Part shown: positions 1 to 64,000 of the stretch, one piece after another | Layout: the number at the start of each line of letters is the position of its first letter | How positions within the stretch are numbered: position 1 is the first letter of the stretch | Assembly (NCBI GenBank): GCA_963731325.1 | Contig: CAVSUL010000009.1 | Coordinates: 3,240 to 67,239, forward strand | DNA from: an uncultured Verrucomicrobiae bacterium | Lineage (GTDB): Bacteria; Verrucomicrobiota; Verrucomicrobiia; Chthoniobacterales; JAFAMB01 | Direction of reading: 5' to 3' | Length of the DNA stretch: 64,000 nucleotides | The notes under the pieces: model-generated | What the model was told of the DNA's origin: nothing | Databases searched by the model: none | What the model saw: only the letters and a program-made list of their open reading frames with translations | Program-made: the position numbers and the translations under genes

Positions 1-371
1 GCGCGCGTCTCTTCCGCCATTTTTCGCCAGTCCACGAAAACGCCTGGACCGGGTTCGCGCCCGATGAACACGTTCTCGGCGATCGTCATGTTAGGCGCCA
101 GCGTGAATTCCTGGTAGATAGTGACAATGCCGCGGCGCTGGGCGTCGTGTGGTGAGGTCATCGTCGCCCTCTGTCCGCCGAATTCGATAGTGCCGCTGTC
201 TGGTTGCTCCGCGCCAGAAAGAATCTTTAGGAGCGTCGATTTACCGGCTCCGTTCTCGCCGAGCAGCGCGTGGACTTCGCCCGGTAGCACTTCTAGGTCG
301 ACATTATTGAGCGCCTGAACGCCAGGAAATCGCTTGTCGATCAAGGTCATCCGCAGCAGGGGTTCGGTCAT
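1..371 (-). CDS. Sugar (ribose/galactoside-type) ABC transporter ATP-binding protein, N-terminal part; the 3' end runs off the window
   Basis: My reverse-strand translation from the ATG at 369-371 gives MTEPLLRMTLIDKRFPGVQALNNVDLEVLPGEVHALLGENGAGKSTLLKILSG. It has a Walker A motif (GENGAGKST) and a CUT2-type N-terminus. It lies just downstream of the binding-protein gene. Confidence 0.9.
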   Translation of the reverse strand, partial: MTEPLLRMTLIDKRFPGVQALNNVDLEVLPGEVHALLGENGAGKSTLLKILSGAEQPDSGTIEFGGQRATMTSPHDAQRRGIVTIYQEFTLAPNMTIAENVFIGREPGPGVFVDWRKMAEETR

Positions 372-474
372 TCAATTGCAGCGAGCAGCTGATCAAAAGG
401 AGGTGCAGGCAGAACTCGTCCGGCTGCACCAGAATCACGACGAGCGTCTCCGCTCCGTGCCTGAAACCCGAGGC

Positions 475-1434
475 CTATTTCACCTCGTTCAGCCGCTCGG
501 CCTGATTGAGGTTGTCCTTAGTGATAGCAATCGGAGTGAGCAATATCACTTGCTGGTCCGGCTTCTTGCCCTCGCGGAGAAACGCTACCAAAGTCTGTAG
601 CGCACCGCGCACCTGGCCACCGGGCAACTGCTCGATAGTGGCCGTAAGATTGCCGGCCTTGATCTGCCCAAGCGCCTCGGGCAGAGCGTCGAAGCCGATC
701 AGCTTCACTTTGCCGAGGAGGTTACGGGCCTTCAGGGCTTCCAGTGCGCCAAGCGCCATGTCGTCGTTTGCGGCGACGATCACATCCGGTGGTTTCGGCA
801 TGCCCGCGAGAGCGGACTCAGTCATGGCCAAGCCCTTCGAGCGATCGAAACCGGCCGTATCTTCGAAAACGATTTTGTATTTGTCCTTGGCCTGATCGAG
901 GACATTATGCAGCCCCTTATTGCGGTCGATGGCCGGGCTCGCACCGGACTGGCCCTGGAGGTTCATGACATTGGCGCCGTTCGGAAAGAGCTTTTCGACA
1001 AGCTGGCCTTGGGCTTCGCCGCCCTTAACGTTGTCGGCGCCGACATGGGCGAGGATTCCGGGAACCTTGTCGACCCGGCGGTCGATCGTAACGACCGGAA
1101 TCTTTGCATCGACCGCTTCCTGAATCGCGGCCGCCAGAGCATCGACGTCGTTCGGATCGACAACCATACCGTTGACCCCTTTGGTGATCGCCGCCTCAAT
1201 GTCCGCAGTCTCCTTGGGCGAACTGCGCTGGCCGTCCGCTATGATAAGGTCGATGTCGCCGGTCTTGGCTGCTTCGTCTTGGATTTGGTTCGCCATGTGC
1301 GCGAAAAACGGAAATGCCAAATCGGGTATGGCCACCAAAATGGTCAGATGCTTTGCTGCTGCCTGCGCGGGACCCAGCGCGGAGAACGCCAAACCAAGAG
1401 TCGCCACGAGCCTGATTTTGCTTAAGTATTTCAT
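475..1434 (-). CDS. Periplasmic sugar-binding protein of an ABC transporter (RbsB-like, PBP type I)
   Basis: 319-aa ORF with a signal peptide (ALGPAQAAA). The Peripla_BP-like sequence reads IPVVTIDRRV...VGADNVKGGE...ANDDMALGALEAL. Confidence 0.85.
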   Translation of the reverse strand: MKYLSKIRLVATLGLAFSALGPAQAAAKHLTILVAIPDLAFPFFAHMANQIQDEAAKTGDIDLIIADGQRSSPKETADIEAAITKGVNGMVVDPNDVDALAAAIQEAVDAKIPVVTIDRRVDKVPGILAHVGADNVKGGEAQGQLVEKLFPNGANVMNLQGQSGASPAIDRNKGLHNVLDQAKDKYKIVFEDTAGFDRSKGLAMTESALAGMPKPPDVIVAANDDMALGALEALKARNLLGKVKLIGFDALPEALGQIKAGNLTATIEQLPGGQVRGALQTLVAFLREGKKPDQQVILLTPIAITKDNLNQAERLNEVK

Positions 1435-1942
1435 AGATTTTTTTTATCGCTGATCCCCTGCTGGGGGATTGGGGGGATTGGGGGGGGAACGCGTCGACTA
1501 GAATGCACGCGACGCTCATCATCGGTCAAGAGCTAATGCCGCACGCTGTCGGCAGCCTCCCCAATGGAATCACGCCCTGGTTCATGGTTCCAGCCTGCCT
1601 TCTCGCGCAATTCGCCGGGCTTTCATCTGCTGGTCATGTGCTTGCCCCGAACGCAGGATCTATAGGAATCGGGGGACCATCTTTTTTCTCTCAACGATGC
1701 GCTCATCGGCCGCATAATATGCCTTCCCAAAAGCCCGATCGATTTTCAGACGGCAACGGGCCATAAAAAGGTTGTCTCTCCAGGAGATGATCCTGGCAAA
1801 GAGGTTGGACATCTCGCCTGGAAGACTCTGACTACGAGATGCGTAGTGGTCTCTCCCACTTACCGCGTATCACTGCACTGGGAGTTCATGTTCACCCGGT
1901 CGCGTTATCAAACGTCCGACTTGGGAGAACAGGGTCGCCTGC

Positions 1943-3025
1943 TCAAGCCCGCTCATCCTGGATTGGTTTTTTCACGCTACGACTGCGCCAGAAACGGCCT
2001 CCTTCGACCAGTTGCCAAGTGAGGAGTCCGGGCAGTCCGATAATCAGCTCCCGCACTCGACGGATCAAAGCCAGCGCGAACGCGGTGTCTCCCGGAATAC
2101 CGAGGAGTCCGCCGACCACCACGTAACCGCCTTCCCGTATCCCGAGAGCGCCTGGAATAAAGCACAACATGGTCTGTACTCCCTGACCAACACTTTCGAG
2201 AATGAGGGCCTTATTGAAGCCAACGTGGAGTCCCAGCGCGTAACAGGCAATCCAGACTTCCACGGCACCCATCACAAATGAAATCAGGGTGACCAGACAG
2301 GACGTCGCCAGCGCGGGCGCGTTTCCGTAGATCTGGAGGAGCCTTCGATCTACCTCTCCTCCTTTACCGACGAAAGCCCGCCACTTGGAATCGCTGGACC
2401 AGCGCGTTACGATCGTCCCGAACAGGCGAAAGAGGCCAAGCCGTTGGAGCGCATAAAAACCGCCGACGGCGCCAATCGCCACCGGGGCGCCCGCCAATGT
2501 TGGCCAGAGCAGGTTTGTTCGTCCGATCGCCGCGAGAAGAAGCGTCAACCCCAAAAGTGTAAAGAAGGTCTGCATCAGCACGCTGACCGTGATATCAACG
2601 AGTACTGTGGCGGTGGCGACCGGGATCGTAACACCACAGAAAACCGCTAGCCTGGCCCGAACAAGATCACCGCCGACCTGAGCCGCCGGAACCAGGTTGC
2701 TAACCGACTCTCCCAGCCAACGGACCCCATACAGAACTGGCAGCCGCATCCGATCTTCCTTCGGAAAGAGGATCCACCATTCAAAGGTGTCCAGAAAAAG
2801 CGGCAACAAATGAAAAACGGCAATGACCGCCAACCACCAACCCGCGGTGCCCAGGGCGCGAAGAACATCCTGTGCACCCTCCCGGATCAATAGAATCGTG
2901 AAGAGCAGCGCTCCTGCAAAACCAAGCAGATAAACCGTCGCTTTTACTCCACCAAGTTTGCCACGTGCGGGCCGGCCAGCGTGATCCCGCTGATCATTCA
3001 CGCGCTGCTCTTCAAAATGAAGCAT
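1943..3025 (-). CDS. Lysylphosphatidylglycerol-synthase TM-region / flippase-like (UPF0104) membrane protein
   Basis: Polytopic membrane ORF with a family-typical C-terminal region (IPGALGIREGGYVVVGGLLGIP). The longest ORF starts at a TTG at 3085; the first ATG (MLHFEE) is at 3025. Confidence 0.65.
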   Translation of the reverse strand: MLHFEEQRVNDQRDHAGRPARGKLGGVKATVYLLGFAGALLFTILLIREGAQDVLRALGTAGWWLAVIAVFHLLPLFLDTFEWWILFPKEDRMRLPVLYGVRWLGESVSNLVPAAQVGGDLVRARLAVFCGVTIPVATATVLVDITVSVLMQTFFTLLGLTLLLAAIGRTNLLWPTLAGAPVAIGAVGGFYALQRLGLFRLFGTIVTRWSSDSKWRAFVGKGGEVDRRLLQIYGNAPALATSCLVTLISFVMGAVEVWIACYALGLHVGFNKALILESVGQGVQTMLCFIPGALGIREGGYVVVGGLLGIPGDTAFALALIRRVRELIIGLPGLLTWQLVEGGRFWRSRSVKKPIQDERA

Positions 3026-3190
3026 ATCCTCGATCTGAATACCGGCGGTCAAACAACCTGAAGTTTGTTCGCCCGGCAACCGCAATCGTTATCCGGGAGG
3101 GCGGTCAACCGGCGGGGCCTAGAGAAATCCCTCAGGAAATCGAGTTCGATCCTCGTACCGGCTCGCCTTCTCCGAAGGAAAGAATTTTAA

Positions 3191-3664
3191 CTAGCGCTCC
3201 GGCGCAAGGAACTTCTGTAGCCGGGAATCCAGCGGGAAGTCGAATGGCCCCGCCACCCATTCTAGCGAGAAATCCGGATGCGCCGGATTGAGCAGGCAGT
3301 TCGCCTCCTGTGGAACGATCGCGCTGGGAACCAGAAGTCCCACCGATCTGTTCGATTGCAGCCATTTGGTGCCGGCGTCCCGGCTTGTGGCGGAGGGAGG
3401 GCGCAGGTTCCAATCTTTCGGAACAGGGGATAACGTTTCGATCAAATCATCTGGAACGTCTGCCGCGAACAGGGACAAGGATTTCGTAAGCAGCTGCCGT
3501 GAATGAACAAAGATTTCCAAGAGCGCCAGGGACGGCGTCGTCGCGGTATAAACGATCAAAACACCGGCGTTATTCCAGCGGCCGGCGTATCGGAGTCCTC
3601 CCTTACCGTTAAACGCCAGTTCCCGAGTCGCGTACTTTGGTTGAGCAAAGCGATATAGGATCAC
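3191..3664 (-). CDS. RES-domain toxin (NAD+-targeting RES family, ParT/MbcT-like)
   Basis: 157 aa with a GTG start. The RES-domain pattern is present: RYAGRWNNAGVLIVYTATTPSLALLEIFVH ... SVGLLVPSAIVPQEANCLLNP. It sits 30 nt downstream of the Xre/DUF2384 gene. Confidence 0.85.
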   Translation of the reverse strand: MILYRFAQPKYATRELAFNGKGGLRYAGRWNNAGVLIVYTATTPSLALLEIFVHSRQLLTKSLSLFAADVPDDLIETLSPVPKDWNLRPPSATSRDAGTKWLQSNRSVGLLVPSAIVPQEANCLLNPAHPDFSLEWVAGPFDFPLDSRLQKFLAPER

Positions 3665-3694
3665 GATTGCGGCAGATCCTCAGACGACTCCAGC

Positions 3695-4153
3695 TCAGTA
3701 ATATTGGCCCGACTCGATTGATCCGAGCAAATTGAACACTTCGCGGGTGCCCACCTCTGTGTCCAGCATGTCGAGCGGTTTGATGCCGCCGAATCCGTAG
3801 GCGGGCTGAGTCATCCAGTCGGCGGCTTCCTGTTCGCTGCCGAGGACTTCGCAGGCTTTCTCAAATACTTTCTCCAAGCGGACCAGGCGATCCGTTTCCA
3901 GCGGGGTGAGACGATCCTTTCGGCCCCGAATTGTCCGAGCCGACAGTCCCACGGCATGGACAAGTTGCTCCCGGCTAACCCGAAGTTTGTCCGCCAATTC
4001 CGCGACCGATCCTTTCGAGTATCCTTTGCGGATGAGTCCCACTGCTTGGGCAAAGTTGTCGCTTGGATGATTTGCCGGGCGTGCGGAAGCTTTTTTTTGT
4101 GCCCTTTCCTGGGCCTGAGTTTTCATTACCAATAGCATACACTGCCGGTTCAA
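3695..4153 (-). CDS. Xre/MbcA/ParS-type antitoxin (DUF2384 toxin-binding domain)
   Basis: The C-terminus AADWMTQPAYGFGGIKPLDMLDTEVGTREVFNLLGSIESGQYY is the typical DUF2384 signature. An HTH-like region lies upstream. An alternative ATG is at 4126. Confidence 0.85.
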   Translation of the reverse strand: MNRQCMLLVMKTQAQERAQKKASARPANHPSDNFAQAVGLIRKGYSKGSVAELADKLRVSREQLVHAVGLSARTIRGRKDRLTPLETDRLVRLEKVFEKACEVLGSEQEAADWMTQPAYGFGGIKPLDMLDTEVGTREVFNLLGSIESGQYY

Positions 4154-4298
4154 AACGGCAAGTTCGCCGTTCGGCGGAATCGCGTTTTGGGTAGTTCCGA
4201 TGAACCGGAATCGGTCGATCGAGATATAACCTTGATTCCTGAATCTGAACGCCCCACATTTGCAGGATCGTCATTGATCCCAGAGGAGGCGATATTCT

Positions 4299-4763
4299 AT
4301 GAGCCTGACAGTAACGAAAGTTGATGTTTGGGCCGCCCAAATCGAAGACAAGCCCGGCGGCCTTGCCAAACTTCTAGGAGCACTTGCCGGCGCCGGTGCC
4401 AACCTGGAATGCGTGGTTGCCCGGCGCGACTCCGCGAAGCCTGGTCAAGGAGTTGCTTTTCTGACACCGGTCAAAGGTGCGAATGTCCGAAAGGCTGGGA
4501 AAGCAGAAGGCCTCGTATCTCCCGAAAAGTTAGCGACATTGAAAGTAGAGGGTAACGATGAGCCTGGGCTCGGGTCTCGGATCACGTCAGCCATTGCGGA
4601 TTCCGGAGTAAACTTACGAGGCGTCTCCGGCACCGTTATCGGCCGGAAGTTTGTGGTCTACCTTGGCTTTGATGGAAAAGCGGATGCAGATAAGGCTGCT
4701 CGCGTTTTGAGAGGTTTGACTAGCAGAAAGACGTCGGGAAAAGCGAAGCGGAAAACGGCTTAA
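4299..4763 (+). CDS. ACT-domain (amino-acid-binding) protein
   Basis: 154 aa with two ACT-like halves (VWAAQIEDKPGGLAKLLGALAGAGANLE and EPGLGSRITSAIADSGVNLRG) and a basic tail. Confidence 0.6.
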   Translation: MSLTVTKVDVWAAQIEDKPGGLAKLLGALAGAGANLECVVARRDSAKPGQGVAFLTPVKGANVRKAGKAEGLVSPEKLATLKVEGNDEPGLGSRITSAIADSGVNLRGVSGTVIGRKFVVYLGFDGKADADKAARVLRGLTSRKTSGKAKRKTA

Positions 4764-4890
4764 CCGGCAAAACGGGTGTCAAGTGCTAGGCCACACCGAG
4801 GACTGCTCGTTCTTCGCTAAAGCACAAATAAACAGACTGTCTCGCAAACGCGATTTTGCGCTACCGGATGGCCAATTCGTCCGGGTGCGC

Positions 4891-5050
4891 CGTGGAGTGC
4901 GCGCGACTTGTCGCTTTAGGATTCGCGCTGAGCGCGACCTAGACCGAGGGCAAATCCACAAGGCGCGGAATTCGCCGGCGAAAAGATGCACACTGTTTGT
5001 AGCCGCGCTCCGTTCGGCCGCAAAGCGGCGACAAGTCGCACGCACTCCAC
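4891..5050. repeat. Family A nested-palindrome intergenic repeat, copy 1 (~160 bp)
   Basis: The left arm GGAGTGCGCGCGACTTGTCGC pairs with the right arm GCGACAAGTCGCACGCACTCC. An inner inverted pair is GCGCTGAGCGCGAC / GCGCTCCGTTCGGC. It is homologous to 21352-21499 and 56031-56188. Confidence 0.9.
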
Positions 5051-5260
5051 GGGCAGTCGTGTCGTTGTGGTCGTTGGTGTTGCGGATGGGAGGGCGTCAA
5101 TCCAATGCCGAGTAACCCAAAGAACGACGGCCCGCGATGAGCTTTCCCAGCTCAGCGCGATCCCGCCCAGTCAGCGCGCACCCCATCGTGCGTTACTTCA
5201 GCAGCCGCGAAAATTTAGAACCGTGGCCGGTCGCCCCATCATCGTTATAGACTGCACGGT

Positions 5261-6181
5261 ATGTTGAGTTTTATAGCACGCCGGCTGGCCGGCCTTGTGT
5301 TAATCCTCTTCTTTGTTGTCACGATTACCTTCTTTTTAATCCGCTTAATGCCGGGTGGACCTTTCGATCGCGAAAGGAAACTTCCCGAGAACATCGAAAA
5401 ACAGTTACTCGCGAGATACAAACTCGATGGACCGTTGTGGTCTCAGTATACCGATTATTTGCGAGATCTGTTGCACGGGGATCTCCGGCTTTCCACCAAG
5501 TATCGCGATCGAACGGTAAACGAGATTTTGGGACAGGCTTTGCCGGTCTCAGCGACTCTGGGAGCGATTGCTTTCGCGATCGCGACAGTCGGCGGCATTC
5601 TTGCCGGCTCGCTGGCGGGGGCCTGGCCGCATCACTGGGTTGACCGGCTGACCATGTTTTTCGCGCTTGTTTTTATCTCCCTGCCAACCTTTGTCATTGG
5701 CCCGCTACTGGTCTTCGTTTTCGCCATCAGCCTGCCTCTCTTGCCAGTTGGCGGCTGGGGTAGCCTGCAGAGCTTGATTCTGCCGTCCATCACCTTGGCG
5801 GCGCCGTACCTCGCCTACATCGCGCGTCTGACCCGAGCCAGCATGCTGGAAGTAATGAACCAGGATTTCATCCGGACCGCACGAGCCAAAGGTTTGTCTG
5901 AGTTCAAGGTCATCTTTAAACACGCGCTCCGGGTCGGTATTCTTCCGGTAGTATCTTTTCTGGGGCCGCTTGCGGCCAATCTCCTCACTGGTTCGATCAT
6001 CGTCGAAAGTATTTTCAGTATCCCTGGAGCAGGCGGATTTTTTGTGAACTCGGTGTTGAACCGGGACGGATTCCTTCTGGCCGGCGTAGTGATCGTTTAC
6101 TGCGCACTGCTGGTTCTCTTTAATTTGCTGGTCGACGTGCTCTACGGGTTCCTGGATCGCCGGATCGTGCTTTATGAGTAA
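5261..6181 (+). CDS. Oligopeptide/dipeptide ABC transporter permease (OppB/DppB-like)
   Basis: 306 aa. The N-terminus is the family-typical MLSFIARRLAGLVLILFFVVTITFFLIRLMPGGP. An EAA-loop region is present (IRTARAKGLSE). Confidence 0.9.
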   Translation: MLSFIARRLAGLVLILFFVVTITFFLIRLMPGGPFDRERKLPENIEKQLLARYKLDGPLWSQYTDYLRDLLHGDLRLSTKYRDRTVNEILGQALPVSATLGAIAFAIATVGGILAGSLAGAWPHHWVDRLTMFFALVFISLPTFVIGPLLVFVFAISLPLLPVGGWGSLQSLILPSITLAAPYLAYIARLTRASMLEVMNQDFIRTARAKGLSEFKVIFKHALRVGILPVVSFLGPLAANLLTGSIIVESIFSIPGAGGFFVNSVLNRDGFLLAGVVIVYCALLVLFNLLVDVLYGFLDRRIVLYE

Positions 6182-7121
6182 ATCGACTGCTTCGCTGATC
6201 CCAGGCCTGGAAGGCAGTTCTTCACGCAGAATTGGTTCGGCCGGCGCGAGGCTATTTCGAAATGCTCCAATGTTGATTTCGGCGGGCATTCTTTTTTTTA
6301 TTGGATGCGCCGCGGTGCTTGGCCCGGCGCTGCTGCCGGGCTCGGCCAATGAGGTCTCTTCCCAGAGTTTCCTGCCACCGTCGGCCGGGCACTGGTTCGG
6401 GACCGATCTCAACGGACGCGATCTTTTCTACCGGGTATTGATTGGAGCGCGGATCTCGTTACTGGTGGGTGTTTTCGGCGCGGTGGTGAGCTTTAGTTTC
6501 GGCATCACCTACGGACTGGTGTCCGGATACTCCGGAGGGCGCACCGATACCTTGATGATGAGGTTGGTCGATGGTCTTTATGCGATCCCGCGCTTGATCT
6601 TTCTTTTAGTACTCATCAGCGCGCTCGACCCGATCTTGCGAACCGCGCTGGCTCAGCTCGGTTTTCCCAAGCTGATCGGATACTCCAAGGTGATTATCCT
6701 GATCCTGTGCCTCGGTCTGACCGAATGGCTCACGATGGCGCGAATCGTCCGGGGACAGGTGCTCAGCCTGAAGTCTCAGCAATTCGTTCTGGCCGCTCGC
6801 AGCCTCGGCCAGACCCATCTACGCATTATCTTCCTGCACTTGCTACCCAACCTGGTCGGGGTTGCGATTGTTTACCTCACGCTGACGGTACCGGCTGTTA
6901 TCCTTGATGAATCCTTCTTGAGCTTTCTCGGAGTGGGTATTCAAGCACCTCTAGCCAGCTGGGGCCTGCTCCTCAGCGACGGCGCGCAAGTGATCAACCC
7001 GATCAAAGGCTACTGGTGGTTACTGGTTTTCCCGGCAGTGGCCATGTCCCTGACACTTCTCGCCCTGAATTTTCTCGGCGACGGTTTGCGTGACGCGTTT
7101 GACCCGCGACGACAGCGGTGA
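6174..7121 (+). CDS. Oligopeptide/dipeptide ABC transporter permease (OppC/DppC-like)
   Basis: 315 aa, overlapping the OppB-like stop by 8 nt. The sequence includes HWFGTDLNGRDLFYRVLIGARISL and ends LGDGLRDAFDPR. Confidence 0.9.
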   Translation: MSKSTASLIPGLEGSSSRRIGSAGARLFRNAPMLISAGILFFIGCAAVLGPALLPGSANEVSSQSFLPPSAGHWFGTDLNGRDLFYRVLIGARISLLVGVFGAVVSFSFGITYGLVSGYSGGRTDTLMMRLVDGLYAIPRLIFLLVLISALDPILRTALAQLGFPKLIGYSKVIILILCLGLTEWLTMARIVRGQVLSLKSQQFVLAARSLGQTHLRIIFLHLLPNLVGVAIVYLTLTVPAVILDESFLSFLGVGIQAPLASWGLLLSDGAQVINPIKGYWWLLVFPAVAMSLTLLALNFLGDGLRDAFDPRRQR

Positions 7122-7133
7122 GAGGGGGCGAAT

Positions 7134-7172
7134 GGCGAGTGAGAGGCGAGTGGCGAGTGGCGAGCGGCGAGT
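7134..7172. repeat. Tandem heptamer array (GGCGAGT)n, left member of an inverted pair
   Basis: The sequence reads ggcgagtgagaggcgagtggcgagtggcgagcggcgagt. It is the reverse complement of the array at 7711-7750. Confidence 0.9.
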
Positions 7173-7219
7173 TGAGGTGTCTTCGATCTGGCGGACGGGT
7201 ATAAGCTCAGGGTGGAGCC

Positions 7220-7587
7220 GTGGAAAAGAACGATCAGAAACCAAGGAGTAAATATGGACGGCGTTTCGACGAAGAATTTAAGCGTGACGCCGTTAGTATG
7301 TTGGAATCTCGGGTCCGAACAGCCGAGCAATTGGCCGGAGAACCGGGACTATCAGCCTGGAGCTTGAAACGCTGGGCAAAGCTTTATGCTCAGGATTCGG
7401 CGGCCTTGGTGCTGGAAAACGCGCGGTCGCGTCGGGAGCTGGAAACCGTCAGCCGACAGCCAGGAATCGCCGCATCCTACGAAGTGATCACCAAGATGAA
7501 AACCGAACAATCCTGCTACAGCGTCGCCGAAATGGGCCTGGCTCTGGGAGTCAGCCGCAGCGGCCTGTACGATCACATGGGCTCAAA
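7220..7587 (+). pseudogene. IS3-family transposase remnant (orfA plus the first ~25 aa of orfB)
   Basis: RRFDEEFKRDAVSMLESRVRTAEQLAGEPGLSAWSLKRWAKLY is the orfA HTH. YSVAEMGLALGVSRSGLYDHMG is the orfB N-terminal HTH_21-like start. The reading frame then breaks. Confidence 0.75.
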
Positions 7588-7710
7588 GGTTTTCCGGAAG
7601 CCATTACGGCTGTTTTCCCGCAGACCCAGATTCAGACCTGCAGTGTGCATCTGATCCGTAACTCGCTGTCGTTCTGCAACTGGAAACAGCGTCAGCCGGT
7701 GGCCCGGGAG
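7588..7710 (+). pseudogene. IS256-family (mutator-type) transposase fragment, ~41 codons
   Basis: My translation in another frame gives GFPEAITAVFPQTQIQTCSVHLIRNSLSFCNWKQRQPVARE. This matches the conserved IS256 core motif (FPxxxxQxCxVHxxRN). No remainder of the gene is present. Confidence 0.75.
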
Positions 7711-7750
7711 CACTCGTCACTCGCCACTCGCCACTCGCCACTCGCCGCTC
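7711..7750. repeat. Tandem heptamer array (CACTCGC)n, right member of the inverted pair
   Basis: The sequence reads cactcgtcactcgccactcgccactcgccactcgccgctc. Confidence 0.9.
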
Positions 7751-7811
7751 TCAAAAGAACGCGTGACAAAATCCCGGCCAGACCGTTAGTTGGCCGCAAT
7801 TCAGGCGCTCG

Positions 7812-9638
7812 ATGAATTTACTTGAGGAATTGCAGGATTCAGTGGTTTGCGGCGACGGTGCCATGGGGACAGAGTTGATTGCCGCCGGTGCGCCAATTGA
7901 CACCTGCCTGGAAAAGCTCAACCTGTCCAGCCCGGACCTGGTGCTGCGCGTTCATCATTCGTACACCGAGGCCGGCGCCCGCTTGCTGGAGACCAATACT
8001 TTTGGGGCGAACGCCGGACGCCTGAGCAAGTACGGACTGGAAGAGCAGGCGACGGAGCTGAATCGGGCCGCAGTCGGCCTGGCGCGAAAAGCAATCGGCG
8101 GTCGTTCAATTTATCTCGCCGGAAGCGTTGGTCCGCTTGGGCTGTCGAACGACGTCGTCGAAACTCAAAAGATCGATCGATCGGCGGTGTTCCGAGATCA
8201 GCTCCACACACTGTTGGACGCTGGTGTTGATGTTATTTTTTTCGAAACTTTTGTTGACCTGGAAGAGCTGGAGACCGGGCTGAAAGCCCTTCGGGATCTG
8301 GACTCGGATGTGCCTGCCATCTGCTCGATGGCCTGTTCGGAGGAAGGACGATTGCCATCCAGTCTGTCCATCGGCCAGGCCTTTCGCGAGCTGGTGAAAG
8401 AACGGGCAGACATCGTTGGAGTAAACTGTGTCACCGGTCCGCACGCCCTGATAAAGATCCTGAAACGGATTCCCGCCGAGTACATCGTCAGTGCTTTTCC
8501 CAACGCTGGCTATCCGCGCTATCAGGATGGTCGGTTCGTCTATAATGCGGCGCCCGAATACTTCGGAACCGTGGCCAAAGAGTTTGTCGAGCAGGGCGCT
8601 CGTCTGATCGGAGGCTGTTGCGGCGTGGGTCCAGCTCACATTGCCGCGATGGTCAGAGCGATTGACGGTCTCAAACCAGTTCGGGCAAAGCCGGTGATCG
8701 ATTGGCGGGAAGAACCTGCTCCTGTCCTCGACCGGCCAATCCAGGAGACCAGCATTCTGGATCTCATGGCGCGAGGGCAAACGGTGGTGGTGACCGAATT
8801 GGATCCGCCAAAAACACTTGACCTCGAAAAATATCTGACCGGTGCCCAGCGCTTGATCGATGCCGGCAGCGACGCAATCACGCTGGCCGACAATTCGCTG
8901 GCGATTCTCCGGGTGAGTAATCTGGCGGTCGGCGCGATCCTGAAACAGAAGTACAATATCATGCCGTTGCTTCATGTGAGTTGCCGCGACCGAAACCTGA
9001 TCGGCTTGCAAAGCGAACTCATGGGGATCGCGGCTCTCGGCATCCGGCACGTATTGCCGCTGACCGGTGATCCGGCAAAATTCGGCGATCACCCCGGTGC
9101 ATCCTCAGTCTACGATGTGAACTCAATCCAACTGATTGAGATTATCGCGGGACTGAACCAAGGACATAATTTCACCGGCAAGGCAATCCGGTTCCGGCCC
9201 AACTTTGTGATCGGTTGTACTTTTAATCCGAATGCGAAAAACCTGGATGCGCAGATCGCACGCCTCCGCCGGAAAGTAGCGGCTGGCGCGCAGTACGCCA
9301 TGACGCAGCCGGTTTTCGATCGGCACCTGGTTAAACAAATGTACGACAGCACGCGCGATCTCGGCATTCCGATCTTGACCGGTGTCTGGCCGTTATTAAA
9401 CGGGCGTCAAACCGAGTTTCTCCACCACGAGGTGCCGGGGATTATTATTCCAGAATCCGTGCGGTCCAAAATGGCGGGAAGAGAAGGTACCGGGGCCAGG
9501 GAGTATGGGTTGGCGGTCGCCAAGGAGATCGTCGAAGCCGCTCTCGAATACTTTCCCGGCATTTACCTGATAACACCGTTCCTCGCCTATGACACCACCG
9601 TCGAACTTGCGCAGTTCGTCCGAAAATTATCGACCTAG
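7812..9638 (+). CDS. yitJ: Bifunctional homocysteine S-methyltransferase / 5,10-methylenetetrahydrofolate reductase (YitJ-type fusion)
   Basis: 608 aa. The N-terminal Hcy-binding domain has DGAMGTEL and GGCCGVGPAHI. The C-terminal MTHFR-like half includes VVVTELDPPK and FVIGCTFNP. Confidence 0.85.
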   Translation: MNLLEELQDSVVCGDGAMGTELIAAGAPIDTCLEKLNLSSPDLVLRVHHSYTEAGARLLETNTFGANAGRLSKYGLEEQATELNRAAVGLARKAIGGRSIYLAGSVGPLGLSNDVVETQKIDRSAVFRDQLHTLLDAGVDVIFFETFVDLEELETGLKALRDLDSDVPAICSMACSEEGRLPSSLSIGQAFRELVKERADIVGVNCVTGPHALIKILKRIPAEYIVSAFPNAGYPRYQDGRFVYNAAPEYFGTVAKEFVEQGARLIGGCCGVGPAHIAAMVRAIDGLKPVRAKPVIDWREEPAPVLDRPIQETSILDLMARGQTVVVTELDPPKTLDLEKYLTGAQRLIDAGSDAITLADNSLAILRVSNLAVGAILKQKYNIMPLLHVSCRDRNLIGLQSELMGIAALGIRHVLPLTGDPAKFGDHPGASSVYDVNSIQLIEIIAGLNQGHNFTGKAIRFRPNFVIGCTFNPNAKNLDAQIARLRRKVAAGAQYAMTQPVFDRHLVKQMYDSTRDLGIPILTGVWPLLNGRQTEFLHHEVPGIIIPESVRSKMAGREGTGAREYGLAVAKEIVEAALEYFPGIYLITPFLAYDTTVELAQFVRKLST

Positions 9639-10359
9639 GATTCCCTGGACGCTGCTCGCTCAAGTCGGTGGGCTGGTCCTTTTGATGATTGCTGCCTTTG
9701 TGCTTTCGTCACGCTATCCGGTGATTGACTGGTTAGCCGCCGGCCAGAAATCAATTGAGCGGCTTGGTTTCTGGAGCGGACTGGTCTATCCGTTCGCTTA
9801 TGCTATTTGCAACGTCCTGCTCTTGCCTGGGGGCGTTCTAAGTGTAGGAGCTGGGTTCTTCTTTGGTCTGTGGTGGGGATTTGCCATTGTCCTTGCCGGC
9901 AACCTGTTAGGCGCCACGATCGCCTTTTTTCTCGCCCGCCAGATTGGCCGGAAACGTATCGAGAAACTCTTGGCCCGCAGTCTTCGCTGGCAAGTACTTG
10001 ACCGCGCGCTGCAACGTCATGGCTGGAAAATCATTGTTCTGAGTCAGCTCAACCCTCTCGCACCTTCCAGTCTGCTGAATTACCTCTACGGACTAACCGG
10101 GATGAAGTTAAGAAAATGCCTGCCCTGGATTGCCGCGGGACAGATCCCCGGTTTGTTCCTCTACGTTTTCATCGGAACGCTCGGGCAATTCGGCGTTCAG
10201 ATGGCGCACGGCACTCGTCATCTACCCTTTATCCACGACTATGTGGTTTGGGGCGGAGGCTTCGCTATTACGGTCATTACCACCTTACTCCTGGGACTCC
10301 TCTCGCGGAGGATCATGCGCGAAGTGGAGGCGGAGGTTGAGGCCAGCAATGGGCGATAG
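9589..10359 (+). CDS. TVP38/TMEM64 (DedA/SNARE-associated) family membrane protein
   Basis: The family-typical core is LLLPGGVLSVGAGFFFGLWWGFAIVLAGNLLGATIAFFLARQIGR. The ATG at 9589 overlaps yitJ by 50 nt, so the ATG at 9685 is an alternative start. Confidence 0.8.
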   Translation: MTPPSNLRSSSENYRPRIPWTLLAQVGGLVLLMIAAFVLSSRYPVIDWLAAGQKSIERLGFWSGLVYPFAYAICNVLLLPGGVLSVGAGFFFGLWWGFAIVLAGNLLGATIAFFLARQIGRKRIEKLLARSLRWQVLDRALQRHGWKIIVLSQLNPLAPSSLLNYLYGLTGMKLRKCLPWIAAGQIPGLFLYVFIGTLGQFGVQMAHGTRHLPFIHDYVVWGGGFAITVITTLLLGLLSRRIMREVEAEVEASNGR

Positions 10360-10488
10360 CGAACACGCGGCTTCACTCCGTGATCGGTGCAAGGGTATCC
10401 TTTGCACGAAGTGTCGTAAAGCGTGTGCGATCACCTTGGCCGTCGCTACGCTCGGTTACGGCGCGGTGGGCCTCGGTCGCCGCTTTAA

Positions 10489-10917
10489 TTAAGACGGCGT
10501 GGAGCGTAGCGTCCGGCGCTTCGTGCCGGGGAAGTTTTTTTCTCCCCAATCAGCAATAACGCGGACGATGCCGGCCAGCGACCGGCCTTTGGCCGTCAAA
10601 GTGTAGGCCAGGCGGGGCGGATGCGCCTGGTAGAGCGCTGATTCAACCAAGCCTTCGCGCTCCAGGAGCTTGAGGCGGGCGGACAAGATATTTGTCGGTA
10701 TGCCCTCCGAAGAAGAGAGAAAATCGCGGAATTTTGTCTTTCCGTGCAACAGATCGCGAATGACGAGCAGAGTCCACCGATCACCGAACAATTCGAGGGA
10801 ACGGGCGATGGGACAATCAGAACGCGGTCTGCGCAGCTCTGCGGGAAGGATCACCCCAAAGGATAGCCCATTTAAATATACTTGCAAAACAAAAGTTACT
10901 GGATTAATAGTCGACAA
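10489..10917 (-). CDS. HxlR-family transcriptional regulator
   Basis: CPIARSLELFGDRWTLLVIRDLLHGKTKFRDFL...GIPTNILSARLKLLEREGLV is the HxlR winged-helix signature. It is divergent from the efflux operon. The start is a non-ATG codon and uncertain. Confidence 0.85.
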   Translation of the reverse strand: MSTINPVTFVLQVYLNGLSFGVILPAELRRPRSDCPIARSLELFGDRWTLLVIRDLLHGKTKFRDFLSSSEGIPTNILSARLKLLEREGLVESALYQAHPPRLAYTLTAKGRSLAGIVRVIADWGEKNFPGTKRRTLRSTPS

Positions 10918-10977
10918 GTTGCTACTGATACACTAGTCACTAGTATATATGAAGTCACTGCGACCTTGCATACATCC

Positions 10978-12204
10978 ATGAGTAAACCAGCGCTTTCGCA
11001 GAAAAATTCGCTCAACGGTTCCACTCGGCCCGGAGACCAGCCAAACCCAATCCACGATCGCCTGAGCGCCGTTGCCGCTGCCTCCGTCGCCGAACGGCGC
11101 GGTGAAGTTCGCGCCACAGCTCCCGACCAAAAGAGTCTTGTCCAAGGCCGGCGGAGAAGCCGGATCCTTCGCCGGGCACTCCTTGGGTTGGTTGTTGTCG
11201 GTTTGGCTTGGGGCGCCAAATATTATTTCATCGATCGTTTTCATCAATCGACCGACGACGCATTTATCGACGCGCATGTCAGCCAGATTAGCGCGAAGGT
11301 CGCCGCTCATGTCGTTCGACTGAAAATCGACGACAACTCTGAGGTGCGGGCGGGGGACCTATTGCTAGAACTCGATCCGCGCGATTTTCAGACCGAGCAT
11401 GACCAGGCTGCGGCAAGCTTGCGAGCTGCTCAGTCCCGGCGAATCCAGGCAGAGGCTCAAGTGAAAGTCACCGAGGCGCAATTCGAGCAAGCCAAAGCCC
11501 AGGCCGATAGCGCCCAAGCAACCGCGGTTGAAGCAATCGCTGATCTGGACCGGGACCGGAAGCTGCGCGCGCGGCAAGTCATCGATCAGCGGGATCTCGA
11601 TCATTCCGTCGCGAATGCCGGGACTTCCGGTGCCGCGCTGGACGCTGCGCGAAAGTCCGTCTTGGCCGCGCAGGCGCAGATCAGTTTGAGCGAAGCGGAG
11701 CTCGAAGCGTCCGCCGCCCAGGTCGGCGAAGCCCAGGCGCAGCTCCAGGCGGCCGACCTGCGGCTTTCTTACACCCGGATCTATGCGCCAGTATCTGGAA
11801 AAGTCACCCGCAAAAACGTCGAAATTGGTGATTACGTTCAGCCTGGCCAAACGCTCTTCGCCATTGTGCCGCACGATGTTTGGGTCGTGGCAAACTTTAA
11901 AGAGACCCAGCTTGGCCAAATGGCAGTTGGTCAGCGGGTTGAGGTGCGAGTCGATGCGGCCCCCGGCCGGAAGCTTCGCGGCCATATCGAGAGTCTTCAG
12001 CTGGGCACCGGATCGCGCTTTAGCCTTCTTCCGCCCGAAAATGCTACCGGGAACTACGTGAAAGTCGTACAGCGGCTGCCGCTAAAGATCGTTTTCGATG
12101 AACCGGAGACGGTGCTTCGGCCGCTTGCACCGGGTATGTCGGTTGAACCGGATGTTCTTTTAGCCCCGGTCACTTCCCTGACTGCGGCAAAGCGCTCACG
12201 GTAA
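10978..12204 (+). CDS. HlyD-family membrane fusion protein (EmrA-like)
   Basis: It has a TM anchor, the motif DDAFIDAHVSQISAKVAAHV, a long coiled coil, and LSYTRIYAPVSGKVTRKNVEIGDYV. The ATG at 10978 is preferred over the longest ORF start at 10882. Confidence 0.85.
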   Translation: MSKPALSQKNSLNGSTRPGDQPNPIHDRLSAVAAASVAERRGEVRATAPDQKSLVQGRRRSRILRRALLGLVVVGLAWGAKYYFIDRFHQSTDDAFIDAHVSQISAKVAAHVVRLKIDDNSEVRAGDLLLELDPRDFQTEHDQAAASLRAAQSRRIQAEAQVKVTEAQFEQAKAQADSAQATAVEAIADLDRDRKLRARQVIDQRDLDHSVANAGTSGAALDAARKSVLAAQAQISLSEAELEASAAQVGEAQAQLQAADLRLSYTRIYAPVSGKVTRKNVEIGDYVQPGQTLFAIVPHDVWVVANFKETQLGQMAVGQRVEVRVDAAPGRKLRGHIESLQLGTGSRFSLLPPENATGNYVKVVQRLPLKIVFDEPETVLRPLAPGMSVEPDVLLAPVTSLTAAKRSR

Positions 12205-12273
12205 CGAAAGCCTGGCCGCCTCCACTGCTACTAGTGAGGGAAGGATCGTCCGACCGCAAATCCTCGAAGAAAG

Positions 12274-14007
12274 TTGAGTATGTTGACAGCGCCTCCCGCC
12301 TTCCGGGCCGTCGAGCCGGTAATCAATCCGTGGTTGGTCGCGATTACCGTCACTCTCGCGACATTTATGGAACTGCTCGACACGAGCATCGCGAATGTCT
12401 CTTTGCCTCAGATTGCAGGCGGGCTAGGCACAAGCACGGACGAAGCCTCGTGGGTGCTCACCAGTTACCTGGTAGCTAACGCCGTGGTGTTGCCGATGAG
12501 CGCGTGGCTGGGTCGAGTCTTCGGCCGGAAAAATTACTACATGGCGTGCGTGGCGTGCTTCACCCTGAGTTCGTTCCTCTGCGGGATAGCGCCAAACCTG
12601 CCACTGCTAATCTTTTTCCGGGTACTCCAGGGGATTGCCGGCGGTGGATTGGCTCCGTCTGAACAAGCGATTTTGGTTGATACCTTTCCGGCGAACAAGC
12701 GCGCCGGTGCTTTTGGCCTGTACAGCATGGCGATCGTCACCGCGCCGGCAATCGGACCAACTTTGGGCGGATGGATCACCGACAATTTTTCCTGGCGGTG
12801 GGTGTTTTTAATCAATATTCCGGTTGGCCTGCTTTCCCTCGTATTGACGAGTCAGATAGTCAAAGATCCACCGCAATTCATCAAAGAAATGCGAACACTG
12901 CGCAGCAGGGGCGGAATCAAGATTGATTACGTTGGTATCGGACTGATTGCTCTGGGGTTCGGTTGCCTCGAAGTGGTGCTGGATAAAGGGCAGGAGGACG
13001 ACTGGTTTAGCAGTCCATTCATCACAACCTTTGGAGTGCTGGCTTTGATCGGTTTGTTTTTCGGACTTCTCTGGGAGTTCTATGAGACCGACCCGGTAAT
13101 CGACCTGTCCCTGCTTCGCGATCGGAACTTTGCCCTGGCCAACGTCTTCTATTTCGTCTTCGGATTTACGCTCTGGGGCAGCACCCTGCTGGTGCCGCAA
13201 TGGTTGCAGTCTCTAGAAGGTTATACGGCCACCATCGCTGGTTTGGTTTTGACTCCGGGAGCGATGCTCATCGTGGTCTTAGCGCCAGTCGTCGTCCGCT
13301 TGAACGCGAAGATCGGCTCTAAGCCGCTCGTTCTGCTTGGATTCTCGATCATCGCTTTGGCGATGTGGCGCTACAGCCAACTGGATCTGACCGCGGACTA
13401 CCGGTCATTTGTGCTTTGCCGGATGCTGCAGGGTCTTGGCATCGCCATGCTGTTCGTTCCGACCAGCCAAATTGCTTACTCAAACCTGCCTGCCGAAAAG
13501 AACAGTAAAGCGAGCAGTCTGACCAACCTTTTTCGTAACGAGGGTGGCAGCTTCGGAATCGCGTTTTCGACCACCCTGCTGGCGCGTCGCAGCCAATTTC
13601 ATCAGAGCGTTCTGGGCGCTCACATCACGCCTTACGATTCGCCGGTGCAAACCTGGATTGCGCAGATGAGCACGGCTTTCGTTCACGCGGGTTTTACCAG
13701 TGCTGACGCGCTCGTCCACGCCGAGGCGAAACTCGCTTCCATCGTCGATCAACAAGCGCATCTGCTGGCCTATCTGGATTGTCATCTTTTGCTCGCTCTC
13801 GTCGCATTGGCCGGCTGTACGACAGCCATTTTTGTTCAGAATGGAAGGGTGGCCGGGCGGCCGTCGGGCTCGGCTGTGGCCTCGCCTCATGAGGATATTC
13901 TGAACTCGCATGCGCAGGCGGAAAACGCGGTTTTTCTACGGTTTGCGCGCGAGGCTCGGGCAGCGGCGCAAAATTTGAGCGTCATACGTGAAAAGGTTGA
14001 TCCCTAG
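12274..14007 (+). CDS. DHA2-family MFS multidrug efflux permease (EmrB/QacA-like, 14 TM)
   Basis: Family motifs are LDTSIANVSLPQIAGGLG and LRVLQGIAGGGLAPSEQAIL. The last ~55 codons overlap the VapC remnant on the opposite strand and may be read-through tail. Confidence 0.85.
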   Translation: MSMLTAPPAFRAVEPVINPWLVAITVTLATFMELLDTSIANVSLPQIAGGLGTSTDEASWVLTSYLVANAVVLPMSAWLGRVFGRKNYYMACVACFTLSSFLCGIAPNLPLLIFFRVLQGIAGGGLAPSEQAILVDTFPANKRAGAFGLYSMAIVTAPAIGPTLGGWITDNFSWRWVFLINIPVGLLSLVLTSQIVKDPPQFIKEMRTLRSRGGIKIDYVGIGLIALGFGCLEVVLDKGQEDDWFSSPFITTFGVLALIGLFFGLLWEFYETDPVIDLSLLRDRNFALANVFYFVFGFTLWGSTLLVPQWLQSLEGYTATIAGLVLTPGAMLIVVLAPVVVRLNAKIGSKPLVLLGFSIIALAMWRYSQLDLTADYRSFVLCRMLQGLGIAMLFVPTSQIAYSNLPAEKNSKASSLTNLFRNEGGSFGIAFSTTLLARRSQFHQSVLGAHITPYDSPVQTWIAQMSTAFVHAGFTSADALVHAEAKLASIVDQQAHLLAYLDCHLLLALVALAGCTTAIFVQNGRVAGRPSGSAVASPHEDILNSHAQAENAVFLRFAREARAAAQNLSVIREKVDP

Positions 14008-14262
14008 TTGTTCCGCTAGTGCGACGAACTCTGCGTCGTAAGCGGCGCAATTGATTTTCGCAGCTACTTCCAGGATCTGGCGTGAGGCGACCGCAAAAGA
14101 TTTGCCGTTGAGGATCTGCTCCGCCTGCTCGGCTAAGATCAATCCGATTTCGAGAGATAGCTGCCCCGCCCGAATATAAGTGACTAGGACGTTCAGCAAT
14201 TCAGATCGCCAAATCAGCGGAGCCACCCAGTCCGGGTCTTTCAGAAAGAGCCGCCGAACTTC
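13936..14262 (-). pseudogene. N-terminally truncated PIN-domain (VapC-like) toxin remnant
   Basis: APLIWRSELLNVL...AAYDAEFVALAEQLGINLFTYDAQIL matches the middle and C-terminal PIN motifs. The N-terminal ~25 aa with the first catalytic Asp are missing. The open frame begins directly after the kinase stop codon, and there is no VapB gene. Confidence 0.6.
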
Positions 14263-17172
14263 TCAGTCAGACGGCTTCAGCTTTGCGAGAAGGGTGTGGT
14301 ACCGAGGATCGTTCCGCAACGGGTCCCAGAGCGGATCCGTTTTAAGGCTGCCATACGACAAGTCGGGTAAAAAAGGGAGCTCTGCCAGTTTGAAAAGTTG
14401 ATCGAACGCCCGATTGGCTTCGCCCGCCCAGGCGTAGACGAGAGCCAGGTTGGTCTCCAGATTGGGGCCGGTGACCAGATCTTCTTGCGTCGAGATGAGC
14501 GCGACCGCGCGTTCCGCCTCGGCACAACCTTTTTGCGCATCTCCGAGCAGGATGTCGACGAGAGCCAGCGCGCTGAGCATCCGAGGATTATCACCGGAGT
14601 CCGCCACGCTTTGTGCCAGGCGATCGCGCGTATTGTCAAAGTCGGACAGATGATCGCCCGAGCCACGCAATCGAGCGATCAAGATCGAGTAGCAGCCTGG
14701 CGGCACCGATGCCTGGGCGTAGCCAAAGCCTCCAAAAGAATCGTTTTCCCCCATTTCGTTGATTTGTGCTTCGGCCTGTGCCCAGTTGCGGTCGTAAAGA
14801 GCCAGCAGGATGCGTTCGGTAAAAAAATTCCGATACTCTTCGGTACCGGGCGTTACGGTCGACAGGACTGCTCGCAACTCGGTCGGATCTCCGGTCAGAA
14901 AAAACGTGAGATTTGCCCGCTCGTCTCGCTGCCCCAGGTCGTTCGGGGCCAGCTCGACCGCGCGATCGCACAAGCGTTGCGCCTGCTTGAAATGTCGCAA
15001 GCCGCGCTGGAGAAAGCTAAATTGCTGAATGAGTTCGAGCGAAGTGGGGTCGAGCCGGAGCGCTTGCTCGAACGCGCGGATCGAATCGGCAAAACGACCC
15101 TGTCTCCGCGCGATGTATGCTTCGAGAGTAAGAAGATCGACGTTATTGGGAAGGCTGCGTCTGGCTAACTCGAGTTCCGGCTGGAGACGCGCGTAATCTC
15201 GGTAACAGTAGTAGAGATGACCAGCGTATGCTAAACGAACCTCGGCCGATTCCGGCGCTCGACGTCTGGCCTCGTTGATCGCAGCGTCACCTTGGTTACG
15301 GCGAGCAAGGGAGGAATCATAAAACCGGTAGAGAGCGTCGTGCGCCTGGGTTAATGCACAGTAGGCTACCGCGAACTGCGGATCGAGCGCCACCGCTTCG
15401 TTGAGTTTGCTGACGGCGCCAAGAAGCTGTTTTTCGGCGCTATCGTCGTTTTCGGACGCAATCGCTTTGTTCAGCAAATCCTTGCCGCGCAGATACCAAT
15501 CGTAGGCTTGCAGGTTTTGGGTCGGTTTTTCCTCAATCACCTTCTTCTGTTCTCCGGTCAGAGCGGACTCTAGCTTTTTCGCTACCGTCTGGGCGATCTC
15601 ACTCTGGATGCTAAAGATGTCGGTCAGGCGCCGATCATAACTGTCAGCCCACAGCGTTCGGTCGCTGGCGGCGTCGATCAGCTCGGTGCTCACCCGAACG
15701 CGGTCTCTGTCCCGCTGTACCGTTCCTTCCAGCACATGGTCAACCTCCAGCGTGTTGGCGATCTGATGAAGGTCGCGCTGGCGGTCGGCTCGGTACTGCA
15801 TGACCGATGTGCGGCTCGTGACCCGCAATTGGGCGATCCGAGCGAGATCATTCAAAATCTCCTCCTGCACACCGTCGGCGAAGTAGGTGTCATCGGGGTT
15901 TCCGCCAATGTTCTCGAACGGGAGAACGGCAATACTTTTGCCGGTTGGGGCTGCTCCGGCTGCTCGATGACGAAGGAGAATTCCGCGCGGACCGAGGAAG
16001 AAAAACAAGCCGAGGACGAATCCGGCCATGGCCAAACCTAAGGCCGCCCACCACTGAAGAGGGTGTTTGGCCCGTCTTCGAGCCGATCCCTGAGACGGGT
16101 CATCCGGCGGAGCCGCGCGCTCTGCCCCGGCTTTGCCCGAGCTCGTCAGATCTTCTGGGGACCGCAACTCGTCCGCGGTCAGTCGTCTTCCGGCAGCAAC
16201 TGCTTCTCTCACCCTTGGCAGAGCCTTTCGCAGTTGACCCGGATCTTGAAACCGTTGACCGGGATCCTTAGCCAGCAGGATGCTTAGCAAGGTTACCACC
16301 GGCGGCGGAACACCCTTCAATTTTTCGAAAGGAGGCGCGACATGTTGGTGCTGATGCATCAACTCCGCCGGGGAACCCTGAAAAGGTGCTTTACCCGACA
16401 GCATCTCCCAGAGCGAAATTCCCAGCGAATAAAGATCGGAACGAATGTCTGCGCCCAGCCCGGCAAATTGCTCTGGACTGGCGTACCTTGGCGTTCCGGT
16501 AAAACTCCCCAGCACCGAAATCGCAGCGCCCTCCGCAGCTCCCTTTGCCAATCCCAGGTCGATGATCTTGACGCTCTCCGGCCAGCCTTCCTCGACGCTG
16601 ACCATGATATTGCTGGGTTTGATATCCCGATGGACCAAGTGCTGTTTCTGGATGGCGGCCAAGCCAGCCGCTGTTTGCTCTGCGATCGCGAGCGCCGCGC
16701 CGACCTCCACCCGTCCAGAATGAGCGATGAGTTGCTCCAGCGTTTCTCCATCGACAAATTCCATGGCGTAAAAGTAATCGCCGCCGCTTTCGCCCAGGTG
16801 AAAAACCGAGGCGACATTGGGATGGCGAACACTGGCTGCTGCTCGCGCTTCCCGCACAAACCGGCGTCGCGCCGAATCGTCGCCGAGAAAACGGGCGCTA
16901 ATGATCTTCAAGGCGACCGGGCACCGCAAATGGATATCCAGGGCTTTGTAGGTAACCCCCATGGCCCCGCGGCCAAGCTCCACCGGACTTCCGTCCATCT
17001 TCTCGAGGACCTGATAATGCTCAAACCGCAGCCCGGATGAGATGTCCGCGATGGACAATGTAGCCTTTTCCAGATCCAGTGCGTCCCGCGAGGTACAAAC
17101 CGGACAGGAGTCGCTGGTGTTCAGCAACCGCGTCCCGCAGATTGGGCAGCTCCGTTGGTCGTTTGTGGCCAC
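14263..17172 (-). CDS. Ser/Thr protein kinase with an N-terminal zinc ribbon, one TM segment and an extracytoplasmic TPR-rich domain
   Basis: The zinc ribbon is CPICG...CPVC. The Hanks kinase motifs are GRGAMGVTYKA, HRDIKPSNIM, DLGLAK and TPRYASPEQ. The TM segment is WWAALGLAMAGFVLGLFFFL. A long TPR-like C-terminus follows. The start is GTG. Confidence 0.9.
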   Translation of the reverse strand: MATNDQRSCPICGTRLLNTSDSCPVCTSRDALDLEKATLSIADISSGLRFEHYQVLEKMDGSPVELGRGAMGVTYKALDIHLRCPVALKIISARFLGDDSARRRFVREARAAASVRHPNVASVFHLGESGGDYFYAMEFVDGETLEQLIAHSGRVEVGAALAIAEQTAAGLAAIQKQHLVHRDIKPSNIMVSVEEGWPESVKIIDLGLAKGAAEGAAISVLGSFTGTPRYASPEQFAGLGADIRSDLYSLGISLWEMLSGKAPFQGSPAELMHQHQHVAPPFEKLKGVPPPVVTLLSILLAKDPGQRFQDPGQLRKALPRVREAVAAGRRLTADELRSPEDLTSSGKAGAERAAPPDDPSQGSARRRAKHPLQWWAALGLAMAGFVLGLFFFLGPRGILLRHRAAGAAPTGKSIAVLPFENIGGNPDDTYFADGVQEEILNDLARIAQLRVTSRTSVMQYRADRQRDLHQIANTLEVDHVLEGTVQRDRDRVRVSTELIDAASDRTLWADSYDRRLTDIFSIQSEIAQTVAKKLESALTGEQKKVIEEKPTQNLQAYDWYLRGKDLLNKAIASENDDSAEKQLLGAVSKLNEAVALDPQFAVAYCALTQAHDALYRFYDSSLARRNQGDAAINEARRRAPESAEVRLAYAGHLYYCYRDYARLQPELELARRSLPNNVDLLTLEAYIARRQGRFADSIRAFEQALRLDPTSLELIQQFSFLQRGLRHFKQAQRLCDRAVELAPNDLGQRDERANLTFFLTGDPTELRAVLSTVTPGTEEYRNFFTERILLALYDRNWAQAEAQINEMGENDSFGGFGYAQASVPPGCYSILIARLRGSGDHLSDFDNTRDRLAQSVADSGDNPRMLSALALVDILLGDAQKGCAEAERAVALISTQEDLVTGPNLETNLALVYAWAGEANRAFDQLFKLAELPFLPDLSYGSLKTDPLWDPLRNDPRYHTLLAKLKPSD

Positions 17173-17414
17173 TAGCGTTTATCGGCCTTCGGCGGCAGTG
17201 AGCGCCTTGCGGCGAGCAAGAATCTCCTCGTCGATTGATTGCGAATCGGTCCCGGCAGGGCAACTTCCTCCCGCAGGAACTCATGATAGCGCTTGCGCCG
17301 CCGTGCAACAAACCCATAAACACGATAGCCGATGATCGATAACCGATGGCCATACGAGTAGTACGATGAGAGTGACGGGGTTAGTGCGATGATCGGCGTC
17401 TTCTAATTTCTCTA

Positions 17415-18026
17415 TTGAGATTCGAAAAGCCAGATCGAACAACTGTCGTGAAAAAAAACTCGTGGAAGAGGACATTCGAGAACGCCTTGTGGAACAGCCG
17501 TTTTATCGTCCTGTTCGCAGTGATCACCAGCGTTCTGGCCGGACTGGATTTGTTCTTTATAATCGGCTTGGAGTCTTTCCGCGTTCTCCTGAGCCTGGCG
17601 CATGGAGCAGATCCTTCGCTGGATCTCGGTCAGAGAGAAGCGGTCCTACGTCAAAGTATCTTACGGATGATCTCGCTAATCGATGGATATCTGCTGGGCG
17701 CATTCATGTTCATCTTTGGCTTCGGCTTGTATGAGCTTTTCTTGGCAGATCTTCAGGAAGCCAAGTCGTCTCAAGCCTCCGGAAGGATTCTTCGCATCAA
17801 ATCGCTGGAAGACCTCAAGACGCGTCTGGGAAGGGTTATCCTGATCATCCTGATCGTCGAGATTTTCAAAGATGCTTACGAGATCAAGGCTCAAAGCCCT
17901 CTCGATTTGCTCTATGTCGCGGCAACCATCGCCCTGATCGGCCTGGCACTCTTTCTGACGCATAGTTCAGCGCCGGTAAAAAGCCCCGAGCCGACTGCGC
18001 ACGACGAAAGCCAGGACTCCGGCTGA
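17415..18026 (+). CDS. YqhA-family (UPF0114) membrane protein
   Basis: FENALWNSRFIVLFAVITSVLAGL is the family-typical N-terminus, and there are 3-4 TM segments. The start is TTG and uncertain. Confidence 0.65.
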   Translation: MRFEKPDRTTVVKKNSWKRTFENALWNSRFIVLFAVITSVLAGLDLFFIIGLESFRVLLSLAHGADPSLDLGQREAVLRQSILRMISLIDGYLLGAFMFIFGFGLYELFLADLQEAKSSQASGRILRIKSLEDLKTRLGRVILIILIVEIFKDAYEIKAQSPLDLLYVAATIALIGLALFLTHSSAPVKSPEPTAHDESQDSG

Positions 18027-18094
18027 ACCAGGCCGGTCTTATGGCTCAGCGAAAGAATGGCGCGCCGAAGAATGCGCGAGGCTTTTGGCGGTGT

Positions 18095-18280
18095 CTACCA
18101 GGAAATTCCTTGGCGATGTTCCGCGCTGCTCCAGAGCGCTTTGGCAGCTCGAAACGGTTGCGTCGCCCGTCCGTCGTTCAAGTTCTGGGAGATCTGCTGC
18201 CAACGACGGGCCTCCTGCGTGCGATTGTCGCAGCCGGAAACAAGGACAATCAGCGCGAAGAGCAAGAGAGTGCGGATCAT
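18095..18280 (-). CDS. Possible small lipoprotein (61 aa)
   Basis: An internal ATG gives MIRTLLLFALIVLVSGC, with a lipobox-like VSGC. No clear Shine-Dalgarno sequence and no homology were recognised. Confidence 0.3.
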   Translation of the reverse strand: MIRTLLLFALIVLVSGCDNRTQEARRWQQISQNLNDGRATQPFRAAKALWSSAEHRQGISW

Positions 18281-18392
18281 AGGGAACGCGCGAATATTTG
18301 TCTGATTCTGGAGAGAATGCAAGAGGGGTTGACGTGGAACGAAAGCAGCGCGAAACGCGACACGCGAAACCTGAAACGCGAAACGTTCCTGA

Positions 18393-19295
18393 TCAGACCT
18401 CAATCCAGACGGACTTCAGGTATTGTTGCCCGGTAAAGTCCGGCGGCATGGGAAAGGTCTTGAATCCGGCCGCGGTGGGACACGCGCGTCGCAGAAGGCC
18501 CGAGAAAGCTTTTACGGAGAGCCGATGAGTGTTTGCGCAGCAAAGCAGCGCTCCGCCCTCCTCCAGACAATGTAGCGCTTGGCGGACCAGGCCGCCGTAG
18601 TCCTTTTCCACCCGGAAAACGTTTCCGCGTCGATCCCGGGAAAACGTCGGAGGATCAAGAATGATCAAGGAGAATCTCCGCCGCTGCTTCCGGAAACGCT
18701 GCAGCCACTGAACGACATCGCCTGCCAGAAATTCGTGAGCTTCGAGCGGAAGACCGTTTAAACCATAGTTTTGTTTTCCCCACGCCAAGTAGCGTTTGGA
18801 GAGATCGATATTCGTGGTTTTCGCCCCGCCCAATGCGGCGGCGGCGCCAAAAGCACAAGTGTACGCGAAGGTGTTCAGCACGGTCTTGCCGCTCGCGATC
18901 TTGCGGATTCTTCGGCGGTTCTCCCGTTGATCGAGGAAGAATCCTGGCGAATAGCCAGCATTGAAATCGATCAGCGCGCGCAGACCGAATTCCTCGATTG
19001 GAAAAGGCCGTCCGACCATTTGGCCCGCGACATGTTCAGGGGCGTTCTTTTGTCCAACCGATAGTTGTTTCCAATAGAGCGAATGAAAGCCAAGGCATGG
19101 ATCAAGTTTTGGCCTGCGTGCATGGCTGCTGGTTTGAACCAGCCAGTTTCCGGCAAAATCGTCGATGATCAACCCTGGGATGCCGTCACCTTCGGCGTCA
19201 ACCAGTCTGACCGCCCCTGGCCACACCTGGAAGAATTGATGCCGCCGGCGAACGGCGCTGATGATCTTTTCGGTCGAAAACATCAGGCTTTGCAT
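18393..19295 (-). CDS. Class I SAM-dependent RNA methyltransferase (RlmI/RlmK-like)
   Basis: VLNTFAYTCAFGAAAALGGA and FSLIILDPPTFSR are the SAM-binding and catalytic DPP motifs of this family. Confidence 0.8.
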   Translation of the reverse strand: MQSLMFSTEKIISAVRRRHQFFQVWPGAVRLVDAEGDGIPGLIIDDFAGNWLVQTSSHARRPKLDPCLGFHSLYWKQLSVGQKNAPEHVAGQMVGRPFPIEEFGLRALIDFNAGYSPGFFLDQRENRRRIRKIASGKTVLNTFAYTCAFGAAAALGGAKTTNIDLSKRYLAWGKQNYGLNGLPLEAHEFLAGDVVQWLQRFRKQRRRFSLIILDPPTFSRDRRGNVFRVEKDYGGLVRQALHCLEEGGALLCCANTHRLSVKAFSGLLRRACPTAAGFKTFPMPPDFTGQQYLKSVWIEV

Positions 19296-19309
19296 GTCAA
19301 CTTAGGTCG

Positions 19310-21250
19310 ATGAGCGATCTCTATGAAAGTCTGGAAAACGCTGTGCAGGAAGGCCATCTGCTAAAGGCCGGCGCCGACAACATCGGCCGCTTGCTGGATC
19401 GTTCCGCAAATCCGCTTTATCGCGCTTCCATTGAGGAGTTGGTGTCAAGAAAACAGTGGACCGAGCTCAATGATCGGTTTTTTAAAACGTTAGCGTTCGG
19501 TACCGGTGGATTGCGAGGGAGAACCATCGGTCGAGTGGTGACCGACGCGGAGCAGGGGAACGGCGGCGTCTGTCCCGAATTCCCGTGCGTCGGCACGAAT
19601 GCGATGAATTACTACAATGTCAGCCGGGCGACGCAAGGCCTCGTTCACTATCTGCAGAAGCATCTGCACGCGCGTTTGCCTGGGTCGAGACCGAGCATAG
19701 CGGTTGCTTATGATACTCGTTATTTCTCTCGCGCCTTCGCCGAACTAGTCGGCAAGGTGGCTACCGAGAACGGCTGCGATGTGTTTCTCTTTGCGGATCC
19801 GCGCTCGACACCGGAACTCTCCTTTGCCGTGCGGTTCATGAATGCCAGTGCCGGGGTCGTAGTGACCGCCAGCCACAATCCGCCGCATGACAACGGCTAC
19901 AAGGTCTATTTTTCCGATGGAGCGCAGGTGGTTGAGCCGCATGCCGGAAGGATTATCCGGCAGGTCAACCAGGAAGCTGGAGAGGTTTATGAACCTCTGC
20001 AGACTTCGCTTCGCGGTAAGCTCGTGAGCGTCGATCGCGAGATTGATGATGCATACAAGGTGCGGCTGCGCACCCTGGTTTTGCGGCCGGAGTTAGTGTC
20101 CGGCCACTCCCGGCCAAAAGTGGTATTTACACCCATCCATGGCACCGGCGGAGTGATTACAGTACCGCTTCTCCAGGAGTTTGGGATCGACCTGTCAACC
20201 GTGCCGGAACAGGACAAGCCAGATGGAGGGTTTCCAACCGTCAAATCGCCAAACCCTGAAAACTCGGAGGCGCTTGCCCGGGCGATCGCGCTAGCGGAAA
20301 AAGATGATGCCGATCTGGTGATCGCGACGGATCCCGATTGCGACCGGATGGGAGTGGCCTGTCGCGATAAAGAAGGCCGGATAAGCCTTCTCACCGGCAA
20401 CCAGATCGGGTCGCTCCTGAGCCATTATCGAGTAAAGGCGCTCAAGGAATTAGGAATCCTGGATAGATCCAACCTAGGCCGCGGGGTCATCATTAAAACC
20501 TTTGTCACCACCGACCTGCAAAAAGCGATTGCCGAGGCGGAAGGGTTACGTTGTGTCGAGACATTGACCGGATTCAAGTACATCGGTGAGAAACTGGGAA
20601 AATACGAGAATGCCCTGCCCGAGCAGGCTAGCCGCCAGTACCGATCTTTACCGGAAGAGGAAACGCGCGCTCTCCGATTGCAATTCTCCAGTTATTTTGT
20701 CTTTGGCGGCGAAGAGAGTTACGGGTACAGCGGCGCGGATTTCGTGCGCGATAAGGACGCGAACGCGGCTGCCTTGATGTTCGCCGAAGTAGCTGCGTAT
20801 GCCAAATCTCAGGGAATCACCCTGGGTGAGCTTCTCGATCGCATCTACCTTGAACACGGGTATTACCTCGAGAAAAATAGTTCGCTCGTTTTTGAAGGCG
20901 CCGAAGGAGCTGATCAAATCAGGCGTTTGGCCGAGTCCTATAACACCCAACCTCCCGCGGAAATCGACGGTTCCAAAGTATCCGGCGTGAGAGACTTTGC
21001 GAAAAATGATATCCGCGATGTCGAGGGAGACCTCCTGCCGAAAGAAAAGATGACGATCTTTGAGTTGGCTGACGGGCGAAGGATTGCTGTTCGACCGTCC
21101 GGGACAGAACCGAAAATCAAGTTCTATCTTTTCGGCAAGGTCTCGAGTCGCGACGAGGAGTCGCTTGCTTCGACCAAAAAGCAGCTCGCGGCTTCGTTGG
21201 AACGGCTGTGGACCTGGCTGCAGGCCGATGCGGAGCGAAGAGTCGCATGA
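19310..21250 (+). CDS. Phospho-sugar mutase (phosphoglucomutase/phosphomannomutase family, PgcA-like)
   Basis: The active-site motif is TASHNPPHDNGYKVY. The metal loop is TDPDCDRMG, and GGEESYGY and RPSGTEPKIKFY are also present. Confidence 0.9.
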   Translation: MSDLYESLENAVQEGHLLKAGADNIGRLLDRSANPLYRASIEELVSRKQWTELNDRFFKTLAFGTGGLRGRTIGRVVTDAEQGNGGVCPEFPCVGTNAMNYYNVSRATQGLVHYLQKHLHARLPGSRPSIAVAYDTRYFSRAFAELVGKVATENGCDVFLFADPRSTPELSFAVRFMNASAGVVVTASHNPPHDNGYKVYFSDGAQVVEPHAGRIIRQVNQEAGEVYEPLQTSLRGKLVSVDREIDDAYKVRLRTLVLRPELVSGHSRPKVVFTPIHGTGGVITVPLLQEFGIDLSTVPEQDKPDGGFPTVKSPNPENSEALARAIALAEKDDADLVIATDPDCDRMGVACRDKEGRISLLTGNQIGSLLSHYRVKALKELGILDRSNLGRGVIIKTFVTTDLQKAIAEAEGLRCVETLTGFKYIGEKLGKYENALPEQASRQYRSLPEEETRALRLQFSSYFVFGGEESYGYSGADFVRDKDANAAALMFAEVAAYAKSQGITLGELLDRIYLEHGYYLEKNSSLVFEGAEGADQIRRLAESYNTQPPAEIDGSKVSGVRDFAKNDIRDVEGDLLPKEKMTIFELADGRRIAVRPSGTEPKIKFYLFGKVSSRDEESLASTKKQLAASLERLWTWLQADAERRVA

Positions 21251-21351
21251 AAGGTTGCTGGCTGCGCCGGTAGGGCGCGAAGATAGAGACTGCCGGCGGA
21301 ACCTCGCTCAACCACCCTAATTGGTACGAAGATTACAATTTACGGCGGGTT

Positions 21352-21499
21352 TTGGAGTGCGTGCGACTTGTCGCCGCTTCAGGATCCGCGCGGAGCGCGG
21401 CCTGGCCGAGGATCGATCATGCGAAGTGCTTCGTTGGCTGGTTGTTAGTCGCGCTCCGCTCGGTCTCAAAGCGGCGACAAGTCGCATCCGCACTCCAAG
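21352..21499. repeat. Family A nested-palindrome repeat, copy 2
   Basis: The arms are GGAGTGCGTGCGACTTGTCGCCGCTT and AAGCGGCGACAAGTCGCATCCGCACTCC. Family B sequence follows immediately. Confidence 0.9.
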
Positions 21500-21595
21500 A
21501 TGCTCCTGCGCGAACTGCCGCGCGATAGCGTCAGAGACACGTTCTTTTTGTATGTTCGCGATCTTCTGTTCGAAATCTTCGATTCGCTTGCGGTA

Positions 21596-22843
21596 ATGCC
21601 GCGTCGTGTAAATGTCCGTTTCGATTCTGTTGCCTGGTTCGCGCGAAAATTCATTTTGAGAATCTCGATCCTTTGCCTTTTCCTCTTTGTCCAAAGTTTG
21701 GCGGCGCAGGAGAAAAATCCGCGAACGGTGCTGGAGCTGCCTCAGCTGTCGTCCGATGCGGTTATCTCGTTGGTGACCTACACGCCCGGTACGGAGCTTT
21801 ATACGGCCTTTGGCCATAGCTGCATCAGAATTCGCGACGACATTCTCGGGTTCGACCGGCTCTACAACTTTGGAACGTTTGATTTTGATACTCCCAACTT
21901 CTATCTGAAATTCGCGCGTGGCGATCTGCTCTATGAACTTGCGGTTGGCCCGTCGAAGGATGAAATACTGGAGCGGGCGGATGACGGCATGGGTATCACG
22001 GAATTGGTCCTTCGTCTTTCGCCTGCCCAGAAACAGGATTTATTTCAGGATCTTGAGATCAACCTTCTCCCGGAAAATCGCGCCTATCTCTACGACTTCA
22101 TTCTCGACAATTGTTCGACCCGAGTCCGCGACGTTTTTGAACGTGTCTTGGGCGAAAAACTCTCTGCTCCGCTGGTCCGGCCGATAACTTTCCGACAAAT
22201 GTTGGATCCCTATCTCCAGCGCCTTCCCTGGACGCAATTTGGCCTCTATCTTCTGCTCGGCAGCCCGGTAGATCGCGAGGTCACCGGCCGGGAGGCCTGT
22301 TTCCTGCCCGCCGATCTGGAAAGAGCGGTGGAAGCGGCTCAGATCGGTCATGAACCGTTTACCTTCGGCAAGACAGTCTTGTTCAGAGCGGCAAAACTTC
22401 CAGAGCCGGCCAAGGTGCAAAGACCTGAATTCGTCTTTGCTCTGCTTGGGCTTGGGTGGCTGCTGATCTGGGCGCTGCTCCGAAGAGGACATTCGTCAAG
22501 ACTGACTGGCGTCGTTTTGATAGCATTGGGCGCGGGCGGCGGATTGATTCTAGCCTTTCTGATGTTCAGCCGGCACTGGGTAACGCGCGATAATCTGAAC
22601 CTGATCTGGCTATGGCCGACGCATCTTCTGGCCGGGCTGTGGTTGATTCTTTGGCCGAACGGCGGCACAACATTCCTGCGATGGTACTGCCTTCTTGCCT
22701 TGGTTCTGACTGCTCTTTTCCTGGCCGCGAGTTCCTTTCTGCCTCAGAGTTTCCCCCGGGCCATCTACCCCTTGGGCGCAATTGTGGTGTGGCGATGTTT
22801 TCTGGAGGTTCGGGCCCGGTGGCCTGATCGCCGAAGTTTATGA
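21596..22843 (+). CDS. DUF4105 (Lnb N-terminal periplasmic domain)-containing membrane protein
   Basis: It has a signal/anchor segment (ILRISILCLFLFVQSLAAQ) and the DUF4105 core LVTYTPGTELYTAFGHSCIRIRDD...YNFGTFDF. The C-terminal half has 4-5 TM helices. Confidence 0.75.
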   Translation: MPRRVNVRFDSVAWFARKFILRISILCLFLFVQSLAAQEKNPRTVLELPQLSSDAVISLVTYTPGTELYTAFGHSCIRIRDDILGFDRLYNFGTFDFDTPNFYLKFARGDLLYELAVGPSKDEILERADDGMGITELVLRLSPAQKQDLFQDLEINLLPENRAYLYDFILDNCSTRVRDVFERVLGEKLSAPLVRPITFRQMLDPYLQRLPWTQFGLYLLLGSPVDREVTGREACFLPADLERAVEAAQIGHEPFTFGKTVLFRAAKLPEPAKVQRPEFVFALLGLGWLLIWALLRRGHSSRLTGVVLIALGAGGGLILAFLMFSRHWVTRDNLNLIWLWPTHLLAGLWLILWPNGGTTFLRWYCLLALVLTALFLAASSFLPQSFPRAIYPLGAIVVWRCFLEVRARWPDRRSL

Positions 22844-24327
22844 TTGTAAATTTTTTGTTGGCATTGGCGAGCGGACTCTTGCTCGGCTTGGCTTTTCCGC
22901 CGGTTGGTCTCGGATGGCTGAGTGTCGTCGCGCTGATCCCATTTCTTTTCGGCCACGTTGTACGAAAACGTGGCCTGATGGTTGCTCTCGGCGGGGGCTT
23001 TCTGTTCGGTGCGAGCTTCGGTGGAGTAACGTTCGCTTGGCTTACCGGGGAAGGCCGGTGGTCGGATTGGTTTGGCAATGCGGGCAGCCTGGCCGGTCTG
23101 GGAATGACCTGGAGCTGGTTTCTGTGGCGATTTATTGAATTGCCGGCAGCCGGTCTGGCCAAGCTGGAAGTTAAGCCACGGCTTAAACCACTCCTGGCGG
23201 GAGGCGAAAACCAGCGGGTTGCCTGGGGTATCTCGTTGGGAAACTTGCGGGTCGCTACTGTCGTGGCAGCAAGCTGGACCTTTCTGGAATGGGTGCGGGG
23301 AGTGTTGATGCCAAGCTGGAATGGCCTTGGCCTTCCGTTAACGACAAACGTCGCGCTGCTGCAATGTGTTCAAACAAGCGGCGTTTTGGGCCTCACGTTC
23401 ATCGCTGTATTCTGCAATGTTGTTATTTTGACCACGATCCGGCGACTGATCCTGGAGCCTGGCCGGATGAGCTGGGCTTCGCGCTTCGATTTTACGGCCA
23501 CTCTCGCGATTGTCTTCCTGATCGCTTTTGCCGGATTTACCTCTTTGCGAGAAAAACCGCAGGGCGACCGGCACTCCATCGCCTGTGTGCGGGCGGAAGA
23601 CGATTCCGTAGAAGGCCAACTTGCGGCCAGTGAGCCGGTGCTCGGTGCCGATCTGCTAGTCTGGCCGCGTACGTTTTTTGTCAGCGACGACTATAGCAGG
23701 CTGAAGCGAGGCGGAATCGGTGATAACATCGGTTTGGTCGCCGGAGTTGCCAGCGCCTCCGGACGGCCGATCGCGGGCTCCGTCGTCGTTCTTCCCGGGG
23801 CGATCAAGAACATCGTGATCCCCCGGCTGCGTTACCCCTTGTTCCGACCCTACTTCGCCCAGGCAAATCCCCGATCAGACTCATTCTTGTATCGGGAGGC
23901 AGTTTGGCTCCCACTCCTGAATTGGGAGGCGGGATCATTGTCCCTCCTTCGGGGGGCGGTGCAGAATCGTGCGCAGATTTTCCTGGTGATTTTTGATCCT
24001 GCCTTCCGCAGCTCGATCGGAGCAGCTCAGTATCAACAGAATCTTCGGGCCTGGTCGGTTGCGCTCGGGCGACCGCTGGTTTTTTGCTCCTCGTACCTTG
24101 GTTCGCAGCTCCTGAACGCCAGAGGGCTGGCAGTTGCTCAGTCGACGGGGGCCAACATGAATGCTGCCGTGAAAGGCGATCTGATTTTCCCTCCTTCCGT
24201 GAGCACAACTTTTTACTTCCGGACCGGAGACTGGTTGCCGATTGTTTGCGGTTTGCTTTGCATCATCTACGGCTTCATGGAGAGGCTTCGGCGTTCGTAT
24301 GTCCCTGTTAGTCGTGTCGCTTCATGA
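22840..24327 (+). CDS. Apolipoprotein N-acyltransferase (Lnt) homologue with apparently degenerate catalytic residues
   Basis: The Lnt-like N-terminus is LALASGLLLGLAFPPVGLGWL, and FLEWVRGVLMPSWNGLGLPL follows. The CN-hydrolase half aligns by eye (FLVIFDPAFRSSIGAAQYQQNLRAWSVALGRPLV). However, WPE reads WPR and the ICYE position reads NWE. The start overlaps the previous stop as ATGA. Confidence 0.7.
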   Translation: MIVNFLLALASGLLLGLAFPPVGLGWLSVVALIPFLFGHVVRKRGLMVALGGGFLFGASFGGVTFAWLTGEGRWSDWFGNAGSLAGLGMTWSWFLWRFIELPAAGLAKLEVKPRLKPLLAGGENQRVAWGISLGNLRVATVVAASWTFLEWVRGVLMPSWNGLGLPLTTNVALLQCVQTSGVLGLTFIAVFCNVVILTTIRRLILEPGRMSWASRFDFTATLAIVFLIAFAGFTSLREKPQGDRHSIACVRAEDDSVEGQLAASEPVLGADLLVWPRTFFVSDDYSRLKRGGIGDNIGLVAGVASASGRPIAGSVVVLPGAIKNIVIPRLRYPLFRPYFAQANPRSDSFLYREAVWLPLLNWEAGSLSLLRGAVQNRAQIFLVIFDPAFRSSIGAAQYQQNLRAWSVALGRPLVFCSSYLGSQLLNARGLAVAQSTGANMNAAVKGDLIFPPSVSTTFYFRTGDWLPIVCGLLCIIYGFMERLRRSYVPVSRVAS

Positions 24328-25039
24328 CGTCTCGCCGGTCACCTGGGGGGATAGCGAGCAGATTCTCCGGGAGTTGCTTGAGCTCGGCGTGCACCAGACA
24401 TCGCTCCTTGTGATTCCCAACTTTCATCGAAAGGCTCCGATCACTGGCAATGAATGCTTCCGCAGCTGGCTAACCCGGCAAACGGAAGCGGGCCATGAAC
24501 CGGTCCTGCACGGATACTATCATTTCCGCGCACCGACTCGAAATGAAGGCCTGCTGAATCGGGTTATCACCCGGGTCTATACGAATTGTGAGGGTGAATT
24601 TTTTGATCTCAGCCGCCCGGAGGCCACCCGCCGGCTTAAGCAAGGGAGAGCGGATCTCCAGTTTGTCGGCCGGACGATCTCCGGCTTTATCGCACCGGCC
24701 TGGTTGCTGGGACGAGAAGCCGAAGCGGCGGTTGAAGGTTGTGGGTTTCGCTATACGACAACGATCAATGCAGTCAAGATCTTTGGCTGCGGGCAAAGCT
24801 ACGGAGCCCGTTCCCTTGTCTGGAGCAGCCGTTCGCGAAAAAGGCAGGTCGCCAGCCTGATCTGGAATCGCGGACTTTCCCGGGTCTTGCGATCGGGGGA
24901 GATCCTTCGAATCGGGATTCATCCCCCGGACTATCGTATTCCAATGATCTGGACCCAGATCCGCGCTCTGATTCAACAGGCCGCGCGAGAGCGAAGCGCG
25001 ATAACCTATGAGCAATTCGTGAATCGCATCGAGGGCTAG
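24299..25039 (+). CDS. DUF2334 (polysaccharide-deacetylase-fold) protein
   Basis: MSLLVVSLHDVSPVTW...LLVIPNFHRKAPI...HEPVLHGYYH is the DUF2334 pattern. It overlaps the Lnt-like 3' end by 29 nt. Confidence 0.7.
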   Translation: MSLLVVSLHDVSPVTWGDSEQILRELLELGVHQTSLLVIPNFHRKAPITGNECFRSWLTRQTEAGHEPVLHGYYHFRAPTRNEGLLNRVITRVYTNCEGEFFDLSRPEATRRLKQGRADLQFVGRTISGFIAPAWLLGREAEAAVEGCGFRYTTTINAVKIFGCGQSYGARSLVWSSRSRKRQVASLIWNRGLSRVLRSGEILRIGIHPPDYRIPMIWTQIRALIQQAARERSAITYEQFVNRIEG

Positions 25040-25310
25040 AATGGCCCGCAGCTCCCTTCGTGGAGTGTGTGCGCACAAGACAACAATGCATACATCGTAG
25101 CGTGGGCGGGCCCCCCGTCCGTACCGGGTAGCGCCGGCATCCTGCCGGTTCAAAAGCTGACAAGCTGGAAGCTTATCCTACCTTGAAGTCCGACAGCCCC
25201 GGCCCTGTCCGTACCCTTGCGGGGTGCCTCTTGGTTGCGGCGCTGGCCTGTTCACCGCGATAACCGCCGCTCGATTGACTGCTGCCTGGATCGCTGCTCA
25301 GCTAAACCAG

Positions 25311-27710
25311 ATGTCCGCGAAGGTCGATCTCCACGTCCATTCCAAATTCAGCGATCGCTCGGCTGAATGGCTTTTTCGCCGATTCGATTTTCCGGATAGC
25401 TACTCGGATCCGAAAAAGCTCTATCGCCGGCTACGGGAAAAAGGGATGACCTTTGTCACCTTTACTGATCACAACCGGATCGACGGCTGCCTCGAGATTG
25501 CCGAAATGCCAGGTAGTTTTATCAGTGAGGAAGTCACCGCGCAGTTTCCCGAGGATCGAGTCGGAGTGCATCTCCTCTTGTGGAATATCACGGAAATGCA
25601 GCATCGAGAGATCGCTGAGGTGCGGCGCGACATCTATCAACTGCAACACTATCTCGCCGATCAGCAAATTGCGCACGCCGTTGCTCATCCGCTGTATGAC
25701 ATGGACCGCCAGTTAACTTCCGATCACATCCAGAAACTGGTATTGTTGTTTCAACATTTTGAAGGCGTTAACGGCTTGCGGGATTCACTGCTGAGCGAGG
25801 TCGCTCGATTCATCTTTCGGTCGCTCACCCCGGAGCTGACCGAAAAGTTCAGTGAACGCCATGGCCTTCAGCCAACCCATGCCGAACCTTGGCGCAAGAT
25901 TCTGATCGGTGGCTCAGACGATCATGCCGGAATCTTCCCCGCCTCAGCTTACACCGAGGCCCCCGCGTGCGATACGCCGGAGCAGTTCTTTGGTTCGGTC
26001 CGAAAAGGCGATTGTGTAATGCGCGGCCAAGGAGGCACTCCTCTGCTCATTTCGCACGGGCTGTACAACACCGCTTACCAGTTTGCCAAAGCCAAATTTT
26101 CAACTGCCGTTAATCCGAATATTGATTTTCTTGAGCTGATTTTTTCGCGGTTCATGGAGGGCAAAAACCCGACCCAATTTACTCTCGGCGAAAAGATGAT
26201 GCTTTTCGCCAATGGCATTCTCTCGGGCAAAATCTTTGAACTGGTCAAGCCGGCCAATCTTTCGATCTGGCCTGAGTTGGCTGCCTATTTCGGAAATTCC
26301 GATGTACAAGCACAGCTCGCTCGCGAGACCGAGGGAGTAAAAGAACCCGAGCGGCGAGCGTTTCTCATCGTAAGCACGATGGCCAACCAGCTTGCTTTCC
26401 GGTTCTTTGATAAATTTGTCCAACAGATCCGGGTTGGTGGTGTAGTTGAGGCGGTCCAATCGTTGAGCGCGCTCGTACCGATGGCTTTCTTGCTTGGCCC
26501 TTATTTCTACGGCTTTCACAGCCAGGCTCCATCGCGCCGGCGACTGGCGGGAATCACCCTCGGTACCGTCACGTTCGTACCAGACGTTTTGCAAAATACC
26601 CGACGCGCCTGGTTTACCGATACGCTCGAGGATGTGAACGGTGTGGCGACAACGATTCGGAAAATGACCTCGGCCGGCCTTGCGTTAGGCGTCGACCTGA
26701 TCGTCGTCACCTCGCTTCCGCGCATCAAAGTTCAGGACATTCCAATTAAGAACTTTCCGCCCATCGGAGAATTTGAACTGCCCGAATATGAGTTACAAAA
26801 GCTCAGTTTTCCGCCGGTACTCCATATGATGGAGTACATCCAGCGGGAGCGATTTAGCGAGCTGATTATCAGTACGCCAGGACCAGTCGGTCTAACGGCA
26901 CTCCTGGCGGCGAAATTGCTGGATCTGAAAGCGACCGGAATCTATCACACTGACTTCCCTCAGTACGTCCGGATTCTCACGCAGGATAATTACATGGAAA
27001 CCTTGGCGTGGAACTATATGCAATGGTTCTATTCGCAGTTGGATGTCGTTTATGTGAATTCCGAACATTATCGCCAATCGTGGATCCGGCGGGGAATTAT
27101 CCCGGAACGGTTGAAAATTTTGCCGCGCGGTTTGGACTCCGCTTTGTTCTCGCCCGAACATGGCGATCAACATTTCTGGGAGCGCTATGGCAAAGAACCC
27201 GGTGAGGTTGGGCTTCTTTATGTTGGACGGGTCTCCAAGGAGAAGAATTTGGATGTAGCGATTGCCGCCACCAACAAAATGCGCGGTGAAGGCTTGCCGG
27301 TGCGTCTGCTTGTTGTTGGGGACGGTCCGTACTTGAAGGAGTTGAAGGAGATCGTGCCGGAAGCCTGCTGCACAGGGTATCTGCAAGGGCACGAACTCGC
27401 GAAGGCGTTTGCTTCCAGCGATATCTTTGTTTTTCCCAGCACGACGGACACATTTGGGAATGTTGTGATGGAGGCGCAAGCCTCCGGGCTTCCGGCGGTC
27501 GTCTCCGATCTGGGCGGTCCGCGCGAGTTAGTCGAGGAAGGCGTCGATGGTTTCATTACGCGCGGTCTGGATGTCGGGAGCTTCGCGTCGGCCGTGCGGC
27601 GCTTGGTCCTGGATCCCGCACTGCGACAAAAGATGGGGCAAGCCGGCCGTCAACGGGTCCAGGACCGCAACTGGACCCAAGCGTTTCGCGCTTTCTGGAA
27701 CAATACCTAG
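25311..27710 (+). CDS. PHP-domain phosphoesterase fused to a GT4-family glycosyltransferase
   Basis: The N-terminal PHP motifs are VDLHVHSKFSD, TDHN and GGSDDH. The C-terminal GT4 region reads LLYVGRVSKEKNLD...VGDGPY...FVFPSTTDTFGNVVMEAQASGLPAVVSDLGGPRELVEEGVDGF and carries an EX7E motif. Confidence 0.8.
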   Translation: MSAKVDLHVHSKFSDRSAEWLFRRFDFPDSYSDPKKLYRRLREKGMTFVTFTDHNRIDGCLEIAEMPGSFISEEVTAQFPEDRVGVHLLLWNITEMQHREIAEVRRDIYQLQHYLADQQIAHAVAHPLYDMDRQLTSDHIQKLVLLFQHFEGVNGLRDSLLSEVARFIFRSLTPELTEKFSERHGLQPTHAEPWRKILIGGSDDHAGIFPASAYTEAPACDTPEQFFGSVRKGDCVMRGQGGTPLLISHGLYNTAYQFAKAKFSTAVNPNIDFLELIFSRFMEGKNPTQFTLGEKMMLFANGILSGKIFELVKPANLSIWPELAAYFGNSDVQAQLARETEGVKEPERRAFLIVSTMANQLAFRFFDKFVQQIRVGGVVEAVQSLSALVPMAFLLGPYFYGFHSQAPSRRRLAGITLGTVTFVPDVLQNTRRAWFTDTLEDVNGVATTIRKMTSAGLALGVDLIVVTSLPRIKVQDIPIKNFPPIGEFELPEYELQKLSFPPVLHMMEYIQRERFSELIISTPGPVGLTALLAAKLLDLKATGIYHTDFPQYVRILTQDNYMETLAWNYMQWFYSQLDVVYVNSEHYRQSWIRRGIIPERLKILPRGLDSALFSPEHGDQHFWERYGKEPGEVGLLYVGRVSKEKNLDVAIAATNKMRGEGLPVRLLVVGDGPYLKELKEIVPEACCTGYLQGHELAKAFASSDIFVFPSTTDTFGNVVMEAQASGLPAVVSDLGGPRELVEEGVDGFITRGLDVGSFASAVRRLVLDPALRQKMGQAGRQRVQDRNWTQAFRAFWNNT

Positions 27711-27756
27711 CGTACGCCGGTGAAATCCGTGGTTTTCACCTCTTCAGCCACGGAAG

Positions 27757-28566
27757 CTACTCCTTAACCTCCTCTGTGATCACCGTGAATCCTTCGAGCA
27801 GATGTTTGCCGAACACCATTGTGATCGGCACATCACCGGCGTCGCGTCCCCGACCGATCACGATGCGCCCGATGCGGCGGCGATTGTGCCTGGCATCGAA
27901 GGTGTGCCAAGTTTTTCCCAAATAAACTTCGAACCAAGCGCTGAAATCCATCGGATCGGGTACAGGAGGCACGCCGATATCGCCAAGGTAGCCGGTGACG
28001 TACCGTGCCGGGATGTTCAGGCAGCGACACAAGGTGATGGCGAGATGCGTGAAATCCCGGCACACACCCACCCGCTCCCGGAACGCCTCAAGAGCGGTTC
28101 GATTGGCCCTCGCCTGTAGATAGTCAAACCGGAGATGTTGATGAACGAAATCGCAGATCATTTGGACTCGGGGCCATCCGGAAGCATTACCGAACTTCTG
28201 CCACGCGAACTCCATTAACTCGCTGTCGACCTCGCAGTAACGACTCGGCAACAGAAAATGCAAGGTCTCTACCGGCAGCTCGCGAATATCCTCCTGCGAC
28301 GCGTCGGGGACTGACGGATCGAGCGCGCCACTATCCCGGATAAGGGCGCTATTCTGAAAGCGAACGACCCCGGCGGGCACGTTCACGCGGCCACAGCGAT
28401 TGCCAAAGCTATCCAGGTACTCAACGATTCCCAGGCCGGGGTCAATCTGGAAAAGCTCCGGAGCAACGAGGTCTTTTTCCCGCGAAGGATGGACGTTCAG
28501 GACGTAGACGATTGCCGTCGGGAGGGGGATACGCAGGGCGATATCGAAGCCAATTTTAATCAACAT
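27757..28566 (-). CDS. Transglutaminase-like family protein
   Basis: GVCRDFTHLAITLCRCLNIPARYVTGY contains the Cys of the transglutaminase core, and WFEVYL follows downstream. The ATG at 28566 overlaps the upstream gene's stop. Confidence 0.85.
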   Translation of the reverse strand: MLIKIGFDIALRIPLPTAIVYVLNVHPSREKDLVAPELFQIDPGLGIVEYLDSFGNRCGRVNVPAGVVRFQNSALIRDSGALDPSVPDASQEDIRELPVETLHFLLPSRYCEVDSELMEFAWQKFGNASGWPRVQMICDFVHQHLRFDYLQARANRTALEAFRERVGVCRDFTHLAITLCRCLNIPARYVTGYLGDIGVPPVPDPMDFSAWFEVYLGKTWHTFDARHNRRRIGRIVIGRGRDAGDVPITMVFGKHLLEGFTVITEEVKE

Positions 28567-29767
28567 TACCTTTTTCCATGTGTTGGACCCCTTCCCAGAG
28601 CAGCACAACCCTTGCCAGGATTTGTGCGCCCAGAAGCAAAGCTCGTTCGTCCAAATCAAACGTACTGGTGTGCAACGGCCGAACAGATTGGCCGGGCGAC
28701 CGCACCCCGAGATTCATCATGCAACCGGGAACGAGCTGCAGATAATCCGCGAAATCCTCCGCTCCCAAGCTCGGGGGAATATCTTCGATGACCGCTTCTG
28801 ACCCAAACAGCTCGCGCACAGCCCGGGCGCAAAGCTGCGTGATGCGGGAATCATTTTTCACCCCGGGAAGAAGGGGATCGAAGCGCACCGAGATTTCCGC
28901 CCCAAAGCTGGCGGCGACCCCGCGACAAAGCTGGGCGACAAAGTCACGCGCCTGTTCCACCGCTTCCCGGTGCAGCGACCGAATCGTTCCTCGAATCTCC
29001 GCCTTATCCGGGATGACATTGGATGCGTACCCTGCCTGGAGCTGACCAATCGTCAGCACAAGAGGTTGACGGGAATCGATGTGCCGGGGAACGGCCTGGT
29101 ACAGGAGGGTAATCAGATGGGCGGCGACGGCAATCGGATCCACGGTCAGGTGAGGTCGCGCGCCGTGCCCGCCGCGGCCTTGGACATCGAGCTCAAAATC
29201 CAGGCAGCAAGCGGTCCGCGGTCCCGGGGTAACTCCGATTTGACCTAGGTCGAGATTTGGGTCGACGTGGAGCGCGACAACGCCTTGGACATTGTCCAGG
29301 GCTCCAGACTCGATCATTTCCCGCGCGCCTTGGCCGCTCTCTTCGGACGGCTGGAAAATACTTCGCCACCCGCTCGGTAGCGGACTCACCCGATGCAGGG
29401 CAATCGTGGCAGCCAGCAACATCGCGGTATGGGCATCATGTCCGCAGGCGTGCATCACCCCGGCATTGGCGGAGCGATAGGACGTCGCATTTTCTTCGGC
29501 AATTGGCAGTGCATCCATGTCCGCGCGCAGCGCAATGTTGGGTCCTGGCACATGTCGCGGGACGATCTCGGTCAAAATTCCCCGGCCGGTGGGGTTGATC
29601 CTGCAAGGAACCCGAGCCGCCGCCAGCCGCTCTGCGACGGCGGCCGTCGTCCTCAATTCGCTTCCGCTGAGCTCCGGGTGTTGATGAAGGTGACGGCGGA
29701 AAGCGATCAGCTGAGGCTCAAGCGAGCAAAGTTCGGCGTCGACTTGCTGGTCAAGTTCTGTACTCAT
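28556..29767 (-). CDS. M20-family amidohydrolase (N-acyl-amino-acid amidohydrolase / hippuricase-like)
   Basis: Family motifs are FRRHLHQHPELSGSE, ALRADMDALP, HACGHDAH and FQPSEE. The ATG at 29767 avoids overlap with rpsN. Confidence 0.85.
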   Translation of the reverse strand: MSTELDQQVDAELCSLEPQLIAFRRHLHQHPELSGSELRTTAAVAERLAAARVPCRINPTGRGILTEIVPRHVPGPNIALRADMDALPIAEENATSYRSANAGVMHACGHDAHTAMLLAATIALHRVSPLPSGWRSIFQPSEESGQGAREMIESGALDNVQGVVALHVDPNLDLGQIGVTPGPRTACCLDFELDVQGRGGHGARPHLTVDPIAVAAHLITLLYQAVPRHIDSRQPLVLTIGQLQAGYASNVIPDKAEIRGTIRSLHREAVEQARDFVAQLCRGVAASFGAEISVRFDPLLPGVKNDSRITQLCARAVRELFGSEAVIEDIPPSLGAEDFADYLQLVPGCMMNLGVRSPGQSVRPLHTSTFDLDERALLLGAQILARVVLLWEGVQHMEKGNVD

Positions 29768-29855
29768 AGGTGCTTCAGTCCAAGGCTGGAAAACCGCTTT
29801 CAGAAAGTTTTCTGTTGAAAAAGGCTGCTTCTCAATTAACTTCGGCGTTCTTTGT

Positions 29856-30125
29856 ATGGCAAAGAAAGCTTGGATTGAGCGAGACAAACGAAAGCGGGAA
29901 ACGGTGCGGAAGTACGCTGCGCTGCGAGCTGAGTTGAAAGCGAAGGGCGATTACGCCGCTCTAGCCCAGCTTCCGCGCGACGCCAGTCCGACCCGGGTGG
30001 TGAATCGCTGTCAGCAAAGCGGCCGGCGGCGTGGCTTTATCCGTCGGTTCCGTTTGTCGCGGCTCGCGTTTCGTGAACTTGCGTCCCAGGGAATGATTCC
30101 CGGGGTCACTAAATCGAGTTGGTAG
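29856..30125 (+). CDS. rpsN: 30S ribosomal protein S14, long form without zinc-ribbon cysteines
   Basis: The 89-aa sequence MAKKAWIERDKRKRETVRKYAALR...NRCQQSGRRRGFIRRFRLSRLAFRELASQGMIPGVTKSSW is the canonical S14 sequence. Confidence 0.95.
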   Translation: MAKKAWIERDKRKRETVRKYAALRAELKAKGDYAALAQLPRDASPTRVVNRCQQSGRRRGFIRRFRLSRLAFRELASQGMIPGVTKSSW

Positions 30126-30365
30126 CGCGAGTGTTTATCGCGAGGCCGCTCGTACGTCTCCGAGAAACCGGCGAGGGCTCGAATGAAGAGGTTGTCTCAC
30201 CGGTCGGGAGCTAATCCCTACCGCGCCTCGTCCTTGATTGTCGCCCCAACCAATTACCCCTCCGATGCTCGGCCGCCCCGCGTGTTGATCGACCCGTGGA
30301 TCGTGCGATTAGGTTGGTAGAGCTAGCTTTTGGATAACGCAATAACCAGTCTTTTTGGGGTGCCG

Positions 30366-31736
30366 ATGGCCTACTGCCTGATGGAGATGGAGACCCAGTT
30401 TGCGTCTTCAGGCTCTATTCTGCTGAATTTCTTGATCATTTTCTTGCTGGTTTTCCTGAACGGATTCTTTGTCGCATCCGAATTTGCCCTGGTGAAGGTG
30501 CGATCCAGTCAGTTGGACGCGTTGGAGGAAGAAGGCAATCGCCGAGCCAATTTTGCTCGTCACCTCACTTCCCACTTGGACGCCTATCTTTCGGCGACTC
30601 AACTGGGTATTACCTTATCGAGTCTTGGTTTGGGCTGGATCGGCGAACCTTATGTGGCGCGGTTGCTGGTGCCGGTTCTTTTCCGGTGGGGGATCGTGTC
30701 CGAGACGGTCGTTCATGGGATCGCGTTCGGCGTCGGTTTCGGATTCATTACTTACCTGCACATTGTGCTCGGAGAAGTTACTCCGAAATCGATCGCCATT
30801 CGCCAGGCCGTGGCCACTAGTTTGGTGGTTAGTCCGCCACTTCACATTTTCTATGTCGTTTTCCGACCGGCCATCTGGTTTCTGCAGTCTTCGGCCAACT
30901 GGATCCTGAAATTTGTTCTCCGCATGGACCCGGTTGTTGAACAGGAGCTAGGCCATAGTGAAGAGGAACTCCGAGTAATCTTGACGGAGGGCGAGCAGTC
31001 GCCGGAAGTGACTGAACTGAGCAAGGAACTCCTCATCAATGCGCTCGATTTTCGCCGCCGCGTCGTTCGCGACATCATGACGCCCCGGGGTGACGTGATC
31101 TACCTCGATCTCCAGGACACGTTTGAGGCAAACCTCCAGGTGGCTTTGGAGTCGGGACACACGCGGTTTCCGCTTGTCCAGGGCCATCTCGATAATGCGA
31201 TCGGACTAATCCATATCAAGGATCTCATGCGCGAGATCAAGAAGGAGAAGCCCGACCTTCTCGCGGTGAAGCGCGAACTCATGCCGGTACCGGAGTTCAT
31301 GCCGTTGGAGAAGTTGCTCAAGGCCTTTTTAGCGAAGCGCGCGCATCTCGCTCTGGTGGTCGACGAATACGGAGGTGCGGTCGGCATCGTATCGCTTGAC
31401 AACGTCTTGAGCGAATTGGTTGGGGAAATCCAGGATGAATTCGACCACGAACCGGTCAAGCAGTTCGTTCGCCTGAACGATCAGGAATTCGTTGTACAAG
31501 GCCAGGTCAATCTCTACGAGTTGCAGGAGTTGGCCGATCTCACACTTGCGGCTGCTGACGTCAGTACGATTGGCGGATATGTAGTGCAGCTGTTGGGCCA
31601 TCTGCCGAGGCAAGGGGAACAGGCAAGGATCGCCGATTACCTCGTAACCATCACCCAGACGGATGGACGTCGGATACTCCAACTGCATTTTAAACGCGTG
31701 CAGCCCCAGCCCGATGAAGTGGCCAAAGGGACGTGA
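30366..31736 (+). CDS. CNNM/DUF21-CBS-CorC_HlyC family protein (hemolysin/TlyC-CorC-like transporter)
   Basis: The DUF21 N-terminus is FLNGFFVASEFALVKVR. A CBS pair (VRDIMTPR) and a CorC_HlyC C-terminus (TIGGYVVQLLGHLP) follow. The start is ambiguous between 30330 and 30387. Confidence 0.9.
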   Translation: MAYCLMEMETQFASSGSILLNFLIIFLLVFLNGFFVASEFALVKVRSSQLDALEEEGNRRANFARHLTSHLDAYLSATQLGITLSSLGLGWIGEPYVARLLVPVLFRWGIVSETVVHGIAFGVGFGFITYLHIVLGEVTPKSIAIRQAVATSLVVSPPLHIFYVVFRPAIWFLQSSANWILKFVLRMDPVVEQELGHSEEELRVILTEGEQSPEVTELSKELLINALDFRRRVVRDIMTPRGDVIYLDLQDTFEANLQVALESGHTRFPLVQGHLDNAIGLIHIKDLMREIKKEKPDLLAVKRELMPVPEFMPLEKLLKAFLAKRAHLALVVDEYGGAVGIVSLDNVLSELVGEIQDEFDHEPVKQFVRLNDQEFVVQGQVNLYELQELADLTLAAADVSTIGGYVVQLLGHLPRQGEQARIADYLVTITQTDGRRILQLHFKRVQPQPDEVAKGT

Positions 31737-31852
31737 ACCGGGAAAACAGGTGTCCGCCGGTGCCGTTGTGGGTCGCACCGCACTCCACAAGCTCCGGCCC
31801 AAACTGGGCGCTGGTTGCACAGAGACCGTGGCATTCCGGCGGGCTCCCAATC

Positions 31853-32701
31853 TTACAAGAGATTTTCGACAAATTTTTCTTTATCGAAGTAATCGAAGTC
31901 CTGGATTTTCTCGCCGGTCCCGACGAATCTGGGAGGCAGGTCAACCTCGTTCTGGATGGCAACCGCCACTCCGCCTTTCCCCGAACCATCCAGCTTGGTT
32001 ACAACCACTCCGGTTACACCGATCGCGCTCTTGAACTGCTTGGCTTGCACCAATGCGTTGCTGCCGGTGTTAGCGTCGACCACCAGGAGAGTTTCGTGCG
32101 GCGCGGTCTCGTCGTGCTTTTGCAGGGTCCGGACAATCTTCCCAAGCTCTTGCATGAGATTGTGTTTGGTGTGGAGGCGACCGGCGGTATCGCAGATCAG
32201 GAATTCAATATTCCTCTTGTGCGCTGCCGAATAAGCGTCGTAGCAAAGAGCCGCCGGATCAGCGTTGTAATCGGAGGCGACGAGATCGACCTGGAGGCGT
32301 TCGGCCCAGATCTTGAGTTGTTCGATCGCCGCCGCTCGGAATGTATCGGCGGCTACCAGCATTACACTGTGACGATTTGACCGCAAGAGATGGGCCAACT
32401 TCGCAGTCGACGTGGTTTTGCCGGTGCCATTCACCCCGGCCATTAAAATCACCCGAGGACGGTCCGGCAGCGGGCGGAGGCGCGGACTATCGATCGGAAG
32501 GATCTGCTCGATAAAATACCGGGTGACCTCAATGATCTCTCTCGCGGTAATCCGATCGGGCCGACGCTGGAGATCCTCGATGATCTTCAATGTCATCGGT
32601 ACCCCGATATCTGACCGGATCAGCAATTCCTCGAGTTCATCCCAATCGACCGGTTTGCCGCTGAACCGTTCAACAATGTTTTTGAAAAATCCGAAAGCCA
32701 T
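31853..32701 (-). CDS. ftsY: Signal recognition particle receptor FtsY (short form)
   Basis: Diagnostic motifs are GVNGTGKTTSTAKLA, DTAGRLH and TKLDGSGKGG. Confidence 0.95.
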   Translation of the reverse strand: MAFGFFKNIVERFSGKPVDWDELEELLIRSDIGVPMTLKIIEDLQRRPDRITAREIIEVTRYFIEQILPIDSPRLRPLPDRPRVILMAGVNGTGKTTSTAKLAHLLRSNRHSVMLVAADTFRAAAIEQLKIWAERLQVDLVASDYNADPAALCYDAYSAAHKRNIEFLICDTAGRLHTKHNLMQELGKIVRTLQKHDETAPHETLLVVDANTGSNALVQAKQFKSAIGVTGVVVTKLDGSGKGGVAVAIQNEVDLPPRFVGTGEKIQDFDYFDKEKFVENLL

Positions 32702-32719
32702 GGCAACGACTCGCGCGGC

Positions 32720-33154
32720 TCAGGCCTGCGCGGTTCGCAGTGGTCTGCTTAGATCGAGTTTGACCCGATCAAGAACTCCGTTTACGAACTTGCCGGAATC
32801 CTCAGTTCCGAATTTTTTAGCGATATCGATAGCTTCGTTGATGGCAACGATCGGAGGGACGTCGGGGACGTAGAGCATCTCGTAAATGGCGATCCTTAAC
32901 ACATTTCGATCGACGACCGCGATGCGTCGCAGCTCATAATTCAGGGCATAGTTGGCGATTTTCTCGTCGATGACGGGTTGCCGCTCGATGACGCCACGGG
33001 CCAGATCGATCGCGAACGTTCGAATGCTGGGGCTGGCGGGCCGGATTTCCCAAAAACTGGCCAGATCGTTTTCCGCGAGCCGGCCCTTGATATTCAAATC
33101 CCAATGGAAAAGCAACTGGAGCGCGGCTTCTCTCCCTTCTCGTCGTTTACCCAT
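32720..33154 (-). CDS. nusB: Transcription antitermination factor NusB
   Basis: REAALQLLFHWDL and AINEAIDIAKKFG are present. It overlaps the ribH stop by 8 nt, giving the classic ribH-nusB linkage. Confidence 0.9.
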   Translation of the reverse strand: MGKRREGREAALQLLFHWDLNIKGRLAENDLASFWEIRPASPSIRTFAIDLARGVIERQPVIDEKIANYALNYELRRIAVVDRNVLRIAIYEMLYVPDVPPIVAINEAIDIAKKFGTEDSGKFVNGVLDRVKLDLSRPLRTAQA

Positions 33155-33638
33155 AAGGTTTTTCCTCCTCGGAAATACGAGAAAGAGTCCGGAGCATACG
33201 AACGCTGGCCCTGGCTGCCTCAGTCCCGCGATTCAGGTTCGGAGAGAGGCAGCGCCGCTCCGCCTGGGCTTCGTCGCGGACTACGATGACTTCATGAAAA
33301 ACCGGGATCTGATGGCGCAGGCTGATTTCCATAAGCGCTTCGCTCACCGTTCTCGCAATCAACGAGGCATGCAAAGTTTCACCGTCGAAAATCACTCCAA
33401 AAGCGAGTACACCATCCGGACGAAGCCGCTGCACGCCCATCTGAACGGCGAGAGGGATTTCGAAGGATCCGGGAACCCGGACGACGACCGTCGCAGCCGA
33501 AGGCACGATGGCGGCTAATTCCTGCTTGGCATGCTGGAGCAGGCCATCGACAAACAGCCGGTTGTACTCGCTTGCGACGATTAAAATCCGCCAATTTTCC
33601 GGTCCGCTTGCCGGTCGATCTGGAAGCGCCGTCGACAT
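33147..33638 (-). CDS. ribH: 6,7-dimethyl-8-ribityllumazine synthase
   Basis: ILIVASEYNRLFVDGLL...VVRVPGSFEIPLAVQ...GVIFDGETLHASLI fits the family. An internal ATG is preferred over the 210-aa longest ORF. Confidence 0.9.
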   Translation of the reverse strand: MSTALPDRPASGPENWRILIVASEYNRLFVDGLLQHAKQELAAIVPSAATVVVRVPGSFEIPLAVQMGVQRLRPDGVLAFGVIFDGETLHASLIARTVSEALMEISLRHQIPVFHEVIVVRDEAQAERRCLSPNLNRGTEAARASVRMLRTLSRISEEEKPYG

Positions 33639-33824
33639 GAGTCCGGGACGATACTCCTCATCAGGGGTACCGCAAGGCAGCAGAATACCGCTGGCGGGCA
33701 GCGCGGACGGCCTCCTCAATATTTTAAGGTGACGCACGAGCCCGTGTGCCTTACCCGAGGACGAAGGTTCCGCTGCCACAGCCTCGATCGCTCGCCCGGC
33801 TTAGGCCGTGGTGAGCGATCCAGG

Positions 33825-35024
33825 CTAAACGGAGTGACCCATCTTTACTCGCTTGGTGTCCAGGTATCGCTCGTTGTGCGGATTGCGCGGAGCAACAATC
33901 GGGATTTGCTCGACGATGTTTAAACCGTACCCTTCCAGCCCAACCACTTTTTTGGGGTTATTGGTCAAAAGTCGCATGTGCCGGACCCCGAGATCAAAGA
34001 GGATCTGTGCGCCGAGTCCGTACTCTCGCAGGTCAGTGGGGTAACCAAGTTTTTCGTTCGCTTCGACCGTATCGAAGCCTTCCTCCTGGAGCTTGTAGGC
34101 CTGGATCTTGGCAGGGAGTCCGATGCCTCTCCCTTCCTGTCGCATGTAGACAAGCACGCCGGCGCCATTTTCCTCAATCATCTGCATCGCGGCATGCAGC
34201 TGATTACCGCAATCGCATCGGCGAGAGCCAAAAACGTCACCGGTCAAGCACTCACTATGCACCCGGACCAAGATAGGATCTTGTTCGCGAATCTGACCCT
34301 TTACCAAAGCGAGGTGATGCACTCCATCAACGATCGAACGGTAAAGATGCAGGTCAAATTCGCCGTAATCCGTGGGGAGCAAAATCGTTTGTTCCCGCTC
34401 GATCAGCTTTTCCCGGGCGCGCCGAAACGCGATCAAGCTCTCGATCGAGCAAATTTTCAGGCCATGTTTCTCTTTAAATTTCAGAAGATCAGGGAGACGT
34501 GCCATGGTTCCGTCGTCATTGACAATCTCGGCCAGGACGCCGGCCAACCGGAGGCCCGCCAGCCTTGCCAGATCGATCGTAGCCTCGGTGTGTCCGGCGC
34601 GACGCAAGACACCGCCATCGCGATAACGCAACGGAAAAACGTGGCCAGGCCGGACTAAGTCGGAGGCCTGCGTCTGAGGATCGGCTAACAAGCGAATCGT
34701 CCTTGAACGATCCGCCGCGGAAATGCCAGTCGTGACTCCTTGCCGGGCGTCAACCGAAACAGTATAGGCGGTCCTCATCGACTCGGTATTGCGCTCTGTC
34801 ATCAGCGGAAGTTCCAAACGATCGAGATCAGTGCCGTCCATAGGTACGCAAAGCACGCCCGAGGTATAGCGAATCATGAAAGTAATCAGTTCAGGCGTCG
34901 CTTTTTCGGCCGCCACGATGAGGTCGCCTTCATTTTCCCGATGCGCGTCATCGGTGACGATGACGAGTCTCCCTACCCGGAATTCTGATAAAACATCTTC
35001 GATCGGATCAAAATGGACTTGCAT
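33825..35024 (-). CDS. ribBA: Bifunctional 3,4-dihydroxy-2-butanone-4-phosphate synthase / GTP cyclohydrolase II
   Basis: The DHBP synthase half has RENEGDLIVAAE and GHTEA. The GCH-II half has VRVHSECLTGDVFGSRRCDCGNQL and RGIG. Confidence 0.95.
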   Translation of the reverse strand: MQVHFDPIEDVLSEFRVGRLVIVTDDAHRENEGDLIVAAEKATPELITFMIRYTSGVLCVPMDGTDLDRLELPLMTERNTESMRTAYTVSVDARQGVTTGISAADRSRTIRLLADPQTQASDLVRPGHVFPLRYRDGGVLRRAGHTEATIDLARLAGLRLAGVLAEIVNDDGTMARLPDLLKFKEKHGLKICSIESLIAFRRAREKLIEREQTILLPTDYGEFDLHLYRSIVDGVHHLALVKGQIREQDPILVRVHSECLTGDVFGSRRCDCGNQLHAAMQMIEENGAGVLVYMRQEGRGIGLPAKIQAYKLQEEGFDTVEANEKLGYPTDLREYGLGAQILFDLGVRHMRLLTNNPKKVVGLEGYGLNIVEQIPIVAPRNPHNERYLDTKRVKMGHSV

Positions 35025-35057
35025 AGTTCGCGATTCCCGGAACGTGAGATAATACAC

Positions 35058-35155
35058 CTGCTCGCGGCGCTCGCGATTGCAAATCGCAGATCGCAAACAG
35101 GCCCGCTTCGTGGCGGGCTCTGGGGGTATTTGCAATCGCGAGCACAGCGAGCAGG
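35058..35155. repeat. ~98-bp nested palindrome in the ribBA / fcl divergent intergenic region
   Basis: Three nested arm pairs are present. They are CCTGCTCGC/GCGAGCAGG, then CTCGCGATTGCAAAT/ATTTGCAATCGCGAG, and the innermost GCCCGC-ttcgtg-GCGGGC. Confidence 0.85.
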
Positions 35156-35193
35156 TTGACCGCAAAGCCGAACCACATTAGCTAACGTCCCTG

Positions 35194-36150
35194 ATGAAAG
35201 CTGATTCGATCTTCGTTGCTGGCCACCAGGGGCTTGCCGGCAGCGCGATCGTAGGAAGTCTGCGAAAGGGTGGTTACCGAAATATCGTCACCCGCACTCG
35301 GCGGGAGTGCGATCTGCGAGACGGTGCAGCGGTAACGCGACTGTTCGAGCAAGCCCGCCCAGACAGCGTCATTCTGGCAGCAGCCAAGGTGGGCGGGATC
35401 AAGGCTAATCGGGATCATCCAGTCGAGTTTCTACTGGAGAATTTGCAAATTCAAAATAACTTGATTGCAACGAGTTTCCGATTTGGGGTAAGCAAGCTTA
35501 TCTTCCTGGGAAGTTCCTGTATTTATCCCAAGTTCGCACCGCAGCCTTTGGCCGAGGATGCCCTGTTGACCGGGCCGCTTGAGCCGTCGAACGAGCCGTA
35601 CGCCATTGCCAAGATTGCCGGCATCAAGCTGTGCGAAGCGTACGCGCGCGAGTACGGCGCTAATTTTATTTCGGCAATGCCAACCAACCTCTATGGTCCA
35701 AACGACAACTATGATCCGAAAAGCTCTCACGTCCTGGCTGCGCTGATCGCCAAGATGCATACTGCCAAAGTGAATGCATCGCCCGCGGTAACCCTCTGGG
35801 GCACTGGACAGCCCCGGCGCGAGTTTCTGCATTCCGATGACTTGGCAGATGCTGTCCTGTTTTTGCTGGAGAACTATGATTCTCCTGAAATAATCAACAT
35901 CGGTTGGGGCGAGGATATTTCGATAAGCGATCTGGCTGTACTGGTCGGCGAGATTATCGGATTTCGAGGTGAACTGCAATTCGACCCGACACAGCCGGAT
36001 GGCACGCCGCGAAAGGTATTGGACACCTCCAAGCTGCGGTTACTAGGTTGGTCTCCGCACATTCCTCTGCCCGAGGGCATCCGTCTCACCTACGAGTCGT
36101 ACCTGTCCTCGGATTGGGCAAAAACTCAAACTGGCGAAAGGGTTCTGTGA
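35194..36150 (+). CDS. fcl: GDP-L-fucose synthase (GDP-4-keto-6-deoxymannose 3,5-epimerase/4-reductase)
   Basis: Family motifs are FVAGHQGLAGSAI, AAAKVGGI, LGSSCIYPK, YAIAKIAG and PTNLYGPNDN. Confidence 0.9.
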   Translation: MKADSIFVAGHQGLAGSAIVGSLRKGGYRNIVTRTRRECDLRDGAAVTRLFEQARPDSVILAAAKVGGIKANRDHPVEFLLENLQIQNNLIATSFRFGVSKLIFLGSSCIYPKFAPQPLAEDALLTGPLEPSNEPYAIAKIAGIKLCEAYAREYGANFISAMPTNLYGPNDNYDPKSSHVLAALIAKMHTAKVNASPAVTLWGTGQPRREFLHSDDLADAVLFLLENYDSPEIINIGWGEDISISDLAVLVGEIIGFRGELQFDPTQPDGTPRKVLDTSKLRLLGWSPHIPLPEGIRLTYESYLSSDWAKTQTGERVL

Positions 36151-36151
36151 T

Positions 36152-36859
36152 ATGGAGTCAGCTGAAGCACGATCGCTGCGGATTGCCATTTCCAGCCATA
36201 GTGGGTGCGGCAACACCACGGCGACCCATAATGTCGGACAAGCTCTGGATTTAAGGGAGGTGAATTTCACCTTTCGCGATCTCGCGAAGGAGCTGGATGT
36301 GCCGTTTGAGGAGATCCAGCGGGAATCGGCGCGCACGAAGATTTTTGATTTTCTGACCGACTTGGAGCTGATCCGCGCTTCGCTGCAGTCGCGTGTTGTT
36401 GTCGGCTCGCGTTTAGCCGCCTGGCTGATGGAAGCTGATCTCCGCGTCTGGTTGCACGCGCCTCTCGAAACCCGCGCCAAACGAATCTATCAACGCGAGC
36501 GCGATCGACATGCGAGCTACGAGTCGGTGCTGTATCACACACTCCTGCGAGACGAGGAAAACCGACAACGCTATCTGCAGGTCTACGGGATCGATATTAA
36601 TGACCGGAGCCACTTCGATATTATCATCAATACGGAATCGATTACCGCGGAGCAGGTATCGAGCTTGATTGTGGCGGCAGCTCAATGGGCCAGCCAGAAT
36701 CAGTTGGACCGGCGAAATGTTCATCTTCAGCGGATTCACCGAATCATTGCCGATGAGCTGGGAGTGGAACCGGCAGTGCTGGGCGATCGCTCGCGGGACT
36801 TTGACGTGGTCGCCGTATACCGCAAGCTCGCACGAGTCGCAGATCGTAGCGCGGCCTAG
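36152..36859 (+). CDS. Cytidylate-kinase-like family protein
   Basis: IAISSHSGCGNTT is a P-loop-like segment without the lysine, as I recall for the cytidylate_kin2-type family. LRVWLHAPLETRAKRI is also present. Confidence 0.5.
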   Translation: MESAEARSLRIAISSHSGCGNTTATHNVGQALDLREVNFTFRDLAKELDVPFEEIQRESARTKIFDFLTDLELIRASLQSRVVVGSRLAAWLMEADLRVWLHAPLETRAKRIYQRERDRHASYESVLYHTLLRDEENRQRYLQVYGIDINDRSHFDIIINTESITAEQVSSLIVAAAQWASQNQLDRRNVHLQRIHRIIADELGVEPAVLGDRSRDFDVVAVYRKLARVADRSAA

Positions 36860-36904
36860 CCGCTGCCATTTCGTCCTCGTGCTCGAACCGGTAGGGAATT
36901 CAGA

Positions 36905-37057
36905 GATTGTCTCGCAACATCGTTCGACGACCGAAGCGAAGGCGGGTCGCACGTACTCCAAGGTGCTCCTGCCCGAACTGCCGCGCGATAGAGTGACAGA
37001 CACTTTGCGAGACAACCGCTTTATCCGATCCTTAGCGAGGACTCGTTTGAGCCGGCG
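36905..37057. repeat. Family B repeat module (full copy), with a degenerate family A right arm
   Basis: CTCCAAGGTGCTCCTGCCCGAACTGCCGCGCGATAGAGTGACAGACACTTTGCGAGACAACCGCTTTATCCGATCCTTAGCGAGGACTCGTTTGAGCCGG is present. Its first half recurs at 21494-21545 and its second half at 43850-43924. Confidence 0.85.
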
Positions 37058-39392
37058 TGATAACCGCTGCGGGTGTGGCCGATTGATCTACCCTGTTCTC
37101 CGCTTCAGCCTGGGGGGCGGGCGAAGAGCTCGGACGATTCTTGTCGACAGGCGGAAGCGTCGCAATAGCGGGCGAACTCGGGCGAGGGGAAGCGCCCTCC
37201 TTTTTCATCACGACCGGCGCGCTCTTCCTTACGGCGCGCTCCATCCGCAGGACTCCGAGAGCGGTCAGGAGCGCGAGGGCAATCACGACCAGGGACACTG
37301 CTCCAAGTCTGACTAATTTCCGCGCGCGTTGTTTTCGGCCAGGCGCACGCTTGAGTGCGGCGGTCGCCGCCTGAGGGTCACTTTGCGGCAGCGGTAGCGA
37401 GTTGCGGTCCGTCAGAGCCGACAGTTGGTCCTCCTGAGCGGTCTGCCGGAGAGAACGCCACCAATCGCCGAAATGAGCGTTGGCGAAACTGAACAACGGC
37501 TGGTGATCGGCGTCGTAGTCACAACGCACATAACCCTCACGTACTAGTCGACGAAGGATTCTGCGGGCGGAAGGCTCTTCTCCGTAGTCTACATTCGACT
37601 CAATGTGGGCGCGGCTGATCGGAAGTGAAATCAAGCAACCCGAGCGCATCCGGACCGCTCGATAAAGAGTGAGGCAAATTGCATCGAGGCGCTCTTGCTC
37701 GCCCAGTTCGAAGCCTAGATAGAGATCCTGGATTTCAAGCTCCAGACAGTCCGCCAAACCTCCAAGATCCTCGATATCTGATTGGTCGAGCGGACGGCGC
37801 GCCTGAGATCGGCGACAGAGCCTGGAAACAAAATGGGCTACCCGAGACAAACGTCCTTCTGTTAGCCTAAGGGGTTCCCCGAACTGGCTGTCAAAATCCA
37901 CCCGGCGATCCAGGCGAACGCCTTGTGAGTTCAGGCAGCAATGGACCATGGCGATCAATTCTTCGGAGCTCGGGTATCCAATTTTCAAAACCTCCGAATG
38001 GGTCAGCAACTCGGTCAGGCCAGGGAACGGCGGCATCTTTCCGTCGCTGTCGAGGCGGATAGTGGTCAGAAGGAAGATGCGTTTCGTTCCGACCAACGCT
38101 AGTAAAGCAGCAAAAAAACCGGCACGGTCGGAGGGGCTGATTGCTTTGGCGTAAAGTTCCTCAAGTTGATCAAAAACCAAGGCAAGGCACGCCTTGAGAG
38201 ACGCATCGGATAACCTCGGCTGCAGTTTTAATTCAGTCGCTTCTCGAAGGCCGGCTTCCGCCATTTGACTCTCTTGGGCATCAAGTTGTCGATCGAGGTC
38301 GTCAGGCGCCAAGTGATCGAGAATGCGTACCAATTCGCCGGCAACTTCCTTCGGATTCTCGGCCAGAGCTGTCCGGAGCTCGCGCCAATTTTTGAAGATC
38401 TGCGATTCGGAGCGCCCGAGCGCAGTATCCTTGAGAATCGCGGCAGCTAAGGCGGCCAAAGGACCCTCGCCAGGGGGCAAGCAGCCGGGCCGAAGGGTCG
38501 CATGGCGCCAGGGACCACAGCCGGGGATCATGTCCGTTTGGGTCAAAAGCGGCAGCACACCCGCGCACACGAACGAGCTCTTGCCTGATCCGGTTGGCCC
38601 GGAAACGACCAGGGACGGACTTCCTTTGGAGTAACCCTCGCGGAGCAAACGAAGGGCCGCGTCGAGTGAATCAACGCGTCCGGCGAACGCTGCCGCGTCT
38701 TCGTAGTCAAAAGGTCGGAGACCTGGCAGTCGTCGAGCGTTGGCAACCCGATTTCGCGTCTGTCGGAAAAGGCGTTTTTCGGCCAGCTGCCGTTGAAAGA
38801 ATGCCAGCAATGCCTGCCGGATGAGGATTTCGAATTCCCCGGCCGAGGAAAAGGCGAGACAAGCTTCCGTAAAGGGGGCGCCGAAGATACCCTGCCAGCG
38901 GCTGAAGAAGCGCTCGGCGGAAGGGTCGGCCGCATGCTTGTTCGAAGGCCGGCGCCGAAAAACCTTGAGCTCGGAACCGCCCAGGAGAAGCCTGCTGGTG
39001 TCCAAGGCCCAGGCAATCTCGTACTCGACCGACGATTCAGGTCTGCTGCCATCAGGTAAGAGATAACGCCGGTCCGGAGGCGCCCCGAAACATTCCGCGA
39101 CTAAAAGGACGGTCAGATCATATTGGCCGGGATTAGGCAAGAACGCAGGAGATAACCCGTCGGCGGCGGTCTTTTCCCAGAAACAAGCGTGCACTATCAA
39201 GGGAACGGAACGCGCCGCCTTTTCGTTCTCGCGTATTCGCTCCGTTGGTTCGAGGCGGCGCAAACGACAGGAGTAGGATGCGATCAACGGGACGCCGCAA
39301 TCGGCCGCGATTGAGCGCAGCACTCGCTCCGTCATTGCTCGTTCTAATTGGGTGTCGGGGGCGGCCGAAACGTATACATCGATGGTGAGCAT
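37032..39392 (-). CDS. STAND-type P-loop NTPase with an N-terminal DUF4062/TIR-like domain and a C-terminal membrane anchor
   Basis: 786 aa, ATG start with GGAG 7 nt upstream. The N-terminal domain has DVYVS..., YDLTVLLVAECFG and SVEYEIAWAL. The linker is LPGLRPFDYEDAAAFAGR. Walker A is SGPTGSGKSS and Walker B-like is LALVFDQLEEL. The TM segment is LVRLGAVSLVVIALALLTALGVL, followed by a P/S/A-rich tail. Confidence 0.75.
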   Translation of the reverse strand: MLTIDVYVSAAPDTQLERAMTERVLRSIAADCGVPLIASYSCRLRRLEPTERIRENEKAARSVPLIVHACFWEKTAADGLSPAFLPNPGQYDLTVLLVAECFGAPPDRRYLLPDGSRPESSVEYEIAWALDTSRLLLGGSELKVFRRRPSNKHAADPSAERFFSRWQGIFGAPFTEACLAFSSAGEFEILIRQALLAFFQRQLAEKRLFRQTRNRVANARRLPGLRPFDYEDAAAFAGRVDSLDAALRLLREGYSKGSPSLVVSGPTGSGKSSFVCAGVLPLLTQTDMIPGCGPWRHATLRPGCLPPGEGPLAALAAAILKDTALGRSESQIFKNWRELRTALAENPKEVAGELVRILDHLAPDDLDRQLDAQESQMAEAGLREATELKLQPRLSDASLKACLALVFDQLEELYAKAISPSDRAGFFAALLALVGTKRIFLLTTIRLDSDGKMPPFPGLTELLTHSEVLKIGYPSSEELIAMVHCCLNSQGVRLDRRVDFDSQFGEPLRLTEGRLSRVAHFVSRLCRRSQARRPLDQSDIEDLGGLADCLELEIQDLYLGFELGEQERLDAICLTLYRAVRMRSGCLISLPISRAHIESNVDYGEEPSARRILRRLVREGYVRCDYDADHQPLFSFANAHFGDWWRSLRQTAQEDQLSALTDRNSLPLPQSDPQAATAALKRAPGRKQRARKLVRLGAVSLVVIALALLTALGVLRMERAVRKSAPVVMKKEGASPRPSSPAIATLPPVDKNRPSSSPAPQAEAENRVDQSATPAAVITPAQTSPR

Positions 39393-39487
39393 GTCTCCAA
39401 TTCTTGCCCGAGTCTCGAGTCCCGATTCCGAGAGAAGCCAATCCTTGCGGAAACGCTTCGGTCACTACAAGCCGTTCTTTAACGATT

Positions 39488-40108
39488 TCAGAGCAAAGCT
39501 TCGGATTGGATAACTCGAACTCCTGCTTTGGCGAGCTCGTCCAATGCGTTCTGTGAATCCTGCGCCTGGAGGTTTACCCCGCGGCAGGCGTCTTCGATGA
39601 CCGCGGTGCGAAAACCGAGACTCACGGCATCCAGCGCCGAGTATTTGACGCAATAATCAGTGGCCAGGCCGCCAATAAAAACCTGCTCGACTTGACGGGA
39701 GCGTAAATAGTTTTCCAGTTCGGTGGACCGGAAGCGCGCGTTATCAAAGAAGGTGCTGTAGCTATCGATCGATGGATCGGTGCCTTTTAGCACTATGTGC
39801 TGAATCTGGCGCTCATCCAGACCCGGGCCAAAATCTGCTCCGGGCGTGTTCTGCACGCAGTGGACCGGCCAGAGAATCTGGGACATCTCCGCTGAATGAA
39901 TAATCTCACCCGCCTCATGCCCCGGATGATTCTTGGCGAAGCTGATGTGGTCGGGAGGATGCCAGTCCTTGGTGGCGACAACTAAGTCAAATCGGCGCAT
40001 CAGCAGATTGATAATTGGAATCGTCTTGTCGCCGTCGGGGACGGCGAGCGCACCGCCGGGAAGAAAATCGTTTTGGAGATCAACTACCACTAAACAATCC
40101 GACGGCAT
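39488..40108 (-). CDS. pncA: Nicotinamidase/pyrazinamidase (isochorismatase family)
   Basis: LVVVDLQNDFLPGGALAV, ATKDWHPPDH and GLATDYCV (the catalytic Cys) are present. Confidence 0.9.
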   Translation of the reverse strand: MPSDCLVVVDLQNDFLPGGALAVPDGDKTIPIINLLMRRFDLVVATKDWHPPDHISFAKNHPGHEAGEIIHSAEMSQILWPVHCVQNTPGADFGPGLDERQIQHIVLKGTDPSIDSYSTFFDNARFRSTELENYLRSRQVEQVFIGGLATDYCVKYSALDAVSLGFRTAVIEDACRGVNLQAQDSQNALDELAKAGVRVIQSEALL

Positions 40109-40161
40109 TGGGTTCTTTCCGCAGGCGATAAGATGCCGCTAGGCAGCGCTGCTGTCTAGGA

Positions 40162-40253
40162 AGCGGTTTGAGCGGCCTGAGCGGTTTGAGCGGCTTGAGC
40201 GGCTTGAGCGGTTTGAGCGGTTTGAGCGGCCTGAGCGGTTTGAGCGGCTTGAG
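40162..40253. repeat. Tandem 9-mer array (AGCGGYYTG) x10
   Basis: The array reads agcggtttg agcggcctg agcggtttg agcggcttg ... It generates a spurious LKPLKPLRPL ORF. Confidence 0.9.
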
Positions 40254-40345
40254 TGTGGAATACGCAATACGCAGTACGCCGACACGCAATACCGCGACGA
40301 CAACAGGTTTCAAATCTCAGCGCTGATCAACTACCCGCCGCCATT

Positions 40346-40381
40346 CAAGCCGCTCACGCCGCTCACACCGCTCAAGCCGCT
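40346..40381. repeat. Inverted 9-mer array (CAAGCCGCT-like) x4, abutting the pncB stop codon
   Basis: The array reads caagccgct cacgccgct cacaccgct caagccgct. It is the reverse complement of the 40162-40253 unit. Confidence 0.9.
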
Positions 40382-41850
40382 CAGTCCCCGGCCTCCCGAC
40401 GTCGCTCTCCATCAACCAGTCGAACCTTCAGTTCATGCAGGCTCCGCTCCAAGCCAACGGGATAGACATGGGGATTGAGCAGACGCTTCACACCGGGCGA
40501 AAATCGCGCGAGATTTTCTGAGGCATGGTCGCGTATTCGGTCAATCGAAGGATTTTCGTACACTAATTCGCCGGCCTTGAAGACGGGAACCAACAAATCG
40601 CGGCCAATAGCCGCCGACGGGATTTTCCGCCGAAGTGTGACATCGGCCACGTCAACGATCGTGTTATCGTCGCCGATTGGTTCGTTTTCGTTGTAAATCA
40701 TATCGGCGAAATATTCGCGATCGAGTTCGAATCGACGGACCTGCAAAAGGCCCGGGTTTGAGATCTTGACCGCTTGATCGGAGAGCTTGACCCGGTATTC
40801 CCAATGGCCAGGCGTTCTTTGAATGGCGCCAAGCTTGTAAACTCCGCCGAGCGCCGGTTGGTCGAACGCGGTGACCAGCTTGGTACCCACTCCCCAAAGA
40901 TCGATCCGGGCTCCCTGCTCGCGCAAACTTCCGATGATATGTTCGTCCAGATCGTTACTTGCGAGAACTCTCGTAGAGCCAAACCCTGCCTGGTCCAGCA
41001 TGTGCCGGGCTTCAATACTTAAGTACGCCAAGTCTCCCGAATCGAGGCGGATTCCGCTGAGTTCCTTACCCGTAGCCCGCAACCGGCGGCCCGCTTCGAT
41101 GGCGTGTTGGACACCGCCCAAAGTGTCATAGGTATCGACAAGAAAGATCGTGTTACCAGGCATAACCTCGGCAAACGCGCAGAAAGCCTCCAGCTCCGTC
41201 GGAAACGCCATAACCCAGCTATGGGCATGCGTTCCGCGCACCGGGATGCCAAACACTTTTCCGGCAAGGACGTTTGAAGTCGCCGCGCAGCCACCAATGT
41301 AGGCGGCCCTGCTGGCGGCCAGTGCACCATCCGGACCGTGCGCCCGACGCAGCCCGAATTCCAAAACAGGCGCGCCTCGCGCGGCCAGACAGACCCGCGC
41401 CGATTTCGTCGCGATCAGTGTCTGGAAATTAATAATATTCAACAGCGCTGTCTCGAGCAGCTGCGCCTGCAGAAGGGTGCCGCTGATGCGAAGAATCGGC
41501 TCCTGGGGGAAAATGACGGTGCCTTCCGGGACAGCGGAAACGTCGCAGCCAAATTGCAAGCGATCCAGATAGTCGAGAAACGACTGGTCGAAAAGAGGCT
41601 GATCGTCCGAGCCGGTCAGCCCAGCTAAATACTCCAGATCATCCGCCGAGAAACGGAATCGTTGCAAGAAGTTGATCGCATCGCCGAGTCCGCAGGCGAT
41701 CGTGTAGCCTCCATTAAAGGGTTGTTGCCGAAAAAAGAGATGGAACGCCGCACGTATCTCCAGCATTCCCTTTTTCCAATAGCCATAAGCCATGGCTAAT
41801 TCGTAAAGGTCGATCAGAAGCGCCGGAGAAAACCGATCGGCCTGCGTCAT
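40381..41850 (-). CDS. pncB: Nicotinate phosphoribosyltransferase
   Basis: 489 aa. [24 protein letters not shown] and [11 protein letters not shown] are conserved NAPRTase motifs. Confidence 0.9.
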
Positions 41851-41902
41851 AACGCAGAGTCCTTGGAAACTGGAGCCCGTCGCGAAACGGATCGGGCCGC
41901 GG

Positions 41903-42394
41903 TTACTGCGATGCCGAAGCTGGCTCGCTCGCCCATTTGATAAACTCGCTCGGACCGCCGGCCAGGTAGCCCACTTGGCGTTTCACTTCCTTGCCGGATG
42001 GATCGAGCAAGACGTAGGTAGGAAAACCCTCAATTCCATATTGCTTAGCCAATTCCTTGTTCTGCGCAGTCTCCGCGGGCGACAGCTCCTTGCTTCGCGG
42101 GAAGTCCAGTTTGACCAACACCAAATTTTTCGCCGCATACTCCGAGAATTGTTTCTGTGTGAAGACTTCCTTATCCATCTTCACACAAAAAGGGCACCAA
42201 TCGGAGCCGGTGAAATCGAGCAGAAGCGACTTCTTCCGGCTGGCGGCGTCATTCTTGGCCTGGGTGAAATTGGTTTGCCAGGAGTTTTCATCACCGAAGG
42301 CGTTCTTCACGGCGAATGATCCGCCCAAGGCAGCAACGACGGTGACAACGGAAAGAAGAGAGCGGAGCGAGATTTTCATTTCTATTAGATCCAT
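41903..42394 (-). CDS. Exported thioredoxin-fold protein (CPFC active site)
   Basis: The signal peptide is [45 protein letters not shown] and GFPTYVLLD follow. The ATG overlaps the PafA-like stop as TGATG. Confidence 0.8.
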
Positions 42395-43788
42395 CAACGG
42401 AGGAAAAATTCCACCTCATCGGAATAAACGTGAAAAGGGTCTGGCATCGGCAGGTAGTCCTGACTTTCCAGGGCAATCGAATCCCAGTTAATAATATACT
42501 GCAAATTCTTCCGCTGAAAATGCGAGACTGCGCGTGAACGTCCAACGGCGCGGGTATTTGCCGGGGGGTGTAGCTTGGCATCGTTGCGCCGCACGGTTGC
42601 GTTGAATTCGCCGATCGCTTTCGCCGGTTTCAGGGCAAAGAACAGGCCTCGTTCGGGATTGATATTGTGGTACTCCAGATCAAGGCTCTGCAGCCAGGGG
42701 TCTTGCCAGCTGAGTTTTTGATCTTCCATGAAGGTGGTCAACAGATACTTCTTCGAAATCCAGTCTACTCCTCCGAGCAAGAGTTCGGGTTTCCGCCGAA
42801 TGGCGTCCAAGGTAAAGCCCCAGCTTTCCAGGATCCAGTCGGTTTCATCATCTTGCCCGGATAAATGACGGGTAGCGCACTCCAGAAATTGGTACTGGAT
42901 GTCAAGAGCATCCTGGTGGGAGCCGTCGTCCATTTCGACCAGCCAGTTTCCGTCCGGATCTCGCGAAATTTCCCGAGTGGCCAGCACCGCGTCCCGCAGC
43001 GCAATATTTCGCGGCAACAGGTCTTCTTCCAGTAGGGTCAAAATACAGACGGTGGTGCCGACCTTCAGCGCCGTCGCGAACGGACTCATGTTGGAATCTC
43101 CGATCAGGAGATGGAGCCGGCGGTACCGCCGGTAATCGGCCAGCGGTTCATCGCGGGCATTGATAATTGCGCGGTTAAACTGCACCCACTGATAGATATC
43201 ATTGACGATATGATCGGCGCGCTGGCTCATCTGGAAGGGAACCTGCCCGTGCCGGTTAGGAACTTCAAAATCGAAAGCGAGAGGGTTGGCCTGCCCGACC
43301 CGGCCGGCGCCGGCGTAGATCTGTCGCGTTGCGAGAAAAGCAAGCAGTGAACCCAGAATTTCTGGCGTAAACTGGGCTTCCCGGCGCATCAGATAATTCT
43401 CGTGACAACCAAAAGTCGCACCGGTGTGGTGATCGATATTGTTTTTCAAGAAAGATATCTCATCGGCGACGCCGAGTTCACGGATCGCCTGGCACAAGAG
43501 AAGATCGCCGGCGATATCGTACGAAACAAGATCTCGCAATGCCAGGCACTCCGGTGATGAATACTCCAAGTGTCCCATGTCGAGGTAGAGACGCCCTCCG
43601 TTTAGAAGAAAACCTCCGTTCCCCGGCGGTTCTTCGTAGTCGCGGTAATGGAGATCAATTGCGCCAATATGACATTTGCGAAACAGGTGGTTTTTAACCT
43701 TTACCGGCCAGGCGTCCGCCTGACTTTGCAGCTGATCCTCGGAGATTAAACAGCCGTATTCAGTCTCTAGGCCGACCACTCGGTTCAT
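42394..43788 (-). CDS. Pup-ligase/deamidase family protein (PafA/Dop homologue)
   Basis: VVGLETEYG, GGRLYLDMGHLEYSSPEC, GCHENYL, ATRQIYAGAGRVG and INARDEPLADYRRYRRLHLLIGDSNMS track the Mycobacterium PafA sequence motif by motif, from memory. Confidence 0.85.
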   Translation of the reverse strand: MNRVVGLETEYGCLISEDQLQSQADAWPVKVKNHLFRKCHIGAIDLHYRDYEEPPGNGGFLLNGGRLYLDMGHLEYSSPECLALRDLVSYDIAGDLLLCQAIRELGVADEISFLKNNIDHHTGATFGCHENYLMRREAQFTPEILGSLLAFLATRQIYAGAGRVGQANPLAFDFEVPNRHGQVPFQMSQRADHIVNDIYQWVQFNRAIINARDEPLADYRRYRRLHLLIGDSNMSPFATALKVGTTVCILTLLEEDLLPRNIALRDAVLATREISRDPDGNWLVEMDDGSHQDALDIQYQFLECATRHLSGQDDETDWILESWGFTLDAIRRKPELLLGGVDWISKKYLLTTFMEDQKLSWQDPWLQSLDLEYHNINPERGLFFALKPAKAIGEFNATVRRNDAKLHPPANTRAVGRSRAVSHFQRKNLQYIINWDSIALESQDYLPMPDPFHVYSDEVEFFLR

Positions 43789-43849
43789 GCTGGCCGCAGT
43801 GTCCGTCGAAAGTTGTCGACGGGCAAACGATAATCAAACCGACGAGCGA

Positions 43850-43924
43850 GGCTCGAGTGCGGAGAGATACGTTGCGAGACAGCCGCTTTATCCGAGCCTT
43901 AGCGAGGACTCGTCTGAGCCGACG
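43850..43924. repeat. Family B repeat module, partial copy
   Basis: GTTGCGAGACAGCCGCTTTATCCGAGCCTTAGCGAGGACTCGTCTGAGCCGACG is nearly identical to 37004-37057, in the same orientation. Confidence 0.85.
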
Positions 43925-44036
43925 TTGGAGTTGCCATATACACGGCCCGGCTCACACGGCCCGGTTCCTCCTTCGCTCTCCGGAGCTTTTCGCGGCCTGA
44001 TGCCGTGGGGCCCATGCCCTTAAACAATTTGGCGGA

Positions 44037-45719
44037 TCAACCGGGTTTCTGGTCCTTTTTCCCTTTCGCCGGCGGGTGTCCGCCACCTCCTTTTTGAGGA
44101 GCATGTTGAGGAGCACGTGCCGCCTGTGGACGTGGCGGGGCCGGATGAGGAGCAGAAGCGGGGTGATAGGCCGATGCGTGGGTAACCGTATGCTGAACAG
44201 CCGTCGTCCGGTGCACCGTTTGCTGCTGCGTGACTATCCGCGCCTGCTCCTGCTTTGCGCTGCTATGGTGCGTCGCTTCGGCGATCCGGTTCGAGGCTAC
44301 GTTTTTTTTTACTTCTTGTTGTTTGCGAACCTGTTCGGCCTGAGCCTTCTCCGCCTGCAAACGCTGCGCGGTTTGTTGCTGAGTATGCGCCTTTTCGTTG
44401 GCCAGTTGCTCGGCATGCTGACGTCCAAGTTCGGCTTGTCGAGTTTGCTCTGCTTTGTTCTGTTCGAGCTTTTGCGCTTCTCCCGTGGCTCCATTTGAGA
44501 CAGGCGGCTGGTTCGCCGTCTTTTTATTTTCGACAGCCGGTCCTGGTTGACCCGCCTTGGCGCCGGTCGTAACCGGTTTTTGCTCAGTCGCGGTGATGGA
44601 TTTGGGTTGTTGCGGTCCCGGTCCAGCTCCCGGAACTCCTGGTTTTGCACCAGCGTTGGCCGGCACTGGCGGTACCCCTGGCTGACCGGGTTTGCCGGCT
44701 CGCTTGGTCAAGAACTGTGGCTTTAGGTTTGCCGTAGTCTTGGGCGGGGCGTTCTGCGGCGCCGGTGCAGCTTTCGCAAGTTTCTGCTGCAGCTCCGTTC
44801 GTTGGGCCGCCGGAACATTCTGCCAGCCTCGCTCGACTTGGGCGGCTCCTAGTTGGCGTTTCACGGTCGGGTGAATCGAGGCCACCTGCTTCAATTGAGC
44901 TGGAGGAGCGAGCACTTGAAGCTGATTCCCTTGCCGGAGCGAGTGAAAGGCAGCCTTCGGATCTGTTTGCGCCTGGTAGTTGATGTTGTAGCGCGGAATT
45001 GGCTGACCCAACCGCTGCTGCAGGGTGGCCACCTGGGGACCGTAATTATTGATTACGCTGTTGTTGTTATAGATGTTCGTAATGTTTCGCGACTGATTGA
45101 ATACGGTCAGATTCTGGCTTGGCGGGATCCAGTAGCCGCGGTAACTCGGCCGCCCCCAGTCGCCAAATCGAATGAAGAGATAGGCCGCCGGACCGATGCC
45201 GTAGTAGGTATCGCACCAGGACGAAACAGCAAACGAAGTGGTTACGGTGCATTCCGGCGGCAATGGCGCCCAACCCACGTCGTCATCGCTCTGCCGCCAG
45301 GAAACCCAGGCTGGAGCCCACTCCCTTCCCGGCACCCAGACCCAGCCAACACCGCTCACGAGCACCCAACGACCATAATGGTAAGTTGCCCAACCGAAGT
45401 TCTCGTCGGTGTCCCAATACCAGCCGCGATCGGTCCACACCCAGCGACCATCGGAATAGGGTCGCCAATCCGATGTTTCAGCCGCGACGGTTGGCTGAAA
45501 GACGTAGCCGTAAGTATCGTCGTCATACCACACGCCGTCACTGGAGAGGCGGTCATAGAATACATCGTAATCGTCTCCAGTGTTCTCGTCGTCGCCTTCA
45601 TAGTCGACAAAGGAATGGATGGCCGGGGGTGGTTGGACTTGGTTCGGAACCGGGTTCCCCACCACGCCGGAGATCAGAGCGCCGGAGAGAAATACTGCAG
45701 GAAGAATTGCGCGCGACAT
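44037..45719 (-). CDS. Secreted Trp/Gly-rich repeat protein (DUF6600 / YXWGXW-like) with a long Pro/Gln/Ala/Lys-rich low-complexity tail
   Basis: A signal peptide is followed by GRWVWTDRGWYWDTDENFGWATYHYGRWVLVSGVGWVWVPGREWAPAWVSW. The C-terminal ~300 aa are low-complexity. The family name is from memory. Confidence 0.5.
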   Translation of the reverse strand: MSRAILPAVFLSGALISGVVGNPVPNQVQPPPAIHSFVDYEGDDENTGDDYDVFYDRLSSDGVWYDDDTYGYVFQPTVAAETSDWRPYSDGRWVWTDRGWYWDTDENFGWATYHYGRWVLVSGVGWVWVPGREWAPAWVSWRQSDDDVGWAPLPPECTVTTSFAVSSWCDTYYGIGPAAYLFIRFGDWGRPSYRGYWIPPSQNLTVFNQSRNITNIYNNNSVINNYGPQVATLQQRLGQPIPRYNINYQAQTDPKAAFHSLRQGNQLQVLAPPAQLKQVASIHPTVKRQLGAAQVERGWQNVPAAQRTELQQKLAKAAPAPQNAPPKTTANLKPQFLTKRAGKPGQPGVPPVPANAGAKPGVPGAGPGPQQPKSITATEQKPVTTGAKAGQPGPAVENKKTANQPPVSNGATGEAQKLEQNKAEQTRQAELGRQHAEQLANEKAHTQQQTAQRLQAEKAQAEQVRKQQEVKKNVASNRIAEATHHSSAKQEQARIVTQQQTVHRTTAVQHTVTHASAYHPASAPHPAPPRPQAARAPQHAPQKGGGGHPPAKGKKDQKPG

Positions 45720-45786
45720 GGCTTAGTAGTTAGACTTTTGCTGACCGATACTTATTCAACCGCCGCCTTCGAGAAAAGATTCGGAA

Positions 45787-45844
45787 AGATTAGCCTGAAT
45801 CGCCCGCACATCCTGAGAGAGGTGCAGGCGATTCAGGCTAATCT
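45787..45844. promoter_or_regulatory. Perfect 18-bp inverted repeat with a 22-nt spacer in the divergent region upstream of gltX
   Basis: AGATTAGCCTGAATCGCC at 45787-45804 pairs with GGCGATTCAGGCTAATCT at 45827-45844. Confidence 0.6.
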
Positions 45845-45891
45845 CTAAAAATCTATTTGCGCCTGGGCTTCGGACAAGGGTTGATATCGAG

Positions 45892-47220
45892 ATGAGTTCT
45901 TCGGTTCGCGTCCGATTCGCTCCGTCGCCGACGGGTTTCCTGCACGTCGGCGGGGCGCGCACAGCTTTATTTAACTGGCTTTTTGCCCGCCATCATCAAG
46001 GCACGATGGTCCTGCGCATTGAGGACACCGACAAGACCAGGGAAAGAGAGGATGCAGTCCAAGTGATTTACGACGGCCTGCGCTGGCTTGGACTGGAATG
46101 GGACGAGGGAGGCGATAAAGGAGGGAAATTTGGTCCTTACTTCCAAAGCGAGCGGGGTGAAATCTATGAGCGTTATCTAGATCGGCTAGCGAAGTCTGGA
46201 TCAGTTTATGAAGACGATGGCGCTATCCGATTCCGATCGCCCAGGCGGCCGGTTGTGGTGGACGACATGGTGTGCGGGCGCATTGAATTCGATCGTTCGC
46301 TCGATCCCGACATGACGATCCGCCGGCCGGACGGTTCCTGGATCTTTCATTTCGTCAACGTGATCGACGATATCGAGATGCGCATTTCACATGTCATCCG
46401 GGCCGAAGATCATCTTACCAATACCGCCAAGCACATTGAGCTTTACCGGGCGCTTGGCCAGCAGCCTCCTCAGTTCGCGCACGTGCCGCTGATCTTGAAC
46501 CGCGACGGAACGAAAATGAGTAAACGAGATGCGGGATCAAGCGTCTCAACGTATATCGAGCAAGGCTATGCGCCGGAAGCAGTCCGCAACTATCTTTGTC
46601 TGCTCGGTTGGTCGCCGAAAGATAATCGCGAGAAAATTCCAATCGACGAGGTCATCGCGTTGTTTGATCTGACCAAAGTTAACCGGCGAAATGCATCCTT
46701 TGATCTCGATAAATGTTTCTGGTTGAACGGGCAGTACATTCTACACATGCCCCTCGATCGGTTTCGCGAACTTAGCCAGCCGTTTATCGAAACGGCGGGC
46801 ATCCGTGTCGAAGACGAGGATTATCTTTGCCGGATTCTAGGGATCATCAAAGAAAAGATCCGGCTTTTTAGCGATGTGCCCGAATGGATTGCGTACTTCT
46901 TCGATGACCGATATCCATTCGACACGGCCAGCGTGGAAAAAACATTGCGGAAACCGGGAGCGCTCGACCGTCTTCGCCGCTTGCAGGAGCGGTTTGGCGG
47001 ATTGCGGGACTGGACCCCGGAAAGTCTTGAAGACAGTCTGAAGGCGTTGGCCGCGGAGCTCGGTTGTAAAACGGGTGACTTGATCCATCCAGCGCGAGTA
47101 GCGATTAGCGGGCGCTCGGTCGGACCCAGTCTCTATCACATGCTTGAGGTGCTTGGGCGGGACCGAGTGCTCGCTCGCCTGGAACGCGCTCGCCGTGAAT
47201 TTGCCGGCGAGGAAACATGA
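45892..47220 (+). CDS. gltX: Glutamate--tRNA ligase
   Basis: RVRFAPSPTGFLHVGGARTALFNWLFA contains the HIGH region, and KMSKRD is the KMSKS motif. Confidence 0.95.
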   Translation: MSSSVRVRFAPSPTGFLHVGGARTALFNWLFARHHQGTMVLRIEDTDKTREREDAVQVIYDGLRWLGLEWDEGGDKGGKFGPYFQSERGEIYERYLDRLAKSGSVYEDDGAIRFRSPRRPVVVDDMVCGRIEFDRSLDPDMTIRRPDGSWIFHFVNVIDDIEMRISHVIRAEDHLTNTAKHIELYRALGQQPPQFAHVPLILNRDGTKMSKRDAGSSVSTYIEQGYAPEAVRNYLCLLGWSPKDNREKIPIDEVIALFDLTKVNRRNASFDLDKCFWLNGQYILHMPLDRFRELSQPFIETAGIRVEDEDYLCRILGIIKEKIRLFSDVPEWIAYFFDDRYPFDTASVEKTLRKPGALDRLRRLQERFGGLRDWTPESLEDSLKALAAELGCKTGDLIHPARVAISGRSVGPSLYHMLEVLGRDRVLARLERARREFAGEET

Positions 47221-48062
47221 GTGGCGCGACGGCACCCGAGCGCCTGGCGGTGCTGGGCGATCCAGTCGAGCACTCGCTCTCCCCGCAGATGCACAACGCC
47301 GCGCTGCAAAGTCTGCATCTGCCTTATCGTTATGGCCGGCGCCGGGTCTTGCCGGCTGACTTGAGTCGAGAGTTTCCGAAACTGAGAGGTGACGAATACC
47401 TTGGCTGGAATCTGACTGTGCCGCACAAGGTCAGGGCGGTCAGCCTGGTCGATTGCCTGGATTCTGTTGCCGAGCGCCTTGGGGCGATCAACACCGTTGT
47501 TCATCAATCCGGCCGCCTGTTTGGCTTTAACACCGATGGCTCGGGTTTGCTGGCGGCGATCAACGAAGCGTTCGCTTGCGATTTGAGCGTCACCCGAGTG
47601 GCGATTTTGGGCGCGGGCGGTGGGGCTGGGCGAGCAATCGCTCGGTATTTGGCCTCGCTCGGAGTCCGTCATCTCTTACTGATCAATCGCACTGTTCAGA
47701 AGGCGAACGAACTGGGAGAGGAGCTGTCGGCGTCGGTGCCGGTCGAAGTATTTGCCTGGGATCGGCTGGACGTCGTGTTCGCCAACACGGATTTGGTGAT
47801 CAATGCGACCACCTTGGGGCTAGCAGGTGAGGCGATTGATTGGCCGGGCGAGTGGCTGGGCAAGAATCATCGGGTGCTGGATATGGTCTATGGCCGGGGC
47901 GACACCCCGCTCGTATTGTGGGCCCGTCGCCATGGTACACCCGCGGTTGACGGACTCTTGATGCTCCTGCACCAAGGAGTCGCCGCGTTTGAGCTCTGGT
48001 TCGGGAAGCCCGCGCCTCGCGAAGTCATGCGGGAGGCGTTGTTCCGGGCAGCGGGAAGATAG
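47217..48062 (+). CDS. aroE: Shikimate dehydrogenase
   Basis: LGDPVEHSLSPQMHNAA, NLTVPHK, GAGGGAGRAI and GLLMLLHQG are present. The start overlaps the gltX stop as ATGA. Confidence 0.9.
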   Translation: MSGATAPERLAVLGDPVEHSLSPQMHNAALQSLHLPYRYGRRRVLPADLSREFPKLRGDEYLGWNLTVPHKVRAVSLVDCLDSVAERLGAINTVVHQSGRLFGFNTDGSGLLAAINEAFACDLSVTRVAILGAGGGAGRAIARYLASLGVRHLLLINRTVQKANELGEELSASVPVEVFAWDRLDVVFANTDLVINATTLGLAGEAIDWPGEWLGKNHRVLDMVYGRGDTPLVLWARRHGTPAVDGLLMLLHQGVAAFELWFGKPAPREVMREALFRAAGR

Positions 48063-48327
48063 AGGACCGGCGGGATGAAGGCTGGAAGGCTCGAAGATTG
48101 GAAGGATGGAATTCGGGCAGTGGCAGTAGTCCCGCTCTAGCCGTCTTCCAACTCCCAGAATCAAACAGCTCCAAGCTTCGGAGCTTCTCTGCCTCTGAAC
48201 TCCGAAAGATTCTCTCGACTGCCGGCCTCTGGGGTCCGGCGGCCTCAGCGATTTCCAAACCCCCGTCCTTCCAGTCCTCCATCCTTGTGATCCGGACAGT
48301 TTTCGTTAAACTTGCCCGTCGCCTTTT

Positions 48328-50031
48328 ATGACGTTGTTAGAGCCTCTGGTCGAGATAGCCGGTTCAAGTCGTTGCGTCGATCTTGAGGCGTGCCGTCGCG
48401 CCTTAAGTGAAGCCTTGGACGAGCAGCGATCCCTGGTGCGTTCGGTTCTCGATGCCAAACTGGTCGACGAAACGGAATTTCTCAAAGGTCTTAGCCGCTG
48501 GCTGGAAATTCCCTGGTGGACTGAGCCAATTGTCACGGTGGCTGGCCCGTTACGGGAGAAAGTTCCAGCGCGAATCGCTCTTCGTTACCATGTCGTGCCT
48601 CTCCAACATGAGGACAACGATATCTGGATCGCCGGCTACGATCCCTTCGACTTGCTCGGTCGGCAGGCGTTGGCTTCCTCGTTGAAGGAACGCATTTTCT
48701 TTGTGATGTCGACTCGGACCCAGATTATGCAGGCGCTCCGGCAAGGATATGGGATCGGGGCGGAAACCTTTGAAGCGATCCTTGAAGGAAGGACCGAGGA
48801 AGAGATCGCGCTCGATGTCAAACAGGAGACAAACGTACTTGACCTGGATGACTCCGAGGCTTCGGTTGTGAAGTTTGTCAACCAGATCCTGCGCGAAGCG
48901 CTCGAGCAAAGGGCGACCGACATCCATGTGGAGCCAATGCAGGATGATCTGCGGATCCGCTATCGGATCGACGGAATGCTGCACGAGGTGCCGGTGCCGC
49001 CGAACATCAAGGTGTTGCAGGCGTCGGTGATTTCCCGGCTCAAGATCATGGCGCACCTCGACATCGCGGAACGCCGGTTGCCGCAGGACGGTCGAATCCC
49101 GCTGGAGCTGGATGGTCAGCCCATCGATGTGCGCGTGGCCACGATCCCTTCGGTCGCCGGCGAGAGTATCAGCCTGCGATTGCTTGGCCGAGAGCAATTT
49201 ACCTTTGAACGTCTGGGCTTGGATGGCGCGGCTCAGAGTCGTATTAAGCAGCTGCTCGCGTTACCTAATGGCATCGTTTTACTGACCGGTCCGACCGGTT
49301 GCGGAAAATCAACTACGCTGTACACCTTCCTCTCCAGCCTCAATACCAAGGACCGGCGGATTGTGACAATCGAGGACCCGGTCGAGTATTCGTTGCCCGG
49401 CGTTATCCAGATTGCCGTTAAACCAGACATCGACCTGACCTTTGCCAATGGGCTCCGCAGTATTCTCCGCGGTGATCCGAACGTCATCATGGTTGGTGAG
49501 ATGCGGGACCGCGAAACGGCGGAGATCGCGATCCGCGGTGCGTTAACTGGGCACCTCGTTTTTAGCACTGTCCATACCAATGATGCGATCGGCGGTATTA
49601 CGCGATTGATTGACATGGGAATCGAACCATTTCTGGTCGCCAACTCCGTCCGCTCCTTTATCGCGCAACGGTTGGTCCGAGTGCTTTGCCGTCATTGCAA
49701 GAGTCCGGCGAACCCGTCCCTCGAATACCTGCAGCAGGTTGGTTTTCCAGTTCAGGACGTGGAGAGGGCGATGGGTGCGGTCGGTTGTGAGTCGTGCCGG
49801 TTCACCGGGTATGATGGGCGCGCGGCGATTTACGAGATCTGCCTGCTTTCTCAGCGACTCCAGGACATGATCACCCAGGGCCGTCCCGCTTCCGCCATGC
49901 GCGCCGTCGCCATGGAAGAAGGAATGTTGCCATTGAGACAATATGGCTGGAAAAAAGTGCTGGAAGGCACAACGACGATTGAGGAAGTAGTTCGAGTGAC
50001 GGCAGCAGATCTCGAGATGATCGACGAATAG
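48328..50031 (+). CDS. GspE/PilB-family secretion ATPase (type II secretion / type IV pilus)
   Basis: It has a T2SSE N-terminal domain, Walker A GPTGCGKSTT, GEMRD, an Asp box and a His box (TGHLVFSTVHTND), and a tetracysteine motif CxxC...CxxC. Confidence 0.9.
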   Translation: MTLLEPLVEIAGSSRCVDLEACRRALSEALDEQRSLVRSVLDAKLVDETEFLKGLSRWLEIPWWTEPIVTVAGPLREKVPARIALRYHVVPLQHEDNDIWIAGYDPFDLLGRQALASSLKERIFFVMSTRTQIMQALRQGYGIGAETFEAILEGRTEEEIALDVKQETNVLDLDDSEASVVKFVNQILREALEQRATDIHVEPMQDDLRIRYRIDGMLHEVPVPPNIKVLQASVISRLKIMAHLDIAERRLPQDGRIPLELDGQPIDVRVATIPSVAGESISLRLLGREQFTFERLGLDGAAQSRIKQLLALPNGIVLLTGPTGCGKSTTLYTFLSSLNTKDRRIVTIEDPVEYSLPGVIQIAVKPDIDLTFANGLRSILRGDPNVIMVGEMRDRETAEIAIRGALTGHLVFSTVHTNDAIGGITRLIDMGIEPFLVANSVRSFIAQRLVRVLCRHCKSPANPSLEYLQQVGFPVQDVERAMGAVGCESCRFTGYDGRAAIYEICLLSQRLQDMITQGRPASAMRAVAMEEGMLPLRQYGWKKVLEGTTTIEEVVRVTAADLEMIDE

Positions 50032-50033
50032 TC

Positions 50034-51278
50034 ATGGCACAGTTTGTTTATGAAGCCATGAGTCGGGAAGGCCGCCGGATTTCCGGTCAGCTCGATGCCC
50101 AGACCCGGTCAGAGGCTTTTCGCAAACTCGATCGGGAACGCCTCCAGCCAATCTCGCTAAGGCAAAAGGAAGTTGCGGTTCAGGAAATCGTGCGGCGTCC
50201 CGACACTGCGCCCAAGCCCGGAAACGTCGCGAAGATTCGATTGTCGCGCAGCCAAATTATTCTGTTCACCGAAGAGATGAGCGATTTGCTGGATGCCGGC
50301 TTGCAGATTGAACCGGCTCTGCGCGTGATGGAAGAGCGCAAGGAGTTGTCGGGCCTCAAGGCTGTGGCCACCGCTCTCCGGCAGCAGGTGCGCGAGGGCA
50401 GCAGCCTTTCCGCCGCGCTCCGCCACGTTTCACCGAGTTTTTCGGACTTGTACTGCAATCTGGTCGCGGCCGGCGAAATTAGCGGCTCGCTGCCGCAGTT
50501 GCTCCAACGGCAGGCCACTTTTTTGGTGACGATCGATGAGTTACAGAAGAAGGTCGTCTCAGCTCTGATTTACCCCGCGCTGATCTTTGTCCTGGGAATC
50601 GGTCTGATCTTTCTTTTCATGGCTTACCTCGTGCCTCAGCTCAGCGTGCTCTTTGAGAAAACCGGAAAAGAGCTGCCGCTTTTGACCCGCCTGCTAATCG
50701 GTACCAGTACGTTCATCTCGAATTACTGGTGGGCTATTCTGGGGGCGATTGTGGCCTTGGTCCTTGGATTTGGGCAGATCGTTCGAAGCAGTCGAGGCAA
50801 ACTCTGGTGGCACCGGACCCAACTCCGGTTGCCGCTTGTTGGCGAGATCCTTCGCCGCCGGTTTTACACTCAATTCGCCCAGACCATGGCCAATCTCATC
50901 GAAAATGGTATACCCCTTCTGAGCGGGCTCCGTCTAATGAACAACGCAACCTCGAACCTCCACATTCGTCAGTCCATGAACAAAGTCGTCGATCTTGTCG
51001 GCGAAGGCGGTTCTTTATCTCGCGCCTTGCAACGGGTCGGTCAGTTTCCCCCCTTGATGATCGATATGATATCCGTGGGAGAACAAACAGGTGATCTTGC
51101 CAAAGCATTGGAGAGAGTGGGCCGGCGTTATGACAAAGAACTGAATCTCCGGATCCAGCGGCTTACCTCCTTGATCCAGCCGGTCGTCATTTTCGTGATG
51201 GCCGGTATGGTGGGAGTGATCGCCTACTCGATCATCAACGGAATTTTCGATGCGGTGTCCGGCTTGAATCCCCGGTAG
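50034..51278 (+). CDS. GspF/PilC-family platform protein
   Basis: It has two T2SSF repeats with 3 TM segments. LLDAGLQIEPAL and LIENGIPLLSGL are the family motifs. Confidence 0.9.
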   Translation: MAQFVYEAMSREGRRISGQLDAQTRSEAFRKLDRERLQPISLRQKEVAVQEIVRRPDTAPKPGNVAKIRLSRSQIILFTEEMSDLLDAGLQIEPALRVMEERKELSGLKAVATALRQQVREGSSLSAALRHVSPSFSDLYCNLVAAGEISGSLPQLLQRQATFLVTIDELQKKVVSALIYPALIFVLGIGLIFLFMAYLVPQLSVLFEKTGKELPLLTRLLIGTSTFISNYWWAILGAIVALVLGFGQIVRSSRGKLWWHRTQLRLPLVGEILRRRFYTQFAQTMANLIENGIPLLSGLRLMNNATSNLHIRQSMNKVVDLVGEGGSLSRALQRVGQFPPLMIDMISVGEQTGDLAKALERVGRRYDKELNLRIQRLTSLIQPVVIFVMAGMVGVIAYSIINGIFDAVSGLNPR

Positions 51279-51288
51279 CGCCCTTTGC

Positions 51289-52092
51289 ATGGGATCGATT
51301 CGCCTTTTAAGCCTGGACTTCGACGGAACGCTGGTCAGCTCCTTCCTGGCTACCAGCGAAGAAATTGCGGCTCCGGACCTTGTTTCTTGTCTGAATCATC
51401 TTCGGCGGCACGGAACAATCTTCGCGCTCAACACCGGTCGAACTCTTCCTTTGGTCGATCAGGCGTTGGAGTTATTCCCAGTTCGCCCGGATTATGCGCT
51501 GACGGCCGAGCGCGAGCTTTTCCGCTGGGACGGCGGTCGCTGGGAAGATCTGGGAGACTGGAACGAACGTTGCCGCGAGGCGCACGATAATCTCTCGGTT
51601 CGATCCGCCAAACTTCGTTCGAAGATCGAGCGCTTTGTGGAGAAAAAGACCGGTGCGCGTCTTTATTACCAGGACGGGCGCTGCGAAGGAATTGTTGCTC
51701 GGGACGACGCCGAGATGGACGCAATCGAGCGATTCCTCGAGGGTGAGCAGCCGGCGGTGCCTGATTTCTCGTATCAGCGCAATTCTATTTATTTACGGTT
51801 CTGTCATCGGGCCTACGATAAGGGGTCGGTCCTGGGAGAGTTGCAGCGCGTCCTGGGCATCGATCCAGCCGAGACCTTCGCGGCGGGAGACAATTTCAAC
51901 GACTTACCGATGCTTCGCCCAAGCTGCGCGGCTTGGCTGGCCTGCCCTGCCAACAGTATCGACGAGGTGAAATCGGCCGTTATCGGTCACGGCGGTTTTG
52001 TGGCCGAACGTGAAAGCGGGGCGGGGGTGGCTGAAGCCCTGCGCAGTTTTTTCCCGCGACTCAACGGGCTGTACAATTCCTGGCCGGTGTGA
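51289..52092 (+). CDS. HAD-superfamily (Cof/IIB-like) hydrolase
   Basis: LLSLDFDGTLV is motif I, NTGR is motif II, and AAGDNFNDLPML is motif IV. Confidence 0.7.
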   Translation: MGSIRLLSLDFDGTLVSSFLATSEEIAAPDLVSCLNHLRRHGTIFALNTGRTLPLVDQALELFPVRPDYALTAERELFRWDGGRWEDLGDWNERCREAHDNLSVRSAKLRSKIERFVEKKTGARLYYQDGRCEGIVARDDAEMDAIERFLEGEQPAVPDFSYQRNSIYLRFCHRAYDKGSVLGELQRVLGIDPAETFAAGDNFNDLPMLRPSCAAWLACPANSIDEVKSAVIGHGGFVAERESGAGVAEALRSFFPRLNGLYNSWPV

Positions 52093-52802
52093 TGAGTTCG
52101 CGAATCTTGATTGTTGAGGACGAAGCGGACGTTGCGGCTCTGCTGGCGCACCATCTTAAACAAGCCGGTTTTCTCGTTGACCTGGCGGCGGATGGCCGTG
52201 TGGCTATGACCCTCATTAAGGATCAACCGCCCGCGCTCATAATCCTTGACTTGATGTTGCCCGAGATGTCGGGCCTTGACCTATGCCGGCTGCTTAAGTC
52301 GGATCCGAAATATCGCGCAATCGCAATTGTGATGCTTTCGGCCAGGTCGGAAGAGATTGACCGTGTGCTTGGCTTTGAGCTCGGTGCCGAGGACTATGTG
52401 GTCAAACCGTTCAGCCCGCGGGAACTTGTTTTGCGTATTCGCGCAATCCTGCGGCGACGCTCGTCTTCTTCGGAGCAAGCCGATCGAATACAAGTAGGCG
52501 ATCTGGTTCTCGATCGATCGCGTCATCAAGTCATGGCCGCGAACCGGTTGATCGAGTGCACCGCGACTGAGTTCAGGCTCCTGTCGATCCTGATGGAACG
52601 GCATGGACGGGTTCAGCAGCGTGATCGGTTGCTCAGCGACGTGTGGGGTTACGACTCCATGATCGATACCCGGACCGTGGATACGCACATGCGCCGGTTG
52701 CGAGACAAACTGGGCGAGCACGGTCGCTATATCGAAACGATCCGGGGCTTTGGCTACCGTTTGATGCTGCCAAAACCGGAATTAGAAACAGGGACTGACT
52801 AG
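52092..52802 (+). CDS. OmpR/PhoB-family response regulator
   Basis: [11 protein letters not shown]...[17 protein letters not shown]...[37 protein letters not shown] closely parallels E. coli PhoB. A winged-helix C-terminus is present. The ATG overlaps the HAD stop as TGATG. Confidence 0.85.
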   Translation: [236 protein letters not shown]

Positions 52803-53139
52803 CGGCGGTGTTCACGGAGCTGGCGTAGCCACAACCAAACCGATTCTGACGTTCCTTCGACAAGAGGCCAAGTCCGGCGACCCGGGGCACGGCGTGCCTC
52901 AGAAAAAAACACTCGCCTTTTTACCCTGAATCCCGCTAGTCTCACGCGCTCAAGAGAGAGAGACGTTTGAGGGGAGCTGGAAACCGGCAATTTGTTACCT
53001 TCTCGACGCGGGATTGCCACAAATCGCTGATGAAGTACGCCTGTCGTTGATACGCCCGGCGCCGCGAGAGAAAGTGAGAGAGGGCGGCGAGCGGCAACCG
53101 AAAAACGGGGGAATTCCAACTTAACCAAGGAAAAACTGA

Positions 53140-54792
53140 ATGATTCGACGAACGATGCGTGCGTCCGCAGTCGCCGGTGCCTTAGCCTTAACTGCCGGCG
53201 GCGTTTTCGCGCAAGATAACCAGGCGCTAATCGACGCTTTGGTGAAGAAAGGCATCCTTTCGCAAAAGGAAGCTGAAAAAATCGAGGCGGAAGTCTCGAA
53301 AAATCCTGCCGTACAGCCAGAGCAGATCCAGAGTCCGATCAAACTGGCGCCTTGGATCAAAGAGCTGAAATTGAGCGGCGACTTGCGACTGCGTTGGCAG
53401 GGAGACCAGGCTCAACAACAGGAGCCAAATTCTCCGATACCTAGTGCCGGGCCTCTCGGGGCCAAGGGTCAGCCATCTGGAGTCAGTCAGCGCAGCCGCT
53501 GGCGATTCCGGCTTCGTCTGAATGCCGATTTCAAGCTTGACTACGGTTTCTTCGGTGGGGTCGGGTTGGCGACTAACAGCCAGAATGACTCAAACAACCA
53601 GACATACACCGCGGCTTACCGCAACTATAACATCTTCATCAACAAAGCCTTTCTCGGGTGGAACGGTGTCCCCGGAATCACTCTGCTGGCGGGTAAGTTC
53701 GAGAATCCGTTTTACACGACCGATCTCTTCTGGGATCCGAGTTTGAATCCGAACGGGCTCACTGAGCGACTCGATTTTCATAAGCTGTTCGGGTGGGCGG
53801 CCGCCGGTGAGCAATCGGCGGGCTACAGCAAAGAAGGGAAGGAAGCTCCGCCTGCGCCGGCTCCCAAGCCGCAATCGGCCTTCGAGCTTAGCCTGATCGC
53901 CGGCCAGTTCGTGCTTTACGATAACAACGAGTACAATTTCGATAGCGACCTGAATACCGACTCCTTCCAATTCTGGACACAGCTCCTGGCCCGGTACAGG
54001 ACCCCGGTGGTCACTTTCAGCTTCGGTCCCTCGCTCTTTGTCGCGAACGCAGCCGCGGTTGGCCACGATACGGCAAACCCGGTCGACAGCACGGTCCACA
54101 CTCGGCCGCTCTTCTTCTCTGGTCCTAACGCCGGAGTGGGCGAGGAGCGCGACCTGTTGATCGCGATGGCTCCCGGCGATATCGGAATCAAGATTGGAAA
54201 CGTCCCGATCACGTTGTACTGGGATCTCGCCTACAACTTCCAGGGCGGCGCACGCTTTGACATTCTTGGAACGCCTGGTACCAGCACTGATGCGGACGGT
54301 GCGAATCCCACGTTCAAAACATTCGATTCCCACGGGCATGTCATTACCGAGACACTGGGGCCGGGGCTCTTCTCGCAGTTCAACACCTACACGCAGAGGC
54401 ATGGCACTGTGACGATTACTCAGACGGGCATCAATCCGTTCACGCGGGTGTCAGCTTCGGACAACGACAAGCTCGCCTGGGTGGTTGGCTTGAAGATTGG
54501 GCAGAACAAGCAGGCGGGTGACTGGTCGATCTTCGGGGATTACCGGCAGGTCGGCATCGCGGCCGTTGATGCTATCACCGGACCGTCCGATCCGATGAAC
54601 GGCCGCCTGAACTTGCAGGGGTTTGGATTTGGGATCCTCTACAACGTGACTGACTTCTTCCTGCTGGGGGTGGACGGCCGCATCGACTGGAACCTGAAAA
54701 ATCTCTACGGCGGTCAAGCTACCCGCGGCTCCGGGATTGCTGACTATAATTCCTGGAATTTCGTCCGAGTCAACGCGATCCTCAAATTCTAG
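53140..54792 (+). CDS. Outer-membrane beta-barrel porin (possibly phosphate/anion-selective)
   Basis: It has a signal peptide, an N-terminal coiled segment (QALIDALVKKGILSQKEAEKIEAEV), alternating beta-strand patterning and a C-terminal ...NAILKF with terminal Phe. Confidence 0.6.
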   Translation: MIRRTMRASAVAGALALTAGGVFAQDNQALIDALVKKGILSQKEAEKIEAEVSKNPAVQPEQIQSPIKLAPWIKELKLSGDLRLRWQGDQAQQQEPNSPIPSAGPLGAKGQPSGVSQRSRWRFRLRLNADFKLDYGFFGGVGLATNSQNDSNNQTYTAAYRNYNIFINKAFLGWNGVPGITLLAGKFENPFYTTDLFWDPSLNPNGLTERLDFHKLFGWAAAGEQSAGYSKEGKEAPPAPAPKPQSAFELSLIAGQFVLYDNNEYNFDSDLNTDSFQFWTQLLARYRTPVVTFSFGPSLFVANAAAVGHDTANPVDSTVHTRPLFFSGPNAGVGEERDLLIAMAPGDIGIKIGNVPITLYWDLAYNFQGGARFDILGTPGTSTDADGANPTFKTFDSHGHVITETLGPGLFSQFNTYTQRHGTVTITQTGINPFTRVSASDNDKLAWVVGLKIGQNKQAGDWSIFGDYRQVGIAAVDAITGPSDPMNGRLNLQGFGFGILYNVTDFFLLGVDGRIDWNLKNLYGGQATRGSGIADYNSWNFVRVNAILKF

Positions 54793-54822
54793 CCAGAAAC
54801 CACTCATAACCAATGTAACCGC

Positions 54823-54858
54823 GAACCCGGCGGAGCAATTCGCCGGGTTCTTTCGCTT
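54823..54858 (+). terminator. Rho-independent terminator downstream of the porin gene
   Basis: The hairpin is GAACCCGGCG-gagcaatt-CGCCGGGTTC followed by TTTCGCTT. Confidence 0.7.
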
Positions 54859-55103
54859 GTATTCCCAAGGGGCAAATTCCCGCAAGTACCGTCAGCATGG
54901 CTTTTGGACTAGCGCCGGACTTGCTGTCGCGGGAAAGTTGCACGGATGAAGCGCAATCGCCATGGAACCCCGCGGTATCGTCGAGCTCGCGTTTGCAATC
55001 TTGCCGTCTCTTGTGGAAGGTAGCCGGTGCTTGCTGATGGGAGAGCCACGGCTAATAAGTCCTATGTTTGCTGACGCCTAATCGATTTCGGTATCAACTA
55101 AGC

Positions 55104-55964
55104 ATGCCATCCTCCTTTATGGACGTTACGAAGACTGCTACAACTCCGACAGCCCGGCCGATCGCCGGAACCAAAGTGGAACCGGGAGGGTCTGTCGCCG
55201 ATCAGCCTCGGCAAATTGTCGATATCGACAAACTCGATTTCGCTTACGGCTCGTCCAAGGCCTTGCACGGGATCAGCTTCCAGATTCCGGAGCGCAAGGC
55301 GACCGCCTTCATCGGACCATCGGGTTGCGGCAAATCGACCTTGCTGCGTTGTCTCAACCGGATGAACGATCTCGTCGATCATGCTCGCGTGACCTCGGGT
55401 ACGATCCATATCGACGGAGTCAATATATACGCTCCGGACGTCGATGTGATCGAGTTGCGCAAGCGGGTTGGGATGGTTTTCCAAAAATCCAATCCCTTTC
55501 CCAAGTCGATCTACGAAAATATTGCGTACGGCTTGCGAATTGCCGGTGTGCGCGAGAAACGGGTGATTGATGAAACCGTCGAGACCAGCCTCAGAGGAGC
55601 GGCTCTATGGGAAGAGGTGAAGGATCGGCTGAACGAAAGCGCGTTGGGATTATCGGGTGGTCAGCAGCAACGTCTTTGTATCGCGCGGGCGATGGCGGTC
55701 AAGCCCGAGATCGTTCTGATGGATGAGCCTTGCTCGGCCCTTGATCCGATCGCGACCGCAAAAGTGGAGGAACTGATAGCCCAACTGAAGGATCGGTTCA
55801 CGATTGTTATCGTCACCCACAACATGCAACAAGCGACGCGATGTTCCGATTTAACGGCTTTCTTCTATCTCGGACGCTTGATCGAGTTTGATCGGACAGA
55901 AAAGATTTTCAGTAAGCCAAGCCAAAAACAGACCGAGGATTACATCTCCGGCCGTTTTGGCTAG
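55104..55964 (+). CDS. pstB: Phosphate ABC transporter ATP-binding protein PstB
   Basis: [61 protein letters not shown] and [15 protein letters not shown] are present. The start is ambiguous between 55068 and 55119. Confidence 0.95.
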
Positions 55965-56030
55965 GAGGGCGAAAGGCCTGGAAGCGGGTCATAACATCTT
56001 TTCGCCCTGTGCACGGGGCTTTGGGAGCTT

Positions 56031-56188
56031 CTTGGAGTGCGTGCGACTTGTCGCCGCTTTCGGATCGAGCGGAGCGCGGCGTTAAGGAGCGCGTGTCTTT
56101 CTCCAAGAAACTCGGCGCTTCGTGGTCGGTCCGCGGCCAGGTCGCGCTCCGCGCGGTCTCAAAGCGGCGACAAGTCGCACGCACTGCA
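56031..56188. repeat. Family A nested-palindrome repeat, copy 3
   Basis: The arms are GGAGTGCGTGCGACTTGTCGCCGCTTT and AAAGCGGCGACAAGTCGCACGCACTGC. Confidence 0.9.
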
Positions 56189-56321
56189 CAAAAAATTGCA
56201 CGACCTTTCCGAGCGACAGCAAAAAGCATTGTTGCGAGAAAATTTCCAAATTCGTACTACCGGCACACGTTGCCAGGCCATCGCTGAATTCTCATCGCCA
56301 CAATCGACTGCTGCTCGAGCC

Positions 56322-58508
56322 CTAAAACGCTACCCCGAAACTGAGGTGGAAAGCGCCAAAGTCTTCGTTTCTTTTCGGAGCTGGGTTGATCCCGTAGTCC
56401 ATCCGAAGAGGACCGACCGGCAAATTGTAGCGAATGCCCGCCCCGATGCCCGTACTGAAATTATCGAGAGGCGAACTACCCAGACCTCCCGCGTCAATGA
56501 AAGCCGCCCCGAGGAGATCGCCCCAAATCGGGAAATTGTACTCGACGTTAAAAACCGATCGAGCCAGGCCGCCGACCGGGTTATTATTGTTATCCTTTGG
56601 GCCGAGATCACGCTCCGCGAAGCTCCGGACCGTGTCGGCACCTCCGTTGACGAAGCGCTCTTCAATCGGTATGCGGAGGGTTCCACCGGTCGTGGGAGCA
56701 ATCACGTCGAAGCGAACGCCAAAAGCGAGCAGAGCTTTGCCCAGAGGTTGATAGTAGCTGAAACGTTCCGTCGCGCGGAGAAAGGTGCTGGCGCTCTCTG
56801 TTGGTTCTGAGCCGGAAGCGGTCAAAGCCAGAATCCAGCCGCGGGTGGGGTTCAACGGATTGTCACGACGATCGACTGTCTGCGTCACTCCAACTGTAAG
56901 CAACTGATAGCCGGTTGGCCCGACCAAGTCACGCGGGTCAATCGTGATGCTGTTCAGGTTCACGTTTTTGAATTCCACGAATCCGCCTGTCTCGAATCCG
57001 CCAGTCTCCAGACCGGTGGAACTGAGCTGTGTTCCGTATCTCCGGGTGAGACTTAGCCTGGCGTATTCGTTGATGTAAGAATACCCTTGGAGGGTTTTGT
57101 TCTCGATTCCAATCACCGCCCGAAATCGATTTTTTGTGTTAAAAAACCAGGGGTCTTCGTAAGAAATCTCGCCTTGAGGTCCCAGGCCTGTGTACTCGGC
57201 GGTCGCCGAGAAGATATGGCCTTCTCCGCCGACATTACGATCGATATAGTTTGCTCCGACGATGATGCCATCGAAAGTCCGATAACCACCGAACACGCCG
57301 AACTCCTTGGGCGGCGCTTCGTGCGGGACCAGAGTCAGCCTGATCGTATCATCCGGTTCCGGCGTTTCCTGAATGTCTAATCCGCTGAACAGGCCGGTCC
57401 GAATCAAAGAGTTATTTATTCCTCGCAGAGTTTGCGGGTTGTAAATCTGTCCGCGCAATTCCGAGACGCGATGAGGAAGAAAATCCGGTTTAAGCGCGGC
57501 ATTCCGGCCTTGATTGACGACGATGTCTCCGAACCGAAAAACCGGGCCCGGAACCGACGCTACCCTGATAGGAACCTTGCCTCCGCCCGCCAGGTTTCTA
57601 AAATCGGGGGTGACGGTGACGGTGGCAATGTAGTGACCAGCGGTTTTGTAAGCGAAGGTAAGATCCCGTTGCAAGGTGGCGACGGCTGCTTCGGAATACG
57701 GGGCGGGGGGTTGGGTGAGGGCCCGAATTTTCTCGGAAAACGCGGTCGTCGGAATGCCTGGGTCATTGGTAAAGGTAATCGGACCAAAAAAGTATCGTGG
57801 CCCTTCATTGATCGTGACGATCGCATCAACCGCTCGGCGCGTGTTGTCCGGCCTGGTTTCCATCTTGACGATCTGCACCTGCGGAAATCCCTGCGAAATA
57901 TAATAGCCCTGGACCAGCGACGTACCGGTCACCAGATCAGCTTCAACAAACGGCAGTTGTCTCTGGAACTGGGAAAATCGGGCCCGGGTGGTACCGATCA
58001 TAAAGTCCTTCAGAGCGGCCGATGGAAACGTTTTATTGCCTTGGAAAAAAATGTTTCCCAGCTGGTAGAACGGACCTTCCCGAATGAGCAGCTCAAGAAA
58101 TTGTCCACCGCCGTAGATACGATATTTTACATCAACTAGCGGATAGCCGCGTCTGCGATAGAAGAGTGCGAGGAAAAACGCTGTATCGTCGGCCAGTGGA
58201 ACACTGAGTCCTTGCGCTTGAATCTGCGTGAGCGAATCAGCGATCGCGTTCCGCAAGTCCGTTTCGGAGAAGTGCTGATTGCCGACGAAGCGCACTCGCG
58301 AAGCTGTCCGTGGCGGAGGGCCAGGCTGCATCTGGACGGTCCCCGCGGCCTGGGTCGCCTGATCAGGGGATTGGCTGAAGACTTCGTCTGCACAGCCGAC
58401 AACCCAGAGCAAGGCTATGGTCGATAGAACCCTCACCTGCGTCCGAACCCCGCGGAATTCCGGCTTTGCCATGAGATTAATCCGGCGGCGACCCGGGGCA
58501 CTGTTCAT
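56322..58508 (-). CDS. Omp85-family outer membrane protein (TamA/BamA-like; POTRA domains plus a surface-antigen D15 barrel)
   Basis: 728 aa with a signal peptide and POTRA-like repeats (VRFVGNQHFSETDL). The barrel has RFVNGGADTVRSF and ends ...HLSFGVAF. The start overlaps the tamB stop as ATGA. Confidence 0.85.
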   Translation of the reverse strand: MNSAPGRRRINLMAKPEFRGVRTQVRVLSTIALLWVVGCADEVFSQSPDQATQAAGTVQMQPGPPPRTASRVRFVGNQHFSETDLRNAIADSLTQIQAQGLSVPLADDTAFFLALFYRRRGYPLVDVKYRIYGGGQFLELLIREGPFYQLGNIFFQGNKTFPSAALKDFMIGTTRARFSQFQRQLPFVEADLVTGTSLVQGYYISQGFPQVQIVKMETRPDNTRRAVDAIVTINEGPRYFFGPITFTNDPGIPTTAFSEKIRALTQPPAPYSEAAVATLQRDLTFAYKTAGHYIATVTVTPDFRNLAGGGKVPIRVASVPGPVFRFGDIVVNQGRNAALKPDFLPHRVSELRGQIYNPQTLRGINNSLIRTGLFSGLDIQETPEPDDTIRLTLVPHEAPPKEFGVFGGYRTFDGIIVGANYIDRNVGGEGHIFSATAEYTGLGPQGEISYEDPWFFNTKNRFRAVIGIENKTLQGYSYINEYARLSLTRRYGTQLSSTGLETGGFETGGFVEFKNVNLNSITIDPRDLVGPTGYQLLTVGVTQTVDRRDNPLNPTRGWILALTASGSEPTESASTFLRATERFSYYQPLGKALLAFGVRFDVIAPTTGGTLRIPIEERFVNGGADTVRSFAERDLGPKDNNNNPVGGLARSVFNVEYNFPIWGDLLGAAFIDAGGLGSSPLDNFSTGIGAGIRYNLPVGPLRMDYGINPAPKRNEDFGAFHLSFGVAF

Positions 58509-61500
58509 CGGAACCGGATAAAGTAGCGCAATCGTCCGCTGACATCGCCTTGCTGTCCGACGTCACCGATGATCTGCCAGTTTTTCGTGAGCGCGAAACG
58601 CGCGCTTACGTCCTGTGTGCCAGCGCGTGCACCTGGAATGATATTGACCTGCAATCGCTCGAGAAAGGCTTGTTGGTTCGGGTTGGGGCGAACTCTGAAA
58701 ACTTTGGTCAGAAGTTGCTGCGCCAAAAGGAAAGTGGCGCGTCCGGCCAAAAGACTGGGATTCTCCACGAACTCGGCGGTCGTTGCCCCAGTCGCCAGGA
58801 GACTAGCGATGTCACCCTGAGCCAGTGGTGGAGTGCTGTCGAACAAGATCTGAAAATTCGAGACGTTGCCGAAGATGCGAACCCGGACGTCGTAATCGCG
58901 CACTTGTGAGGTGCCCACAATGTTGAGCACGGGGTCAAGCGGATTCCCGCCGGGTACAAAGTTTACGTAACCATTCGTAATGTTCAGGTGGCTGAATGGG
59001 AGCGATGCGATCAGGCTGTCGACCCGGACAAACCCGGTTACTGACGGTGTCGCGCCCGTACCGGCGGCGTGCAGGTTAATCGTGACCTTGCCGCGAGCAA
59101 GATTGCTTTCAACCCGAAACTGTTGGTCGGTCCTGACATCGATGTTGAACTTCCAATTGCTGAGAGGGGCAGTCTTAATGCCGACTGAACTCGGGGGTGG
59201 CACCGCCGGCGGCGTCGGTGCAGGGCGGCCCGGCAGATTGAGCGGCAGAATATCGATATCCTGGAAAAACCGGCTGTTCGTTACGCCGACTACTCCGCTG
59301 ACCTCCCCGGCGGAAAGTGGGCCGCGCACCGCCAAGTTGAGATTTGAGCGGACAATTACAGTATCGCTGCGAGTTATCAGGATCTCACGGCCAGTGACGA
59401 GAAGGTCGAAAAGCGGATCGGTTCCTTTGGTGAGATCAATTGAACCGCGCAACCCGAAGGGGCCACCTCCGGCGAGGCCGTTGAACTGGTCGAAAGTGAT
59501 TCGATCCTGACGAAAATTGATATTAACGACAAAATTTGAGATGGGAGGTACCACATCGGTCCTGGCCTGAAAACGGCTGACATTTGATCGAACGCTACCC
59601 GTCACTACCGGCCTTTGCAGTGTGCCGCCGACATTAGCATCGACACCGGCCCGGCCTTCAATGATTCTTACCTGTGAGGATAGTTTCCTCAAAAAGGCCA
59701 AGTTAGTATCAGGCCATCGCATGGAAAGTTGTAACGGTGTATCTTCAGACATCTTGCCAGTCTCGATGATCTGTCTCACGTCGACAGGTATCGATCCTCG
59801 CAGTTGCGCGGGCTGGATATCCGGCTGGCGGAAGTCTCCGGTCAGATTCAGATTCTTGTTGGACAGCTGGGCGTCAATGCTCGCCTGCGCAGCAGCCAGC
59901 GTGGAAACCGCCGGCGAACGGATGTCGTTGATACCGAGGTGCACCTTCGCGGCCAAATCCTGCAGAGCTCCCGACGCCTGTATCAGAAGATCGATGTTAC
60001 CGGTAACCTCCGGCTTACCCGGTTGGAAGGCCGATAGCGGAATGCGGTCTCCGCGCAGATCGATTTCGAGCGGCTTGTCCAGGGCAATCGGGATCTTTGC
60101 TCCCGGCCGAAAATTGAGGGGAACCTTCAGGTTGCCGCTCAATGCATTCTGGTTTTTGCGAATCGTTAAGTTAGGAATTTCCAGCTGTTCGGGCGTGACT
60201 CGCAAAGTGCTGTCGAGATCCGCATAGGGAGATCGAATGTTGATTTTTGAGAGCTGTGCTTCCAGGCCCTGGTAGTTGCCTTCGACATCCGCGTCTATTC
60301 CGGCAACGTTCGCCAGCCGCAACTGACTCGCTCGCAATTGCACTGTTCCGGTAGAGTTTCGCAATTCCCCCTTTCCGTGCCACTGCATGGATAATTTGCC
60401 GGCAGTCCCGGAAGTTTGCCCGAAGGAAGCGAGCAACTGGTTCAGGAAAGACAAATCTTCGAAATCTGCCGTTGCATCCGATTGATAGGTGTATGGCTCG
60501 GTGAGCTTCGCCGAACCGTGTATATCCAATCGATTTTTCGAGTCAAAGGCCACCCGCCCAGTCTCAATATTCAGCTCCTCTTTTTCGACCTTACCGGCGA
60601 TGTCAAGATCCTCGATAGGCAGCCCGCGATAGAGGAGGTGATCGCCCACTACGGATAGCGTGCCGCTTGGAAGCTTACTCCGAGCATTTCCCTGGCCGAT
60701 AAAGCTCGCACTGAGCCGCCCGGCTAAACCTGGATCAGGACCGATCGCTTTCAGCAGCCCGTTAAACGTCCGTAAATCCGAAAAATTGACCGATCCCTCG
60801 GCGTGATAGTTGTATGGGTCAACCGCGGAGAAGTCCCCGGTCAGATTGATCCTATTACTCGGATCGAATGTTATTTTGAAATTCCGCAGGAAAGCGATGT
60901 TGTTATCCGCGTCAGCGTTTATTGACAGATCCTGGATCAGGAGATCGCTTGCTTTGATCTGTTGGCCAGCAGCCTTGAATTGAGTACGGGGCAGGGGATT
61001 GCGGACATCGCCGGTCGCATCCAGAGTCGCCTGAAATTTACCGCTGAGGTCGCTCGGCTTACCCAGGTTGGCCAGCAGATTATGGAAGACATCGAGATTT
61101 TCAAGATTGATGGCAGCATGACCTTCATACGCGTACGGATCGGCGAGCGCAGCCGACGCCCGCGCCGTTACGGTGTTCTGGTCATCGAATGCCAGCCTGA
61201 TAGCGGGTACCTGCAACGAGCCATTCGCCGTGGCCCCTTGCAGTTCCAGTGACTTTATGGGAACGCCACGATAGGAGACCGTTTGGCCTGTGACCTGGAA
61301 CTGTGCTTCGGGAATTCTGCTTTGTGCATTGCCGCTCGCTTTCACATGCGCATCGAGGGCTCCTTTCAGCCCGGTCGGTTGCCTGAGTGCTACCAAGATC
61401 TCGTTGAGAACTCCGAGATCCGTGAAATGTATCACGCCGGTTCCCTCGTACGGGAACTGGCCGGCCAGCGAGGCCGTACCCGTTAGCTGGGCAAAATTAA

Positions 61501-64000
61501 GATCGTCAAAGGAGAGCTTGGCATTACGAATCACGGCTGCTCCGTTTTGCGCCGTAGCATCAACGATGAGCCGGGGAAGAACGAAGCCCGCCAGCCGCAA
61601 TTGATTCCCCTGTAATTGCAGTTGCCCAGTGGAGCTCCTCAACGCGCCCTCTCCATGCCACTCCATGGTTAATTTCCCACCGGCACCGGAGCTTTGTCCG
61701 AACGAAGCTAGTAACGGGTTGAGAAAAGATAAATCTTCGAAATCTGCCATCGCGTTCGATCGGTAGGTGTACGGCTCGGTGAGCTTCGCCAAAATGTGTA
61801 TATCCACTCGATTTTTCGGATCAAAGACAACACGTCCCGCCTCAATGTTCAGCTCCTCATTTTCGACCTTACCGGCGATGTCAAGATCCTCGATAGGTAG
61901 CCCGCGATAGAGGAAGTGATCGCCCACTACGGATAGCGTACCGCTTGGAAGCTTACTCCGAGCGTTTCCCTGGCCGATAAAGCTCGCACTGAGCCGCCCG
62001 GCTAAACCCGGATCAGGGCCGATCGCTTTCAGCAGCCCGTTAAATGTGCGCAGGTCGGCAAAATTGACAGAGCCATCCGCATGATAATTGAACGGGTCAA
62101 CCGCGGAGAAGTCCCCGGTCAGATTGATCGTGTTACGCGGATCGAATGTTATTTTGAAATTCCGCAGGAACGCGATGTTGTTGTCCGTGTCTGCGTTGAT
62201 GGCCAGATCCTGGATCAGGAGATCGCTTGCTTTGATCTGTTGGCCAGCCGCCTTGAATTGGGCGCGAGGGAGGGGATTCCGGATGTCACCCGCGGCATCC
62301 AGAGTCGCCTGAAATTTGCCGCTGAGGTTGCTCGGTTTGCCCAGGTTCGCCAGCAGATCATGGAAAACGCCCAGATTCTCAAAATCGATAGCAGCGTGAC
62401 CTTCGTACGTATATGGATCGGCGAGCGCGGCCGACGCCCGCGCGGTAATCGTATTCTGGTCGTCGAACGCCAATCGCACAGTAGGCACCTGCAACAGGCC
62501 ATTAGCCGTCATGCCTTGCACTTCCAGAGACTTTAATTCCACACCGCGATAGGAAAGCGTTTGACCGGCGGCCTGGAACTGTGATTCGGGAATTCGGTTT
62601 TGGGCCGTGCCGCTCGCTTTCAAGTGCGCGTCGAAGGTTCCTTGAAGCCCGGCCGGCTGCCCGAATGCTACCAGGATTTCGTTGAGAACTGCCAGGTCCG
62701 CGAAGTGGATCGTACCGCTTGCCTGGTAAGGAATTTGCCCGGACAGAGTGGCCGTACCGGTTAGACGGGCAAAATTAAAATCGTCGATGGCGAGTTTCGC
62801 GTCACGCACCTCGGCCATTCCATCATGCGCCGTTGCGTCAACGGCGAGCCGAGGAAGAACAAAGCCCCGATAGCGCAGCTGATTGCCGGAAGCTCTCAGG
62901 AAACCGTTGGGTCGGAGCTGGCTGACGGCAAAGTTTCCGTCCGCGGTCAGACTGCCTTCAACCATGTCGGTATCCGTAAAATCTCCGAGGGACTCAACAT
63001 GCAATTGCACATTTCCGGTGATCTGTTTCGGATCGAAAGGGTTCTTCGGCGTCGGTAAGGGGCTGTGCGCATCCAGGGCGATCTTGCTTTGGCCGGACAC
63101 GATCTGCGCAAGAACCTGGGCATTCTGGCCATCCAGGGCAGTAACGGTCGCATTCACGCCCGGCGCCTTGATCGGCGAAGCTTGTACATTGTGTACCTCG
63201 GCACCGGTAATCATCGCCAGCGAATTCCAAGGATTGTCGGCGAGCGGGAGCCTGGCTGCGCCGAAAGCAGTTACTCTGCTTTGGGACACTTGCACTACGG
63301 GCAATCCAAGATCCGCGCCGCTCAACTGTATCCGGGCTTGAGCCCGTCCCTGTCTCAGCCCGATTGTTCCTCCTCCCGCGAGTGAGCCTTGCGCCGCGGG
63401 GAGAAAGCGTTTCGGCTCAGGCAGCATAAGGATCAGGCCTAAATGGGCCGAAGTTTGTGCCAGAAAACTGTCGAAGGAGGGCGGCAAACGAAACGTGCCC
63501 GCGACGGAAAGCCGGTTATTTCCGGCGGACGCCTGCAAGTTACGAACCGTGCCGGCCCCGCGCAGAAGATCAGCCGACAAACCGACTGAATCGACCGTGT
63601 AGTCAAGGTAAGTTACCGGCGTCGCCGAGAATTGGGCTGTCCCGCTCCAGCTGTCGGGTCGCTCGAGGTCCCCGTTGATCGCGGCGTCAATATCTTTGAC
63701 GTTCCCGGTGAGCGGAAGGCTTATTAACCTACCCAGTTTGGCAAGATCAAGGTTAGTGAGTCTCGCGCGGAGGAAGGAGCCGGTATCGCCTTGCCGGAAG
63801 CCAAGTTGGGCCTCAATCGGCGCGTCCAGGATGCTGGCGCCGAGAGCGAGGCCTACTTGGCCCTCGTTTAAACGGGAAAGGTCCAGTCCGAAATCGTCGA
63901 CCACCGCCAACGGCGGCAGATGGAGCCCGCGCAAGGTGATGACGCCACGGCGTTCGGAAATCTCCGCTCGAATTTTCGTCCAATCTCCCACTGGTGGTAT
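58505..64000 (-). CDS. tamB: Translocation and assembly module protein TamB (DUF490 C-terminus); the 5' end is beyond the window
   Basis: More than 1830 codons are open to the window edge. The sequence is repetitive and beta-rich. The C-terminus ...FALTKNWQIIGDVGQQGDVSGRLRYFIRFR is typical of the TamB/DUF490 end. Confidence 0.85.
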   Translation of the reverse strand: MPPVGDWTKIRAEISERRGVITLRGLHLPPLAVVDDFGLDLSRLNEGQVGLALGASILDAPIEAQLGFRQGDTGSFLRARLTNLDLAKLGRLISLPLTGNVKDIDAAINGDLERPDSWSGTAQFSATPVTYLDYTVDSVGLSADLLRGAGTVRNLQASAGNNRLSVAGTFRLPPSFDSFLAQTSAHLGLILMLPEPKRFLPAAQGSLAGGGTIGLRQGRAQARIQLSGADLGLPVVQVSQSRVTAFGAARLPLADNPWNSLAMITGAEVHNVQASPIKAPGVNATVTALDGQNAQVLAQIVSGQSKIALDAHSPLPTPKNPFDPKQITGNVQLHVESLGDFTDTDMVEGSLTADGNFAVSQLRPNGFLRASGNQLRYRGFVLPRLAVDATAHDGMAEVRDAKLAIDDFNFARLTGTATLSGQIPYQASGTIHFADLAVLNEILVAFGQPAGLQGTFDAHLKASGTAQNRIPESQFQAAGQTLSYRGVELKSLEVQGMTANGLLQVPTVRLAFDDQNTITARASAALADPYTYEGHAAIDFENLGVFHDLLANLGKPSNLSGKFQATLDAAGDIRNPLPRAQFKAAGQQIKASDLLIQDLAINADTDNNIAFLRNFKITFDPRNTINLTGDFSAVDPFNYHADGSVNFADLRTFNGLLKAIGPDPGLAGRLSASFIGQGNARSKLPSGTLSVVGDHFLYRGLPIEDLDIAGKVENEELNIEAGRVVFDPKNRVDIHILAKLTEPYTYRSNAMADFEDLSFLNPLLASFGQSSGAGGKLTMEWHGEGALRSSTGQLQLQGNQLRLAGFVLPRLIVDATAQNGAAVIRNAKLSFDDLNFAQLTGTASLAGQFPYEGTGVIHFTDLGVLNEILVALRQPTGLKGALDAHVKASGNAQSRIPEAQFQVTGQTVSYRGVPIKSLELQGATANGSLQVPAIRLAFDDQNTVTARASAALADPYAYEGHAAINLENLDVFHNLLANLGKPSDLSGKFQATLDATGDVRNPLPRTQFKAAGQQIKASDLLIQDLSINADADNNIAFLRNFKITFDPSNRINLTGDFSAVDPYNYHAEGSVNFSDLRTFNGLLKAIGPDPGLAGRLSASFIGQGNARSKLPSGTLSVVGDHLLYRGLPIEDLDIAGKVEKEELNIETGRVAFDSKNRLDIHGSAKLTEPYTYQSDATADFEDLSFLNQLLASFGQTSGTAGKLSMQWHGKGELRNSTGTVQLRASQLRLANVAGIDADVEGNYQGLEAQLSKINIRSPYADLDSTLRVTPEQLEIPNLTIRKNQNALSGNLKVPLNFRPGAKIPIALDKPLEIDLRGDRIPLSAFQPGKPEVTGNIDLLIQASGALQDLAAKVHLGINDIRSPAVSTLAAAQASIDAQLSNKNLNLTGDFRQPDIQPAQLRGSIPVDVRQIIETGKMSEDTPLQLSMRWPDTNLAFLRKLSSQVRIIEGRAGVDANVGGTLQRPVVTGSVRSNVSRFQARTDVVPPISNFVVNINFRQDRITFDQFNGLAGGGPFGLRGSIDLTKGTDPLFDLLVTGREILITRSDTVIVRSNLNLAVRGPLSAGEVSGVVGVTNSRFFQDIDILPLNLPGRPAPTPPAVPPPSSVGIKTAPLSNWKFNIDVRTDQQFRVESNLARGKVTINLHAAGTGATPSVTGFVRVDSLIASLPFSHLNITNGYVNFVPGGNPLDPVLNIVGTSQVRDYDVRVRIFGNVSNFQILFDSTPPLAQGDIASLLATGATTAEFVENPSLLAGRATFLLAQQLLTKVFRVRPNPNQQAFLERLQVNIIPGARAGTQDVSARFALTKNWQIIGDVGQQGDVSGRLRYFIRFR
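60305..62888. repeat. In-frame tandem duplication inside tamB (2 units of 1278 nt = 426 codons)
   Basis: Matching landmarks lie exactly 1278 nt apart. These are ccgcttggaagcttactccgagc at 60663 and 61941, gaaatctgcc ending at 60470 and 61748, and ccgrggaagaac at 61571 and 62849. Confidence 0.9.

Follow-up and report, generated by a model that had tools for sequence, protein, structure and literature searches.

A candidate DUF4062-like/nSTAND1 switch with a predicted membrane anchor beside pncB-pncA in an uncultured Verrucomicrobiae bacterium

The gene described here was found in a 64,000-nucleotide stretch of DNA from an uncultured Verrucomicrobiae bacterium (the whole stretch analysed is called the window), and it encodes an nSTAND1 NTPase with a DUF4062-like N-terminal domain, a predicted transmembrane helix and a short tail. 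With a probability of about one half, we consider its product to be a single-polypeptide, membrane-anchored NLR-like (STAND) switch, the N-terminal domain of which would by inference be a NADase. Taken by itself, it is an ordinary gene, a divergent and trimmed representative of domain families already known.

Gene and protein architecture

The open reading frame starts with ATG, with GGAG a few bases 5' of it. An identical 786-aa protein is borne by a second public contig, and homologues of 31-46% identity span aa 1-660; the identical copy and the homologues establish the frame as a real gene. The parts of the protein and the two genes upstream of it are listed below, with the basis of each assignment in brackets.

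37032..39392, minus strand: whole gene, 786 aa plus stop, with DUF4062-like domain, nSTAND1 NTPase, one predicted transmembrane helix and short tail (ORF list and translation)
38745..39392, minus strand: N-terminal alpha/beta domain, aa 1-216, putative divergent member of the DUF4062 (NIR, TIR-like NADase) family (AlphaFold2 pLDDT 88.9; family profile)
39201..39287, minus strand: ~30-aa insertion separating helix A from strand B, aa 36-64 (profile gaps, low pLDDT)
39006..39035, minus strand: motif S120-S-V-E123-Y-E125-I-A-W-A129, E125 being the probable catalytic glutamate (conservation)
37419..38726, minus strand: nSTAND1 STAND NTPase module, aa 223-658 (PF20703)
38574..38600, minus strand: Walker A, GPTGSGKSS, aa 265-273, with K271 (sequence; alignment A3)
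38154..38186, minus strand: Walker B region, LALVFDQLEEL, aa 403-413 (sequence; alignment A3)
37248..37316, minus strand: single predicted transmembrane helix, aa 693-715, LVRLGAVSLVVIALALLTALGVL, with the preceding flank KRAPGRKQRARK (hydropathy)
37035..37238, minus strand: 68-aa tail rich in Pro, Ser and Ala, aa 719-786, without a globular domain and with a predicted location outside the cytoplasmic membrane (composition)
39488..40108, minus strand: PncA-type nicotinamidase of the isochorismatase family, the upstream neighbour (PF00857, E=2.7e-26)
40381..41850, minus strand: nicotinate phosphoribosyltransferase (PncB), upstream of pncA (NAPRTase_N, E=2.4e-35, and NAPRTase_C)

The strings quoted in the initial annotation were recovered from the translation, namely IDVYVSAAPD at aa 4-13, YDLTVLLVAECFG at aa 91-103, SVEYEIAWAL at aa 121-130, the linker LPGLRPFDYEDAAAFAGR at aa 222-239 and LALVFDQLEEL at aa 403-413. 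The Walker A stretch GPTGSGKS (aa 265-272, nt 38577-38600, with K271) lies where it had been placed, and the hydrophobic segment was confirmed at aa 693-715, followed by the 68-aa tail.

The nSTAND1 NTPase module

Judged from its sequence, the middle part of the protein is an nSTAND1 NTPase in which both Walker motifs are intact, and its earlier description as a STAND NTPase is borne out by a Pfam match to PF20703 (E=3.1e-37, 129.5 bits against a gathering cut-off of 27.1), which runs over aa 223-658 and profile positions 3-357 of 379. Searches of the protein and its N-domain against Pfam and NCBIfam gave one other match, a weak one to AAA_16, and a NACHT domain is absent from the Pfam matches. 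Nine sequences were aligned (alignment A3), among which the Walker A residues G265, G268, G270, K271, S272 and S273 and the Walker B residues D408, Q409 and E411 are invariant. GPTGSGKSS, LVFDQLEEL (D408, E411, E412), R446 and H520 all fall in invariant columns, the last two residues being the conserved Arg and His of the STAND switch.

Genomic context and distribution

The STAND gene is preceded on its strand by pncB and then pncA, with a gap of 95 bp to pncA. The same adjacency of pncA and a STAND gene was observed at locus L003, where the gap is 28 bp and the STAND version has 1,248 aa and 42% identity. Promoter and terminator scans of the pncA-STAND gap found nothing, a terminator-like site included; the empty gap is compatible with co-transcription, not proof of it, and the STAND gene is likely co-transcribed with pncB-pncA. 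The neighbouring genes encode RibBA, an epimerase, a cytidylate-kinase-like protein, PncA, PncB, a thioredoxin-like protein, PafA, GltX and AroE, together with type II/IV secretion E and F (T2SSE/T2SSF) proteins, FtsY, TamA and TamB. A 200-aa ORF (36413-37015) that has no Pfam match overlaps the cytidylate-kinase-like gene. Neither defence genes, mobile genes nor a compositional anomaly were found around the STAND gene, and no tRNA genes or Rfam families were found in the window. A location in a defence island was rejected, the neighbours being housekeeping genes and six other family loci being likewise without an evident island. The PADLOC search that had been proposed in the initial annotation gave no match for the STAND protein, with no family of PADLOC-DB v2 at E<=1.

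Three about equally related lineages were compared, and the STAND gene is present in two of them and missing from the third. At L009, L010 and L011 the order PafA-Trx-PncB-PncA is followed by an FG-GAP gene and then by the cmk-like gene, with no STAND remnant. The STAND gene is an accessory (variable) gene at this locus. Universal conservation at a syntenic core position, which had been named beforehand as speaking against a conflict role, is not what was found, as the slot varies between related genomes. PncB of the window and of L003 share 76% identity, against 42-46% for the STAND protein, which diverges faster than its neighbours (67-77% identity). The clade of the window protein is represented by two sequences; a scan of genome contigs for further close relatives gave one irrelevant Acidobacteriota match, a scan of metagenome contigs gave none, and a profile search with P0001 and P0120 added no new ones.

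The same context would suit a physiological role outside defence, in which the protein, expressed together with PncA and PncB, would be linked to the membrane and regulate NAD+ turnover; NAD+ cleavage and Preiss-Handler recycling of nicotinamide would then tune growth or dormancy to the state of the envelope or membrane, not to phage. The co-directional, closely spaced arrangement with pncB-pncA in two lineages with PncB only 76% identical, the terminator-free gap, the core-genome setting free of defence and mobile genes, tRNA and compositional anomaly, and the PADLOC result all point this way. We nevertheless regard such a role as unlikely. The linkage was seen in two genomes only and may be inherited synteny, the third lineage keeps pncB-pncA without the STAND gene, so that the salvage genes are independent of it, the neighbours of other family members are unrelated, and the fast divergence suits conflict genes better than housekeeping regulators.

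Transmembrane helix, tail and family architecture

The segment aa 693-715 reaches a Kyte-Doolittle 19-mer maximum of 2.58. A comparable helix (19-mer hydropathy of at least 1.8, located 421-554 aa past Walker A) was detected in 45 of the 53 long members of the family, in which it sits ~464 aa after Walker A, whereas the frequency in a control window was 17%. On average, the N flank of these helices carries 5.9 K+R and the C flank 3.4, with N exceeding C in 41 of the 45. The flank before the helix of the window protein is positively charged too, and this predicts an N-in, C-out orientation, helix and topology both being called from hydropathy and charge alone. Past the helix, relatives carry WD40, TPR, FGE-sulfatase or coiled-coil modules. 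When seven distant representatives were scanned, the N-domain led an nSTAND1 protein in all seven, and WD40 or TPR matches were obtained in five. The predicted post-NTPase helix is the norm in the DUF4062-like/nSTAND1 family and not peculiar to the window protein. The earlier view of the anchor as a replacement of the WD40/TPR sensor, and of the architecture as unusual on that account, is not supported, given that most long members have the helix and that it coexists with downstream modules.

The unusual feature of the window protein is that almost nothing comes after the helix. At 68 aa, its post-helix region is the shortest complete one in the sample, where the median is 522 aa, and its composition includes A12, P12 and S9. 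A large C-terminal repeat sensor is absent, the NTPase being followed only by the helix and this low-complexity tail, and a helical module of ~70 aa before the helix is missing in the window clade. The idea that the tail was frameshifted out of a C-terminal domain resembling the one in P0120, a homologue of 42% identity, was rejected; the downstream translation is full of stops, and tblastn detected neither a relative of the P0120 C-terminal domain nor a frameshifted continuation anywhere in the window.

The short tail and the missing module would also be expected of a decaying or reduced relic from which the outside sensor and the juxtamembrane module have been lost and which is under relaxed constraint and retains little or no triggerable activity. 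Other features in line with this are the absence from the window clade of W99, a near-invariant residue of the N-domain family, the nSTAND1 score of 129 bits compared with 237-317 in relatives, and the lack of the STAND gene in a sister lineage. However, the 786-codon frame is intact and identical on the second contig, the catalytic and nucleotide-binding residues are all kept, and the motif around E125 and the Walker regions are the best conserved parts in comparison with P0120 (65-66% against 46% overall), which makes a relic quite improbable.

The N-terminal domain

No Pfam family was matched by aa 1-216 of the STAND protein at E<=1, PF13271 (DUF4062) included, and canonical TIR domains (PF01582, PF13676) were matched at E<=1 neither by this protein nor by any of 39 family members. 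At E<=1e-3 the profile of the N-domain family collected 2,473 clusters, of which 1,312 reach E<=1e-10, the clusters being defined at 50% identity. PF13271 is matched by 24 of the 39 aligned family members (best E 2.8e-6), over profile positions 1-82 of 82; some members score above the gathering threshold, for example 25.2 bits against 24.7, and most of the family lies below it. The window protein shares 22-46% identity with the aligned members. It is reasonable to regard aa 1-216 as a divergent DUF4062-family member linked transitively through these relatives. Of the DUF4062/TIR-like assignment made in the initial annotation, the relation to DUF4062 is retained on this transitive basis, although the domain has no Pfam match of its own.

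Residues E17, R18, E73, D92 and G103 are invariant among the aligned family members and are all kept in the window protein, E125 is conserved in 38/39 and E123 in 30/39, and Y7 provides an aromatic residue in strand 1. The PF13271 model in relatives ends on the E125 motif, and YEIAWALDTSR around E125 is identical in P0120. DUF4062 has been described as a TIR-like NADase with a catalytic Glu and as the phage-defence effector of Avs2-type and other NLR-like proteins, and this Glu falls in the acidic-motif region that matches E125 (bioRxiv 10.64898/2026.05.01.722283, 10.64898/2026.09.04.749371, 10.64898/2026.06.25.731849). E125 is the probable catalytic glutamate of the N-domain; from motif position, not from an alignment to these proteins, we infer it to be the counterpart of KpSwz E97, PsAvs2 E108 and Eva01 E87. 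The proposed conflict or defence effector function is reasonable because DUF4062 has been shown in these preprints to be a TIR-like NADase effector, but it draws no support from PADLOC or from a defence island.

AlphaFold2 modelled aa 1-216 as an alpha/beta domain (pLDDT 88.9, pTM 0.86) with a long C-terminal helix at aa 184-215, and a trimmed 183-aa N-domain reached pLDDT 84.7. The ~30-aa insertion, modelled at a low pLDDT of 57-76, is common to the closest clades only; in most of the family the match to the profile is split in two and skips profile positions ~36-66. The Foldseek comparison proposed in the initial annotation was made for the 216-aa model with both PDB and BFVD and for the trimmed model with PDB, and the matches of the two models were weak and of generic Rossmann-like or P-loop-like type (TM-score <=0.43). 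The sole match at E<=1e-3 was CTP synthetase (TM-score 0.42, rmsd 10 A), and a TIR-STING chain ranked 41 (E=0.18). With two confident models, Foldseek neither confirmed nor contradicted a TIR-like fold. A comparison of the N-domain alignment profile with PDB sequences gave chance-level myosin and Mur-ligase matches only.

A different chemistry, in which the domain would be an enzyme other than a plain NAD+-depleting hydrolase, either a nucleotide or nucleoside N-glycosidase or a maker of an ADP-ribose-derived signal, is suggested by the distant similarity of DUF4062 to TIR and nucleoside 2-deoxyribosyltransferase families, by the first annotation of the Avs2 DUF4062 effector as a CMP hydrolase, by the uninformative structure searches and by a divergent branch, mostly below the Pfam cut-off, in which substrate shifts are possible, but the adjoining nicotinamidase fits nicotinamide as the product, and we find this alternative very doubtful.

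Comparison with known systems

The closest parallels are NIR/DUF4062-Avs2 (PsAvs2) and the NIR-carrying NLR-like proteins (10.64898/2026.09.04.749371), in which one gene likewise encodes a DUF4062-type domain, with its conserved Glu, at the N-terminus and a STAND NTPase after it, and the logic expected here, from trigger through oligomerisation to NAD+ depletion, would be that of PsAvs2. The window protein differs in its NTPase, which belongs to nSTAND1 and not to the Avs2 clade, in the predicted transmembrane helix after it, in the lack of a TPR sensor for phage terminase, in an N-domain too divergent for PF13271 and with a 30-aa insertion, and in having no defence genes nearby. Swarozyc (KpSwz) and Evangelion, which are stand-alone DUF4062 proteins (10.64898/2026.05.01.722283, 10.64898/2026.06.25.731849), share the DUF4062 core and the helical elements C-terminal to it, the modelled helix at aa 184-215 occupying a position comparable to that of the KpSwz stalk, as well as the catalytic Glu in the acidic motif (predicted in the window protein). 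In contrast, they consist of ~200 aa plus an auxiliary region, carry neither a STAND NTPase nor a membrane anchor, and are activated directly by phage portal or DNA-metabolism proteins.

The nSTAND1 conflict NTPases (PF20703; Kaur et al., eLife 2021, PMC8195603) have the full module in common with the window protein, with the G-L-x-x-F...G-R lead-in, GxxGSGKSS and hhhhDQxEE, and also an N-terminal effector slot and a variable C-terminus, but TIR, caspase, trypsin, kinase or EAD N-termini and a cytoplasmic logic are described for them. A DUF4062-like N-domain combined with a post-nSTAND1 helix was not found described in the nSTAND1 and DUF4062 literature surveyed, which is no proof of novelty. 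Eukaryotic TEP1, NWD1, NWD2 and NPHP3 (DUF4062-NACHT-WD40) show the same order of DUF4062-type domain, STAND NTPase and WD40/TPR repeats, the repeats being those of the family relatives, but they have NACHT instead of nSTAND1 and are soluble, without a transmembrane helix. By analogy only, the whole family resembles Toll-like receptors in a repeat-type module predicted outside, a single-pass helix and a TIR-like domain inside; the polarity is opposite, TLRs being N-out, the family has an interposed STAND NTPase, the outside domains are non-homologous, and the window protein lacks an outside repeat module.

Proposed mechanism

In the membrane-anchored STAND switch that we favour, the N-terminal domain would be a TIR-like NAD+ glycohydrolase, as the 2026 work on DUF4062 suggests, and would be inactive in the resting monomer. 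A trigger would lead to nucleotide-dependent oligomerisation of the STAND module, the N-domains would be brought together, and NAD+ would be cut to ADP-ribose and nicotinamide, with growth arrest or abortive infection as the outcome. In the family, the variable post-helix module (WD40, TPR, FGE-sulfatase or coiled coil) may act as a sensor beyond the cytoplasmic membrane, and if the sensors do lie outside, periplasmic or envelope events would be what is sensed. The window gene may have lost a globular outside module or never had one; since it has none, the trigger would have to act via the tail, the helix or membrane state, the helical region in the cytoplasm or a partner protein. Through its likely co-transcription with pncB-pncA, the NADase may be tied to the recycling of nicotinamide, its own product, which is the weakest step. 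It is conceivable, if rather improbable, that the family consists of transmembrane NLR-like receptors linking periplasmic sensors to a cytoplasmic TIR-like NADase and that in the window clade this receptor is wired to pncB-pncA as a reversible growth brake, not a suicide switch.

Implications

To our knowledge, the experimentally characterised bacterial STAND/NLR-like immune proteins are all cytosolic sensors of phage proteins, and we know of no description of outside-in STAND immunity or signalling for Avs, bNACHT or other characterised bacterial STANDs. A large family with a predicted helix after the STAND module and a variable presumed sensor beyond it represents a knowledge gap. Among natural versions the window gene is the smallest, with effector, switch and anchor and without the sensor, and could be handy for probing the contribution of the membrane segment. 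From the linkage with the pncA and pncB genes comes a testable hypothesis that ties an immune-type NADase to NAD salvage. If the predicted topology is true, the family would monitor the envelope or periplasm and respond with a cytoplasmic TIR-like NADase.

Sequence features of the STAND gene

The STAND gene (37032-39392, minus strand) encodes a protein of 786 aa with an ATG start codon and a GGAG just 5' of it, and its base composition is in line with the rest of the window. The ORF and all of the strings quoted in the initial annotation were recovered in the translation, and an identical protein, adjoining the same isochorismatase gene, was found on a second public contig. The features of the protein are as follows.

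Features of the STAND protein
aa 4-13: IDVYVSAAPD, N-terminal domain
aa 91-103: YDLTVLLVAECFG, N-terminal domain
aa 121-130: SVEYEIAWAL, N-terminal domain
aa 222-239: LPGLRPFDYEDAAAFAGR, lead-in to the NTPase
aa 265-273: Walker A, GPTGSGKSS, with K271 (GPTGSGKS at nt 38577-38600, as originally reported)
aa 403-413: Walker B, LALVFDQLEEL
aa 693-715: hydrophobic segment of 23 residues, hydropathy 2.58
after the hydrophobic segment: tail of 68 aa, Ala/Pro/Ser-rich in composition

Directly downstream and in another frame lies a 200-aa ORF (36413-37015, minus strand), which overlaps the opposite-strand cytidylate-kinase-like gene, matches no Pfam family and in all likelihood is not a real gene.

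Classification of the N-terminal domain

Residues 1-216 matched no Pfam, NCBIfam or PADLOC model. A profile of this domain was built from five sequences and searched against 1.84 billion representative proteins, which yielded 2,473 clusters at E<=1e-3, of which 1,312 also passed E<=1e-10; many of the matches listed are 1,000-2,400 aa long. All seven distant representatives that were scanned with Pfam are nSTAND1 proteins with the domain at their N-terminus; two of them have WD40, one WD40 plus TPR and two TPR only. When 39 family members were scanned singly, 24 matched PF13271 (DUF4062), the best at E=2.8e-6; the matches span all 82 model positions, starting at the first strand and ending with the S-G-T-E-Y-E-x-x-x-A motif, and at least one member exceeded the gathering score. 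Three 2026 preprints showed DUF4062, which one of them renamed NIR, to be a NAD+ glycohydrolase of TIR-like type that has a catalytic glutamate (bioRxiv 10.64898/2026.05.01.722283, 10.64898/2026.09.04.749371, 10.64898/2026.06.25.731849). The same preprints report it as the effector of an Avs2 protein (NIR-Avs2, 10.64898/2026.09.04.749371) and other NLR-like proteins and as active in human TEP1, and it forms the core of the stand-alone defence proteins Swarozyc and Evangelion (10.64898/2026.05.01.722283, 10.64898/2026.06.25.731849). The relatives' matches and these preprints thus support the earlier guess of a DUF4062/TIR-like domain, solely through transitive sequence evidence, as the window protein itself has no PF13271 match; by transitive homology it is assigned to the DUF4062 superfamily.

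The window domain is divergent, with 22-46% identity to other members, and shares with the nearest clades an insertion of about 30 aa (aa 36-64). The family-invariant residues E17, R18, E73, D92 and G103 are all kept. E125, conserved in 38 of 39 members, is present (E123 is conserved in 30 of 39). The near-invariant W99 is lost: the tryptophan of the family motif ILWSRLG occurs in 36 of 39 members and is missing from the window protein (aa 96-103, nt 39084-39107) and from its nearest homologue, P0120 (1,248 aa).

AlphaFold2 models of aa 1-216 (pLDDT 88.9, pTM 0.86) and aa 1-183 (pLDDT 84.7) predicted the order strand, helix, inserted strand and helix, strand, strand, E125 helix, strand, helices and strand, with a long terminal helix ending the aa 1-216 model after the last strand. 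Foldseek searches of PDB and BFVD returned weak, generic three-layer alpha/beta matches only (TM-score <=0.43), including CTP synthetase, thymidylate kinases and MeaB; a TIR-STING chain ranked 41st with E=0.18.

Other arrangements were also recorded in the family. According to Pfam, a Ser/Thr protein kinase domain precedes the DUF4062-like domain in four members (P0009, P0036, P0061 and P0070), which would then have the order kinase, DUF4062-like, nSTAND1. In P0084, P0089 and P0099 the profile search placed the start of the DUF4062-like domain at about residue 340-360.

The NTPase module

The proposed central nSTAND-type NTPase was borne out by Pfam, in which aa 223-658 matched nSTAND1 (PF20703) with 129.5 bits and E=3e-37; on this domain assignment it is a genuine nSTAND1 protein that the window encodes. 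When nine sequences, the window protein and relatives, were aligned, R446, H520 and the residues of both Walker motifs fell in invariant columns, so that the nucleotide switch appears to be intact. Relatives score higher (237-317 bits), and a helical module of about 70 aa that other members have before the membrane segment is missing from both the window protein and P0120.

The membrane segment and the modules that follow it

Among 53 family members of sufficient length, 45 were found to carry a 19-residue window of hydropathy >=1.8 at a constant position, 421-554 aa past Walker A (median 464), and six of the remaining eight fall slightly below this threshold at the same place; an equal-size control window within the NTPase passed in 17% of proteins. 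Lys+Arg averaged 5.9 over the 15 residues that precede the segment versus 3.4 after it and was higher on the N-terminal flank in 41 of 45 members, so that the positive-inside rule predicts the effector and NTPase inside and the C-terminus outside.

In relatives the segment is followed by WD40, TPR, FGE-sulfatase, long coiled-coil repeats, or a Pro/Ser/Ala/Thr-rich linker terminating in a small uncharacterised domain, with a median post-segment length of 522 residues. The helix is thus a constant of the family with variable modules after it, and the idea that a membrane anchor had replaced the WD40/TPR sensor did not hold; the sensor of the family presumably lies beyond the predicted helix. Of the complete cases, the window protein has the shortest stretch past the segment (68 residues, no globular domain), and a search of the downstream sequence showed that no frameshifted continuation of the tail exists. 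At the C-terminus of P0120 (aa ~1130-1248; contig L003) and of another member, P0097 (contig L005), lies the same globular domain of roughly 115 aa, with 36% identity between the two copies (E=7e-28). It is located past the membrane helix behind a long Pro/Ser/Ala/Thr-rich linker, matches no Pfam family and does not occur in the window.

Genomic context

The 64 kb of the window belong to the core chromosome and encode RibBA, an epimerase, a cytidylate-kinase-like protein, PafA, a thioredoxin-like protein, GltX, AroE, type II/IV secretion E and F (T2SSE/T2SSF), FtsY, TamA, TamB, a porin and others; no tRNA genes, Rfam matches or recognisable defence or mobile genes were found in it. A separate large signalling protein of 969 aa (14263-17172, minus strand) combines a Ser/Thr kinase domain with TPR repeats and also has a weak FlgO-like match. 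The loci compared are listed below.

Genes at the STAND locus and at related loci
Window 39488-41850, minus: pncB (NAPRTase) and pncA (nicotinamidase-type isochorismatase), directly upstream of the STAND gene
Window 41903-42397, minus: thioredoxin-like gene, just upstream of pncB
Window 42394-43788, minus: Pup-ligase family gene (PafA/Dop type), 4-bp overlap with the thioredoxin-like gene
L003 658-3008: pncB-pncA in the P0120 contig
L009 14271-15359, opposite strand: FG-GAP repeat gene (362 aa) in the STAND slot
L010 14271-14852 (truncated at the contig end), opposite strand: the same
L011 5164-6252, opposite strand: the same

pncB and pncA are the Preiss-Handler NAD-salvage pair; pncA and the STAND gene are separated by 95 bp with no terminator-like site. 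P0120, 42-46% identical to the window protein, is encoded in the same order (Trx-PncB-PncA-STAND) with a gap of 28 bp, and PncB and PncA of the two genomes are 76% and 67% identical. In a third lineage, about equally distant from the window (PncB 77%, PafA 97%; L009-L011), PafA-Trx-PncB-PncA is followed by the unrelated opposite-strand FG-GAP repeat gene and the cytidylate-kinase-like gene, and tblastn detected no STAND remnant at this locus. This presence and absence means that the STAND gene is accessory and its slot variable. Its sequence diverges far more rapidly than those of the adjacent genes. The window and L009-L011 both preserve the order PafA-Trx-PncB-PncA; in L003 only Trx-PncB-PncA is visible, since its contig starts at this point. 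A DUF4062 NADase releases nicotinamide, on which PncA acts, and pncB-pncA adjoin a putative NADase gene.

Comparison with known systems and proposed function

The gene is predicted to work most like NIR-Avs2 and other DUF4062-carrying NLR-like proteins. It differs from Avs in having no PADLOC match, no repeat sensor and a different NTPase clade, and it falls outside bNACHT and canonical TIR proteins. The DUF4062-like, nSTAND1, helix and outside-repeat architecture is not described in Kaur et al. 2020 and 2021, the DGR paper, the three DUF4062 preprints or the 2026 Nature STAND survey, and may be described elsewhere.

The best reading, to which we give a probability of about one half, is a single-gene, membrane-anchored STAND switch; it builds on the observed domain order, intact motifs, family relationships, family-wide helix and locus variability. 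[quoted passage not shown] Across the family the module outside the membrane would be the sensor; in the sensor-less window protein the trigger might act via its tail or helix, through a partner, or via the cytoplasmic helical region.

A physiological role in NAD turnover, coupled to the adjoining pncA and pncB, seems unlikely; the link with NAD salvage is seen in two related genomes only and could be inherited synteny, and next to the other members that were sampled lie unrelated genes, for the most part housekeeping (SHMT, EF-P, cytochrome bc, ABC transporters, NRPS). We doubt still more that the gene is a decaying relic. Equally doubtful is a different N-glycosidase or signalling chemistry of the N-terminal domain.

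The gene is a divergent, shortened representative of a large family in which two known modules are combined with a family-wide membrane anchor. The observations of the initial annotation stand, and of its interpretation the nSTAND1 and DUF4062 links are retained and the exchange of sensor for anchor is dropped. The single gene is fairly ordinary; the family pattern that it exposed and the pncA/pncB linkage merit systematic follow-up.
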